A stretch of DNA of 64,000 nt, filler included, from Globobulimina sp. (lineage: Eukaryota): the NCBI GenBank assembly GCA_003354225.1. It is 27 parts of 27 records of this genome, joined end to end, with 100 filler letters (N's around TTAATTAATTAA, not from the genome) between each part and the next. Parts side by side here need not be neighbours in the genome. Positions count along the whole stretch, not along the records: positions 61,729 to 64,000 come from PIVH01007746.1; 26 more parts are not named here. One strand, given 5' to 3'. A program made the position numbers and the translations under genes. Of this stretch, positions 1 through 64,000 are shown in pieces (within the stretch, counting starts at the first letter, position 1; each line of letters starts with the position of its first letter). The notes under the pieces were generated by a model. The model was not told the DNA's origin. It did not search any database and saw only the letters and a list, made by a program, of their open reading frames with translations.

Positions 1-101
1 TCGAATTCATTCAAACAGAGTTACTGTACGTTTTTTATCTAGTCAAAATTAAACGATCATGTCTGTCTAAGTCATTCCTTTCAATTCACAGCTAGGGATA
101 T

Positions 102-932
102 ATGCAGTTGTCAAATTATCAAATATTTGTTGTCGCAATGATGTCATTGCTATTATTTGTGTTATTGACTGGCAATAATAGTGTAACTGCGTATATCTAC
201 GCACCAATATCAGCTGATGGTAACGTTACCATCGGGCAGGATATTGGCAACAATAATTATTACTTCATTTGGATAGTATTCATTGTGCCATTACTCTGGA
301 TATATCGCAATCACAAAAATAATAAGATACAGATTAATACAACTCGCACTGCACAGATTCATCGCAATAATATTTATCAAAATGATTATGGAAACAAAGA
401 ATTGTTCAATTTAGCATATGCAAAGTTTATCTATGATGCGAATCTTAAAACAGACAAAAATTGCTTAATTCCTCATCCAAATTCATTTGTTCATCACACA
501 TTCATCGTAACACAGCAACATATTCAAGACATGAACAAATTAATTATCAAAACTAATATATTTGCTTTGGTTTTCAGTGACTTATATCATCAGAAAGGGG
601 TCAGATTTAACTTTGTTCATCAAAAGGTAGACCGGGATAATTCTGCAGAGGTCGCGATGTTGATACATTCCACCACAGTGCCTGTTTCATGTTATTGGTT
701 TGGATTATACCCAGGTCAAACACCAGAAAAAAATATTGAGCATTGGCTGGTTGGTGGTAAAGGAGCTGTAGATCTTCCACACAAAAACCTGAAACTTAGA
801 GATGAAGCATTGAATCACTCTAACTATAATGGAATATTTCTTTATGGACGTTGTGAAAGACATCAACGTTCGATATTGACAACAATTTATAAACCGTGTA
901 CAATACATCTCTTTGTATCCATTCAATCTTAA
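102..932 (+). CDS. Hypothetical protein with N-terminal hydrophobic segments (3' end possibly spliced)
   Basis: 276-aa ORF; no recognisable family motif. Confidence 0.35.
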   Translation: MQLSNYQIFVVAMMSLLLFVLLTGNNSVTAYIYAPISADGNVTIGQDIGNNNYYFIWIVFIVPLLWIYRNHKNNKIQINTTRTAQIHRNNIYQNDYGNKELFNLAYAKFIYDANLKTDKNCLIPHPNSFVHHTFIVTQQHIQDMNKLIIKTNIFALVFSDLYHQKGVRFNFVHQKVDRDNSAEVAMLIHSTTVPVSCYWFGLYPGQTPEKNIEHWLVGGKGAVDLPHKNLKLRDEALNHSNYNGIFLYGRCERHQRSILTTIYKPCTIHLFVSIQS

Positions 933-1592
933 ACTTAGACTTGGCTTCACCTTTGAGAGAAAAACGGTATAATAAACTACTACAAACTGAATGGCGACCC
1001 ATAAAACATTTCAACTCGCCATCATTGTCTACTCGATATGGAATATAGCTCGCTACCTCACCATCGGCGCTCTTGTGTTCAAAGCAAACCAACGCAATAT
1101 CTCAGACGTTAACCATTATAAACCATCATGTTGCGATTGTTATTATATTTCAAAGCATCCCACTAAATATAATTTACAAAGCAATGCTAGATTTGATTTA
1201 TCATACTGTGTACCGCACTGCACAGATTGCGCATTTTGTGAAACGCGTTTCAATAACTCCGGTATGTCATACTCAACCTTCTCACATTCAATGCTAACAT
1301 AAATCAACAATATCCCGCATATCCCACAGCAAATGCATCATTCCAATACAGTGCCAATGCAAATAATGCCGTCTGTCCAATCGATGGTTACAAAGATGAA
1401 TATAAATCGGGTTGGAGTTGGAATTTGAACAAAGACACGGGATGCATTGACAGCATTGTTTCTGTTTCTTCCTTGCATTTCTTTGTAAAATCATACACAG
1501 CCTATGGTTTGTTTTGTGTTTTTAGAAAACAACAACTTTGATGTTTTTCCTTTGCAGGTTATTGGGCCATAACAGTCACATCGCTGTACACA

Positions 1593-2204
1593 TTGTTATT
1601 GATTATGTTGGCGTTCAGTGCTTATAAAATGCCAGAGATCAGCAATAATTTATTGATTTATATATTTATTTATAACTTTCTCATATCGGAAATATGTTTG
1701 TATTTAATTTATAAGCCGTTCAAATACGTTCATAAAATAATTAATATAAATAGCGAATATAGTGCGCATTGCGAGGTCGACACGCTCGACAACTCCGTGA
1801 TTAAGGATATGTTGACCATTCTTGTTTGGATATCATTGTTGTTGGCAGCCTGCCATATTTGTTATATATTATATAAGCTCTGTTTGTGTTGTACAATATG
1901 TGTAAAATCCAAAGGGAATCAAAATCGTGGCCGGCAACAATCAATTAATATTGCACAAAATGCGAAAATCGTGAAAGGTTTTGATAGTAAGTATTATAAA
2001 TTGACATCAGTTGAAGCAAAATCGTATGCAGTAAAATGGTGTATTATTGGTGCCGCGGTGTTGTGCACAATGTTATTTTTCTTAGCTTTGTCTGTCTATG
2101 CAACAGTGGTTATGATCCAGGCAGGAATAGCAAATAAAGGAGAATATGACAAATGGAAAATAAGTGTAATCAGTGTTGTTATGATATCTCCGATTGTCTC
2201 CTAA
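1593..2204 (+). CDS. Hypothetical multi-pass membrane protein (exon structure uncertain)
   Basis: 203-aa ORF with several hydrophobic helices; AT-rich intron-like stretch near 1650-1750. Confidence 0.35.
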   Translation: MLLIMLAFSAYKMPEISNNLLIYIFIYNFLISEICLYLIYKPFKYVHKIININSEYSAHCEVDTLDNSVIKDMLTILVWISLLLAACHICYILYKLCLCCTICVKSKGNQNRGRQQSINIAQNAKIVKGFDSKYYKLTSVEAKSYAVKWCIIGAAVLCTMLFFLALSVYATVVMIQAGIANKGEYDKWKISVISVVMISPIVS

Positions 2205-2276
2205 ATGACAAAATATCCGACAAAAATCTCAGTGATATTTTCAAGATTTGGGTGCCGAAATCTGACAATCTCAATA

Positions 2277-2376
2277 NNNNNNNNNNNNNNNNNNNNNNNN
2301 NNNNNNNNNNNNNNNNNNNNTTAATTAATTAANNNNNNNNNNNNNNNNNNNNNNNNNNNNNNNNNNNNNNNNNNNN
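2277..2376. other. Artificial contig-joining spacer N44-TTAATTAATTAA-N44 (first of 26)
   Basis: Identical 100-bp spacers with stops in all six frames start at 2277, 4653, 7029, 9405, 11780, 14155, 16530, 18905, 21280, 23655, 26029, 28403, 30777, 33151, 35525, 37899, 40273, 42647, 45020, 47393, 49766, 52139, 54512, 56885, 59257 and 61629. Intervening contigs shrink from 2276 to 2272 bp. Confidence 0.99.
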
Positions 2377-2973
2377 TACATTCTTATTATATAATTATTT
2401 TGATGTATATTTTTGATGCAAATAAATAAAAAATATTAATTATTATTTTGTAATCAATGATTTTTTTTTGGTGTTTTCTATTTTTGTACATTTTATTAGT
2501 ATATTATATAATAATTAACATTAAATCGCTTTTTTCGGTGATAATGAACAAAATGGTTTATTTAAGCTGGTTTTAATGAAAGGAATGCATTTAAGTCAGA
2601 TGTTGAGAAGATGAGAGAATCAGACGTTTATGCGTTTAGAGGTTGGGATGTTCAGAAGTTGGTGGATAAAAGTATCGTAGAATTGGATTCTTGTTTCATT
2701 AATAATTCAACTTCTGAACCTCTCAACTTCAAATGCATAAACTTCCGAACCTCTCAACCTCTCAAACCTCTGACTTTAATGCATTTCTTTCAATGATTTT
2801 TGAATTAAACTAGTTTATTGTTCTGGCTCTCCATTGATAGCGATGATATTTAATTGTCGATTGTATTGATGAATGAAATTGATATATTAAAATTGTTGCA
2901 TTGGTTTCAGTTATTGTGCGTTTTTATTTTGTTTCTCGTGTTGTTCGCTTCAGTTTCAAAAATCAGTTAAATC

Positions 2974-4112
2974 ATGTCAACTACACACGTACTTCACTCA
3001 AGATACAACCCAACAAATGGAAAAAACCTAATCCCCAAAACAATATTACCATCATTCCATAAATGTCGTGTCAATAAATTGCCAACGAAAGCAGATTTTG
3101 ATGAAATTTGCAGAGTGAATGCAATAATACATACAAATGGTAATGCAACAACAGTATTATTACAAAACTTATCCACATCTGGTTACTCAGTCGGAAAGAT
3201 CTATAATTGTTCGAGTGCTGAGCCCAAATCAACAAAAAATAAATTAAATAAATGTTGGAGAGAATATCAAATCATTAAACATTGCGGATTGAACGAATAT
3301 TTTGGTCTTTATTACGATGCGACAAACGTTTCCTTAATAATTCATCAGCAGGCATACGAATACACGCTACGTCAATATATCCCACAAAATGCACATTTAT
3401 ATCAACAAGAATCAAAATGTAAATCTATGGCAAAGGATATATTATTAAGTTTATGGCGATTGCATAACGCACATTATATTCATGCAGGTATAAGGTACAA
3501 ATATATATAGCCATAATTCTGCTGACTGCGTTTTTTTAATTTGTGAATGTTGCAATTGGCAAAACAATAGATGTCAAACCAGATAATATTATGCATCGTA
3601 GGTTGGATTATTTATACACGATTCCCTCCATTAAAGATGGATGGCTCTTAATTGATTTTAATGAAATAAAAAAAAATAAATGCAAAGGCCGCTATGTTGG
3701 TACAATTGGTTGGAGTGCGCCTGAAATTGAATATAATTCCACCAAAAATATCTATACATATTCATCCGATATATTCGCGTTTGGTTTAGTTATTTTATAT
3801 ATTTTGTTTGGCGAACAACCGCTACAAATACCTGCTAATGAAAGAGCTAAATATAAGGCAAATGCCGGTGATAATAATACTGAGATATTGAACAAACGAG
3901 TATTACGGAAACAGATATTAACGAATTGGTATTATGGACATGTTCAAAAATCTGAAGCCAGAATGAAAACGTTTTTATGGACGTTGTATACTGAAAATAA
4001 AATGTCATTGCATTTGTATAATTTATTAGCTGATGGTATATTATGTTATGATCCTAAAAAAAGGTTTGATTGTAAACAAATATATAATTCTGAATGGTTG
4101 AAAAATGCATAA
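2974..4112 (+). CDS. Divergent Ser/Thr protein kinase (intron 3488-3570)
   Basis: Removing the GT..AG intron joins two ORFs into the catalytic loop YIHADVKPDNI, followed by DFN (for DFG), GTIGWSAPE, SDIFAFG and DPKKR. Confidence 0.85.
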
Positions 4113-4901
4113 ATGTGTTCTTTTTTTTCCTCTTTATAGTCTTTATAAAAAATGTTCTTTTTTCCCTTTTTTCTCCTTTTTTTTTAAGCAGCAATTATTA
4201 GCTCATATATTTTAGAAATAGTTAAATTATTTTTTGTATCAATAATTAATTTTATATCGATCCTGTTAAAATAAAACGAACAATGTTTGATCAGGGAACA
4301 AAGCTTATTCCCCCTCTCATTATATATTGTATTACGATTACGAACAGTTTTAAGTTGTTTTTTTATTACATTTATGTTTATCTTTGGTGCTGGTTTTGTG
4401 TGTTATGTTATTTTTTTGTTGTTATTATAACCACAAATCATAAGTCACAGTCATAAATTGTTAAATATTTTATATATCTCAATCAATTCAATTAATTATC
4501 CATTGGCACAACTATTTCATTGCGCTGATAGACTATTATGCTTATTGCATTAATGTGCAAAACAAATGATACTTGGTGATATAAGATAACTTTTAGCCAC
4601 CATTCACGTGGTAAACTTTATTTTTGCTCATTCCTTCAGGATGTTGAGATACNNNNNNNNNNNNNNNNNNNNNNNNNNNNNNNNNNNNNNNNNNNNTTAA
4701 TTAATTAANNNNNNNNNNNNNNNNNNNNNNNNNNNNNNNNNNNNNNNNNNNNTCCTTTGATACCATTAATTCCCTCGCCGGGATGTTTAAGCAATCGGTG
4801 AGTATGGAGCCGGACTTACTTCCCGGCTGAATGTGCCCCCACTACTACAATACAAGTACAATTAGTGTGCTTGCACAATACAATAAAACTGCATGTATAC
4901 A

Positions 4902-5633
4902 TTAAAAAAGAAATGCAGTGCATTGAAAAGTGCACAAAAATAGAGGGGTGAACAAAGTCAGAGCGCATGTTATCATCATAATAATGCACCATGCAAATAA
5001 CATTTTTCCTGTATAACTATCGCTGCATTGTAAAGACATATCGTTGTGATACATCCAAATGCCAATAACACTCCAAATAAAATAAAATAACCACCAAAAC
5101 ACATGATATGTGCTACAAAATATGGCATAACAATTTGAGCAGATACATTTTTCGCACTTGCCTTTCATATATAAATGCATTGGAACCCAATAACGCACCG
5201 CAATGGCTTGCATCGATGTAATTATCCAATTTGAGATATTATTGCATAATAAAGAGAGTCCCCCAACATATAAGAAATTTGCCGGATTTATAATTTTGTA
5301 ATTTGTTTCTGTTTTTGCGCATAATGTTGGATCGCTGCTTGCGATAACAAGTGAAGCAATGGACGGTGCTAAAAAAACGAATGAACAAACACAACTTCCG
5401 ACGATCGAGCCAGAATTAGCTGGTGTTGTCGCTCTTAACTGTTGCAATTTGTTTTCTTCTCTGATGAGTTGTTTTAATGTTTGCGGCGAATGAGATTTAC
5501 AATAAAAAGTGCTGATTATTTGTAAAATAGTATTTGGCAAATAAATATTGTGAAACTCAAATAATCGACTTGCATATCCGGTGATTAATAGGGAGTTATC
5601 ACGATCAGCTATCCATTGTTTCAGCATATACAT
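4902..5633 (-). CDS. Hypothetical four-TM membrane protein
   Basis: Four hydrophobic helices; N-terminal LLITGYASR...LPNTILQIISTFY motif. Confidence 0.55.
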   Translation of the reverse strand: MYMLKQWIADRDNSLLITGYASRLFEFHNIYLPNTILQIISTFYCKSHSPQTLKQLIREENKLQQLRATTPANSGSIVGSCVCSFVFLAPSIASLVIASSDPTLCAKTETNYKIINPANFLYVGGLSLLCNNISNWIITSMQAIAVRYWVPMHLYMKGKCEKCICSNCYAIFCSTYHVFWWLFYFIWSVIGIWMYHNDMSLQCSDSYTGKMLFAWCIIMMITCALTLFTPLFLCTFQCTAFLF

Positions 5634-5965
5634 TAATTCGCATTCTTTTGGTAATCTGTGGTAATAAAAATTATATCGTCTTTCAAGCCGTCGTTTCGAA
5701 TATCTCTCTTCTTTGTATCCTATCTCAATAAAATGGTCACCAGCACAATACGCTTCTGGAGTAACTCATTGTTTTTGATTTTGTTTTGGACCAAGAAAGT
5801 TTTGGCATCTGAGCGACAGTTGCGATAATTTGACCGCATCTTGAGCGATAGTTTCGATGCTATTCAATATAATAACAAGTTGCTAATAATAAAAATATAT
5901 CTCTTATATCAAATGAAAAACTTTAAGTAGAGAGTAGTCTGATCATACGAACTTCTTTTTGCATC

Positions 5966-7028
5966 ATGAGCGACGATAACAAGAACGAATCCAAAGAGCA
6001 GACAGACTCTACACAATCCGACAAACTCCAAAAAGAAAAAGACAAGAAAAAAAAAGAAAAGGAGAAAGAGAAAGAAAAAGAATTGGACAATCAAAAAGCG
6101 TTAAATGAGGAGGAAATCCGTTTGATGAAAGCCTATTCCTTTGGTCCCTACGACGACGACATCAAAGCCTTAGAACTCGGCAGCAAACAACGAATGGCCG
6201 ACATCGAGAAGGCGATGGGAATCAAAGAGTCGGATCGTGGCTTAGCCCCACCCTCTCAGTGGGACTTAAACAGTGACAAAGTGGCCTTGCAACAGGACCA
6301 ACCTTTGTTAGTCGCCCGTTGTACTAAAATCATCCAACGCGGCGCCGCCGAGGACGAGCGCGAATATATGATCGTCATCCGGCAAATCGCCAAATACGTT
6401 GTTGACTTAGGCGAGAATGTGGCGCCCACCGATATCGAGGAAGCGATGCGTGTCGGCGTAGATCGCAGTAAATACCGGATACAAATCCCATTGCCGCCGA
6501 AAATCGACGCTTCAGTGACTATGATGACCGTGGAGGAGAAACCGGACGTGACCTATGACGATGTGGGAGGCTGCAAGGAGCAGATTGAGAAATTGCGCGA
6601 AGTGGTGGAATTGCCCTTGTTGCAACCTGGCAAGTTTGTAGCTTTAGGCATTGACCCACCGAAAGGAGTGCTGTTATACGGGCCTCCCGGCACCGGCAAG
6701 ACGCTCTGTGCGCGAGCCGTGGCCAACAGAACCGACGCTACCTTCATCCGCGTCATTGGCAGTGAGTTAGTACAGCGATATGTGGGCGAAGGTGCAAGGA
6801 TGGGTATGTTCATTCATTTATATTTTTATTTTGCAAAAAAAAACAACAAAAAAACTTCTTGCTTACTTGCTTGAAACTTTTTTTTTATATTTTTATGTTT
6901 TATACTTTCCCGGAATGAGTCAAAAATCGCAATTTGCTATCCTTGCACTTGTAGTTCGTGAGTTATTTCAAATGGCGCGTAGTCGTAAGGCGTGTATAAT
7001 ATTTTTCGATGAAATTGATGCGATTGGC
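5966..7028 (+). CDS. PSMC2: 26S proteasome AAA-ATPase subunit Rpt1/PSMC2, 3'-partial (intron 6804-6954)
   Basis: [40 protein letters not shown], Walker A GPPGTGKT; splicing restores [30 protein letters not shown] (Walker B). Confidence 0.97.
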
Positions 7029-7128
7029 NNNNNNNNNNNNNNNNNNNNNNNNNNNNNNNNNNNNNNNNNNNNTTAATTAATTAANNNNNNNNNNNNNNNN
7101 NNNNNNNNNNNNNNNNNNNNNNNNNNNN

Positions 7129-7696
7129 CAGAGTTGTCAGGAGATTTATGCTGGTCATAAAATTCAACGCCTTTGCTAGATATTTTACCGTTTTTGTATA
7201 ATAATTCATTGCAACATAGCCGCGTATCTTGGCCAATGATACGCAAACAAGAAAGATTTTTAATTGCTAAATAGACCGAATATTGAAAGTTCCGATCAGT
7301 TGACGCAATTATTACACGCTCGTGGAATACAAATGTATCTGGAAACGGTTTGAATATTCGTTCGAATCCAACTTGTGCCAGTTTTGTTTTTTCCACTTTA
7401 AATCCTAAACACATCTCAGTGTAAACTGATTTGTTAATGCAATGTTGATGTAATTTTTGTAGAAATGACAACTGTCCGGGTTCATTTAATTTGGCGGCGT
7501 CTTTTTGTAATGACTCCAAATATGTACCTTCATCATCATTCATATTTTGATTTTTTGCATGCGCAGCTTGATCGGATGCTTGTTTTTGTTTCTTTGAGAT
7601 ACAAGTTTTACATTTTCTATTCTTTTTTGATTTACGCAATTGGTTGTTACTGAATGAATTTCTCTGTTTGTTTTTGCGGCATATGGAACAACGCGA
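7129..7696 (-). CDS. Protein with N-terminal Stc1-like zinc-binding motif, 3'-partial
   Basis: CSICRKNKQRNSFSNNQLRK...RKCKTC fits the CxxC..FSxxQ..CxxC pattern. Confidence 0.55.
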
Positions 7697-7773
7697 CATT
7701 ATCAAGAAGCTCACAAAGTTTTTGATTTTTTAATTGGTTGCGCGACGGCGATGCTAGTATTTAGTGAAATAAA

Positions 7774-9404
7774 TCAAAGTTTAATATATTCAACAACATA
7801 ATCTTTATACAAATTTGGGTCATTTGGATTTTGTTCTATTTTCGAGTTGTATTGAAATGCTCCTCCACCAATTCCATGTGCCATTTTTGATGAATGTTTA
7901 TTTTTTGGATTATTTGAATTTTTATTATCATGCTCGATTTTCATCTCATTCAAAATATAATGAATGTTTGCTTGAATATCCATCATTGTTTTAATTTGTG
8001 TATCATAATTATTCAAATATTGTTTGATTTTCAATATATAATTCTTATATAAATCTATATCATTTGAAAACGCCAACGTTGCCAAATGCGCATCCAACAA
8101 AATATTAAACCATAATACAACCACCGCACCGTCCAATACATTAATATTATCACAGATATATTTCATTAATCTCTCAACTTGGCATTGCGGTAAGATTCGA
8201 ATACATCGTTTCATGAAAATATCATTAATTTGTGACGACAACACTGTATTTAAACAGTCCAACAAGGCGCCATTTTTATTATCAGATTCTAAATTATTAA
8301 TAAGTAATGATAGGAAATACAATAAATTTGTTTCATTGTAATCCTTAACCAAAACAAAATAATTTTTCATCAAATGCCATTTTTTATTTTCAATCAACGC
8401 ATCGAGCATTAAATTAAATGACGAGCCTTCAATTTTGGTCTTAGACTCTCTTAATTCCTTTAAAAACACTCGACAGTCCTTCCAATCTTTTTTATTTACA
8501 AATCTTTTAACTCTGCATACATTATTCAATGCCAATGCAATCCCATCCGTACCATGCGATTCCTCATCAACCTCCATTTTATTTTCGTTTTTCATGCAAT
8601 TTTCAATGAAATCTAATAACGATTGGCCCGAACATGGCACCCTGACAAATAAAACCTGCTTTGATGTAACCACATAAATATCGATTAATTGCACGTTTTT
8701 AACACAAATCATTGGCGCAACCATTAATAAATTTGAATTTGCATTTTGTGGCATTAATGTAAGAGTATCGCGTAAATTGCCATGTTCAGTGTGGAACATC
8801 CACAATTTCAATGTATTATGATCTTCAATGCATGGTCCAACCATTATAAATTGTGATGCTTCGATGAATTTGAGCCTTATAAATGATAATAACATACTAT
8901 CACTCTTTGAAAATAATAAATTATTCTTCTTTAAGTGACGTTTATTCCACCCATTCATTACTGAGACATCTAAATGTTTTGTGATATCAATTTTATATTT
9001 CACGCTGTATTTCTTCACAGTGGAATTTTTACGTTGTTTACCGCCATAATCTAAGCATTCAATCATGCCATTACTCGTCAATAATAATAAATGATTTGTG
9101 TCTAAACACCAGTCATAATCAATAATATCCTCACTTTGTTTGGAATCATCATCAAATTGGAGGCGTTTTTGTAATGATAAAGTACGGCTCTCTTCCACTC
9201 TTAACTCATTTGACTCGGTGTTGAATGAAATTGGCGTAATAACAATGTGAGAGTTGTACATAAATGAAATATGCGTTGTTGTGCTGGTGCCGGCCGCGTT
9301 GATGGCATCGTGCAGTTTTGCATTATTTAATTTATTATTATTTGCAATTGATTCATTATTATTTGATTTGTAATCAAATGTTTTTGTGTTTGGATTAAAT
9401 ATGA
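7774..9404 (-). CDS. Probable nucleolar protein 11 (NOL11)-like SSU processome factor, 5'-partial
   Basis: Beta-rich N-terminal part, helical C-terminal part with WFNILLDAHL and terminal YVVEYIKL, resembling the NOL11 C-terminus. Confidence 0.55.
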
Positions 9405-9504
9405 NNNNNNNNNNNNNNNNNNNNNNNNNNNNNNNNNNNNNNNNNNNNTTAATTAATTAANNNNNNNNNNNNNNNNNNNNNNNNNNNNNNNNNNNNNNNN
9501 NNNN

Positions 9505-11581
9505 CTCGCTGGCGTTTATTGAAGATCAAGTTAAGATATGGAATATTAAGCATTTGCCACAGGAATTAATCAATGCGCTGCAAAGTTGTGATGCGAGTTA
9601 CAAAGACTGTGTGCTGTATTTACCTAAAATGGTTTATGTGGCGAGGAGAGAGATCGAAGCTGCATTGAATGTGGAGGATAATAAGCGGATTATACACAGA
9701 ACGCAGTATAAAAAAGGTAAATATAAGGAATTGAAACAAACGAATGTGTGCGTTAATGATGTTATTAATTATATTATAAACAAAGCGGTGTTGGTTGCAA
9801 GTACTAATAAATCCGAAATGAAAACGAATAATACATGCGAACCACTTGCAATTTTGTCTGAAAATAATGATAGCAAAGTGGTGGATGTGTCGCATATTTG
9901 GCGGAGTTTTATGGAGCCGGGGAATGAGAATGAAAATGGTTTATTTATCGGAGTGGGTCGCATTTATTGTGGTACCCTTTCAGAAAAGAGTGATATCCAT
10001 GTCTTTGGTGCACGGCATTATGATGGCGATTTGGATCATTATGTGATAAGTGGATATAAGTTATTTCAGTTCATGGGTAAGGATATTGCGCCTATCTCAT
10101 CACTGCCATGTGGCAACATCTGTGGTGTTGGCGGTATTGATAATTATTTGCAAAAAAGTGGGTTTTTAACCACAAATGTAACACATGCACCGATGGTACG
10201 GCGCATAGCTGGATCGTGCATGTCGTACCCGGTGGTTCGTGTAGCCGTTGAAGCAGCTAAGTATAAGGAATTAGGCGATTTGGCATTGGGACTCAAGTTA
10301 TTAAATAAATGTGACACCGGTTTAGAAATATTAGTGCAGTCAAATGGAGAGTATGTGATTTGTGCGTCGGGCGAGTTGCATTTGGAACGATGTATACGAG
10401 ATTTAAATGAGACCTTTGCTAGAAATGTTAAATTAAATGTATCCGAACCAATTGTGTCGTTTAAAGAAACTGTTGTCAATAAAAAAAGAAGAAGTGGTGG
10501 TAATAAAAATAAAAATACATCGTATGCTGAGACTATGTTTGGTAAAAGATATAATGACAGAAAAATTAGTAAAGAAGTGGTGTTGAAGAATAATATAAAA
10601 TTGACATTCCAGATTGAAGCCGTTTCGTTAAAAAAGAAGTTGATTGAATTTATTGAAAATAATAAAGATTTAATCTGTGATTTAATACATTTTCGGAATA
10701 ATAATTTGAAATATGAGAATAATGACGATGTGATTTTCAAATTTAAACAATTCAAAACTGACTTAAATGACAAGTTATCGTCAAAAATGGATATAAATGA
10801 TGTCGTTTCATTCGGTCCACGATTAATGGGAGCAAATATTTTATTTATTAAATCAAAAATAATTACAAATAAACATTGCGGTTTGTTTTATAGATTAGAT
10901 GCGGATGAGAATGAATGTAAAGATAATAGTAACAATTTATTATTTAATTTAATATCACAAGCAATGCAAAATGCGTTTCAATCGGTGACATTAAAGGGTC
11001 CGTTATGTGGGGAACCAATGTATGGCGTTGCTTTTCTGATTGATAATATACAGATTGATAATATGGATGACATGGATAATATGACTGATACTCGTTTAGT
11101 AACAACCACTATAATGAGATCAGTAGGCGATGGGTGCATAGATTCATTTGTATCATCATCACCGCGTTTAGTGGAGCCAATGTATCGTGTATTTATTCAA
11201 GGAACGAGCGATGTGTTAGGCTCAATATATGATGTTATACAAAAAAGGAAAGGCAAAATCACTGGTGATTCTATTGTGGAAGGAACGAATTTATTTGATA
11301 TTTATTCATTATTGCCAGTGGTGCAATCATTTGGATTTTGCGATGAACTGCGGACGCAAACGGCTGGCAATGTTGTGCCACAGTTAACATTCTCACATTG
11401 GTCGATTATAGATCAAGATCCGTTGTATGTTGACGATATTAGTAATGATGATAATATGAATAAGAAAAATGAATATGTTAAAAAATTAATTTTAAATGTC
11501 CGAAAACGTAAAGGATTGGAAACAAATGAAAAAACTGTTGAATCTGCTGAGAAACAATCTAATCTTTCAAGAAAAAAATAA
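9505..11581 (+). CDS. EFL1: Elongation factor-like GTPase 1 (EFL1/Ria1), C-terminal part
   Basis: GELHLERCIRDL, VSEPIVSFKET, GPLCGEPMYGV, PRLVEPMY, SFGFCDELRTQTAG and the EFL1-type terminus VRKRKGL...VESAEKQSNLSRKK. Confidence 0.92.
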
Positions 11582-11882
11582 ACTTTTTAAATTCAACAAG
11601 CTTTTTTTTTCTGTGAAAACTAAGTGTCGGAAATCATGCAAATTGTAATATGCAATCTGAATTAAGTTAATCCTAAAATGCATACTGGCAGCAATTGTGG
11701 TTTATCATTGAATTTTGTGTTAATAAACAGCAAAACATCACTTTTTATGGATGCATTTGTTGTATTATTTTGCCGTAAANNNNNNNNNNNNNNNNNNNNN
11801 NNNNNNNNNNNNNNNNNNNNNNNTTAATTAATTAANNNNNNNNNNNNNNNNNNNNNNNNNNNNNNNNNNNNNNNNNNNNAAT

Positions 11883-13955
11883 TTGGCAAATTTTTCATCT
11901 GCCTTTTCAAGTTTGGTCCAATCCACGCGACTCCTAAATATTTTATTTGTTGTTACGTGCTCTGGCTTTGCGGCGCATATACGACATAAAATGCCCCATG
12001 TCTCGCTAGCAATGCTTCAGCAAGAAAAGCAAACCGAGGATTTAATTCATATGGGCTTAAAGAGAGAAGATATAACCAGCGAAAAATTATCGACATTGGG
12101 GTGTTTACATAATTATAATCCATTCGTTCCAATTACATTGAGTCGGTATAGTTGGACATCATTTTTTATTTATAAGATTATGAAAGATTATTTTATTGAT
12201 GCTGGTGGTGGGGGAATGAAATATGTCACAAATGGATTACTTGGTGATATAAATCCAACTGCGCCCCGGTATAAAATCAATACATTTAAACTCGGAATTG
12301 CAGCTCCATACCCAAAATGTCAACCGCATACAATTATTGATATACATGCAACATCTGCATCCGGATTGACATTGAAAAACGGTTTAAAGGATTATCATGA
12401 AAAGTTTGAGTTGTTTTTGAAAAGCAATATCAACCAAAACAAGTTATTTTTGGCCATATGGATTGTTTTCACGGAAACAGCAATGTATGTAATTTGTATA
12501 CATTTTTATGAGTTTGCAAGCATTTGTTACTTAAGCATTGTTAGTAAATGTGAAAACTGTACATTTGACCCAAAACATCTTTGATCCTGCTTTGTAATGT
12601 CTTCTTTTTGTGTGTTTGCAATCGTTTGTTTTTTTCAGGCATGGAATGAAGTGTACAATAATGTTACATCGGACATTTATTTAATTGATGCATGGAAATA
12701 TATATTGGGAATTGTCAATGTATTTAAATATAATCATATTCCATTATGGTGTTATTCACATTTAGCGCACGCTGTTGCTGATCATAAAAAAAACATAAAA
12801 CTATGGAATCCAAAACGACAAAAACAATTCTTAAAATTCACAACATCGATGATGAAATTTTTAAAAAATAGTTTGTCAGCATACGAAATTTTATTAAATT
12901 GCAATGCATTATACTTTATATTATCAACTGACTCATTTACTGCTCAGTCAGATGGAGTGTGTCACAAATATCAAATTATAGGACGAGATAAATTGAATAT
13001 TGATATGGGAAATGCAATCGATTCAGATTTAACACAAGATTTAGAATCAAGTGTCTCAAGAAATAAATTTAAAACAAGATTGAATATGCATAATACCGCC
13101 AAATTATTAGATGAAATAAAATGTGATTCATTACGCTCAAACCATCCAATTCCAATTGGCGAGGATGGTATAAATATAACAATATCCAATGATAGAATTT
13201 TGATCCCATTGTTTGGTGATGACTTCCCTGAGGTTGCGATTGAACATAATTTTCAGTCAAAAACAACCAGACTGCAGCCTCAAGGATTAAATCTAATGAT
13301 GAATGTGGTAAAAAAGGGAGATATTTATATATTTGAGAATTTATTTGAAAATATTAAGGAATTAAAATATATGGATACGCAATGGATGGCATATTTGCCA
13401 TATTGGTCGGATATATTTGGATTGAGATCGAAATACAGAGTGAATCAATACGTTGAATTATTATGGAAATTTGAGAAGTATATTTATGGCAATAAGTATT
13501 TACGGATTGACGCATATTTAAGCAAATCAACAGTAGAGCAACGTGACGCGCAGTTACAATTTATTACAAGATGGAGAGATTTGGCAGCTCGGAACACATT
13601 GAAAAAAGGATTATATCCGGTGGATACATGGAAATCTGGACGGCAATTAGTTGTAGAGGCATCATCGCAATTTGATATTGATTTAATTGAGATATTTGAT
13701 GAGTATTTAAAACAAAAACATTTAACAAGAAAATCGAGATTGGATGATATTGAGATAAAATTATATAAGGATTTAAATAAATTATGTGATTTGGATAAAG
13801 AAGATTGGGTCGTAAATATTGTAAGTGCTGATGTGAGAAAATTAAAAGGTGGCAAAGCACTGTGTACCAGTGATCGTAAAGTGTACGCATATAGAAAATT
13901 ACAAAGTTGGTTATGCGAACAATGCCAATCAACAGAGACTTATTCATTGAATTAA
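11883..13955 (+). CDS. Large unknown protein, possibly a divergent P-element/THAP9-like DDE transposase (intron 12489-12638)
   Basis: A phase-0 GT..AG intron joins two long ORFs. Weak motifs GMKYVTNGLLGD, IIDIH..LKN and LTQDLE..N..TA. Confidence 0.35.
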
Positions 13956-14254
13956 CTTGTTTAATTTATTAAATTATTAACTTGTTTATTATTTTTGTTG
14001 TGCTATTTAAATCTAAAACATATACAAACAGTCACAAACACAGAAACAGTCACAAAAATAATGCATATTATTGCAGTATTTTATTATTATTATAATATTA
14101 TGATTTAAGTTGAATATCGACTCTATTTTTGTGTTTTCTATCGATATTACAGCTNNNNNNNNNNNNNNNNNNNNNNNNNNNNNNNNNNNNNNNNNNNNTT
14201 AATTAATTAANNNNNNNNNNNNNNNNNNNNNNNNNNNNNNNNNNNNNNNNNNNN

Positions 14255-16450
14255 TCTTGTTTATGAAATAAGTCCATTCGTTGTTGAGCTATCAACTGCC
14301 GCTCTTCTTTAATTTGTTCATATTCCTCAGTGCCGTCATCTTCTTCCTCGTCGACGATCAGTGAGTGTTTCCTCGAACGTTGTATTGGCAAAATCGTATC
14401 CTTTATCTCCTTCTGCTCCTCTTCGCCATCATCATTGTTTATAATTAGACTTTGTGTGTCCGTACGAATTCGATTTGTGATGCCATGCGGATCGATAATA
14501 TCATTGTGGTATAATCCAAACACAATATCTAATATCTCATCAATGGATACATATTTTTTTTTGTTTTTATGAAGTATTTCTCTCCGCGTTGTATGATGCA
14601 AAAAGTACAACGCCTTTAACGTCGTACGTATTGTCCATAGCTCCACCTTTAACTCACTCCCTTTATAACCAACGGATGACTCCGTTCTCATCGAATTAAA
14701 AAAGGGCAGCGCCACAATGGAATTTTTAATATCGTCAAATAAAAAATATAATTGATCGGCAAACAACGACGCATCGGCACCGCGTTCAATTATCGCCGTG
14801 TTGACATCTCGCAGCATATTTTTTATTTTCTTTTTCTGCTGAAATAGACTGGCGACCTCTTGCAAATACTTGACAAATTTGGGAAAGATGGCGTTGTGAA
14901 TATTTTTCTCATCTTTGTACTCGTTGTTGTTTGCTTCGATTGAATTTAATATATATTGCCGTTCAACTTCGTCTTTGCAGTTTAAAAATTTCAATTTGTT
15001 CAAAGCAAACAGCAAATCTCGTTTTGTCAACGAGGACAATGATTTTTTTTCGTTATAATCTGGACTTTGTTCGTAAAATTGTTCCAAATCATCCAATAAC
15101 TCCTTAATGTCAAATGGATAGCGAGCAAATAAATATATTGGCAAATAATCGGCGCGCAATTTCTGAATTTGCTTAAAAATTGTCATGGATAATGGGCCAA
15201 AATAATTATGCCAGAAGTTATCGCCATTTTTGATCAGCGACGAGATGTTGATGTAATGGTCGAAGAATTCAAAAGGAGTCAGTTCGTCCTCTACTGATAT
15301 TGTCATGATGTGATTGGTTATTTTCTGTCGCAGTAAAAATGGATCAATTTCCTGTTTGGCAAAATATAATTTCTCCCACACAACATCCCGTACGTTGGAA
15401 TCAAATAATTTGTGTTCTCTGGAGGACGCATTCAAATTTGCGATCAACTGAGCATCCGCATAATGTCCAGAAACATATCTCGCTTTTTCTTTTTTATCCA
15501 CTTTATGGTTTTCATGCATTACAAAGTCAACCACTTCTTCTTCGACATCGTAAATCATCGATTTTAATAGTTCGAAATTGCGGGCCAATTCTGTTGGATC
15601 TCGAATGATTCGGAATAGCATCATTGCTCCGAAGATAATCAGTAATAACGGAAATGCCACGATATAAAAGATCCAAAGGGAGACAACTTCCCATATGAAT
15701 TCCCATCGTTTCCTCTCAAATCGGACACGATAACAATTGGAGCAGATAACTAATGTTTAATTGTTGTAGTATATAAATCTGAAAATGAATTTTAGTATAC
15801 ATAACCTGGCGAGACTTTATTCAATATTTTCAATTCAATGTCATTCACATTCAGCAATCTTCCCAACTGTTTCATGGAAGCCTTTGATTCTTTGACATAG
15901 CCTCTGCAGAAACCACCTATTATTTATTAAAGCGAATATGTGCAGCAAAAGAAATATGTAAATGTAAAGTGGATAGCATACATATCCAATATGGAGAAAT
16001 AGTTCGATTTAATGTAGCTTCGGTCATCGCATCATGCGCTTTGTTGAGCCATTGCCGGTCTACTTTGACACTTTCAAATTGCTTTAATGGCATCAATCCG
16101 ACTTCGTGCAAATGCATCAGATCTAATAACCAGCAATGTTTCTTTGCGACATCATTTTCGACGGATACCCGGAGTCCAATCCATTTTGTGTCATCATTGG
16201 GAGAGCCGTTCATGTCATAAAACTTCATATAATGTTTATGTAAACTCGCAGCATATTTGATAGCGGTACAAACTGTGGGACCTCTATGAGTCGTTATAAT
16301 CCATGATTTGCCGCAATTTTCCCATAATATCTGTTCATCCAATTCCAGTTTTCTTTCTTTGAGGAAGCCCGGCATTATTACTGCAACAAGGTCGAAATAG
16401 TGGCATCTGCAAATACAAACTGTCACGAGATTTATTGGCTTTTCTATCAT
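14255..16450 (-). CDS. Hypothetical multi-exon membrane-anchored protein, 3'-partial
   Basis: Same-strand ORFs 15920-16450 and 14255-15660 separated by intron-like AT-rich segments; one hydrophobic helix; no family recognised. Confidence 0.5.
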
Positions 16451-16629
16451 CTAAAATAACAAAAACAACACCATAGCAAACAAATTCAATGGCGGCTACA
16501 AAATAATGTGTTTTAATATTATATATGAGNNNNNNNNNNNNNNNNNNNNNNNNNNNNNNNNNNNNNNNNNNNNTTAATTAATTAANNNNNNNNNNNNNNN
16601 NNNNNNNNNNNNNNNNNNNNNNNNNNNNN

Positions 16630-16973
16630 CAACGGATACGCCAACAACTCCGCCATCTATCCAAGTACAAGAATATTCTTTTGATGATGGCCCAGTACAG
16701 AATGAGAACAATAATAAAAAGAAACAGAAGAAACCCCAACCAAAGCAATCCCTGATGATTAGCCCAAATATGCCAAAGTATACAAGATCCCGTGGAAAGC
16801 ATGCCAGTTTATTCATAGTTAATAATCGATTACAGAAAGCGAATGAGAGGAAAAAGCGAGCCAATCAATTACCATTTGTAAATATCAGAGGAGCAGGAAA
16901 GCGAAGCAAAGCAAGAAAGAATGCTAACCCAACGCCAAGCATTAATAAACCAAATGATAAATCTGAAATTTAA
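16630..16973 (+). mobile_element. Probable C-terminus of ORF1 of the downstream LINE
   Basis: Frame open from the contig start (TDTPTTPPSIQVQEY...KSEI*); basic and low-complexity; upstream of the endonuclease ORF on the same strand. Confidence 0.4.
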
Positions 16974-17329
16974 TAAAAATAATATTAAAGACAGGAAAAA
17001 AGCAATCCAACCAATCTCCAAACTAATAATAAATATTGATTTCCTTTTTATCTCCAAATTTTGTAATATACTCTGGTGCCTCCTGTATAGTCACTTTGTA
17101 GTTGTAACTGTAGACAGAGAACATTCTATATTTACGGATCTGTATTCTGAGTATTTAACTCATTACAAACCGTTATACCATATAGAATCCTCTACTGCAG
17201 TGTCAACTTTTTCTTTTAAAACACGAATTATACAAAGTTTAATTAAATTTAATCATTATTATCCATTTTATCACTTTGAAAAACAACACCTAAAAATGCA
17301 AAATAAAGCAACCAAACATAAACATCACT

Positions 17330-18805
17330 ATGGTCATCTATAAAATATTACAATTTAATATAAACGGACTAATAAGCCCATCCAAAATGTCCCAAGAATC
17401 AAAATGCCATAAAATAAATCAAATAATGCAATCCAAACAGATCGATTTCCTCCTACTGCAGGAATGGAGTGCTACACTCCGATACCCAATAAATCCGAAT
17501 GATACACACTACACAGATAAACATAATGTAATGCACGCACTAAAATTCCCAATAAAATTCTTCCCAAACTATAATGTCCATCATATTGGCACAGAAACAG
17601 CGATCCTGTACCGTAAAACATTAAATATCACTCCATTACCACCACCACCAAATTATAACCATAATGATCGAACAAAAAACTGCCACATAACAAGCGTAAT
17701 CCTGCATAGCGGTGACCGACACATTGGAATACATTCACTCTATAACTGTCCGAATAATCCAAATATCGATCAGTTATTTGATTACCCATTCACTGTTGAT
17801 CAGAATGTGATTGCAGGAGATTTCAATATCCCCAATGTAATATGGGGGAGCAATAGATCAACAACAGAGTCATGCAACTTTGTTGATGCAATCCACTTCC
17901 ATAATTGGCAGATTCTTAATATTAATAATCCATCATACACACACATCCATAAATCGTATGGCACCAAATCCAATATAGATCTGACATTAATCTCAGATGA
18001 TCTAAAACATACTAAATGGAATATTCTCCACTCGCTATACGACAAAGACTGCTCAGACCATATCCCAATCATCACAGCCTTCGAAGTTTCCCATGATTAT
18101 GGATTCGAAGAAGACAGAAAAACGTGGAACTTAGCTAGCCACTCAAAGTGGGAAAAATACGAAAAACAACTACAAGAAACGCTGGAAAACACAAATTTTG
18201 ATAATAATCCGCATCTATATACAGAACAATTAACATTTATTATTCTATATGTATCTGAACAAACCATCGGATATAAGACCTTCTATCGAGGCCATAAACC
18301 ATGGTGGAATAATAAAATAAAGAAACTAAAGAAAAGGTGCAAAAGAATACGACGCAGAATGCAAAGAATGAAACGAAACGCAAAGAGATTGAACAGATGC
18401 TTCCATAGTTTCCCCCGATATAAGAAAGAAAAGAAACTGCTGAATAAATTCCAATCCCTTAAATATAAAAATATAACCATTGCGAAAGCGAAATACCATG
18501 ATAAAATAAATAATTATATACAAACATGCAAGGACTATGGCCGCAGATTCTGGCGGACCATATCCGGCAATAAATCCAATCAAACAAATACTAATAATAT
18601 CCCACCATTAAACTACAAAAATAAATCCAATATAACTGACCCAAAACAACAGGCAAAGGCGTTACACGAAGCAATGACGCGGCCACCTAAACCACCATCA
18701 AATCCAACCCATGAAAAATGGCATGAATACATAAATAAGTTTGTCCCACAGTATCTGATAAACCACCGTGATAATCCGGTACCAAATAATGATGATATAC
18801 AGTAG
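17330..18805 (+). mobile_element. Non-LTR retrotransposon ORF2: APE (EEP) endonuclease plus linker, ending before the RT domain
   Basis: ILQFNINGL, LLLQE, SLYNCP, IAGDFN, SNIDLTL, SDHIPI, then linker motifs KPWWN and FWRTI. Confidence 0.92.
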
Positions 18806-18904
18806 TGTTCCCGATAAGAGGTACGCATATTAGTACTAAAATATATATTTTATCTAATCATATATTTACGAAATGGTGGAGCTGTCAAGGGCTAATATAT
18901 ATAA
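18800..18904. mobile_element. Putative Tc1/mariner-type terminus inserted at TA in LINE ORF2
   Basis: TA|CAGTAGTGTTCCCGATAAG at 18798-18818 supplies the premature TAG; the other end is not on the contig. Confidence 0.35.
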
Positions 18905-19079
18905 NNNNNNNNNNNNNNNNNNNNNNNNNNNNNNNNNNNNNNNNNNNNTTAATTAATTAANNNNNNNNNNNNNNNNNNNNNNNNNNNNNNNNNNNNNNNN
19001 NNNNAATGGGTCATCCCTTATATGCTGGCATACAAGCTTTTTAATAATTTTACTGTTTACTAAAAATCTTGTTTGCTCC

Positions 19080-20832
19080 ATGGCACAATCGAACCAATGG
19101 TATTTTGAATGGAACGACGGTTCCTACCGCCCATACGATACCACTATCACTGGATGGTTAAACAACGCCAATATTGGTGATCATACAGTCGTTCCTATTC
19201 ATGGCAATAAATATCAAATTCATAAACATTCAAAGCATGAATGCACGCAAACTAATGTTCGATCCCAATTTATGAGGAAAGGCATCAACCAACAAAAATA
19301 TGACCAACAATACAATCACTGCGATAATAACGGAACAGTGAAGCCATTTCCTGCCGATAGCGATGATTATCATTGGTATTGGACGGATGACAAAGCTCGC
19401 TTACATCCGTTTGACTATATAGTATCGCAAAGGATTGATGTTTTAAGCAATGGTGACTCAATGAAGCATAATGCGATGCGAAATCAATATGAATTGGTCA
19501 GATTAACCAACAACAGCGGAAAACAGACAAATATCAAATCCAACAAAACGAGAAAGATTTGCAAAATGCACTCAATGCAAATGCAAAAACATAATCAAAG
19601 TCGCAATAAATACTCGCCATCCAATCACAGCAATGATGATGAAAAACAGTTAAATATTTCGCTCACTTCTGTGAACCACTGAACTGACAGTCACTTCTTT
19701 GAATGTTATGACGTTCACAGAGTTATTGATAAATGGTATTGGAAGGACGACAATGAAGAGTTCCATTCTATGAATGATTGGTTGTCCATGAAAATAAACA
19801 ATTTAACCATTGGTGAGTCCATGAAACAGAAAATTAGAAACACAACGTACGAATTCAAGAAAACTAACCTCGGCCAAGGCACTCAACGCAATACAAAGAG
19901 CAATAAAATACGTGAGATGAAGCTCGCTATTTATGGCTGGTATTATGAGCAAAATGACAAATCTCTGAAAGCATATTCTGATGACTTAAATAAGCGATTA
20001 AATGCTCTGCCAATCAGTGGTTCTTTTACATTTGCAATAAAAAATGCAAAGTATGCAGTGACCAAACTATCCAAAAACCAGGCAAAGCAAAGGAATGCTA
20101 CAACAAATGTCGAAAGAAATGTGGTGTATAAAATGACTTTGAATGATCAACAGAATGAAAATGCAAAACCAAGGGGGAAATCAACCGGCGATTGGCTGCA
20201 GAAACGGTATGCAAAAGCGATGCAATTAGGTAAGATTGATAAGGTCAAATTGGTTACAAAACGCAATTTGAAGGAAGATTCCGCAGAAAGTCATTTTCGA
20301 CGATGTGAGTCTCAGTTTATGCGATCATGTCAGAACGGCGGAGCTGCAGCAAACGGATTAAACAAAACTATCACCGAAGTGGAGTATATTATAAATCCCA
20401 AATTGATCAAACAGTTTGAGGCAAAGAAGAGGAAATTAATGAAAACGAATAAATGTAACGAAAAGAAATTAAATATAATATTGGCATGGCATGGCACTGC
20501 GGCCACCAATTTAGATATTAAATATCGTACAAAATAATTTTAGTTTATCGAAATTAGGAGCACATACCGGTAATAAAGGCGCGTATGGCGCTGGCATATA
20601 TTTCAGTGAGTTTGCCAATGTGAGTCAAGCGTATGGTGACGGCTTGTTGCTATGTAAGGTGATGCTGGGCAAACAATACCAAATGAACACTAGCAATGCT
20701 GCGGTTGGAAGGACATTGGAAGCAGGATATGATTCACATGTTGTTGTGAGTGGTGCCAATAGTCAGTATGGACAGGAGGTGGTTATTTTTGATACAGATC
20801 AAATATTGCCTTGTTATATCGTCAGATATTGA
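19080..20832 (+). pseudogene. WWE-repeat PARP (ADP-ribosyltransferase), frameshifted at about 20517-20520; intron 19649-19720
   Basis: Four WWE-like repeats (WYFEW, WYWTD, WYWKD, WYYEQ...). Catalytic domain WHGT / GAYGAGIYFS / LLLCKVMLG / YDSH / QEVVIFDTDQILPCYIV is split over two frames. Confidence 0.8.
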
Positions 20833-21379
20833 GTAATTTTGTTTTTATTTTAAATTGAAAACACACTCTGATTGTAAGTCAAGAATCAGAATTTGTGTTG
20901 AAATGGTTTGTCTCGCTGAAATGCAACAGAAAATAATATAATAGTCGTAAAAATGATAAAATAGATAACAGATCAAACACAAATGCAATACCTGCCGAAA
21001 CATCAGGTCCTTGACGATAGAGATTTGCATCAAAAACCAAAAAAGCAACGACATGCTTTTGTACCCTGAAGTTTATTAAAAGATTGTAGATATTTTGTAA
21101 GAGGTTTACATTCGTTCCGCAATATATTGACTTGATATAAACATTACTAATATGTGATAAAATAATTCAATATAATAAAAAACAGAAAGCCAGAAAAAAA
21201 AAGAAAGAAAAAAACAAATACAATTCGATCAACAAGGTTTTTCCGCACCAGTTCTATAGTAATAATACCAATTTATAAGNNNNNNNNNNNNNNNNNNNNN
21301 NNNNNNNNNNNNNNNNNNNNNNNTTAATTAATTAANNNNNNNNNNNNNNNNNNNNNNNNNNNNNNNNNNNNNNNNNNNN

Positions 21380-23654
21380 ACTATACACACCGCAAGAAAC
21401 AACCTCACAATATCCAGATAATATATACAATGAATATATGACAAGCAAAGAATTGTTTGGTTCATCGTTAGCCTCAACATTAATGTTAATATTATCCGGA
21501 AAAGAAGAATCAAATACAAATATATTCTCCGCCAGTGGTTTAAATGAAGCATATTCAATATGGAATAAAATACATTCCATAAACGCTCCCTTTACGCACA
21601 TTAATTATACGTATAATGATTTATGTGAGAAACAATATCCTTCAAATATCTGTCTCTCACAATCAAATAATTTCTTTTCTATTGCATTTACAAACACCAC
21701 CACCAACCAAATCGACCCTCGTTTATGGCAAGATACTAATGATATAAATGAAGGTACTAAGTCTATGTTGTTATGTGTTGACTGTACTGGCACAGTACGT
21801 ACATATATATAAACACTTTAATATTAAAGCCATCGACAACGGTCCGGATAAATTGAGATTATTTATCGGTGGTAATGGGCATTCATTATTGTTAAGTTAT
21901 TCATTAACAGCTTATGACGAGAACAGTGCGTCAGGCAAAGATATTTTCATTCAAAATTGGATATCGTATTGGTCCCAGCATAGGAACGATTACTCACAGT
22001 TCAATATATATTATTTTAGTCCTACTTCACTTGAAACAGAAACACAAAGAATGTTACATAATAATATTAAATTACTAATTCTCTCCATATTTTTATTATT
22101 AGCTTATATGATGATAATATATGGCAAATTAAGCATGGTTTATGCGCGTTGCTGGTTAGCCTTTGGTGGTATACTATCAATCTCAGTGTCCATCATTGCA
22201 GGCTTTGGCACAGCGTCGGCTGCGGGATACTCAGTCACTGCGTATATTTGTTTACTCCCATTTATTGTATTTGGTGTGGGCATTGATATCATGGTGTTTA
22301 CCGTGGATACATTCAATAATATCCCCTTAGGCGACAATGACAAACAAAGATTTGGTGCATTATTATCAGAAATAGGATATTTAATTACAATCAGCACATT
22401 AACCACCATATTAGCCTTCTCATTCGGCTGTGTGGTTGAAATCAGCGGAGTTCGTACATTTTGCGTGTTCGCCCTCTGTTGTTTTCTATGGAATTATATT
22501 AATTTCTGGTTGATAATATTGCCAATTATGATATGGGACAATAAACGTATTGCAAACAACAGAAACGGTATTCTATGCTGCATTGAGTCAAACACATCAT
22601 CCAAAGAAGAGAAACGCTTGCCATATATTGCACTATTTCTAAAAGTAATAATTCTTAAACTATTTATAAATAAGCGATTGGGTCGATATTTTGTCATGAT
22701 AATATTCCTTTTATTGTTTATATTATCATCGCTATCTATACGTGCTACAAATACCACCTCCAATCCCACCACTTTCGTACCCTCTGACTCGTACTTAATT
22801 GACTTTTACCAGGTATATAATAATGATTTTAATGGTTTAGCCATTGCAGAGTTGGATATTATTGTAGAAAATGTGGATTTTAGTACCGCTGAAATGCGCG
22901 ATACTTTCAATGATTTGTTTGTCGACATTGATAATATAAGCAGCACGCAAGCGATTGAGCCTTATCACCAGATATCAAATGTAAATGAATGGTTATCGGA
23001 TTTTGAATTATTTCTAATTGATAATGATTTACTTTTAGCGGATGGTGACTCTGCCGCGTTTTATTTAGCATTACAGCAATGGACTAATTCTACACAGTCA
23101 CAGTGGCAAAAGGAAATAATTTATGATAATCCAGCCGAGCCGCGTAAAGTGAAAGGAACCAGATTTTTTGTACAGATATTCGAGCCCGGTGATGGTAAGA
23201 AACAGTTTGAAATCCGACAAGAATATGTGGATATTTTAGGGATGTATGACTATGGAGAGGGTGGCAGCGCATTTATATTCAATTTAAATTGGACCTTAAT
23301 ATATTTTGATTTTGTAGTCTTGAGTTACACCGAAGCAATAATGATATTTAGCGCTATTGGAATGCTATTTATTTTATGGGTTTTTGTTGATTGGAGAATC
23401 ATGTTTGTTATGATGATAAATGTCATAATGATGAATGTAAATTTGTTTGGTTGGATTAATTTATGCGACTTAATATTGGATTCAATGACATTCATACAAT
23501 GTTTAATGTGTATCGGATTTACTGTTGATTACACTTTGTATATTACCTATATTATGTGTAGAAATGACTGGGCTGTCAACGACTATTTATTGGTTATTAT
23601 AACCTCGTTGTGTCGCTCTGCATTTACAAGCTGGATTGCATTATTACCATTAGC
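21380..23654 (+). CDS. Patched/NPC1-family sterol-sensing-domain protein, partial at both ends (intron 21754-21829)
   Basis: PFIVFGVGIDIMV, ITISTLTTILAF, VRTFC, PSDSYL, and second-repeat CIGFTVDY. Confidence 0.9.
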
Positions 23655-23762
23655 NNNNNNNNNNNNNNNNNNNNNNNNNNNNNNNNNNNNNNNNNNNNTT
23701 AATTAATTAANNNNNNNNNNNNNNNNNNNNNNNNNNNNNNNNNNNNNNNNNNNNACGAATGT

Positions 23763-24473
23763 TTGGAATTCAAATTTCCATTAAAATATCAGTGCTGTGA
23801 TGGTAACATTGTAGATAAAGCATCTTATGAAGGCTGGTTCTGTCATGACAGATTTTGTAGATATTGCTCCATATTTTGTGCTTTTATTGCATTGATATTA
23901 TTGATGGTTTCTATAAGTTTTAATGACTATGGACATGCGATTGGAGCATATTATGAATATGATCCCAATTATTGTACACAGGAAGGAGTTCGAGACGAAT
24001 ATGAATATACATCAGTTGGACAAAATGGTGCAAGAGATTATAAACTGGATAACACCACAAAGTATGATACATTGTGCAATATGAGCAACTACACGACTCT
24101 CAGTGGAGATACTTATGAATTGAAAGAAGGGGAATATTGCAACACACAAAGCTATATTACTGCATTGGATACAATTCGATATCTTGGTTGTGTATTGATT
24201 ATAATTGGAATAATTGGATTGTTGAGAAGGACTCGATTTGTTGGATGTTCTTATTCGTTTATGGGGATGGCTGGGTTTTTAAATCTTATTGCATTGCTAT
24301 TAATTACTGGCATTGATTCAAGTTGTTCATATTTTGGGAGTGCACCAGGAACAATGTCGTTTGTAGCTTCATTGATTCTCATTTTATTTAGTTTTTGGGT
24401 CTGTACATGGATGGGTGGATCATGTTTGGTACAGGGACTAAGGTCATGCATAGAAGATGCGTGTAAAGATTAA
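23763..24473 (+). CDS. Four-TM membrane protein with claudin-like topology
   Basis: One TM helix, a large Cys-containing loop, then three TM helices. Confidence 0.45.
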   Translation: MEFKFPLKYQCCDGNIVDKASYEGWFCHDRFCRYCSIFCAFIALILLMVSISFNDYGHAIGAYYEYDPNYCTQEGVRDEYEYTSVGQNGARDYKLDNTTKYDTLCNMSNYTTLSGDTYELKEGEYCNTQSYITALDTIRYLGCVLIIIGIIGLLRRTRFVGCSYSFMGMAGFLNLIALLLITGIDSSCSYFGSAPGTMSFVASLILILFSFWVCTWMGGSCLVQGLRSCIEDACKD

Positions 24474-24560
24474 AACGGCAAACAACGACCAATGACATAA
24501 ATTTTTGATGAAAAAATGAGTGTTCAGCGTCTTTCTTCCATCTCGAAATAAGACTACACT

Positions 24561-25652
24561 TCAAAAATTGACGGACCCTCTCATGTTTTTGGCCAGAAAA
24601 TGTGCAACGTTAATTATCTTATGGTTTGCCGTGTTTCTAATCAAAGAAGTGTCAATAATTCCGTTTGGATCCGCATAACAAAATAAGGGAAACGAAATCC
24701 GATCATGTTTATAACTTTTCTTTACTGAATGTCTGCATGGAATTGGTCCAAATGGATTGTCATTATCTGTCAAATGTGCTAATGTCAAGCCACTAATCAC
24801 TGCAATTACCTCTTTTCCGTTCATTTTATGTGATTTAATGACATCCGCAACTTGAACGTTTTTTGATTGCACTTTATCAAATACTGTCAATCCGGATTCA
24901 TTTGCAATTATTAATGTGATTAATGTAAAATCAATGTGTAACGGACATGGATTAGTCATATAAAGTTTATTTTTAACATCACCATAATAATGTATTGCAG
25001 CTAAATTGTTCAAATGTAAACCATTTAACTTTCTATATTTATGATATACTGCACATTGTTGATAATTATCCTTTGCGTTTCTCGGAAATAAATTATGCAA
25101 ACATTTAATATAAGATTTGTTATCTTTGCAATTACCCTCTAAAATTGCATGGATCGCATCATTTGCAATCTCATTATAATTATTATACGCATGTATTACT
25201 TGTTTGTAATTACTTGATTCATATAAGATTGATTGATTTTTATTTTTCAGAGCTGGAAAGAGTGTGTTGTTTGCATCTAAATAAAACCATAACGACTGTT
25301 TAGTGTTTGGCGTTGCTGCATATCCGATATATTTTGAATTTTCATCACATTCCAATGGCTCTTTTGATTGAAACAATTTTTCAAAAATATCAAATAAATC
25401 ATCCAATGATTCCTTGTATTTATTTGCGATTTGAATGAATGCAAATGATCGTTTTACTAATGAGATGGCAAATAACTTCCTATCGTCTTCATCACTCAAA
25501 TCATGGATTTTATATTGACTTCTCAACATTTCTTGTGGTGTAATTTCACACATTTTCGCGTCAATATCCTCATTCGCATCGTTTCCAGACAATTTTTCCT
25601 CTTTCGACATGATAATATTCATCAAAAACTTCCACTCAACAAACCACCTCAC
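24561..25652 (-). CDS. 2-oxoglutarate/Fe(II)-dependent oxygenase
   Basis: HIDFTLITL (HxD), SGL, distal His in CRHSV and RxS in DRIS. Confidence 0.8.
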   Translation of the reverse strand: MRWFVEWKFLMNIIMSKEEKLSGNDANEDIDAKMCEITPQEMLRSQYKIHDLSDEDDRKLFAISLVKRSFAFIQIANKYKESLDDLFDIFEKLFQSKEPLECDENSKYIGYAATPNTKQSLWFYLDANNTLFPALKNKNQSILYESSNYKQVIHAYNNYNEIANDAIHAILEGNCKDNKSYIKCLHNLFPRNAKDNYQQCAVYHKYRKLNGLHLNNLAAIHYYGDVKNKLYMTNPCPLHIDFTLITLIIANESGLTVFDKVQSKNVQVADVIKSHKMNGKEVIAVISGLTLAHLTDNDNPFGPIPCRHSVKKSYKHDRISFPLFCYADPNGIIDTSLIRNTANHKIINVAHFLAKNMRGSVNF

Positions 25653-25677
25653 TATCCACTAGTACCCTAATCCTCAT

Positions 25678-26028
25678 ATGGCAGTCATTTTTATGTTAGC
25701 AGTATTGGTGTGTATACTTAACATTCCACACGTATCATCAGATTGTTTGGGTGAATTTCAACAATGCACCTCTGGAGAATGTGCCAATTCACCAAACGAT
25801 TGTGGCAAATATTGTACCTCCTCCCCAAGGGACAAATACGTGTGTCCTATCAGCAAACATTGTGTCAATTCTGTCTCCGACTATCCCTCTTGTCCAGGCA
25901 TTCCAGGCACGCATTTAGATACATCCTTAACACTCGATCAACGCTTAGATTTCTTAGTCGCCAATCTAACTTTAAACGAAAAATATCCCCAATTAACCAA
26001 CAAGGGACCTGAAATATTACGGTTAGGC
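25678..26028 (+). CDS. Secreted glycoside hydrolase family 3 (beta-xylosidase-like), N-terminal fragment with Cys-rich leader
   Basis: Signal peptide, Cys-rich segment, then DTSLTLDQRLDFLVANLTLNEK..QL....I.RLG, the typical GH3 start. Confidence 0.7.
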
Positions 26029-26145
26029 NNNNNNNNNNNNNNNNNNNNNNNNNNNNNNNNNNNNNNNNNNNNTTAATTAATTAANNNNNNNNNNNNNNNN
26101 NNNNNNNNNNNNNNNNNNNNNNNNNNNNTCGAATTATCGATTTCA

Positions 26146-27159
26146 ATGAATAACTCGCTCACAATTTTGAATGAAATCTATGAGTTTACTTATCGAGAGG
26201 TGACCGCCGGGAAACTCCCACTCAAATCCTTATCGTTTCGATTAATCCGTGACATTGTTGCTTTATTTAGCTATCAAGAGAAACGAGTGAATAATATCAA
26301 TAAAAAGCAGGCCCAAAAACAAACACAAAAACAAGCCTCGCTAATTGGTGCACTAAATGTGTCAAATAGGTTAAATTTAAAAGGCCGCAGCACCGAAGAT
26401 AATGGCAATGATGAATTGGATGAATTATATAATAAAATATTGGATGAAAATGAGTTCAAATTACGCAAATTATGTATGAAAATTGTGAATGAGTTATCCT
26501 CCAAAGTATGTTTTGAGCGGTTAGTGTTTCCAGGACAAGTAAGTAAAATACATTGGAATGAGATAAATCGGTTGCAAACCTTACGTAATTTGCATATTAT
26601 GATTGAACCAAATGATATGATGCAAGGTTTGGATGAATTGTGTACGCAGTGCGGCCATACATTAACAAATTTAAAATTAACAGTTTATAATATATCCTCG
26701 CAATATGACCAAGATTTGTTATATCATTTAAATAAAAATTTGAAAGAATGCACAAAATTAAGACATGTTCGATTGGTAATTGGTCATAATATTAATGATA
26801 TTGGTAAAGTATCCATTGATTCATTTTGTTCGTTTATGATTCAACATTCCTCCACCTTAAGCACCATTGAATTGCATTGTTATTATCTCACATTTGATTT
26901 TAACAAATTAAAACAAGACCAATCGGATAAGATTGGCGTTTCTGCCGCGGCTTCAAAGTTCTATATTCCTGACGTCAACCAAGAGCTACAGGAAAGATTG
27001 GAGGATTTATTCTTTTCTTGCAATCATTTAAAAAGAATACGTATTCAACACGTCACTTCACATAGAAAATTTGTAGCTGTACAACGTTTATTCCATGGTA
27101 TACCACACAGCGTTGGTATTGAAAAGTTAGATCAGTTTCATGAAAATCAGTTTTTGTAA
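26146..27159 (+). CDS. Hypothetical protein with LRR-like C-terminus, probably 5'-partial
   Basis: Repeated LxxLxL (LRNLHI, LTNLKL, LRHVRL, LSTIEL, LKRIRI). Confidence 0.5.
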   Translation: MNNSLTILNEIYEFTYREVTAGKLPLKSLSFRLIRDIVALFSYQEKRVNNINKKQAQKQTQKQASLIGALNVSNRLNLKGRSTEDNGNDELDELYNKILDENEFKLRKLCMKIVNELSSKVCFERLVFPGQVSKIHWNEINRLQTLRNLHIMIEPNDMMQGLDELCTQCGHTLTNLKLTVYNISSQYDQDLLYHLNKNLKECTKLRHVRLVIGHNINDIGKVSIDSFCSFMIQHSSTLSTIELHCYYLTFDFNKLKQDQSDKIGVSAAASKFYIPDVNQELQERLEDLFFSCNHLKRIRIQHVTSHRKFVAVQRLFHGIPHSVGIEKLDQFHENQFL

Positions 27160-27316
27160 AAAAAATGTTTTTTTTTTCTTTTTTGTGTTGCTTTCAGTTT
27201 ATTTATTATAATTTTTTGTTGTTTAATATAAATGTTTTCAATTTGTTTTTGTGGATGCTTCGGACTTTTGCTTAGGACACGTTCCTTAAAACTTGCTTAA
27301 CGACTTCTTTTAAGCC

Positions 27317-28402
27317 ATGGGCAACAAGCACAGCTCCCGGAAAATAGCAAACAAGAAAGAATTTGTAAATTCAAATGATTTAGCAATGTATCAAAGTGTT
27401 GTTTATGGAAATAACCAATTACTGCGCCAAAACATAATGGATGGTGAACCATGTAACCGTAAATATTCAAAATGTACATCTGTATTAAATATAAAATGTG
27501 TATTAGAAGAATACAGTAAAATTATCAATGATAACTCTGAATCAACGGAATATGAATTATCAAATACAATCAACGAATTAATCAATAACAAACTATTTGA
27601 GACATCATATTCCACTCTGAAATTATTAAATGATTTTTGTCATTTAAAATATAATCATAACACGTTAGACAGCACCATTGAGTTTACTTTATGCCATCAA
27701 TTCATTACAAACAATATTCCAAATGCCTGTGATATTGAATATTGTAAAGGATTTAAAAGATATTGGAGAGATCGCGAGAAAAGCATGGATGAAGAGGCAG
27801 TAAATAATGTATATAGTTATAATTTAATCAGCAGAATACATTCATTCTTTATTCATTCATTTCAGACTCACATGTTGACGCAAGATGAAATTACTAAAAT
27901 TGATCAAAAGTTAACTGATTTTAAAGAAAATGACTCTGATGATCTCGATCAAAAGAAATCTGAATTAATGTCTCAAGTATTAACAAAAAAGAAAAGTGCA
28001 TTGAATGACCATCATTGTAAATTTTTCACATCCGATAACTCGACACCTTTGGATTATGATCTTATCGCACAACTACTTAACGAGCATGGTGTTGGTGTAT
28101 CCATTGTGAAGCAACAACTGCAACATGTATTTGCTGAATATAGTTATAACAAAGAACAATTAGTAAATGATGTATGCAATGCACTGGGCAATAGTACTGA
28201 TGACAGCGTATTCACTCAAATATTATCAAACCAATTAGATTGTAAACAATATAAACAAATCCAAAAAATATACGATGCAATTTTGTATCAATATATCCGT
28301 CCAAATGATTTAGAAAATGATAATTTTACAAAGGTATTGGTGTATACTGCATCGGTATTATATCCTGGATTTATTGCTGCAGAAATTGAAGCAATTTCAA
28401 AG
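27317..28402 (+). CDS. Hypothetical protein, 3'-partial
   Basis: Long ORF from MGN (possible myristoylation); LLNDFxHL..H, CxxxxC...R..R and IHSFFIHS motifs; no named family recognised. Confidence 0.55.
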
Positions 28403-28502
28403 NNNNNNNNNNNNNNNNNNNNNNNNNNNNNNNNNNNNNNNNNNNNTTAATTAATTAANNNNNNNNNNNNNNNNNNNNNNNNNNNNNNNNNNNNNNNNNN
28501 NN

Positions 28503-29381
28503 GATCATGCTGGTATTTACCAAATATATTAAACGTTTCTATAAATTCCCACTGCACAAAAACATAAATATATTAAAGGGCTTTCTCAACCACAGGAAAT
28601 ATTGAAGGGCAGTGGTTTCTTAACGGTTCACATCCATTGACCGGATTAAGTGAAGAGTTTATCAGTGATTGTGACCCAACCGATTGTGGTGTTAAGTGTT
28701 TCTATAATTATGCATCATACCTATTGAACAAACAAAATATAATTCAGATGTTTGGTGGTTGGCCATATTTAGCCATGAATTATATAATATCGCGGCAAGG
28801 TATACCATCGGAGAAAGATTATCCATATTGTTGCGACTGTACACTTTATGGACCCAATTGCTATCCATGTATGGCGACCGGATATAATAAAACAATGTGC
28901 GGGAATCATGATGATTTATCTTGTAATAAAACATGGAATGCTGATCACTGCCCATCGTCTCAATGGACGCCAGCAGCGGTTATAAAAGATTGGATGTCGA
29001 TATCTCCGCATGAAGGAGATATGGCAGTGGCTTTATATAATTTGGGACCTTTATCAATTTTAATGAATGCAGAACAATTAAATAGATACCGATCTGGTAT
29101 TTATGATCCGCGAGCTTGTGATCCAAAGGATTTAGATCATGGCGTATTGCTTGTTGGCTATGGTCTGGATAATGGCACTGCATACTGGACAGTTAAAAAT
29201 TCGTGGGGTATGTGTTAAGTTGTATGCTTCTTTGTTTTTTTTGTTACAGTTGTTTTTGTGCAATTGTTTAGGAGAGAAATGGGGCGAGGATGGATATTTT
29301 CGCATTGTTCGTGGTGTTGGTAAATGTGGTGTAAATACCGCTGTTATCACTGGGTGTCTTGGTAAATGCGAAACAAATTAA
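28503..29381 (+). CDS. Papain-family (C1A) cysteine protease, cathepsin F/L-like, 5'-partial (introns 28513-28578, 28691-28747, 29208-29271)
   Basis: Spliced product gives GSCWAFSTTGNIEGQW (catalytic Cys), DHGVLLVGYG (His) and [20 protein letters not shown] (Asn). Confidence 0.95.
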
Positions 29382-29494
29382 TAACTCTTGTATCAATAAC
29401 TAAGATTGAAAACAGCTTAAATAAATCTTTCTGTTCCAGTTGACATGATTTATTTAAGCTGTTTTCAATCTAACAAACTTCAAACTTTATATAA

Positions 29495-30469
29495 TTAAAA
29501 TCTGAGATCATCGATTCCAAAACTTTCTAGAATTATATCATTAACAAAGGCACTCCAATGCCCATCATTATCAATATCAAATATATGTACAATTTCCGAG
29601 CTTGCAAATGTCACTATCAAATTGATTAAATCAAGTGATAAATATTTCATATTCCTCCGAATATATCCATGCGTAATTACATTAGTTCTATCTTCATCAT
29701 TTCGAACCATTGCTTTAAATCTGCCTCGAACCGGGCATTTAATCGTACTCTTTGTCAATGTTTTCGTTTTTATATCAATGATATGAATATCGTCACAATC
29801 CGGATCACCACCAAATATCAATACTAATTGTCCTTTATGTACAGCAACGGCTCCTGCACAATATCCTGGCAGCAATATTGGCCATTTGGTTAACGTTTTT
29901 GTCGGTAAACAATATAAATAAACCGAAGAATGCGACCCATCGATTATTAATACTGATTTCTGCGATGAAACATAAATATTTGCGTGATATTTGAGCGATT
30001 CCATCTCTTTGAATTTATAAATGTGTTTAAGTGTTTTCTGCTGTGAGTTCCAAATCCAATGTGATTTATCATCACGATCCCAACCACCAAATATATGAAA
30101 TTGTTCATCGATTACAAGTGATCCAATATGGGAACCATCATGGTAGTGATCTGCTGATTTTACGAATGTTTGGTTGCTTAGATCCACCTCAATCACTGTT
30201 CCTTCCTCATTGAAAATGTATAATATTGTTCCGTCATTGTTAATAGATGCTGTATGGAATTGAGATATTATATTTGATGGATATTTGAACCATTTGCTCC
30301 ATTTATCACTAATCACATTGTATTTGTATAGTGAATCTGAATCAGATGTGTAAGGTGCAAATATTAGCTCCTTCTGATTAAATGCAATTGGAGCAGAACC
30401 ATTTGCTTTTGCAGGCCACTGATTCAGTGGTTTCCAATACATATTGCCGTTGGCGTTGATATGTGACAT
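29495..30469 (-). CDS. Kelch-like beta-propeller protein
   Basis: Repeats HIFGG, LIFGG, LYKYN...KW; C-terminal THGYIRR...DLINLIVTF. Confidence 0.75.
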   Translation of the reverse strand: MSHINANGNMYWKPLNQWPAKANGSAPIAFNQKELIFAPYTSDSDSLYKYNVISDKWSKWFKYPSNIISQFHTASINNDGTILYIFNEEGTVIEVDLSNQTFVKSADHYHDGSHIGSLVIDEQFHIFGGWDRDDKSHWIWNSQQKTLKHIYKFKEMESLKYHANIYVSSQKSVLIIDGSHSSVYLYCLPTKTLTKWPILLPGYCAGAVAVHKGQLVLIFGGDPDCDDIHIIDIKTKTLTKSTIKCPVRGRFKAMVRNDEDRTNVITHGYIRRNMKYLSLDLINLIVTFASSEIVHIFDIDNDGHWSAFVNDIILESFGIDDLRF

Positions 30470-31288
30470 TCTTTCAATTCCGAAGGGGCTCTCCTCTTAA
30501 CATGCACTAGTAAGAAAACTTTGTTATGATCCAATGTCGCAGGTATATTGGAGACAAATAACACATAATGAAACTGTAGCAAATATATACATTCAAAAGT
30601 GTTAAAACACATATTCTGGCGATTATAAATCATGTTGAAAATATTTGTTCATTGGCGTAAATATGGTATCCATCACAAATTGAAATACTTGAAATCTTTG
30701 CGTTGGAAGCTTCTCACTTTCTTCTTTATTATTTCCATCCTGCATTTTCTTACTTTTTTTGCCTTTCCTGTGTTTTNNNNNNNNNNNNNNNNNNNNNNNN
30801 NNNNNNNNNNNNNNNNNNNNTTAATTAATTAANNNNNNNNNNNNNNNNNNNNNNNNNNNNNNNNNNNNNNNNNNNNTTGGTCTATTTCAGGTTATGTGCA
30901 AAACAAACTATATTCTTATTAATTGTTTGAATTTGAAAATATACAGAAACTTAATATAATCTGAATTGGTCAACATTTGAATACGTCAAGCAAGCTGTAG
31001 AAAATAAATAATTATAAAAACAAAAATAAATTAAATTAAGTAGTTTTTGTCATCTTGTTCGTCTGTTCAGTTCGCAGTAAGTTTTTCTCATCTTTAGCAT
31101 GGCAGCCAACAAACAAAAAGGTATTTTGTAAAACATTTTAGCGTTTAACATTTATTAATATTCAGGAAACACCACAATCGTGTGAGAATCATGCCGTATT
31201 TCGACAGGCAGACGGCACCAATTGAAAGAGGCTTTTGCTGCAGTACACTGACACTCACTGTCTGTGATATTTGTAATAATAATGTTAG

Positions 31289-32643
31289 GCGACAAGCAAG
31301 AGACGGCGGTGTCCATCGGGAGGCAGTCGCTGATGATCGACAGCAATATGCTCGACTCGGACTTGATGTACTTAGTGGGGCGGCGGCCTCCGAACTTGAA
31401 AGACATTGCCGGCCTCGAGAAGCAAATGCGGCGCATCGACAAGAAAGTGAGCAACTTCATGGCGCAAATCGAGGAGCAGCACTCTGGCGATCGCGACAAT
31501 GCCTTGCGGGTTTGGCCGGCGCTCATCTTAAACGGCGACGCCTTGGAAATGTGCCTGTCGTCGCAGAGCATCCTGGAGAAGTTCGTGGTGCTCTTCTCGT
31601 ACTGCTCCACCATTATCTGTAATCGGTGCGCGCCGTCGCAGAAAGCGATGCTAGTCTGGATGGCCAAGAACAAGTTGGACGGCGTGGCCTTGGCCATCGG
31701 CGACGGCGCCAACGATGTGTCGATGATCCAGGCGTCCAATGTCGGCGTCGGCCTGATGGGCAAGGAAGGCACTCAGGCTTCGCTGGCGGCGGATTTCGTG
31801 ATCCACAGATTCAAGCACCTGATCCGTTTGCTGTTCGTGCACGGCCGGTACGCTTTTTTGCGCACTGCGCAGGTTTCCCTGCTGTCGCTCTACAAAAACA
31901 TGGCGTTTATGCTGACCATCTGCTACTACGGAGCGTATTCGCTGTACACCGCGCAGTCGTGTTTCGACCCGTATTTGATGTCTGCCTTCAATCTGCTGTT
32001 CGTGGCGCTGTTTCCTTTGGTAGTGGGCGCCTTTGAGCAGGACATCAATGCAAAGACTTGCTTGTGGCACCCCGCCGCCTATTACTTCTTCAAAAGCAAC
32101 TCCTTCTTCACCATCAAGTACTTTTTGTTCTGGATGTTCACGGCGGCGTGGCAGTCGCTTGTCTGGTTCTCCATCGCCATTCTCGTCTACAATGACAATT
32201 TGGATCTGTGGCAGTCGGGCGGCCATAGCAAGAATGGCGGTTTGTATGTGTTTGGGACGCAGATATTTACGACCAATGTGATTGTGATTTGCGCCAAGAT
32301 GATGATGGAGACTTATCATTGGAACTGGACCTATTATGCGTCGACGATGGGCGGCATTGCCATTTATATCATTGCGTTGGCGGTGTTGTCGAATTGGCTG
32401 TATTTGGACTCGGATATGTTTAATGTGATGCAATTTACCTTGAACTGCAGCATGACGTGGCTCATTTTGATTATTCAGTGTGTCCTGTGTTTGTTTCCTG
32501 GCATTTTGTACAATTTGTGGAAGCGCGAAAGATTCGCAAATTTGTCCACGGTGCTGTATGAAGCGCAAAAATTCGGATATCTCACCAAAAATGGCATTCC
32601 GAGAGCCACAAACGACATAATTGAGGATTATTTGACGAGATGA
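31289..32643 (+). CDS. P4-type ATPase (phospholipid flippase), C-terminal exon
   Basis: GDKQETA follows an AG acceptor; RCAPSQKA, LAIGDGANDVSMIQ, LLFVHGR, YKN; TM helices. Confidence 0.95.
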
Positions 32644-33499
32644 GATAATTTTGTTTGTTTTTCTTTCTTTGTTTGTTGCATGTTTCTTATGATTCTGAAT
32701 AAATATATAAATAAATGGTCCCTTTTTTTGCGTGTTGCGTATTTAGATTTTTGTCAGTCAATCAGTTTGAATCTCTCATTGCATTCAAATTTTATTATTC
32801 ATCAATTATTTGTCATTGCAGTGTAAAACAAGACCATTATGGATATTCTAGTTGCTCTTTCAGAAAAAAAAAATTGATTCTTTAAAGTTTTTGAAGAAGT
32901 GGAACATAAAAAAACTTGTGTTTCTATTTTTCATTTATAAAGTTTTGAAGAGAAGATTTTATATTACTATTTTCGAAACGGTGTGGTATTTTTTTTTTGC
33001 AAATAATGCAAATTTACCAATTTTGATGTGATGCAAATAATACTCATCGCCACCACAGTAATATCCCAATATGGATAAATTGCCAAGAATGGTACAAGAA
33101 ACACACATAGACACAAAAACAAAAGTGCACTTTTTATTAATGTTTCGGACNNNNNNNNNNNNNNNNNNNNNNNNNNNNNNNNNNNNNNNNNNNNTTAATT
33201 AATTAANNNNNNNNNNNNNNNNNNNNNNNNNNNNNNNNNNNNNNNNNNNNTATCATACATTTGGCACCGAGCAGTGCTCAAAACTTAGTTCAAAACATCA
33301 AGTTCTCAAAGCACTAGTCCGATCATCATGGTTCTTTTTTCTGGTTTCAACCATACATCAACAGTATGTCACGGATCCATGTTCCATAATTAAAGAAATC
33401 CCACTGAAGCATGGCAAGTGAATTAATTTTTAAACTCTAAAAAACAATGATTGTTGTGCCTATTTTTAGAGGTAGATGCCCTCGACAATGGAATTATGA

Positions 33500-33877
33500 T
33501 TGTTATTGCAAGAGGAATATTATCGCGATGTGATACAAGAAAACGGCACCATCCAAAGAGAATTGGCGACACGCGAAGCATTTTGCTTTTGCCATTCAAT
33601 GTTTATTTCACTGTGCTTATTGCTTATAATAACTATATCTGCATTGATGTTTTTCAGCAATTTCTCAATTGTTAGTTTGATTGTATTGTCTGTGACATCT
33701 GTTTTCTTTATTTATTTAAGTATTGGATGGTTGAAATATCGACAATTTTTATTATTTTGGTTATGTAAATGTGTAAAAGAAAGAAATGAAACCATAATAA
33801 TCAATTTATTCGATTTCAATCACAAAATGATCATGAATTACTATCAAATCAAGTTAATTCTGAAAATTGCGAAATAG
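33500..33877 (+). CDS. Hypothetical two-TM protein (exon)
   Basis: 125-aa ORF with two hydrophobic helices. Confidence 0.3.
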   Translation: MLLQEEYYRDVIQENGTIQRELATREAFCFCHSMFISLCLLLIITISALMFFSNFSIVSLIVLSVTSVFFIYLSIGWLKYRQFLLFWLCKCVKERNETIIINLFDFNHKMIMNYYQIKLILKIAK

Positions 33878-34132
33878 CAACGAAGTGTGTTCATGTTCAT
33901 GATGGGATCAAATTATTGATGAAGGAGTTGAAAGGACAGAAGAGGGTGGAAATAATGTATAATGGCTGTGTTGTTTGTGTGTGTTTGTATATTCAAACAA
34001 ATTCAAATTAGTTTGCAATCTGTTTTTCCGTTTCAGACAAATTTAGTTTGTAATAATTGTTTTCGTTTCTGTTTGTATATGTTTTTAACTCAAAAACAAC
34101 TCTCACCTCGTGAAAATCTGAAAGTCATAGGC

Positions 34133-35524
34133 ATGGAACTTCCAACAATTAAAGAATTTAAAGGTGTACTCTCAAATAAAAATATTTGGTATAGAGTCGG
34201 TGCTGTTATTGCTTCTTTTGGAGCAGCATTAACAATGAGAAAAGTATTGGATGTGGTATGGCGAAAAGTGCATAATTATCCACCAGGTACTGCATATTAT
34301 ATGGCAAGAAATTTCCATATTATGTTTGTCCATATTATGTTTGTCCATATTATGTTTGTACGTGTTTTAATTTTATTTTGAAAACAGGACCTGTCGGAAT
34401 ACCAATACTTGGTTCATTATCAGAGATTTATTATTATTCAAACGTATTATCACTGACAAATAGTTATGGCAGTGTAGTTATGGTTTATTTTGGTTTCAGG
34501 AAATTAGTGTTTATAAATGATATAAAATTAACTAAAAAATTTTTCAATTCTGCTGAAGGTGCTAAACGTGACAATTATCAGTTTGTGAAACATATCAGTA
34601 ATATTGCTGAAGTATATGGAAAAGAATACAAAATTCGACGGCAATTATTACACAAATCATTAACTACTGTTTTGGATTCCAATTATTTAAATAATGTCGG
34701 CATCAAAATATTGACTGGAAATCTATTTCAAACATTGGATAAAGCCGCCATGGATGACACCTCTGTTAATTTACGACGAGAATTAAAATATGCTGTATTT
34801 GCCCTATTATTTTCCACTATTTTTGGGGATTATTTACAAATTCCATTACAAGGCAGTGAAACATATAAATCATTCACAAAACATTTGGATGCCGCATTTC
34901 AAGATTTTAGTCGATTAGACATTGACAAAGAAATATTTAAAGGTTTTCCAGGGTGGGATAATTTTGTTAGACATTATCGAAGAAAAGTTAATTATACGAA
35001 TTGGTGCCAAATACAAACGCTTGTCGATAAATGGGTTGATGCAACATTAGAAATAAAAAATAATTCGGATACGGTTAAAGGTGCATCTATCAATAAAATG
35101 ATTGATGCCTTTGCAAAAGGTACAATATCTGAAAGTGCCTTGAAATCAGATGCCATGTCCATATTGATTGGAGGTATTGTTGTACTTTTTATATTTTTGT
35201 ATTTTGCTACATACTGTAGAATAATAACAGGTATTCATACAACATCAATGTTTATGGGGATTGCGCTCGTATTCTTAGCAAAAGATCAAAATATGCAAGA
35301 ATTAGTGTATAAAGAATTAAAAACGTTTCAAGCTAAACATGGACAGTTTGTATTAAAGCATGCTGCGGAATTTCCATTACTGAGAGCTTTATTACATGAA
35401 ACATTGCGGTTTGCGTCTATTAATCCAATGAGTGGGCTCCCGCGGGTTGTTCATGACGATAATGTTAAAATTGGTGGATATTCAATTCCTCGCAATACCA
35501 TTGTTCGCGCATTTTCTGCGAATT
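34133..35524 (+). CDS. Cytochrome P450, 3'-partial (introns 34287-34387, 35174-35230)
   Basis: Spliced YPPGPVGIPILG hinge, I-helix LIGGIHTT, K-helix ETLR, GYSIPRNT; the haem Cys lies beyond the contig. Confidence 0.92.
34315..34359. repeat. Three perfect 15-bp tandem repeats (CCATATTATGTTTGT) in P450 intron 1
   Basis: Directly visible. Confidence 0.95.
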
Positions 35525-35659
35525 NNNNNNNNNNNNNNNNNNNNNNNNNNNNNNNNNNNNNNNNNNNNTTAATTAATTAANNNNNNNNNNNNNNNNNNNN
35601 NNNNNNNNNNNNNNNNNNNNNNNNCAAATTAGAAATTAAATAATGTAATAAATGAGCTG

Positions 35660-36652
35660 TCAATATAATGTACGAGTTGTACTGTTTCTATGTTTATTGA
35701 AGGTTGTTATATTTTTGTTTTTTGTCGGATGTTGACAATATTTACTGATAAATGGATGCTTTGGTAAATCTTCCAATGCCAATCGTTTCGAAGGGTCTTT
35801 GTTCAACAATCTTTTAATTAAATCTCTGGCAAAATGAGAAACATGTCCTGGAAATACAAATTTTACGTTTTTAATTTTATCAAATGTAGATTGTTGTTTT
35901 TCCGATTCAAATGGTGGTGTACCGCATAAAAATTCATACATTAATACCCCCAAAGCCCACACATCTACGGTTGGATCGTGCTTTTTTTTTTCAATCATTT
36001 CAGGAGGAATATAATCCAAAGTGCCACACATTGTCATTCTTCTACTGTCGGGGGCATGTACTCCCCATCCGAAATCCGCTAATTTTATATTATTTTCATC
36101 ATCAAACAACAGATTCTCTGGCTTGATATCTCTGTGTATGACGTGCTTTGATTGACAATATAATAATGCCAGGGATAAATCATGTATATAACGAGCAGTT
36201 TGTTGTTCACTGAATCTTCCGCTATCTCTTAATTTGTTAAATACTTCTCCACCGCAACAATATTCCAATACCAAATATATTTTTTCTTTATCATGAAAAT
36301 GTGTAAACAATCTAATAATATGTTTGTGCCGTAAATATGCCAATATTTCGATTTCTCGGCGTAATTGGTGTTCAACATTGTGTTTTCTTAATTGAAATTT
36401 CCATAATACTTTTATTGCAACAATATATTTTGATTTCTTCTCTCGCGCCAGATACACTTTACCAAATTTACCGCGACCTAAACGTTTACCAATTTCAAAA
36501 TCCTCTAAAGACCATTCTTTGTGATCAATTTGAATTGGTGAAGATGATGCAGATCTTACAATTGATGAACGAGATGATGAGGATCCAGATGTTGTGGAGG
36601 ACCTTCCTGACATACAGTTACATAAAATACCACAGATGCCAAAGTTACTCAA
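35660..36652 (-). CDS. Aurora kinase
   Basis: WSLEDFEIGKRLGRGKFGKVYLAREK, EHQLRREIEI, HRDIKPENLL, DFGWGVHAP..RRMTMCGTLDYIPPE. Confidence 0.96.
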   Translation of the reverse strand: MSNFGICGILCNCMSGRSSTTSGSSSSRSSIVRSASSSPIQIDHKEWSLEDFEIGKRLGRGKFGKVYLAREKKSKYIVAIKVLWKFQLRKHNVEHQLRREIEILAYLRHKHIIRLFTHFHDKEKIYLVLEYCCGGEVFNKLRDSGRFSEQQTARYIHDLSLALLYCQSKHVIHRDIKPENLLFDDENNIKLADFGWGVHAPDSRRMTMCGTLDYIPPEMIEKKKHDPTVDVWALGVLMYEFLCGTPPFESEKQQSTFDKIKNVKFVFPGHVSHFARDLIKRLLNKDPSKRLALEDLPKHPFISKYCQHPTKNKNITTFNKHRNSTTRTLY

Positions 36653-36752
36653 TTTAAGAAAAACTTTTAATTTATGAATAAAGATAACTATTGAAACGAT
36701 TTTTTAAATATGCACAAATGACATTATTTTATGGCATTAATGGTTATAATTG

Positions 36753-37898
36753 TCAACATACAGGTGCGTTTACAGCTAATCCACCCAATGATGTTTCTTT
36801 ATATGTTCTATGCATATCATGACCAGTTTCCTTCATAGTCTTAATAACCGCATCCAATGAGACCATGTGAGTGCCATCACCATACAGAGCTAAACGCGCG
36901 GCATTGACAGCTCTTTTAGCACCCAACGCATTCCTCTCAATGCATGGTATTTCAACAAATCCGCCAATTGGATCACATGTTAATCCTAAACTATGTTCCA
37001 TTGCAATCTCTGCAGCATTTGTAACTTGCGATATATCCCCACCCATAACTTCACACAATGCTGCAGCCGCCATACTCGACGCAACACCAATTTCACCTTG
37101 ACAGCCTACCTCTGCTGCACTTAAACTTGCACCTTTTTTATATAACATTCCAATCGCTGCGCAGGTTAACAACATATCACAAATTCCTTTGTTGCTGGCT
37201 GATCTATGAAATGTTTCATAATATTTAATGACAGCCGGTATAACACCCGCTGCGCCATTGGTGGGCTGTCAACAAAATGTACATTTCAAGGGTTTATACT
37301 TTATATATGATTAATATTAATATGATTATACAAATTAAAAACATACGGCAGTAACAACTCGTCCGCCAGCCGCATTTTCTTCATTTACAGCCATTGCCCA
37401 GCAATATAGCCAATCGTCATAATGTAGGCCTGCAATGGCAAGCAGCGGATCATCATCATTCTGTAATTGAGTTAGTCGTTCGTACATATTGGCTGCTCTG
37501 CGCTTTATTTTTGTTTGTAACAAACCTTTGGTTTTAATGCCATTGCTTATTGACATATCCATTACATTCCATATTTTTAATAAATTCTCTCGTACAGTAT
37601 CTTGACAGCCTGCAGCTGACTTATTAATTGCAACCTCGTTCTTCATTGTAATCTGAGATATATTGCAATCGTGAGCTCGTGCAAAACGTAATAATTCTTC
37701 CGCACTGTCAAAGGCATACGGTGGTGATGCATCATATTCATTTAAATCTGGTGATTCTTGCATAACATATCGAAATGCATTATGTTCGTTTGGATTGCCA
37801 CGAATTACAAATCCGCCACCAACAGAATAATAATCTTCTTCCAGGATTACATCATTTAAATCATCGTAGGCAATGTATTTTATACCGTTTGGATGGAA
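36753..37898 (-). CDS. sdaA: Fe-S-dependent L-serine dehydratase (SdaA type), 5'-partial (intron 37266-37346)
   Basis: [70 protein letters not shown]. Confidence 0.95.
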
Positions 37899-37998
37899 NN
37901 NNNNNNNNNNNNNNNNNNNNNNNNNNNNNNNNNNNNNNNNNNTTAATTAATTAANNNNNNNNNNNNNNNNNNNNNNNNNNNNNNNNNNNNNNNNNNNN

Positions 37999-38967
37999 TA
38001 TAAAGAGGAATATCTGATGCTTTTTGCATTGATTCATCCTCAAATATATTAAATGATAAATTATTTAATAATAATAATGATAAACAGTGCATATCGATCT
38101 TCTTAACACAAGATATTTTAAAGGGAAATCCATGAAACATCGTAGCCAATAAATTAATGGGTTTAATGAATGCAGAATATTCTTGTTTGACTTTAATATG
38201 ATGAATAGATAAAAAATAAAATTCTTGCAATCCACCAATAAAAAACCGTTCATTCTCTTCAGTATAATCGCTACCTTTACACGTTCATGCCGATCAATTA
38301 AATAACATTTAGATACATCACATCCGTCGACGTCTAGATCTCTTTTTTCTTTTTCTTTTTCTTTTTCCTCATTCACAAAGCCCAACAACTGCTTATTTTG
38401 CATTATGTATTTAAAATCAATCAAAACCTCACAAACTCCGTAAGATTCCCACAATGCCACATTGATTAAGTCATAAATATTAATGTTGATATTTGCATTA
38501 TTATTATTATTCTTTTTGTTTTGTTGCATTCTAATCCAAGATGCATAGATTTGTAATATAAATTTTATTCTTTGTACACGAATATCTTCACCATTATCAT
38601 TATCATTTTGTGCCTTCAATTGTATAATTATTGTTTTATTAAAATACAAAAAAACACTATAAATCTTAACTGTTTTTGGATTGCTACCGCTACACATTGA
38701 ACATTTGGAATCTGTTGCTTTATTTTTAAATGTACAAAACAGACATTCCCATTCATCATTTAACACTTTCTTATTACCACAAATGTTACAGTTTAATACT
38801 TCACTTTTATTTGGAAATGTACATTTTGAACAATTCCATTCTTCAGATATTTGTGGATTTTTTACAGAATTGGAACCAAACAATTTATTTAATTGTTGTT
38901 GAGTTACTTTCATTCCTAACAATGATAATAATGATAATATACTATTTGCATCTCTTTTAGATGCCAT
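37999..38967 (-). CDS. Protein with two RanBP2-type zinc fingers, 3'-partial
   Basis: WNCSKCTFPN...CNIC and WECLFCTFKN...CSMC. Confidence 0.75.
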
Positions 38968-39116
38968 TCGTATTTGATAATATACGTATTCGCAAATGCT
39001 ATATTTGTCGTTTTTCCTATGCCGCTTTGAAGAGTTTTGGTTTAAAAAAAAATCTTCTTCAAAAACCTTAAGAAATCAATTGAATCTGTACAATATTAAA
39101 GAAAAAATCATATAAT

Positions 39117-40272
39117 TCATTTACCAATGATCTGACTCACAGTTTGTTGAAAAATAGCCGAAGTTTGAGCACTAATTTTCCCAGATTTGGCATGTTTTAC
39201 TTGCAATACACACTTTTTACCAATCATTTTATTTACGTTTGTTACTTCTTTTTTGATGTAACGCCAATCTCTGTCAATTATTTTTCCACAGCAAACATAT
39301 AACACTATCCTATCAATTTTGTGTTTTAAACAATATTTGATTTCACTCAATTTTGCAGACACACATTGTTGGCCCGATGGATAACTAATTATCACTCCAA
39401 ATTGTAGCTGTTTCGTTTTATTTTTGTGTTTGATACAATATTCGTTACATTTCACCAACCACAGACTATGAATTAATATCTCTTTTTTATTCAAAACACA
39501 TGCTTCGTCAATCAACTTTTCACAATCTTCGCCATTCCAATTATTGTCATTCAACGCCCGGTCACTCAAATTATTCCATATTGTCTCCATCGATGACACC
39601 AATTTTAATTCACCAGATATCTCCTCTTCATTTTCGACATTCACATTTTTCTTTTTCTTTTTCGATGTTTTTTTATTTTTTGGCGGTTTTTTCATTTTTC
39701 GTTTCGGACTGAAAGGCTTCTTTTTTTTCTTTTTTTTTATTTCAGACTTCTCCGATTTCTCCGCATTTAATTCAAGTGTTTTTATTTCGGACTTTCCCGA
39801 TTTTACCACATTTTCATCTGTTTTTATCTCGGACTTTTCCGATTTTTTCTTAGTCGAACTATCCTCAGAAACATCCGTTTTTGCTTCGGACTTTTCGTCA
39901 GCACTCCATCTATGACTCGATTGCTCAGATTCTGCGGATTCTGCTTTTTTAAATGTGGTACTCACAGATTGTGAATCAGCGAATTCATCGTCAGACGCAG
40001 ACGACGCTTCATCTAATTGTAAACTTTGCAAATCATCAAAATCTAACTCAGAATGATCAATGTTTTTGTTTTTCGTAGTGTCAAATTTAAAATGTGCAGC
40101 AATCACATTATAATTTGCATTTTGATCGACGGGATACAATGATTTGTTTGTTGTATCTGCGGTGTTTTCATATATTATGTTGTTTTGAAGAATATTTTTA
40201 TTTTTGCTGAAATCTGGGGTATTTTTATTTTTTTTCTCATCATCGCCCAAGTTTTTCTCTCTTAATTTCATA
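39117..40272 (-). CDS. Low-complexity protein with a degenerate deoxyribose-phosphate aldolase (DERA/DeoC)-like domain, 5'-partial
   Basis: CEKLIDEA...VIISYPSG...AKLSEIKYCL...DRIVLYVCCGKIIDRDWRYIKKEV follows the N-terminal half of DeoC. Confidence 0.55.
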
Positions 40273-40372
40273 NNNNNNNNNNNNNNNNNNNNNNNNNNNN
40301 NNNNNNNNNNNNNNNNTTAATTAATTAANNNNNNNNNNNNNNNNNNNNNNNNNNNNNNNNNNNNNNNNNNNN

Positions 40373-42272
40373 TATTTACTTTGGCGAGGTCACCCTCCGC
40401 TCTCTGAAGGTCCTGCGCGTAATATGCTTTGATTGCTGTTTTGTGTTTTTCTCGGATTTCATTGGCAATCTGTTTGGCCAACGTTTGTGGAATATGACCC
40501 CTTTTCTGTCCTCCCAATACAAATAAGAATACCGGTCGTTGTTCAATGGCTTTTATTCGGTGGACATATATCGGTTTGTCTTTGTATACCATCGCCGGCA
40601 AATTCATGTTCCAATTCACCACATCATGCGCCATTTCATTTGCCAATTCTTTAAATTTCACAAATACATTGTATGTAAACGCACCATTGTTATGGGGAAG
40701 GTTAGATGCATTGATAAAAGTATTCGAATGATCTCTGATATTTCGTCCCCTTCTGTTGCGCCGGCTATCTAAACGGTCTCTTTCCGCCGGCGTATAATCA
40801 ACTTCCTCAAATTTAACGTCTAATTCTTTTAAGTTTACTTTTGTAAATGGGTGAGGGATAATTTGCGGCAAAATACTATAAAATATTTCGGCGAATTTTA
40901 TCTCACCCCTTAATTGGCTAGCCGGGCGGCTGAACATTTCACTGCGTAGACATAAAATGGTGGATTCCCTCCACGGGTCTTGATTCGATGTTTGTTTTAA
41001 TGTCACTGTTTTGTGCCAGTGTTTCTGGTGCACGTATTCCATAGTTAAGTCATTCCAATTTAATGAATCATATAATGATGGTACAAAACAACCGGTTGCA
41101 TAATATGTACCCTTCGTGAAGTTCTCGTCCGTCTGACATCGCTCTCTTCCAATTTCTAATTTATTTACAAATCGCATCGATGATGGTGGCCAACTCGGGA
41201 AAGGCAGAGGGTCAGCAAACACCACCACATTTTCTCCCGGTTTCGCTTCAAAGATATCGATTAATTTTACACCATTCGCTGTTTCGTATCGTAGATAGGG
41301 CAGTGATTGGTCTTCGTCATTTGATCCCATATTGCTGTCTTCTTTCTTTTTCTTTAATTCTTCACTCATTAAATGCTCGGTCTTCGCCATGAATTCCTCC
41401 ATCTCTTTAAATACATTTGTCCATGTACTATACATTAAACCTCGGCGATCGCGGAGTCTTTTAATGACTGCTTTACTTTTTTCCTTCTTTTTCTGTTTTT
41501 CCTCATTAAGCGGTAGTTCTTCAGTGTTCATTATATTTAATCTCTGCATCTCCGCTGCAATTTCATCATCAATCTGTGTCATTTTCTGCGACATTTTGTC
41601 TAATTCCCCAGATCTATCGACAAATTTCTGGTGGGCTGTCACCATTGTATTCAATTTTGAGATTGGCGGCTTATTCCTCGAGTTATTTACGATGACGATA
41701 TCTTCATCGTCTTCCAATGCTGCAATTGTTTGGGCTTGTTGCGCCACATCGTCATCATCATCACTTTGGTCATCGTTGTCATTTTGATTTTCATCGTCAT
41801 TTACATTGTCTTCTTCATTGACAAATTCCTGCGTTGAAATTGGGTTCGTTTTATCCAGACTGACGATATGAGAGGGGTCTGGATCTTGTTTATTTTCATT
41901 CGTCTGTTTTTTCTTGTTTTTATTACGGTTGACGGGCATTCCCACGGATATTCTCTCCTGTCCTCTTTTTCCTTTTTTTGCCATCGTCAGCTCCAAATTC
42001 TGAATTTTCCTCGATAACTTTCTTTTATTTTCAGTTAATTGTCGAATGACGGCATTTTGTCTGCTTCTGTGAGCCACGTCCTCTTTTTTCTCACCTAAGG
42101 GCTCCAAATCTTTCTGGATATTCTTGATATCATTAATAATTTTGTTATGTTGTGAATATAGCGTGTTGAGTACGAATTTATTTGATGGCGCCGGTTTCTG
42201 TGGGCGTTTCTTTCCTTTAAGTATTTGTTGCGGTGATCGATTTTTGGTATTCTGATCTCTGTTTTTCTTCAT
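40373..42272 (-). CDS. Large intronless hypothetical protein with coiled-coil/basic N-terminus, 3'-partial; possibly a retroelement ORF1
   Basis: More than 630 uninterrupted codons; no recognised domain. Confidence 0.6.
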
Positions 42273-42746
42273 CGTGGTGTAGAGTTTGACTGTCGAGATT
42301 GGGTCTGTCTGCCAAGAGATTTACTTTAGTTATACCTTTCAGAGTTTAGTCCTTACGGAAGGATTGTAAATTATACTTACTCTTGAAAGGTTTTCACAGA
42401 AGTGAGAAACAACGTACGAGTTTGATGTGCTTTTACAAAGTTTTGGTAGCCTCCTTGAATACATTTAACTATTTTTAACAATAAGCAACATATCCACAAA
42501 ATTACAAGCATTATTACATATTTTTTTTTCACTTGCAAGAAAATTTTGTGCGCGTTGTTCATTTGCATGGTGCGCGTTGTTCTTTCGACGGGTGGGAGAC
42601 GAATTTATGTTGTTCGTGTTTTCAATTTTTTCGTGTGCGGTGAACANNNNNNNNNNNNNNNNNNNNNNNNNNNNNNNNNNNNNNNNNNNNTTAATTAATT
42701 AANNNNNNNNNNNNNNNNNNNNNNNNNNNNNNNNNNNNNNNNNNNN

Positions 42747-43710
42747 AGAGAATATGCGGGAGTTTTTCAATGTGGAGAGCAGCAAAGGAAATGCCGTATT
42801 TTCCAAAGGCTATATGTTGCCCGATATGATTGCGAAAACTATGAAAGTGCAAAAGGACAAAATTAAAATGAGTAAAGCTCACAAGTTGTTAGGTTCGAAT
42901 GTGGCGGCCAGCACTGATACGTTTGTCAAAAAAGGCAAAAATGATATAAATGATGCAAATTATAATAAGAAGTTTTTGAGTTTGGATGCAAAGAAAATTG
43001 CGCAGCAAATCACGTTGTTGGCGTTTGATAGGTTTCGCGCCATCGAAGCTCGTGAATGTTTGAACCAAAATTGGAAGAAACCGGACAAAGAGTTGCGAGC
43101 TCCGAATATTATCCGAAATGTAGAATTTTTCAATGATTTGTCAAAGTATATATCAATGAGCATATTGTCGGCGAGCTCGGTGAAGCAAAGAAGTAAATGC
43201 ATCCGGAAGTGGATTAAGATCGGCTGCGACTTTTTCGATTTGCATAACTTTGAATCTCTCGCTGCGATACAAGGCGCATTGACTAGTAATCCGATACATA
43301 AATTGAAGAAGGAATGGAAGGTTATGCCCCAGAAATATATGAATAAGTTCAAGGAATTTAAGGTTATCTATGCGCGGCAGAAAAATAGCAGCAATTTGCG
43401 GAAGATTGTGGAGATTACACCGCCGCCAATGATACCGTATACGGGGGTGTTTTTACAGGATTTGTTTGTGACGGAAGAAGCGAATAAAACAAAGATGAAA
43501 GATGGCACTATCAACTTTACCAAATTGATGGCGTTGCATTCATTGATTCAACGGATTCAGTTGTTGCAGAATACAAAATATTGCAATATTGCCTCTAAGA
43601 ATGAAAATATCGCACAATTTATTATCAAAGGGATTCGTAAATATAAACATTTAACATCGCAAGAAATTTATAATATTAGTGTTTCTCTGACAAAATCACA
43701 AAAAAAATAG
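42747..43710 (+). CDS. RasGEF (CDC25-type) catalytic domain, 5'-partial
   Basis: IAQQITL, LHNFESLAAIQGAL, IHKLKKEW, PPMIPYTGVFLQDL, INFTK. Confidence 0.95.
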
Positions 43711-43842
43711 TCATTTTTTTACTTTTTTCGTCTTTTCCGACTTTTCGTGTTGTTGCATGAGTGTTTGTACAAAAAATAATATTGTTTGTGTCATTAATTC
43801 AATATTTCCAAATGTAAAAACACTTTGCTGCACTAGCTATCA

Positions 43843-44501
43843 ATGAAGACTTTGAAAAAAGTCAAATCTAAAGCAAAAACAAAAGCAGATGGTGCAAAAG
43901 CAAAAGTGGATGAAGCAGCTGAAAAACTAATGGATGATTTTAGGAATCAAATGAATTTATTAGCGCCTGCGATGAAAGAATCAGGATTCAAATTGGTTGA
44001 TATCTCTGTGATAATCCAATTTGTTCCAGCAATGATGAAGCATATTGGGATGATGCGCGTATTCAGGAATCTGCATTGAATAAAACAGGGAAAACTATAG
44101 TTTGGGCGCTGAAGAAAGCAGACAAAGCAAGACAAAAATTCAAAGGGAAAAGGATACAATTTGGTTCATTTACTGTTGGCGTTACAGTCTCGCCTTCAAT
44201 CACATTATCATTTGTTCCTCGTGACACTATGCAAGAATGTAAAGAAAATACAGAAAGTAAAGAAATGGAGAATATTAATCCATTCACTCGATTTTTAAAA
44301 ACTTATAATTTGATTGAATATGAATTAAAACTCTTTGAGTTAGGCGCTAAATCATTGGATGGTTTGAAGGAGTTATGCGATGATACTATCTCTGAGTTAT
44401 GTAATGAAACAGGAATGACATTATTGCATACAAAGAAGTTTGAGAAAGCTTGCAGCGATTTGAAAAATGGAAGTTACTCTCCAAAGGATTCTGTATTATA
44501 A
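43843..44501 (+). pseudogene. SAM-domain protein with frameshift or internal deletion near 44028
   Basis: ORF 43843 reads to IQFVP; coding continues in another frame (NDEAYWDDARIQESALNKTG) to a C-terminal SAM-like domain (FLKTYNLIEY...GMTLLHTKKF). Confidence 0.5.
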
Positions 44502-44712
44502 CAACCTGACAATATGCAACTAATTAAATACTTGCATTTGTCGGTTAGTTCCTCCTTAAACTACGATCAAAATAATGGACCCTATGATGTCTTGTAATGA
44601 TCGGAATTTATCGATGTAATCAACCAAAATTAAAAATATGTATAATAAGAAAATAAGAATTAACACTCTGTTTATTTCAACCACGAAATAAACACACTCT
44701 ATTTTCAAAATT

Positions 44713-45019
44713 TTAAGGCTTTTCCATTTCGACGATCATATTTGTTTCCATTTGTGCTTCATTTTCGTTCTTTAATATGTAACTGCAGCAAGTCCGACAT
44801 TCTTTATCTGAATATGCACAAAGCACAAAATAATAATGTTTGAATCTCTGACAGCTCATAATAATACAAACGAAATTGGTGGCGATATCGAGCAATACAA
44901 TGTAATCGACGGTGCCATAAAGCATGGTAAGAATTGCATTCATCATTGTCATCGACACCGAGATTGTGGTTAGCAATGTCGTTTTGGTGATGGCGGCCAA
45001 AAGGTCTTCATCTTTGTGA
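44713..45019 (-). CDS. C-terminal fragment of a multi-pass membrane protein
   Basis: Two TM helices (ITKTTLLTTIS; LDIATNFVCI) followed by a Cys-containing tail. Confidence 0.5.
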
Positions 45020-45529
45020 NNNNNNNNNNNNNNNNNNNNNNNNNNNNNNNNNNNNNNNNNNNNTTAATTAATTAANNNNNNNNNNNNNNNNNNNNNNNNN
45101 NNNNNNNNNNNNNNNNNNNATGATAGTGTAAATAAATATTAGTATTTTTGTTGTTTCATGTTTATTTTTCTTGTTTTCAAAAGACATTCCTCTTTTTTTT
45201 TCAAATTAGATTTAATACATCGATAGTATATTCTCCGCAAGAAAACTCCGACAATTTAGAAACGTAATAATAAAAAAAAAGACAAAAATCATTCATTATT
45301 ATAACAATCCAGAGCATTCTTACAAGAATATAATAATAATAATATATATAAAAACGGAAGAATTGAGAAGGATGGAAAACAAAACAAAGAAAATAATGCG
45401 ATAATTGTAATTATCAAAACAAGAAAACCAAACAAAAAACAAGAAAAAAATACAAAAGCAACAACAACAAAAAAACACAAAGAAAAACTAAAATAATTAA
45501 AACAGTTTATACTAAATCCACCGCGCCAT

Positions 45530-47339
45530 TTATGTCAACAAACACCACATAATGGTAAACTTTGGGAACTTCATAGTTTTTTTCTTAAACTTTCTGAACC
45601 TCTTTCTCAAAAACGGCACTTTCTTCAACTGATCAAAATACCGCTTACTCAATTTATCGTATTCCACCGTATTATTCACCGCCACTTCCTCCGCCTGCGC
45701 CGGCGGCAAAATCTTTTGCAATCCGTTCAAAGTCTCACTTTCCGTCATTCCAATGGTTAACATATGAATCCCTTTGCAGTTCGCCAACAAAAACTTGACC
45801 GAGTCCCAAATGGGCGTCTTGGGCTTGAAGCACTTGACAAATAACTGGCACTTCTTGAGATTCTTGCATTTGTTCGCAAGGTGATATATAGTGTCCGAGC
45901 TCAAGCAGCAAGCCCAAGAATCGATGTCGACGTTTTGATGCGGCGTAGTGAGCCGAAAGAAATCCAGATTCTCCAACAACGGCATTCGACTGAAACACTC
46001 CTTGACAAAGTCCTCCTGCACAGACACCGGGATCGCGAACTCCGTCACCGAGCAAGGAATCAGATGCGAGATGTTGGTGAGAGCTAAGCGATGATGTGAA
46101 TGGAAGTTCCTATTCGGATGCCGGGGCCCTAAGATGTTGACATTCAAAGTGCGCAAGTTATTGAAGTTATAGATCATATTCACCACATCGTCGCTGCGCG
46201 ACAACGCCGCGCAATGAATGTGTTGAATGGTCGGTATGTACGCTAAGGATTGCAGCCAGCAATACCCTCTCCGCGAGATATGGCGACAGCGCACAAACAA
46301 GGTGTCTATGACATTGCTGTTGAAGCTGGCGGAATATTTGCGTTTGTACGCGAAGTAGGCGGCGATGTCGGCTATGTCGGTGTGGCCGATGTGGCGCTTG
46401 ATTTGCCGCAAGCAGTGCTTCCCTAAGATCTGCATGATGTGGTTCCAGGCATTCCAGTCGTTTTCCTCTATGCTGCCCTCAAAAGTGATGATTTGCAGCA
46501 AGCGGCAGGAACGAAGCAAGAAGGACTCGAAGTAGGCGGTGTTGTAATTCATGTCGAAGTTGGCATAGATGGACACCTTCATTCTGTCGCCGCTGTGTTG
46601 GCACAGTTTGGTGTCGGCGTTGTTGGTGTCGTGGTAAGTGGGCGGGCTATTTTTTTGTGTTTGCGACTCGTTGTAAATATTTCGGATGACGGTGATGGGG
46701 AATTTGATGGATTTCCATACGTTTGGGTCGCCGCATAAGGTTCGAAATTCGTGGCAGACCAAAGGCAGTGTCGTCAGCAAGATGTTGAAGGAGAAATAGT
46801 GCGAAAATAAGTGCAATAACCACGAGGAGGGTAAGTGCAATAAATTGGATAAGATCAGCGGCTCTTTTTCTTTTTCTTTTTTCTTCACAGTCAAGTCGAG
46901 TGTCAGCAATCTAGGTAAATAAAAAGAAATAAATGTATTTGTGAGGTGTTTTGTAGATAAATTTTAACTTTTTTTTATTTTTTTTAGTGATCGGTAGTTT
47001 ATTGGGACTCATATCGAGTTCGGTTGATATTGAATAATGTTCTTCTTCTTCAGAGGCGGAGTCAGTGTCGGTTTCATTCTCTTTGTTTTCTGAATTGTTA
47101 TTATTATTCGCGTCGTTCATAATATTGAGGTTTGATATGTCTTTATTTATATGTAATAGATGATAATACCACTCATTGATAATGAGAGTCTCCTGTTCGA
47201 TTTGTGGGACGTACGTCGATGCTATGATTCGCATCCACGACCTAAACTGACCGATATTCGTCTCTGCCTTCCATTTGATGAATGCTGTTAAGTCTCGATC
47301 TGTGCAATGATCCAAACAATGATTTAAATGATGCGACAT
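45530..47339 (-). CDS. F-box/LRR-like protein (intron 46911-46968)
   Basis: A phase-2 intron joins ORFs 46911-47339 and 45530-46909. F-box LLHLPSSWLLHLFS..LPLVCHEFRTL...VW, followed by LRR-like repeats. Confidence 0.7.
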
Positions 47340-47492
47340 ATAATTTGGTAGTGGCGAATGAATGGTGGTTAACGAAATATCCCTTTCTGTCANNNNNNNN
47401 NNNNNNNNNNNNNNNNNNNNNNNNNNNNNNNNNNNNTTAATTAATTAANNNNNNNNNNNNNNNNNNNNNNNNNNNNNNNNNNNNNNNNNNNN

Positions 47493-48403
47493 AGATTCGA
47501 ATGGGGACAATGGTGGGAAAATTGGGTAATCCTAATTTATAAATTGTGCCTACGTAACCTGTCCATGGATATTCATCAATGGGGTATTGTTTGAATGAGG
47601 CACGTATTACCGATGTTAGTTTCCATTTGAAATCAGAGCGGAGATTTGGGTACGATGACAAATCTGGTTTGTTGAATGAAATCAGCTCAAATACACGCTG
47701 CGAATGTGGTGATTGAATAATTAACGAATAAAATGTTTTTGCTACGGATTTGTGATACCATTTGAGTCCAACGTATGAGGTCAATATATGGTAATTGTTG
47801 TTGATTTGTTGGAGATATTTATCTAAATCTAACACCCAAAAAGCTACAGAATTGTCAAAGAATGCATCGAAGCTATACTGAGAATAGCCGTTAATCACTG
47901 CGTAGAACTTTTTTGTATATTCGTGTTCTAATGTTTTGATTGACAAATAGCCCTCTTCCAATTGCCAGGTTTGTGGTGCGTGCAATTTAAAGCACGTAAA
48001 TGGTAGATATCTGACATAAATTTATATTTTTTTCAAGACTTATAATATATGTTATTATATGGGAGATTTACATACAGTTTGGAGAGTCGTGCACATTCAT
48101 TCTGATGAAAGTCTGCTGATCAGAAACAAAATTTTTATGTTGTATTACAAAAAAACAGATTAATTAACGTGGAACATATTCTTGTGTTGCTTCAGGGAAT
48201 ATCAATTGGATCATTTCTGTATCGCGATAACTATCCGTGGTTGCTAATGTATGTTTGCCTATTTTCAATTGCGAGCTGTAACATTCCATTGGCGGATAAT
48301 GCATCGGATTTAATTCCATTGTTTGCAAGTCTATGTCTGATGGTGTTATACAGATAAATGAGGTGATTAACGACAGACAAAAAGAAGTCATTTTGTTTGC
48401 CAT
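47493..48403 (-). CDS. Hypothetical secreted multi-exon protein, 3'-partial
   Basis: Signal-peptide-like start; same-strand ORFs separated by short intron-like segments. Confidence 0.45.
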
Positions 48404-49045
48404 GACCTAATTTTGAGACTTGAGTTGAGTAAAGTCAGTAAACAGATGTCGTAGTCTTAAAAGATGATTTAACGCTTAGGATTTCAGGTTTGGTATATCT
48501 CAAATGCTCTGAATGTGTGTGGTTCAATTTACATTGTATACGATCATAAAAAAATCAATTAAACCGGTTGTTATACAAATTTTGGTCTTGCACGCAATCA
48601 ATTTGGTATATAATCAAACAGCAACATCAACATATACAAAAAAGACAACATATACAAAACCTAATGGTACGTAGAGATAATAAAAGAAACTAAGCTTAGG
48701 GGAAATTATGAACAACAAAAAAATAAGAAAAAAAAACGAAAAAGGGAAAGTGAGAAACATTAGATGTAAAAACAAAAGTGACCGCAATTTAGTAACGTTC
48801 GTTAAATACACAAATAATAATTACCAATTCTAAAACTAATACGTATGGAAATGTCGAATTCGATATAGATACTTTAGATATAAATAATACTGAACAATTG
48901 ACAGGAAAAAAAAAGTAAAACAAAAAGAAAAAAACATTATAAACATAAAAATAAAGGAAATTTAAACATAATCATAATAAAATTTGAAAGCAAGATATGC
49001 AAACAAAATAAAACAGGATAGGTAGAATGTAGAATGTTGTTTTTT

Positions 49046-49429
49046 TTAATTACTTAATAAATTATTTATATGCTTTAATAATAAATAGATATCATTACAA
49101 TCCGTGATACCGAGTCTATGTAAATCCAATTTATTTAATTTCGACAACATAGATCCATTGACATTCTCTGAATTCATCGAATATATTAAATACTCTTTAT
49201 ATTTAATAAAAATACCATTTTCTAACTTCATTATCCACGCAATCACATCATTACAATTCCATAATAAGACCGTATTTAAATTATGCAACGACACATATTT
49301 ATTATATAACAATGAATACTTATCATTTATATGTTTATTAAAATTTTTTTGCTCATCTAATTCAAGTAACGCCTGATTTTTGTCATGCATTAATTGACGA
49401 ATCATTAACTTCTGCTTTTCTTTGGACAA
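49046..49429 (-). CDS. SAM-domain protein, C-terminal exon
   Basis: WNCNDVIAWI...Y...ENVNGSMLSKL...DLHRLGI...LLKHI. Confidence 0.75.
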   Translation of the reverse strand: MSKEKQKLMIRQLMHDKNQALLELDEQKNFNKHINDKYSLLYNKYVSLHNLNTVLLWNCNDVIAWIMKLENGIFIKYKEYLIYSMNSENVNGSMLSKLNKLDLHRLGITDCNDIYLLLKHINNLLSN

Positions 49430-49452
49430 TGCTGAATGGTTTTAATTACAAC

Positions 49453-49765
49453 TTAAAGGTGATCCCTTGACTCCGAAGTGCAAGCTGCAAGCCAAAGCGA
49501 CACAAACATGATTGGAAAATAACAAATTGAGGGTAGCGTGGTCCTACCACTACTCTCACCGTGGATAAGGCTGCTAGATTCCATCTGCCTGGCCTTTCCA
49601 AGGCATTCCGCTAGGCCATGCGCAGCTCCTGCGAAGCAGTTTGCACCTCTGCCTTCTCGAGTGATGTGGCTCGTGACAGTGCGAGGCTCCCACCGCGGGA
49701 AGCCAACGCAAGGCTGCGAGTCCGCTGCATGGACGAGCCACGTCATGGCTCACGTGCGGATTCTG
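49453..49765 (+). other. GC-rich hairpin-dense element (structured RNA or mobile-element end), truncated by the contig end
   Basis: Abrupt composition change at TTAA|AGG; at least six stem-loops in about 310 bp. Confidence 0.5.
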
Positions 49766-49865
49766 NNNNNNNNNNNNNNNNNNNNNNNNNNNNNNNNNNN
49801 NNNNNNNNNTTAATTAATTAANNNNNNNNNNNNNNNNNNNNNNNNNNNNNNNNNNNNNNNNNNNN

Positions 49866-50488
49866 CATTAATTATTACGTCCGGCGCATCTGCCAAATAT
49901 TTGGGCTTACACAATGAACAAAGGCTAATTGGCCGTGGATTGTCGGCTTGCGCCACCTGCGATGGCTGGTTTTTTAAAGGGAAACAAATTGCAGTGATTG
50001 GAGGCGGTGATACCGCGATGGAGGAAGCAAACTTTTTGACAAAGTTTGCCTCGAAAGTCTATATTATACATCGAAGGGATGAGTTTCGAGCCAGTAAGAT
50101 TATGCGAGATCGGACTTTTAAGAATGATAAAATTGAGGTTTTATGGAATACGGTGTGCATTGATGTATTGGGAGAGGATAAAGTCAACGGATTGAAATTG
50201 CAAAATGTGAAGGAAAATAAGGAATATGTATTGGATGTAACAGGCTTATTTTTGGGCATTGGACATAAACCAAATACGGAAGCTTTTGAAGGAAGCGGTT
50301 TGTTATTGGATGAGAGTGGATATATTGTGGTTGAACCAGGAACTGTCAATACAAATATTGATGGTATATATGCTTGTGGTGATGTACAGGATTTACGGTA
50401 CAAACAAGCGATTACGGCAGCTGGTACTGGTTGTATGGCTGCCATGGACGCTGAGAAATTCCTTGAACATACTCAGTCAAAATTGTAG
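49866..50488 (+). CDS. trxB: Low-molecular-weight thioredoxin reductase (TrxB type), 5'-partial
   Basis: GLSACATCDG redox motif, VIGGGDTAMEEA, IHRRDEFRAS, GDVQD..YKQAITAAGTGCMAA. Confidence 0.96.
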
Positions 50489-50572
50489 AAAGTACTGAAG
50501 TGCAATTAGTGCATCGATAAACGTATTAATACAACTGAATCAATTTTGTACAGTAAATGAACCAAAAAAAGA

Positions 50573-51214
50573 TTATAATTCTTGAATTTCGGTCTCATTG
50601 TCATCCATTAACATTTCTTGATAATCTGTTTGTTGTTTTGAGAATAAACGATAAAATATATATGACCATCTACCAAACAATACTGCTGATAGTGCATATA
50701 TCATAGCCATGATTATTAAAAAACAATCAATACCGAATTGATTATTTGCGAGAATTGCTCCTGGTTTATATGTTGTGTTTATATTATACCATTATAATAG
50801 TTACTAGTTAGTATTCATGACATATTGTAAATACCTGCAGTGTAATTAGCACTTAATAACAGATGTGATACAGTAATCATAATGCAATGAACCTTTCCAA
50901 AATAGCGTGCTCTGTCATCTCTTTGTGCATCATAATAATGGACAGACAACAAACCAAATAAAGCTGAGATAATTACCAATGCTATCATAGTTTATATTGT
51001 TTAATTTCATGCACTTACAACAAAAAAAGAAAATCATACGAAATGTGACGCTCCCAATATCCCATTCTTTTCTACCAATAACATGATACAATGACCATGC
51101 AAAAAATACAGTACAAAATCCAAGATCCACTGCACAGTAAATTCGAATTCGTAATGATAATTCCTTTTTATCATTAATTCGTTTCTCCAAATCCAACGCA
51201 TCTGTAGATCGCAT
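50573..51214 (-). CDS. Hypothetical multi-exon membrane protein
   Basis: Hydrophobic coding segments interrupted by intron-like sequence; convergent with trxB. Confidence 0.4.
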
Positions 51215-51431
51215 TGTCCTTAACTGATGCTACTACCAAAACCTCTTAATTTGTATACATATCCATCAATATAAAGTTTGCATTAGCAAATATGCTTAAT
51301 TTGGTCAAATCATATACAAAAAATCGACCAGGTGGTGGTTATCTATTAAAAGTTAAAACTCATAGATCGACGATCGTTGAGTTGAATGAAAAGAGTAATA
51401 ATTAAATTAAAAGTGGAACGTTTGTGGTTTG

Positions 51432-51470
51432 TCTGATGGTTTGGAACAAGTTCTGATGGTTTGGAACAAG
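51432..51470. repeat. Tandem duplication of TCTGATGGTTTGGAACAAG (20-bp period)
   Basis: Directly visible. Confidence 0.9.
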
Positions 51471-52238
51471 ATTAATAAGAAATTTCTATTCGCATCCAAA
51501 CAAAGCATCTCATATACAAATTGTCAGTCAGTACAAATAATTTCTGTTTAATATTAAAATCTCTCCCAATCGGAAGTCGCAGTGCAGTAAACACAACATC
51601 CGGCAGCAACTATCGCACCACACGTCCATAATTCGTGAGATATCCGAACCCAACTTTGTTTTTGTTATATAACTTAAGTACGGAATATCGCATATGCATA
51701 AATAACATACAAAGATCGTGGATTTCTCTTTAAAGAATCATCAATGTCATCCCATCCAAACAACCATTTATAATATGTTCTTTTTTGTGTTTGCATCGCT
51801 GGTAACGATGATCGATTATATGTGATTGAGTGATGCGTTAATATTCTCTGAATATTAATTATGCATACAATTAAAACGTAATATATAAAAAACGGAATTA
51901 AATAAAATGAGAAGAAAAGATATAGATTTTTGTTCAAGCAAATTTGGAATTTAATTCTTCTATTCAAATTTATCAAAATTTGGTAAAATTAAATGCTATT
52001 TTTGGAAACTGGCTCCTTGTAATAGACCTTTGGAATTTATCCGGTCGAATTCGCCTTGAGTTCGAGTGCTTGGAACCTATGGTGGAGTGTATATGATCTC
52101 TAAAGGGGTTTGTATGCAAATATATTTCTCTACATCGANNNNNNNNNNNNNNNNNNNNNNNNNNNNNNNNNNNNNNNNNNNNTTAATTAATTAANNNNNN
52201 NNNNNNNNNNNNNNNNNNNNNNNNNNNNNNNNNNNNNN

Positions 52239-53106
52239 TATTTCAGATTCAGAGTTTCAGAGTTCAATTCAAATAAAATTTTAACATATTAAAATGTAGT
52301 ATATTCTATAAGCAATCACATGTTGATTCTACTCAGTTTTATTGAGAATGTAAACTTAAATTGATTCATAAACTGATCGCGCATGTTTATTATTATATTC
52401 ATCATAAATTGATGCCATACTATGCTATACATTGACCTGTTAAAAGTGTGTAACATATCAATTTGTGAACAGATGCTAGAATTTATTATTTTTTAATTTT
52501 GTTCAAATGCATTTCAGATTCATAATTTCAGAGTTCAATTCAAATATTGTTTTAACATATTAAGATTTAGTATATTCCAAAAACAATTTCATGTTGATTA
52601 TAGTCAGTGTAATTTTGAATGTATATATAAAGTGATCCATAAACTGGTCCAGCATAGTTATTATTATATTCATCATGAATTGATGCCATAACATGTTGTA
52701 CATTGGTCCATTAAAAGTGTATAAAATATCAATGTTTGGATGAATAGTAGGACTTATTACATTTAAATTTTTTTAAATGCATTTCATATTCATAATTTAA
52801 GAGCTAATTTCAAATACATGTTCAATGTATTGAGTGATAGTTTATTCTATTACCAATCACATGTTGATTCTAGTAATTTGTATGTAGAATGTATACTTAA
52901 ATTGACCCATAAACTGATCTAGCATGAGTTTTTAATTTGTAAAATATGCATTTCAGATTCATAATTTCAGAGTTCAATTCATATGAAATTTTAACATATT
53001 AAGATTTAATATATTCCAAAAGCAATCTCATATTGAGATTGTATTTTTCTAGTCAGTTGTATTTAGAATGAATACTTAAACTGATCCCTAAACTGGTCGA
53101 GCATGG
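52239..53106. repeat. Diverged AT-rich satellite with a unit of about 270 bp
   Basis: Units begin (ATGC)ATTTCAGATTCATAATTTCAGAGTTCAATTC at about 52239, 52507, 52777 and 52946. Periods are about 270, 270 and 169 bp (third unit internally shortened); shared CATAAACTG...GCAT block. Confidence 0.9.
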
Positions 53107-54611
53107 GTTTTTCACAATATTAGTGTCGGTGACCACCAGGGGGCAGGCCTGTCACACTGCCATCTGAGATATTGTTAAATCACATTTATCCTTAATGTGA
53201 AAGCATGTCAGCCATTTACTGGGACTCAGTGGCATGTAACTCTGAATAAAAATGTGTAGTTGAAAGTGGAAAAATTTGGAAGGGGTCCAAAAAAGTTTAA
53301 ATATCTTTTGTGTGACATTGTTCAGATTGCAGAGTCAAAATTTGGAGAGTTCTTTGTGATAGACAGTGGAAGTGCAGTGGCCTTTTTGTTCATGCCCTGG
53401 CTGCGGTCAGGGATTGCCAGTATGTCTCGGCCTTTTGGCTAAGAAAAAAATGACTACTGGTGTGGTGATCACCACTGAAAAACTTACAAAAGTTTTCAAA
53501 AAAAGTGAAATCTGATGAAAGATGTGTATCATTTAAGATTTAAAATATCAACATAAAAAGAACCTACAATCCTATGAGAATGATTTTTAGATCAATTCAG
53601 GAATCAATTCTGGATCAATTCTGGAATCAATTCTTGTACAATTTCTGGGAAACAAATACATGATTATTTTAAAGGGATTGATTCTGCTGCAATTCTTCAC
53701 TGATGTCCATGAAATCGATTCTCATCTGTTTTGATGTGAACTGATTTGGTAGCAATGTATGGGGAATTGATTCCAAGGTGATACATAATAAATCTATTGT
53801 ATTGTATTGATACCTGATTGATATCTGAACGACCAATTTTGCAGCAATACTTTGTGAATTGAATATATAGATATCCATGCCTGAAAAATCACATCTTAAG
53901 CTTTAACTATGTAGTCAATTCATTTGAAATTTCAGGGAAATCCATTTTTTATCTTACCTTTAAAAATGGTTTTGAACTGATTTCTGAAATAATTTGTGGT
54001 AATAGCTTTGTGAGCAATTATCAGATTATCAAACTGTAATCAACTTCAAAATGGATTCTTACATGATTATTATTGGATTGATCCAGAATGTTGCACTCGT
54101 TTAGCAGATCTGAATGAATTCTAAATTGTTATTTCAATGATTCTTCTTTGATTAATCATAAATGTGCCACTCGTTTCGGACTTCTTGATTGATTCTGTAA
54201 CAGCCAAATAATTGATTTAAGAATCATGTTTAAATGTATTGCTGATAGCTGCTGTGTAGTAGTCTAAAACAATTTTCTCTGAAGAAAACACAGCTGTTAA
54301 AGAAGGGTCTCTAAAACATGATGGGACAAATAATGGAGTAAAAAACAAAATAAAATAATTCAATAATTTAACGAGGAAATTAAACAACACTTCTTTGTCA
54401 AATGCTGAAGATTTAGATGATATCAGTCTTGATTCCGGACTCGAATCAGATGACTCTACAACGCTTTCAGACGATGTCCTTGATAGTATTGCGGATTTAC
54501 CAGATGTGGTCNNNNNNNNNNNNNNNNNNNNNNNNNNNNNNNNNNNNNNNNNNNNTTAATTAATTAANNNNNNNNNNNNNNNNNNNNNNNNNNNNNNNNN
54601 NNNNNNNNNNN

Positions 54612-56596
54612 GTATTAACACCGATACTGATCCCGATATGAATGCGCAGTCGATGATGGTCCGGAGATTTCTGACTGTTTTAGCAATAAATAATTCCTGT
54701 TACCCGGTGTCTGACGCCGTAACTGGTCAGCTTTCAATCCGCGCAGCCTCGCCAGATGACGAATGTTTGACATGTTTTGCGCAGTTTATAGGCGTACAAC
54801 TCACTCAACGCAAGCCCCCGTGCATAAAATTAAATATATTCCCCGATGGTTTGGCCAATGCAGAGAGTCAATGCCAAGAGAATTGGGAGCAATTAGCAGA
54901 GCTTCCATTCACATCGAAACGCAAACGAATGAGTGTGATCGCTCGCAATTTGCAAACAGGAAACATCCATTTTACAATGAAGGGCGCCGACAGCGAAATG
55001 ATGCGACTAATTCATGATTGGAAAGGGGATGACTGCAGCAAATATGTGGAAAAGTATATAGAAGAATATAGCGAACAGGGATTGAGGACATTGATCGTCG
55101 CAGAGGCCATATTCGACAGTGAGTGGTGGGATGATGCGCAAACCGGATGGTTTCACAAATATGTTGAGTTTGAGCAGGATACGTTGATAATGGAAGAGAC
55201 CGAAAAGGGGCATATTAAAGGTATCTGCGGCAATGCCTGTAGAAAATGCAAATGGTACGAACGCATCGAGAGAGCCGCAAAATGCCAGTTGTTGGGTTGT
55301 ACCGCAATCGAAGATAAGTTGCAAGAGTCTGTGCCTGAGACAATATCCGCGATGCTCGATGGCGGCATAAATGTGTGGGTTTTGACTGGCGACAAACAGA
55401 AAACCGCAGAGAATATCGGCATTGCTTGCAATTTGTTAGAACCCGCAATGGAAAAACATGGCTTGTTGTTTAAATTGACGGTGGCCAACGTACACAAATT
55501 GCAAGAGACTATGAGCTCTGCCATTGATGCAATTGTCGAGAGTCGGCAGTGTCAACCTCAAGCCTCGGGATTGGTGATCAACAGCAAGGCGCTGAAAAGC
55601 ATCATGGACAATGCCGTGCTGCAGAGCTTATTTCTGGAACTGGGCAAATTGTGCAAGTCTGTGATTGGCGTCCGATTGCAACCAAACCAAAAAGCGCAAA
55701 TCATTGAGTTTATTCAGCAACGAACGGGAGCGCGAACTTTAGCGATTGGCGATGGCAGCAATGATGAGCCGATGATTCGGACAGCTTCGGTTGGTGTCGG
55801 TATAGCTGGTTTGGAAGGCACCGCTGCTGTGCGAGCCAGTGATTATTCCATTGGGAAATTCAAATTCTTGAAACGTTTGTTGTTTGTGCACGGCAGGTTG
55901 AATTATAAAAGAATCAGCACGCTGATTTGCTATATGTTTTATAAAAATGGCTTGCTGGCATTGTCGTCGTTTTTCTTTGGTTTTTGCAATGGTTTCAGTG
56001 GAGTCAAGCCGTACAGCGAATGGCCATTCCAATTGTATAACATTGTGTTTACGTGTGTGCCAATATTATTATTTGCAGTGATCGATCGAGATTACAGTGA
56101 TGAATATTTAATTAGTCATCCCCAACTGTATAAGTATGGGCAAACTTGTTCCAATCTGAATACAAAAGTATTTTTTGTTTGGATTATTGAGAGCTGGATG
56201 GCCTCGCTTTTATTGACATTTCTACCGCTTTATTGTTATGTATATAACACCGCGGTGGATTCTACCGGACAATCGGCGGGGATTTGGACTGTCGGCATTG
56301 TTATATTGACATCGATTGTAATTACTGCAAATCTGCGACTGTCGTTTGTTACGAATACGTGGATGTGGCTGACTCACATATTTCTATGGGGGTCAATTGT
56401 TGCTTATTTTCTTTCTATGATGATAGTAAACAGTACGACCTTTTTTGGATATGATATTTATTGGATTGTTTTCCGTGCGATGGGGACGTCGAGGTATTGG
56501 TTGACTGTGTTGGTAGCAACCATTGTTGCGTTATATATACCTGCCACTTATGTGACATTTACCACGTTGAGGAAAAAAGCAAAGAGAAAAGAGTAG
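54612..56596 (+). CDS. P4-type ATPase (phospholipid flippase), 5'-partial
   Basis: ASPDDE, FTSKRKRMSVI, KGADS, GLRTL, LGCTAIEDKLQ, WVLTGDKQKTA, LAIGDGSND, FYKN. Confidence 0.96.
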
Positions 56597-56984
56597 AAAT
56601 GTACGGAAAAATAATAGATTTTTATGAGTTTTTACAAATTTTTGTGTTGTGTTTGTTGTTTATGTCAACTTCTGTTTCCTTTAATTTGTTGTTTGTTTGC
56701 GTGGCAATGAAAGTGCGTGGTTTGCGTGGATATTTGAGACGCATTCAGCAGATCGATTGGGTCATTTATTTATTTATAATAATGAACACGCATTGCATCC
56801 ACGCAAATTAATACCAAACGCAAAAGAATTATATGCCGCAAAATGATTTGTTTACATCGCAAATTCGCAATGTCCGCTATATATNNNNNNNNNNNNNNNN
56901 NNNNNNNNNNNNNNNNNNNNNNNNNNNNTTAATTAATTAANNNNNNNNNNNNNNNNNNNNNNNNNNNNNNNNNNNNNNNNNNNN

Positions 56985-58673
56985 TAGAGCACGGAGTCGA
57001 CATCGGGATCCCTACCGATAGTGAGCCTAGTATTCGCTTAACGGGTCGGAACCCGACGATCGACCCTAAGACATGTGTCTGTGTCTGCAAAACCGTTTTT
57101 AAGTGGCATACCCGCCGTCAGATCTTAGGTCCTTTTCTAAAAAGTCAAGGGAAAGCCATGGGGCTTCGCCTCAACGGCATCCATGGTGTGCCGAAACCAA
57201 ACGGCGACACCAGACCGGTGATCAATAATTCCGACCCTAAATCCCGCTATCACGAGTCAACCAATGGACACATCATAGAGGCTCTGAAAACAGTCCAATA
57301 TGTTGGTCTACGGTCGATAGTCGCGACGGCGGATAGGGAAGGTCCAACCGCTGATATGTGGTCGAGAGACTTGGAAGATGGATATTTTAATTGCTCCATC
57401 AGATGGAGTCAGTGTCGGTTTTTAGCATTCGAGTGGGCAGACCGGCTGTGGGTCCCAGTCGTCATGGTGTTCGGATTGGCGTCAGCCCCGAACATTTTTA
57501 CGAACTTTATGAGAACCCCCCTCAAAGCCATAAGAATGCGCAACCCGTCCATCAGTTATCGGATGATTTCGAAAGAAAGAGTCAATGAGCTATTAATTCG
57601 TAATGAGCCAGATTGTCCAGTCTGGAAACATTACCTCTGTTATCCCATGATTCGTGTTTACGTTGATGACATAATTGGCGTGCATCGAAATAAACATCTC
57701 GCGTTGAGACAATTCTTGAATACTGGTAAAGTATTGAAAGAGTTGAATTTGACAGCGAAAGAGTCAAAGGATCAATGGCCATCATCGACCCCCATTATTT
57801 TAGGGGCTCATTGATTTAGCTGAGCGGAGAGTTTTCCTTACCCAGGAAAAATTAGACCGCTACGTTGCAGATATCAACGACTTATTGTCAAGGAAATCTT
57901 TTCCTATTTCGCGCCTATTTACGGTTATTGGGCGAGCCAGACATGCCTCTGATTTTTTAAGGCTATTAGCAATTTTTGCTCGCAGCCTTGATGTTTACGT
58001 ATATTCCACCTGGTTCAAAACCCGACACTTAAAATGTAATCAATTCCTAAAGATTGACTTGCAATTAGTGATCTGGGCCTTTAAACGTGCGGCGACAGTA
58101 GGAATCTCCTTCGATTATATTTTAAAACCCGCCAACGCCAATGATTACACAGCCTATACCGACGCCGCCACAGTCGTCGGCGGGATCGGGGGCTACATCC
58201 ATCAAGAAGGAGGTAATTGGTTCCAATGCGCCTGGGAGGACATTGAATTATACCATCCGGAAAATCGGGACATCCAGTGGAGAGAGATGTGCGCTGTCTT
58301 GGTATTGTTACGACTTAACATCAAGAAATTACGAAATATGGCAATCACCGTTTGGTGTGACAACATGCCAGTTGTTTTTATGATTTTACGATGTCGAGCA
58401 CCTTTAACCCGCCCAGACTTGCAATATCTCTTAGTCGAGTTAGCGCAAATGCTGATCACTAACGAAGTACACATCTGGATAGACCATATTGAAGGAGAGA
58501 AAAATTTGACAGCGGATAAATTATCTCGTTTCATGGAGGATCCTTTGGGTGACTTGTCTTTCCAGTTAGCGCCCAGGAAAGACAGTATGTGCAATGTACG
58601 GAGGATTACACAATCATACGCAACCGGTTGTAAAGACTATGTCATTGACAGAAAATTTTTACATACTAAATAA
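56985..58673 (+). mobile_element. DIRS/Ngaro-like retrotransposon RT-RNase H (frameshift at about 57800-57806)
   Basis: HGVDIG, GPF, VPK...RPV, DLEDGY, FGLASAP..F, YVDD; LG/LID broken at a GGGG run. RNase H: YTDA..GIGG, E..AV, WCDN, HIEGEKNLTADKLSR. Confidence 0.9.
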
Positions 58674-58716
58674 TTTTTACCTTAAGTAGCAAAACTTTCA
58701 TTTTTTCACTATCTAG

Positions 58717-59140
58717 TTTAAGAAAGAAGACAAATTTGCTCGTAAGTTACGACGCAGTGCAGCAGCGCCGCGAACAAGAAGTAAAAATGATAGCTATGTG
58801 CGCTATTATTTTAAGTTCTGCCGGCACTTTAAAGTACATCCTTTAAGAGCAGAACAACTCGACATTAGAATGAGTCGTTTTTTATCTTGGTTATTTTTTG
58901 AGTTAACCTTCAAAGGAAAAGCAATCACCGATGGCGTTGCTAATGCTTGCCTTACCGCTCTTGCGGCTTACTGGACAGACAATGCGATTCCATTCTTACG
59001 GAAGGACTTCCCTCATATTGCTAAGCAAATGAAAGGTTTTCGTCGACTACGACCAAGTGACATTAGAATTAGAAAACCAGCCTGCCTGGAATTCGTCAAA
59101 TTTACCATCAATAAGCTCCTCGCGTTGAATACGCTACAAG
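58717..59140 (+). mobile_element. N-terminal part of the element's tyrosine recombinase, truncated
   Basis: APRTRSKNDSYVRYYFKFC...FLSWL...CLTAL...QMKGFRRLRP...RKP directly after RNase H, as in DIRS-type YRs; catalytic domain absent. Confidence 0.7.
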
Positions 59141-59256
59141 CTATGGGTACGTGCACATCAAGGCACATTAGGAAATGAACTTGCGGATCGTCTGGCGAAG
59201 TTGGGTAACCTGGAGGTAGACAAACGGAAGTTTACAAAGTTGGACAATTGGAAATA
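59141..59256 (+). mobile_element. RNase HI C-terminal fragment from a different (LINE-type) retroelement
   Basis: In a different frame from the YR: LWVRAHQGTLGNELADRLAKLG. Confidence 0.8.
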
Positions 59257-59356
59257 NNNNNNNNNNNNNNNNNNNNNNNNNNNNNNNNNNNNNNNNNNNN
59301 TTAATTAATTAANNNNNNNNNNNNNNNNNNNNNNNNNNNNNNNNNNNNNNNNNNNN

Positions 59357-60265
59357 ACCACAATTTACAAATATTAATGATTCATTAAATTTTGGTTTAG
59401 CAGTATACCATTTGTTATTATTCATCAATTGCAGTCCATTCATATCATCCGCAATAATCAATGTCAATAACCCCCAATCAGTATGTGGCGAACTACCCAA
59501 ATAATTGTCTGCATTTTTATTTTGTAACTTATGCAAATAATCTCTGTGTTTTATACTAAAATAATGAAATAAGCGAACAATTGAAATAGTTTCACCGCCA
59601 TTAAACTCATCAAATAATACATTCTCATCGGAATATAATGCAATGGAATATGCTTTAATTAATACATAACTAATTTCCATAAATATATCAAACAATTTGT
59701 TGAATGATTTTTCGATGTTTGTTTGTGATGACATTGGTGGGAACATATTGTATAATTCCATATCATTTGTTGGTGCATGTTTTGTTGTTTTCGACCAATT
59801 ATAATATCCGTAACAGAAACCTTCTTTATGTTCCACATATTTTCTTGACCCCGTTTCCTTTCCATATAAGATAAAACCTCGAGAACGAGCCGGCGAACTG
59901 CTGTATTTCTCTTTGCTTTTTTCATCAATGTTAAATAATTTATATGCATTTGATATGATTGTGTCTCGATATTGTAAGTTATATGTACGATGGTTAGGGA
60001 TTGCTAAGTAGAATGAACCATATTTCATAGATGCATCACTGATTTGTTTAGCTATTTTAATTTTATTATTTTCATTGTTTTCTTGATAAAATACGGAAAT
60101 ATCAATAATTGGAAGGTCTATAAATGGTTCAAATGTTGTTGGTAAAGTTTCTGTGCTATCTTGTCTCACGTGTTTTTTATAGAATTGTTGATAAACTATG
60201 TACCATGCAAACGCAACCAGAGCCCATACTGCTGATTGACTCCATAGCCTTGATTTGGGTGCCAT
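59357..60265 (-). CDS. Membrane-anchored 2OG-Fe(II) oxygenase (IPNS/DIOX-like), 3'-partial
   Basis: LPIIDIS, YGSFY, RGF, KEGF, RLFHY, HTDWGLLTLI, GLQ, VNCG; N-terminal TM anchor. Confidence 0.9.
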
Positions 60266-60499
60266 TATTATGCAAGTAAAGTTTTTATTGTATCTCCTTG
60301 CACAATAATCAAGAATTATCAATTAAACTATTAAAACAGATACACGAATGCGAATTAATATTCCAAACACTAAATTTTATAATGTACAAAACAAAAAGAA
60401 AAAACAACACAAATAATATTTGCTGGTATGATACAGAAACACAGATCCAATTAGAATTAAACAATACAGAAAGAAATTAAAAAGCCATATATATATTTA

Positions 60500-61628
60500 T
60501 CATTTATGTTTCATAGCATTTGCTTCTTCGATTAAACATTGTTTGTCAATCAACGTATCATTAAAACAATAGAATAACTTCTCATCTTTAAATTTATGAT
60601 CGTCAACCACATGTTTTAGGAAACCTTTAGTTCGAAAAGAATTTGCCAAATCTTTGGCTCTCTCTCGATTATCAGCGGTATCACGCACAAATTTAGCTGC
60701 AATTAACCAATCGATGCCTTGTGTTCCCACAAAACAATCCGCATATTTCTTCCCCCAACTCCTCCGATCTTTTCGCTCCACGCCAATCGAAAACAATTTA
60801 CATTTATGCGTCACCGAGATCCGTTTTATTAATTTCGCATACAATTGTTGTGAATACTGGTTTTGGTACAACTCACATAACATAAATTCAATGCATTCTA
60901 CAAAGCTCTGAAACGATACATTCTCAACGTTGCGGCAAACATATTTATGTTGAGAACTCCCTGTGTTTTGCATTGGATTTGTTGCACCAAATTGGATCGT
61001 ACTCGCTTTAACGAGTAGTTTCTCTTCAAATTCTTCTGCAGATATCGCAGCGCTGCGTGCCGTGCTCGGCCGAGCCAACATCTCCTTCACAGGCTTCACT
61101 TCATCATTTCCCTCCAACTCTCGCACATAAAATACCTCGTCCACACACTGCTGGATTTCCTTGTCATTTTTAATAATATTCAGCCTCGATTTGGCCGCAT
61201 TGACCAAACCCGTCATAATCTTATCATGTTTGCCTGCAAAATGCGAGTGTTTGGCAGAGGTTTGCTTCCGTTTAAGCGCCAACGATTGCGACGTTAAACT
61301 AAATCCAAAGGCAAACGAAGACGCCGCCGCCCGAGTTTGTATATGTTGCAAACTATTATCATACTTAAAATCATTCGAATACGATTGTTTCTTATGTAGC
61401 ATATCCGTGTTACGCTTCGTTTTATATCCATTCCGCGACCGCGATTGCGGTGATTTGGAGCCACTTTTCTCTGAATCTGACTGCGAATTTGACGCTGACA
61501 TGGAAAGTTGTTTGCTTTTCTCATTCAGTTTCTTAAACACATGTTGTTGGATTAATTGGATCTTTTGCTTTTGGTCTAAGTTCAACATCTCTTCCCTGCG
61601 CGCTTCAGGGATCTCCAAATCGTCCATC
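60500..61628 (-). CDS. DEP-domain protein with a formin-GBD-like helical motif, 5'-partial
   Basis: CFVGTQGIDWL...GFLKHVVDDHKFKDEKLFYCF (DEP); MDDLEIPEARREEMLNL..KIQLI at the contig start. Confidence 0.75.
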
Positions 61629-61872
61629 NNNNNNNNNNNNNNNNNNNNNNNNNNNNNNNNNNNNNNNNNNNNTTAATTAATTAANNNNNNNNNNNNNNNN
61701 NNNNNNNNNNNNNNNNNNNNNNNNNNNNGATGATGTAGTAACATTTGTCACCCGATTTATCTTCCTAATCTTAGCATGTTAAATGTGTTGTTTATATTAA
61801 TATTTCTTTATCTTCCAATTGGTATATTATATTATAATTTATACATTACTATTTTGATTGCATCTAAAAAAT

Positions 61873-62412
61873 TCAAATATTATTCATCAACTTTTGTAAT
61901 ACATGTTTCACAAATAATTTTGTACATAAGCTATTTGTTTTATCAAGTTTCACAATAGAAATATTTATCAAGTGCATCCGTTTGTCTTGTGAAATAATAC
62001 TGTCAAATTTTTGTATTCGACTCATCAATTTAGTCTCCGTATACATATGCAATGCATCTATTACAATATCAACTTTGTTTGATTGACCTTTTCGGCAGTA
62101 AAACACTCCGAGTGCTCCCGCAATACAATAAACATGAAGTATTTTTAAACTAGTAATCCCATCTTCTAGTATTTGGTCGCATACATAATTGAATGTCGAT
62201 GTCAAGTTAGCTGTTGGTTTATCGAAATGTTTGACTAATTGGTCATATTTATCGCGACATTTTTGCTCCAAATCATAGCCCATTTTTCGTAAATTTAATT
62301 GTGCATGGCTGGGAACATCATCTATCGCATATCTACTGTAGGGCAAAAGATATTTCTCCTGACCTATTATTCTCCATAATACATAATCACTTGCCAAATT
62401 TTGCGTAGTCAT
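61873..62412 (-). CDS. Divergent Bcl-2 family (Bok-like) protein, probably viral
   Basis: BH4-like TQNLASDYVLWRI, BH3-like LRKMGYDLE, BH1-like FNYVCDQILEDGITSLKILHVYCIAGALGV, degenerate BH2 LMSRIQKFDS. Confidence 0.8.
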   Translation of the reverse strand: MTTQNLASDYVLWRIIGQEKYLLPYSRYAIDDVPSHAQLNLRKMGYDLEQKCRDKYDQLVKHFDKPTANLTSTFNYVCDQILEDGITSLKILHVYCIAGALGVFYCRKGQSNKVDIVIDALHMYTETKLMSRIQKFDSIISQDKRMHLINISIVKLDKTNSLCTKLFVKHVLQKLMNNI

Positions 62413-62462
62413 ATTGAAATTATGAATAATAGTACTTGTTTCTACTATTTATAGCTCTTTTA

Positions 62463-63362
62463 ATGAATGCCTTAAGGGCAAAATTGTTAAATATAAGCAG
62501 CACGCCTGATAATTCACTTTTAGTGTTACGTGAAGCGCTATACCATGGTGCAATGGCGCTTAATGATAATGAGGTAAAAATGATAGCTCAATTACTAAAC
62601 AACCGATTTCAAAATAGTTTTGGAGTCGATATAATAAGTTTTGATCAGCAATTTTTGGAAAATGTTAATACTATTTGTCTTACTAAAATTGTAAAAAATG
62701 AAAAGCTGGTTTTAAAGTCTGAAATAGAAATTATGTTAAATTCGAAGTTTGGACGGGGCATTAATTTTATAAATTTACCACAGGAGGGACGGTCTCCGAT
62801 TTTAAACATATTGGACAGGTTTTACGAAAATTATTTACATTACTACGTCAAATGGCATTGTTTTCGACGGCCGACAATGTCTAATCATTTCTATTTCTCT
62901 GACTATGAACAAGCTCATTATGAACTACCACATACATCAAACACAGAGAGTGAGAAAGTCATATTGAAAAATGCTAAATCTTTCTTGTCCAAATATTTAA
63001 AAATGTTATTAATTCGTCATTTTGATCTAGAACCCGATGTTTTCCCAGCGTTGGCATATTTAAAGTTTTACAAATACGTCAATGATTACATCTTCGACGA
63101 AATCTGTCAAAACGATAAAAAATTTCTTTATGAGTTAGCTTCCAAACGTAGACCAGTTCCTGATGGTTTTGTTTTAAAAAGTCAAATATACTCGAAATTT
63201 TATCACCCAGAAGTGTTGGCTTCGTACATAAGCTCATTTGAATCTTGGGTTAATTTGAAAGATATGGTAGAACCAATTTACGTTACAATGTGTCAATCGG
63301 TATTGGACTTTGTAAAAGCAGAGCCTTATATAAAATTGGGTACTTTTATACCATTTTTGTAA
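62463..63362 (+). CDS. Unknown protein, paralog A (intronless)
   Basis: About 299 aa from ATG 62463; homologous to the downstream ORF. Confidence 0.7.
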   Translation: MNALRAKLLNISSTPDNSLLVLREALYHGAMALNDNEVKMIAQLLNNRFQNSFGVDIISFDQQFLENVNTICLTKIVKNEKLVLKSEIEIMLNSKFGRGINFINLPQEGRSPILNILDRFYENYLHYYVKWHCFRRPTMSNHFYFSDYEQAHYELPHTSNTESEKVILKNAKSFLSKYLKMLLIRHFDLEPDVFPALAYLKFYKYVNDYIFDEICQNDKKFLYELASKRRPVPDGFVLKSQIYSKFYHPEVLASYISSFESWVNLKDMVEPIYVTMCQSVLDFVKAEPYIKLGTFIPFL

Positions 63363-63465
63363 ATTATAATAATACTCAAATAAAATCATAATAAAAGCCT
63401 TAAGGGTAACTTTCCTAAATATAAGAGAGCGTGACTGTTAGTTATCAGTCATAGTCGTACAATAA

Positions 63466-64000
63466 ATGGTGCGAATGATGACCTCTCACTTCCTGTCATT
63501 ATCCCAACATCAGTATGATTTAGCTATAGTCCAAATTGCTAAATTAATTAGTTTTCGGTTTCTAAATTCATTTGGTATACCGTTTGGTTATGACATAAAT
63601 TCTCATATGAAATGTATATGCTATGGCACGACTGCGTTTCAAGCTGAAGATATAGCAATAGTGGAAAAAGATTTTGAACTTCTTGCCAGAAAAGATTTTG
63701 ATTACGACTGCGACTGCCATAAAAGAGAAACTCTTATTTATACTCTAAACTATTTTTATGGTTGTTTTATCAGACAATCTATTAATTGGGCTTTATTCAA
63801 AAAGCCTTTATTACATAAAGATTTTCAAGCAGTCGATTTCGTCACCGCCCATAACGAACTACCAAATTCGATTACTAATATGAGCAGTGGGAAAATATAT
63901 AAAAAAGCTCAACATTTCGTACTTTGGTTTTTAAAATCTATGATCGTTCGTCATTTAGGATTGTTTGACCATGAAATCATGCCTTCATTGATGGCATTGA
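63466..64000 (+). CDS. Unknown protein, paralog B, 3'-partial (absent from the supplied ORF track)
   Basis: Open from ATG 63466 to the window end: MVRMMTSHF...IAKLISFRFLNSFG...WALFKKP...AHNELP...FLKSMIVRHL...IMPSLMAL. Confidence 0.7.
   Translation, partial: MVRMMTSHFLSLSQHQYDLAIVQIAKLISFRFLNSFGIPFGYDINSHMKCICYGTTAFQAEDIAIVEKDFELLARKDFDYDCDCHKRETLIYTLNYFYGCFIRQSINWALFKKPLLHKDFQAVDFVTAHNELPNSITNMSSGKIYKKAQHFVLWFLKSMIVRHLGLFDHEIMPSLMAL

Follow-up and report, generated by a model that had tools for sequence, protein, structure and literature searches.

Is the reading frame at positions 61873-62412 (minus strand) of the window, by which we mean the whole 64-kb stretch of DNA analysed here, a genuine Bcl-2 gene, and if so, to what kind of organism or virus does it belong? 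The window consists of 27 short contigs joined by spacers of the form N44-TTAATTAATTAA-N44, and positions 61729-64000, the last of the 27, represent one entire contig of 2272 bases. Bcl-2 genes have hitherto been described from animals and animal viruses alone, and Bcl-2 is regarded as a metazoan family of obscure origin in the accessible text of PMC8998228, a view that makes contamination or a virus more probable from the outset. A preliminary description of the contig had taken it for a probable fragment of an animal virus carrying a captured, Bok-like gene.

The first half of the question can be answered plainly. The ORF is complete and intron-free, encodes 179 amino acids, and matches the Pfam family PF00452 (Bcl-2) with 37.4 bits (E 3.8e-9) at a curated cut-off of 31.4, the match spanning residues 41-135 and profile positions 1-96 of 100. 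Its AlphaFold model (pLDDT 81.7, pTM 0.71) contains eight helices and predicts a globular Bcl-2 fold made up entirely of helices, at whose centre lies a hydrophobic hairpin. Foldseek searches of the PDB with this model returned 113 matches at E<=0.001, the top ranks of which were all occupied by Bcl-xL, Bcl-2, Bcl-w, trBcl-2L2 or BOK; matches to Bcl-xL, Bcl-2 and trBcl-2L2 had E values of 4e-5 to 3e-4 and TMt values of 0.7-0.76. VIA-align aligned 122-136 residues at Z 15.6-16.9, with Bcl-w, Bcl-xL and Bcl-2 at Z 16-17, above the Z of about 13 that unrelated helical bundles are quoted to reach. The structure searches thus recovered the fold that had been expected of this ORF, which is a true, very divergent member of the Bcl-2 family.

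The BH motifs of this protein have been remodelled. In the alignment, the NWGR of BH1 is replaced by TSLK in the window ORF and by TFSK or TYSK in its two close homologues, with the basic residue alone being retained, as Lys. The GGW of BH2 is likewise absent from the window ORF, which reads FDSI, while YGGI and SGGI in the two homologues retain the GG and lose the W. The BH3 segment is L41-R-K-M-G45-Y46-D47, in which Leu and Gly keep their register and the Asp comes one residue late, in agreement with the earlier remark that the Asp position (G-Y) is lost; the canonical relative P0004 also lacks this Asp and reads GEE. The D-Y-x3-R pattern of α1 is invariant across a nine-sequence alignment. 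Judged by hydropathy, a C-terminal transmembrane anchor is absent from the window ORF and from both homologues: the best 19-residue Kyte-Doolittle mean within the last 45 residues was 0.54 for the window ORF and 0.61 and 0.68 for the homologues, compared to 2.56 and 2.04 for the anchored proteins P0004 and P0008. Alignment and hydropathy therefore agree on the loss of the BH1 W-G, the BH2 GGW and the anchor, and together with the Pfam score and the fold match they uphold the initial view that this is a divergent gene of the Bcl-2 family whose BH motifs have been remodelled and whose product has no anchor.

Relatives of this protein are scarce. A search of 1.84 billion representative proteins detected only seven at E<=0.001, and the best of these outside the protein's own cluster was 31% identical. 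Exactly two close homologues were found, P0001 and P0002, both 179 amino acids long and encoded on short ENA contigs, which are 63-66% identical to the window protein and score 51.5 and 54.9 bits, respectively, with PF00452. No homologue was recovered from foraminifer transcriptomes, though the collection includes such data (P0009 carries a EukProt label), and a scan of JGI metagenome contigs with a pattern derived from an alignment yielded 79 pattern matches, none of which was confirmed. Among the three homologues, 102 of 179 columns are invariant. Variant contigs in sequencing run X1 provided 36 listed coding differences; 16 were synonymous and 20 fell on the third position of a codon (binomial p 0.005), consistent with purifying selection.

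The label Bok-like fits this gene only in part. The parallel between GITSLKILHVYCIAGALGVFYCRKGQ and BOK is real, since phmmer pairs GITSLKILHVYCIAGALGVFYCRKGQ with GITWGKVVSLYAVAAGLAV... of chicken and human BOK, but Trichoplax trBcl-2L2 (6yld) is ahead of BOK as the best PDB match by sequence (E 6.7e-5; 8.4e-8 with the three-sequence profile), and the nearest database relatives, P0003 and P0004, are Bcl-2/Bcl-xL/Bcl-w-like. BOK is the second-best solved relative, with E values of 0.012 (5wdd) and 0.013 (6ckv) for the single sequence and of 1.8e-6 and 3.6e-5, respectively, for the three-sequence profile.

Compared to the pro-survival proteins trBcl-2L2 (6yld) and human Bcl-xL, Bcl-2 and Bcl-w, the window protein shares the Pfam family and the helical bundle (the Z scores given above), but it is only 18-24% identical to them and differs from them in carrying TSLK for NWGR and FDSI for GGW, in the shifted BH3 Asp, and in having no anchor. 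Moreover, its gene lies among foraminifer-like contigs, whereas theirs reside in animal genomes. With BOK (chicken 5wdd, human 6ckv), it shares a strikingly similar α5 stretch. However, BOK retains the BH1 W-G, the BH2 GGW and a C-terminal anchor, none of which is present in the window ORF, and BOK ranks 43rd by Foldseek. Our analyses detected no evidence pointing to a pore-forming role.

Two further genes share the contig, both on the plus strand. Paralogue 1 (62553..63362) is an orphan ORF, predicted to be all-helical, of 269 amino acids when read from ATG 62553 or 299 when read from ATG 62463. Paralogue 2 (63466..63999), also an orphan, is cut by the contig end after its first 178 amino acids. 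The two proteins are 26% identical to each other (E 8e-17), and neither has a match in Pfam. For paralogue 1, there was no homologue among 492 candidates and no match in the Atlas, and its AlphaFold model has a pLDDT of 39. An hhalign comparison with the Bcl-2 alignment (probability 0.45%) gave no indication that the paralogues are themselves Bcl-2 folds, and one weak PHROG match to phrog_3862, whose function is unknown (E 0.0017), was treated as chance.

All three genes carry strong TATA-type motifs. A TATAAATA box (62446..62453, minus strand), the putative core promoter of the Bcl-2 gene, starts 41 nt upstream of its ATG. Upstream of paralogue 1, the palindrome CCTTAAGG is followed by AAATATAAG (62470..62497, plus strand) in what is probably a promoter, and a second CCTTAAGG...AAATATAAG copy (63398..63425, plus strand) ends 41 nt upstream of the paralogue 2 ATG. 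The 64-kb window contains exactly two copies of this pattern, where shuffled sequences lead one to expect 0, and the 28-nt motif is conserved upstream of paralogues sharing only the 26% protein identity noted above. Used as a DNA pattern, it had 0 occurrences in IMG/VR and 0 in metagenome contigs. Among 13 other listed readable upstream regions of the window, TATA[AT]A was present in one, at -90. The TATA-type motifs of the three genes could mark a separate transcription regime. Paralogue 1 is more likely to start at ATG 62553, since the conserved promoter motif is downstream of ATG 62463, and the divergent ATGs are then 140 bp apart; the 50 bp originally given holds only for ATG 62463, while the distance of about 100 bp to the next gene stands, at 103 bp. 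On the other side of the Bcl-2-like gene, its 3′ flank as read from the sequence (61729..61872, minus strand) reaches the contig end and contains no canonical AATAAA on the coding strand.

Turning to the second half of the question, we compared the Bcl-2 contig with the rest of the window. Half of the larger ORFs tested on other contigs (15 of 30) match eukaryotic Pfam families at E<=0.001, and these contigs carry uninterrupted ORFs of up to 675 amino acids (EFL1, an NPC1/Patched-like gene, a P4-ATPase, and other eukaryotic genes) with 100-160 bp between ORFs. Long intron-free ORFs and short spacers on the other contigs mean that being intronless and compact, the grounds on which an animal virus had been proposed, is not special to the Bcl-2 contig, and the inference from these traits to a viral contig is not supported. 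One of the contigs encodes Rpt1, which over 79% of the query shares 95% identity with a protein labelled MMETSP0190; this label in the accessible text of PMC6783311 denotes the foraminifer Rosalina sp. By this sequence match, at least one contig of the window is evidently foraminiferal. The Rpt1 gene of the window has one GTATGT..AG intron of about 150 nt. Comparisons of the P4-ATPase (with the Atlas and PDB) and of the NPC1-like ORF (with PDB) did not resolve a taxon. In Reticulomyxa, genes have on average about two introns, and the median intergenic distance is 426 bp (PMC13746701, Table 1), so intron-free, closely packed genes fit a foraminifer.

Composition also fails to set the Bcl-2 contig apart. 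A k-mer comparison with the protist contigs had been suggested, and by this measure the Bcl-2 contig is no outlier: when the 27 contigs are ranked by how much each differs from the pooled others, it comes 10th for k=3 and 12th for k=4. The codon usage of its three ORFs correlates with the pool at r 0.75, with a GC3 of 0.29; the ranges among the 22 other ORFs are -0.09 to 0.90 for r and 0.22-0.75 for GC3. Any binning or filtering of the assembly by composition would partly have built this match in. Rpt1, from the one contig whose foraminiferal origin is shown, with a GC3 of 0.57 and a codon r of 0.28, is unlike the AT3-rich majority that the Bcl-2 contig resembles, and we therefore infer, rather than observe, the foraminiferal status of that majority. 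Scans of the 64-kb window with Rfam and for tRNAs yielded no matches.

Distances among the homologues speak to the same issue. The two ENA Bcl-2 homologues are 76% identical to each other, compared to their 63-66% identity to the window protein, and two ENA Rpt1 proteins are 91% identical to each other, compared to 87-88% to that of the window. Exactly two ENA Rpt1 proteins (P0010 and P0012) read through the site of the window's Rpt1 intron, which indicates that they derive from genomic DNA of related foraminifers. At the level of sequence, the distances of the Bcl-2 homologues mirror those of the two ENA foraminifer-type Rpt1 genes.

Public sequencing runs add to this picture. Run X1 is the sole run found to hold the Bcl-2 contig, with 0.81 of the contig's sampled words; no RNA run was listed, and runs X2 and X3, from the same sample as X1, provided no or almost no cover of it. 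The comparison with the runs showed no joints that could bear on splicing. With 1.7 million Logan contigs, run X1 must contain more than one clean genome. It includes variants of the Bcl-2 contig with 85-93% identity and similar depth. Between the Bcl-2 contig and the other 26, we found no common repeats and no paralogues of its genes, and no physical link of the 2.27 kb to any foraminiferal gene was found.

Although 2.27 kb do not settle the origin of the contig, and we infer both the host and the acquisition route, we consider it nearly an even chance that this is a foraminifer-resident, laterally acquired gene for a soluble Bcl-2-fold protein, located alongside two tandem orphan paralogues in a small cluster driven by TATA boxes. 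The contig would then be the foraminifer's own DNA, either chromosomal or a long-resident element, and its compact three-gene cluster would comprise the Bcl-2-fold gene without an anchor and a tandem pair of paralogues whose helical products evolve fast and are specific to the lineage. For its transcription, the Bcl-2 gene, which lies back to back with paralogue 1, would rely on a TATA box of its own, while each paralogue would be driven by the common CCTTAAGG plus TATAAG promoter motif. The likeliest route for the Bcl-2 gene would be lateral transfer into the lineage, with an animal or virus as donor and a processed copy devoid of introns as the transferred form; purifying selection would since have maintained the gene in three or more related lineages. 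Its predicted product is a soluble, pro-survival-type Bcl-2 fold with a BH4-like D-Y-x3-R α1, a central α5/α6 hairpin, and Lys90 replacing the BH1 Arg. The groove of this protein may hold amphipathic BH3-like helices of partner proteins, and a death or mitochondrial-stress pathway may thereby be restrained; the lack of a tail anchor for insertion suggests restraint rather than pore formation.

What is reported of foraminifers makes such an acquisition plausible. According to the accessible text of a preprint (10.1101/2023.01.27.525846), opisthokonts were the donors in 26% of the lateral transfers into foraminifers, and caspase homologues are reported in the foraminifer Reticulomyxa in the accessible text of PMC10565124. 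Within the accessible portions of the literature on Bcl-2 in foraminifera, Reticulomyxa, non-metazoans and protists, we found no report of a foraminiferal Bcl-2. The broader proposition that Foraminifera (Rhizaria) own a Bcl-2 gene, soluble, remodelled in BH1 and BH2, present in at least three lineages, and the first cellular Bcl-2 outside animals, is one we advance tentatively, as somewhat more apt to be wrong than right. If true, it would, together with the Reticulomyxa caspase homologues, point to a death-control module like that of animals, which a giant multinucleate protist has either acquired or retained. A rhizarian-resident gene would offer a test case outside animals for how the fold works when the canonical machinery of BH3-only proteins, Bax/Bak and tail anchors is missing, and could show how Bcl-2 genes move between eukaryotes or viruses.

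A different explanation, which we deem unlikely but deserving of serious consideration, sees in the contig a part of an uncharacterised large DNA virus, or of a mobile element that is episomal or was integrated recently, with the foraminifer itself or a co-sampled animal as host. The captured, remodelled Bcl-2 would block host cell death or immunity, and the tandem orphans would be a viral multigene family under a class-specific promoter. Viral Bcl-2 folds commonly lack NWGR, GGW and the anchor, as does the window ORF, and those of iridoviruses, poxviruses, gammaherpesviruses and ASFV (A179L) resemble it in combining the fold with eroded BH motifs and an intron-free, compact, AT-rich setting. 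Three intron-free genes within 2.27 kb, separated by 103-140 bp, two tandem paralogues without a relative in any search, a promoter-like motif of 28 nt that is repeated on this contig and absent from the other 26, and the scarcity of TATA-type motifs at the matching place upstream of other window genes are all consistent with a virus or element. So is the absence of a homologue from foraminifer transcriptomes, and the 85-93% variants at similar depth would fit strains or several integrated copies. However, intron-free compact genes are the norm in the window, and the contig is indistinguishable from the others in composition and codon usage. Virus core genes had been named as a sign to look for, and there is no hallmark gene on the 2.27 kb, leaving the window gene without viral genome context. 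When IMG/VR was scanned with patterns from the Bcl-2 ORF, paralogue 1, P0001 and P0002, an approach limited to close relatives, no relative was confirmed, and the promoter motif was absent there as in the JGI metagenome contigs. Viral structures were also weaker matches than cellular ones, with BFVD giving 0 matches at E<=0.001 and a best E of 1e-2, compared to 4e-5 for cellular Bcl-2 proteins in the PDB, and no viral Bcl-2 was among the best 60 of 93 PDB matches to the family profile. The modelled fold thus appears closer to cellular Bcl-2 proteins than to viral ones. Were the contig nonetheless viral, it would represent an unsampled virus lineage associated with benthic foraminifers.

The contig packs three intron-free genes into 2.27 kb, and their TATA boxes precede the ATGs by about 40-60 nt. 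To our knowledge, known animal genomes are less dense than this, which speaks against an origin in the nuclear genome of a small co-sequenced animal (prey, epibiont or meiofauna) bearing a divergent retrocopied or single-exon Bcl-2 paralogue. Bcl-2 genes are reported throughout Metazoa in the accessible text of PMC8998228, the nearest proteins by sequence and fold are cellular animal ones (trBcl-2L2, BOK and Bcl-xL), and run X1 has room for more than one genome, but an animal source is improbable given that the few hits in the protein collection imply no close relative in any sequenced animal, that the three-member clade is known only from short ENA contigs besides the window, that no CED-9-like or other lineage-typical animal forms were among the best 60 of the 93 PDB matches, and that the composition agrees with that of the other contigs. 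At the contig's left end, downstream of the Bcl-2-like gene, one Logan contig of run X1 (n=1) continues 120 letters past position 61729.

The ORF at 61873-62412 on the minus strand, which encodes a protein of 179 aa, matched the Pfam Bcl-2 family PF00452 with 37.4 bits (E 3.8e-9; curated cut-off 31.4) over ORF residues 41-135, corresponding to positions 1-96 of the 100-position profile. In a single-sequence search of the PDB, its closest match was trBcl-2L2 of Trichoplax (6yld, E 6.7e-5), followed by BOK of chicken (E 0.012) and human (E 0.013) and, at E 0.5-2, by numerous chains of Bcl-xL and Bcl-2. A profile of three sequences, the ORF plus its pair of close homologues, returned the same order, with 6yld at 8.4e-8, BOK at 1.8e-6 and 3.6e-5, and Bcl-2 and Bcl-xL from 1e-4 onwards. 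Of the 93 PDB sequences that this profile matched at E<=0.01, the best 60 included no viral protein. AlphaFold, supplied with a 9-sequence alignment, predicted eight helices (mean pLDDT 81.7, pTM 0.71). Foldseek comparison of this model with the PDB yielded 113 matches at E<=0.001, with Bcl-xL, trBcl-2L2, Bcl-2 and Bcl-w in the top ranks (E 4e-5 to 3e-4, TMt 0.68-0.76) and chicken BOK at rank 43; the best structural relatives are pro-survival proteins. VIA-align superimposed 122-136 residues at 2.5-3.7 A (Z 15.6-16.9). Structure prediction therefore recovered the Bcl-2 fold, and the preliminary description of a divergent Bcl-2 family ORF was borne out by profile, fold and superposition.

Alignment likewise upheld the loss of the BH1 and BH2 signatures. 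NWGR is replaced by TSLK and GGW by FDSI, with the two close homologues retaining GG without the W, and no tail anchor was found in the ORF or in either homologue. The proposed parallel with BOK in alpha5 is present in the BOK alignment from the PDB sequence search. The BH3 segment reads L41-x3-G45-Y46-D47, and D9 and Y10 of alpha1 are invariant in all nine aligned sequences. The C-terminal helices are amphipathic and were modelled with lower confidence (pLDDT 62-70). The full helical bundle is kept, alpha1 carries a BH4-like D-Y-x3-R pattern, and Lys90 places a basic residue at the position of the BH1 Arg. From these features, together with the pro-survival structural relatives and the missing anchor, we infer that the product would be soluble, would use its groove to bind amphipathic helices and would restrain a death or stress pathway. 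Some viral Bcl-2 folds have been repurposed for non-apoptotic roles, and by analogy this protein may have been as well.

A word-seeded search of 5.8 billion proteins identified two homologues among 15 candidates, the ENA proteins P0001 (66% identical) and P0002 (63% identical), each exactly 179 aa long; their contigs measure 1.9 and 1.2 kb. Exhaustive HMMER analysis of 1.84 billion representatives detected seven proteins at E<=0.001; P0001 was the sole match at E<=1e-10, and the others were 21-31% identical (E 1e-5 to 1e-3). PF00452 is present in all eight related proteins (P0001-P0008). The label "Bok-like" held only in part: BOK ranks second to 6yld in sequence, but the database relatives P0003 and P0004 resemble Bcl-2, Bcl-xL and Bcl-w. 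No report of a foraminiferal Bcl-2 was found in the literature excerpts searched. It represents a strongly remodelled, new member of a known family, and its significance depends on the host.

The 64-kb window is not a single locus, being made up of 27 contigs of 2272-2276 bases each, sorted from longest to shortest and joined by N44-TTAATTAATTAA-N44 spacers across which no feature is to be read. The gene lies on the last of these, which occupies 61729-64000 entirely; because the finding concerns one contig, conclusions on its surroundings are limited to 2.27 kb. On the plus strand, this contig carries paralogue 1 (62553-63362, or from ATG 62463) and paralogue 2 (63466-63999, truncated by the contig end), a tandem pair with 26% identity (E 8e-17). 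The two matched no Pfam family, had no homologue among 492 candidates, no Atlas neighbour and no profile similarity to the Bcl-2 alignment, and AlphaFold gave an unusable model (pLDDT 39). Both are preceded by one motif, the palindrome CCTTAAGG and then AAATATAAG 10 nt after CCTTAAGGG; this pattern occurs exactly twice in the window versus none expected by chance. Its conservation, while the proteins have diverged so far, argues for a putative cis-regulatory role, and since ATG 62463 lies upstream of it, ATG 62553 is the probable start of paralogue 1. A TATAAATA box begins 41 nt upstream of the Bcl-2 ATG, and two AATAAA signals lie 3' of the paralogue 1 stop. Such elements are consistent with transcription by RNA polymerase II and very short leaders.

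Eukaryotic Pfam families were detected at E<=0.001 in 15 of the 30 larger ORFs tested on the other contigs, including EFL1, an NPC1/Patched sterol-sensing domain, two P4-ATPases, proteasome Rpt1, protein kinase, RasGEF, P450, DEP, Kelch, F-box, RanBP zinc finger, 2OG oxygenase, LINE endonuclease and reverse transcriptase. Several of these ORFs run uninterrupted for 650-675 codons, spanning their contigs. The Rpt1 gene (5966-7028, plus strand), with a lysine/glutamate-rich N-terminus, contains one GTATGT...AG intron of ~150 nt after residues GEGARM. Over 79% of its length, the Rpt1 fragment shares 95% identity with a protein labelled MMETSP0190, the transcriptome of the foraminifer Rosalina sp. 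(PMC6783311); among named organisms, chytrids, red algae and rotifers come next (65-72%). For the foraminifer Reticulomyxa, Table 1 of PMC13746701 gives 2 introns per gene on average, introns of 87 bp and a median of 426 bp between genes. An intronless and compact layout, previously taken as a mark of the Bcl-2 contig, is therefore the style of the whole window and fits a foraminifer.

Nor was the Bcl-2 contig a k-mer outlier: in dissimilarity to the pooled remainder it was mid-range, 10th of 27 by trinucleotides and 12th of 27 by tetranucleotides. Codon usage of its three ORFs combined (r 0.75 to the pool, GC3 0.29; 22 other ORFs, r -0.09 to 0.90, GC3 0.22-0.75) also agreed, a compositional match that is partly circular if the assembly was filtered by composition. 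It shares no repeats and no paralogues with the other contigs of the window. The Rpt1 contig, the only one shown to be foraminiferal, is atypical (GC3 0.57, r 0.28), and the AT3-rich majority is presumably foraminiferal too.

The ENA Rpt1 proteins P0010 and P0012 terminate by reading through the intron site of the window gene, which places them on genomic contigs of related foraminifers. Identity within this pair is 91%, and with the window sequence 87-88%; for the ENA Bcl-2 pair the corresponding values are 76% and 63-66%. Each gene has exactly two ENA relatives at the same relative distances, as orthologues in three related foraminifers would give if the assemblies are shared. Of the words sampled from the Bcl-2 contig, a fraction of 0.81 is present in the public sequencing run X1 and almost none in two further runs from the X1 sample; no RNA run was listed as containing them. 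Logan contigs assembled from X1 cover the entire contig at a word depth of ~5-11. Further X1 pieces of similar depth match parts of all three genes at only 85-93% identity (61987-62125, 62302-62320, 63135-63351 and 63771-63885); the three-gene unit as a whole therefore exists in at least one additional, diverged copy, whether an allele, paralogue, strain or integrated copy. Among 40 listed differences (33 more lie beyond the list), 36 are coding, of which 20 affect the third codon position (p 0.005) and 16 are synonymous; two listed changes share a codon, in which one alone gives a stop and both give Ser. By this pattern, the second copy also looks constrained.

We tentatively favour a resident foraminiferal gene, at somewhat below an even chance, because its contig agrees with the others in genomic style and composition, its ENA relatives parallel those of Rpt1, and three lineages have retained it at an unchanged length. 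Opisthokont-derived transfers are frequent in Foraminifera according to a preprint (10.1101/2023.01.27.525846) whose main text mentions neither Bcl-2 nor apoptosis, and caspase homologues are reported in Reticulomyxa (PMC10565124). A virus or mobile element could account for the orphan tandem family, the eroded BH motifs, the promoter motif present twice and the strong TATA boxes (TATA[AT]A precedes other ORFs in 1 of 13 readable regions, at -90); it would also agree with the searches of 5.8 billion proteins and 1.84 billion representatives, which recovered no Bcl-2 homologue from foraminifer transcriptomes. However, the 2.27-kb contig carries no hallmark gene, pattern scans of IMG/VR, which reach close relatives, recovered none, and cellular Bcl-2 proteins matched better than viral ones by Foldseek, PDB profile and a viral structure library, in which nothing reached E<=0.001 (best 1e-2) and the homologues of lymphocystis virus, gammaherpesvirus, avipoxvirus and ASFV fell between 1e-2 and 0.4. 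The earlier reading as an animal-virus contig thus lost ground, and we consider a virus or mobile element less likely than a resident gene, if still a serious competitor. An animal contaminant, suggested by the view of Bcl-2 as metazoan (PMC8998228), is improbable given the gene density of the contig, its agreement in composition with the others and the lack of a close relative among the 1.84 billion representatives.

Elsewhere in the window, the P4-ATPase (flippase) paralogues at 31264-32643 and 54638-56596 (both plus strand) are 27% identical and have GC3 of 0.75 versus 0.48, and the F-box ORF at 45530-46909 has GC3 of 0.68; this spread reflects either strongly heterogeneous codon bias in one genome or an assembly of mixed organisms. 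Retroelement pieces at 17330-18805 and 57158-58673 (both plus strand) comprise an endonuclease ORF of LINE type and an ORF for reverse transcriptase, after which comes a second ORF without a Pfam match. Two adjoining ORFs at 19005-20534 (plus strand) show internal similarity (E 1e-8) and may belong to a single gene with repeats, divided by a stop or a short intron.
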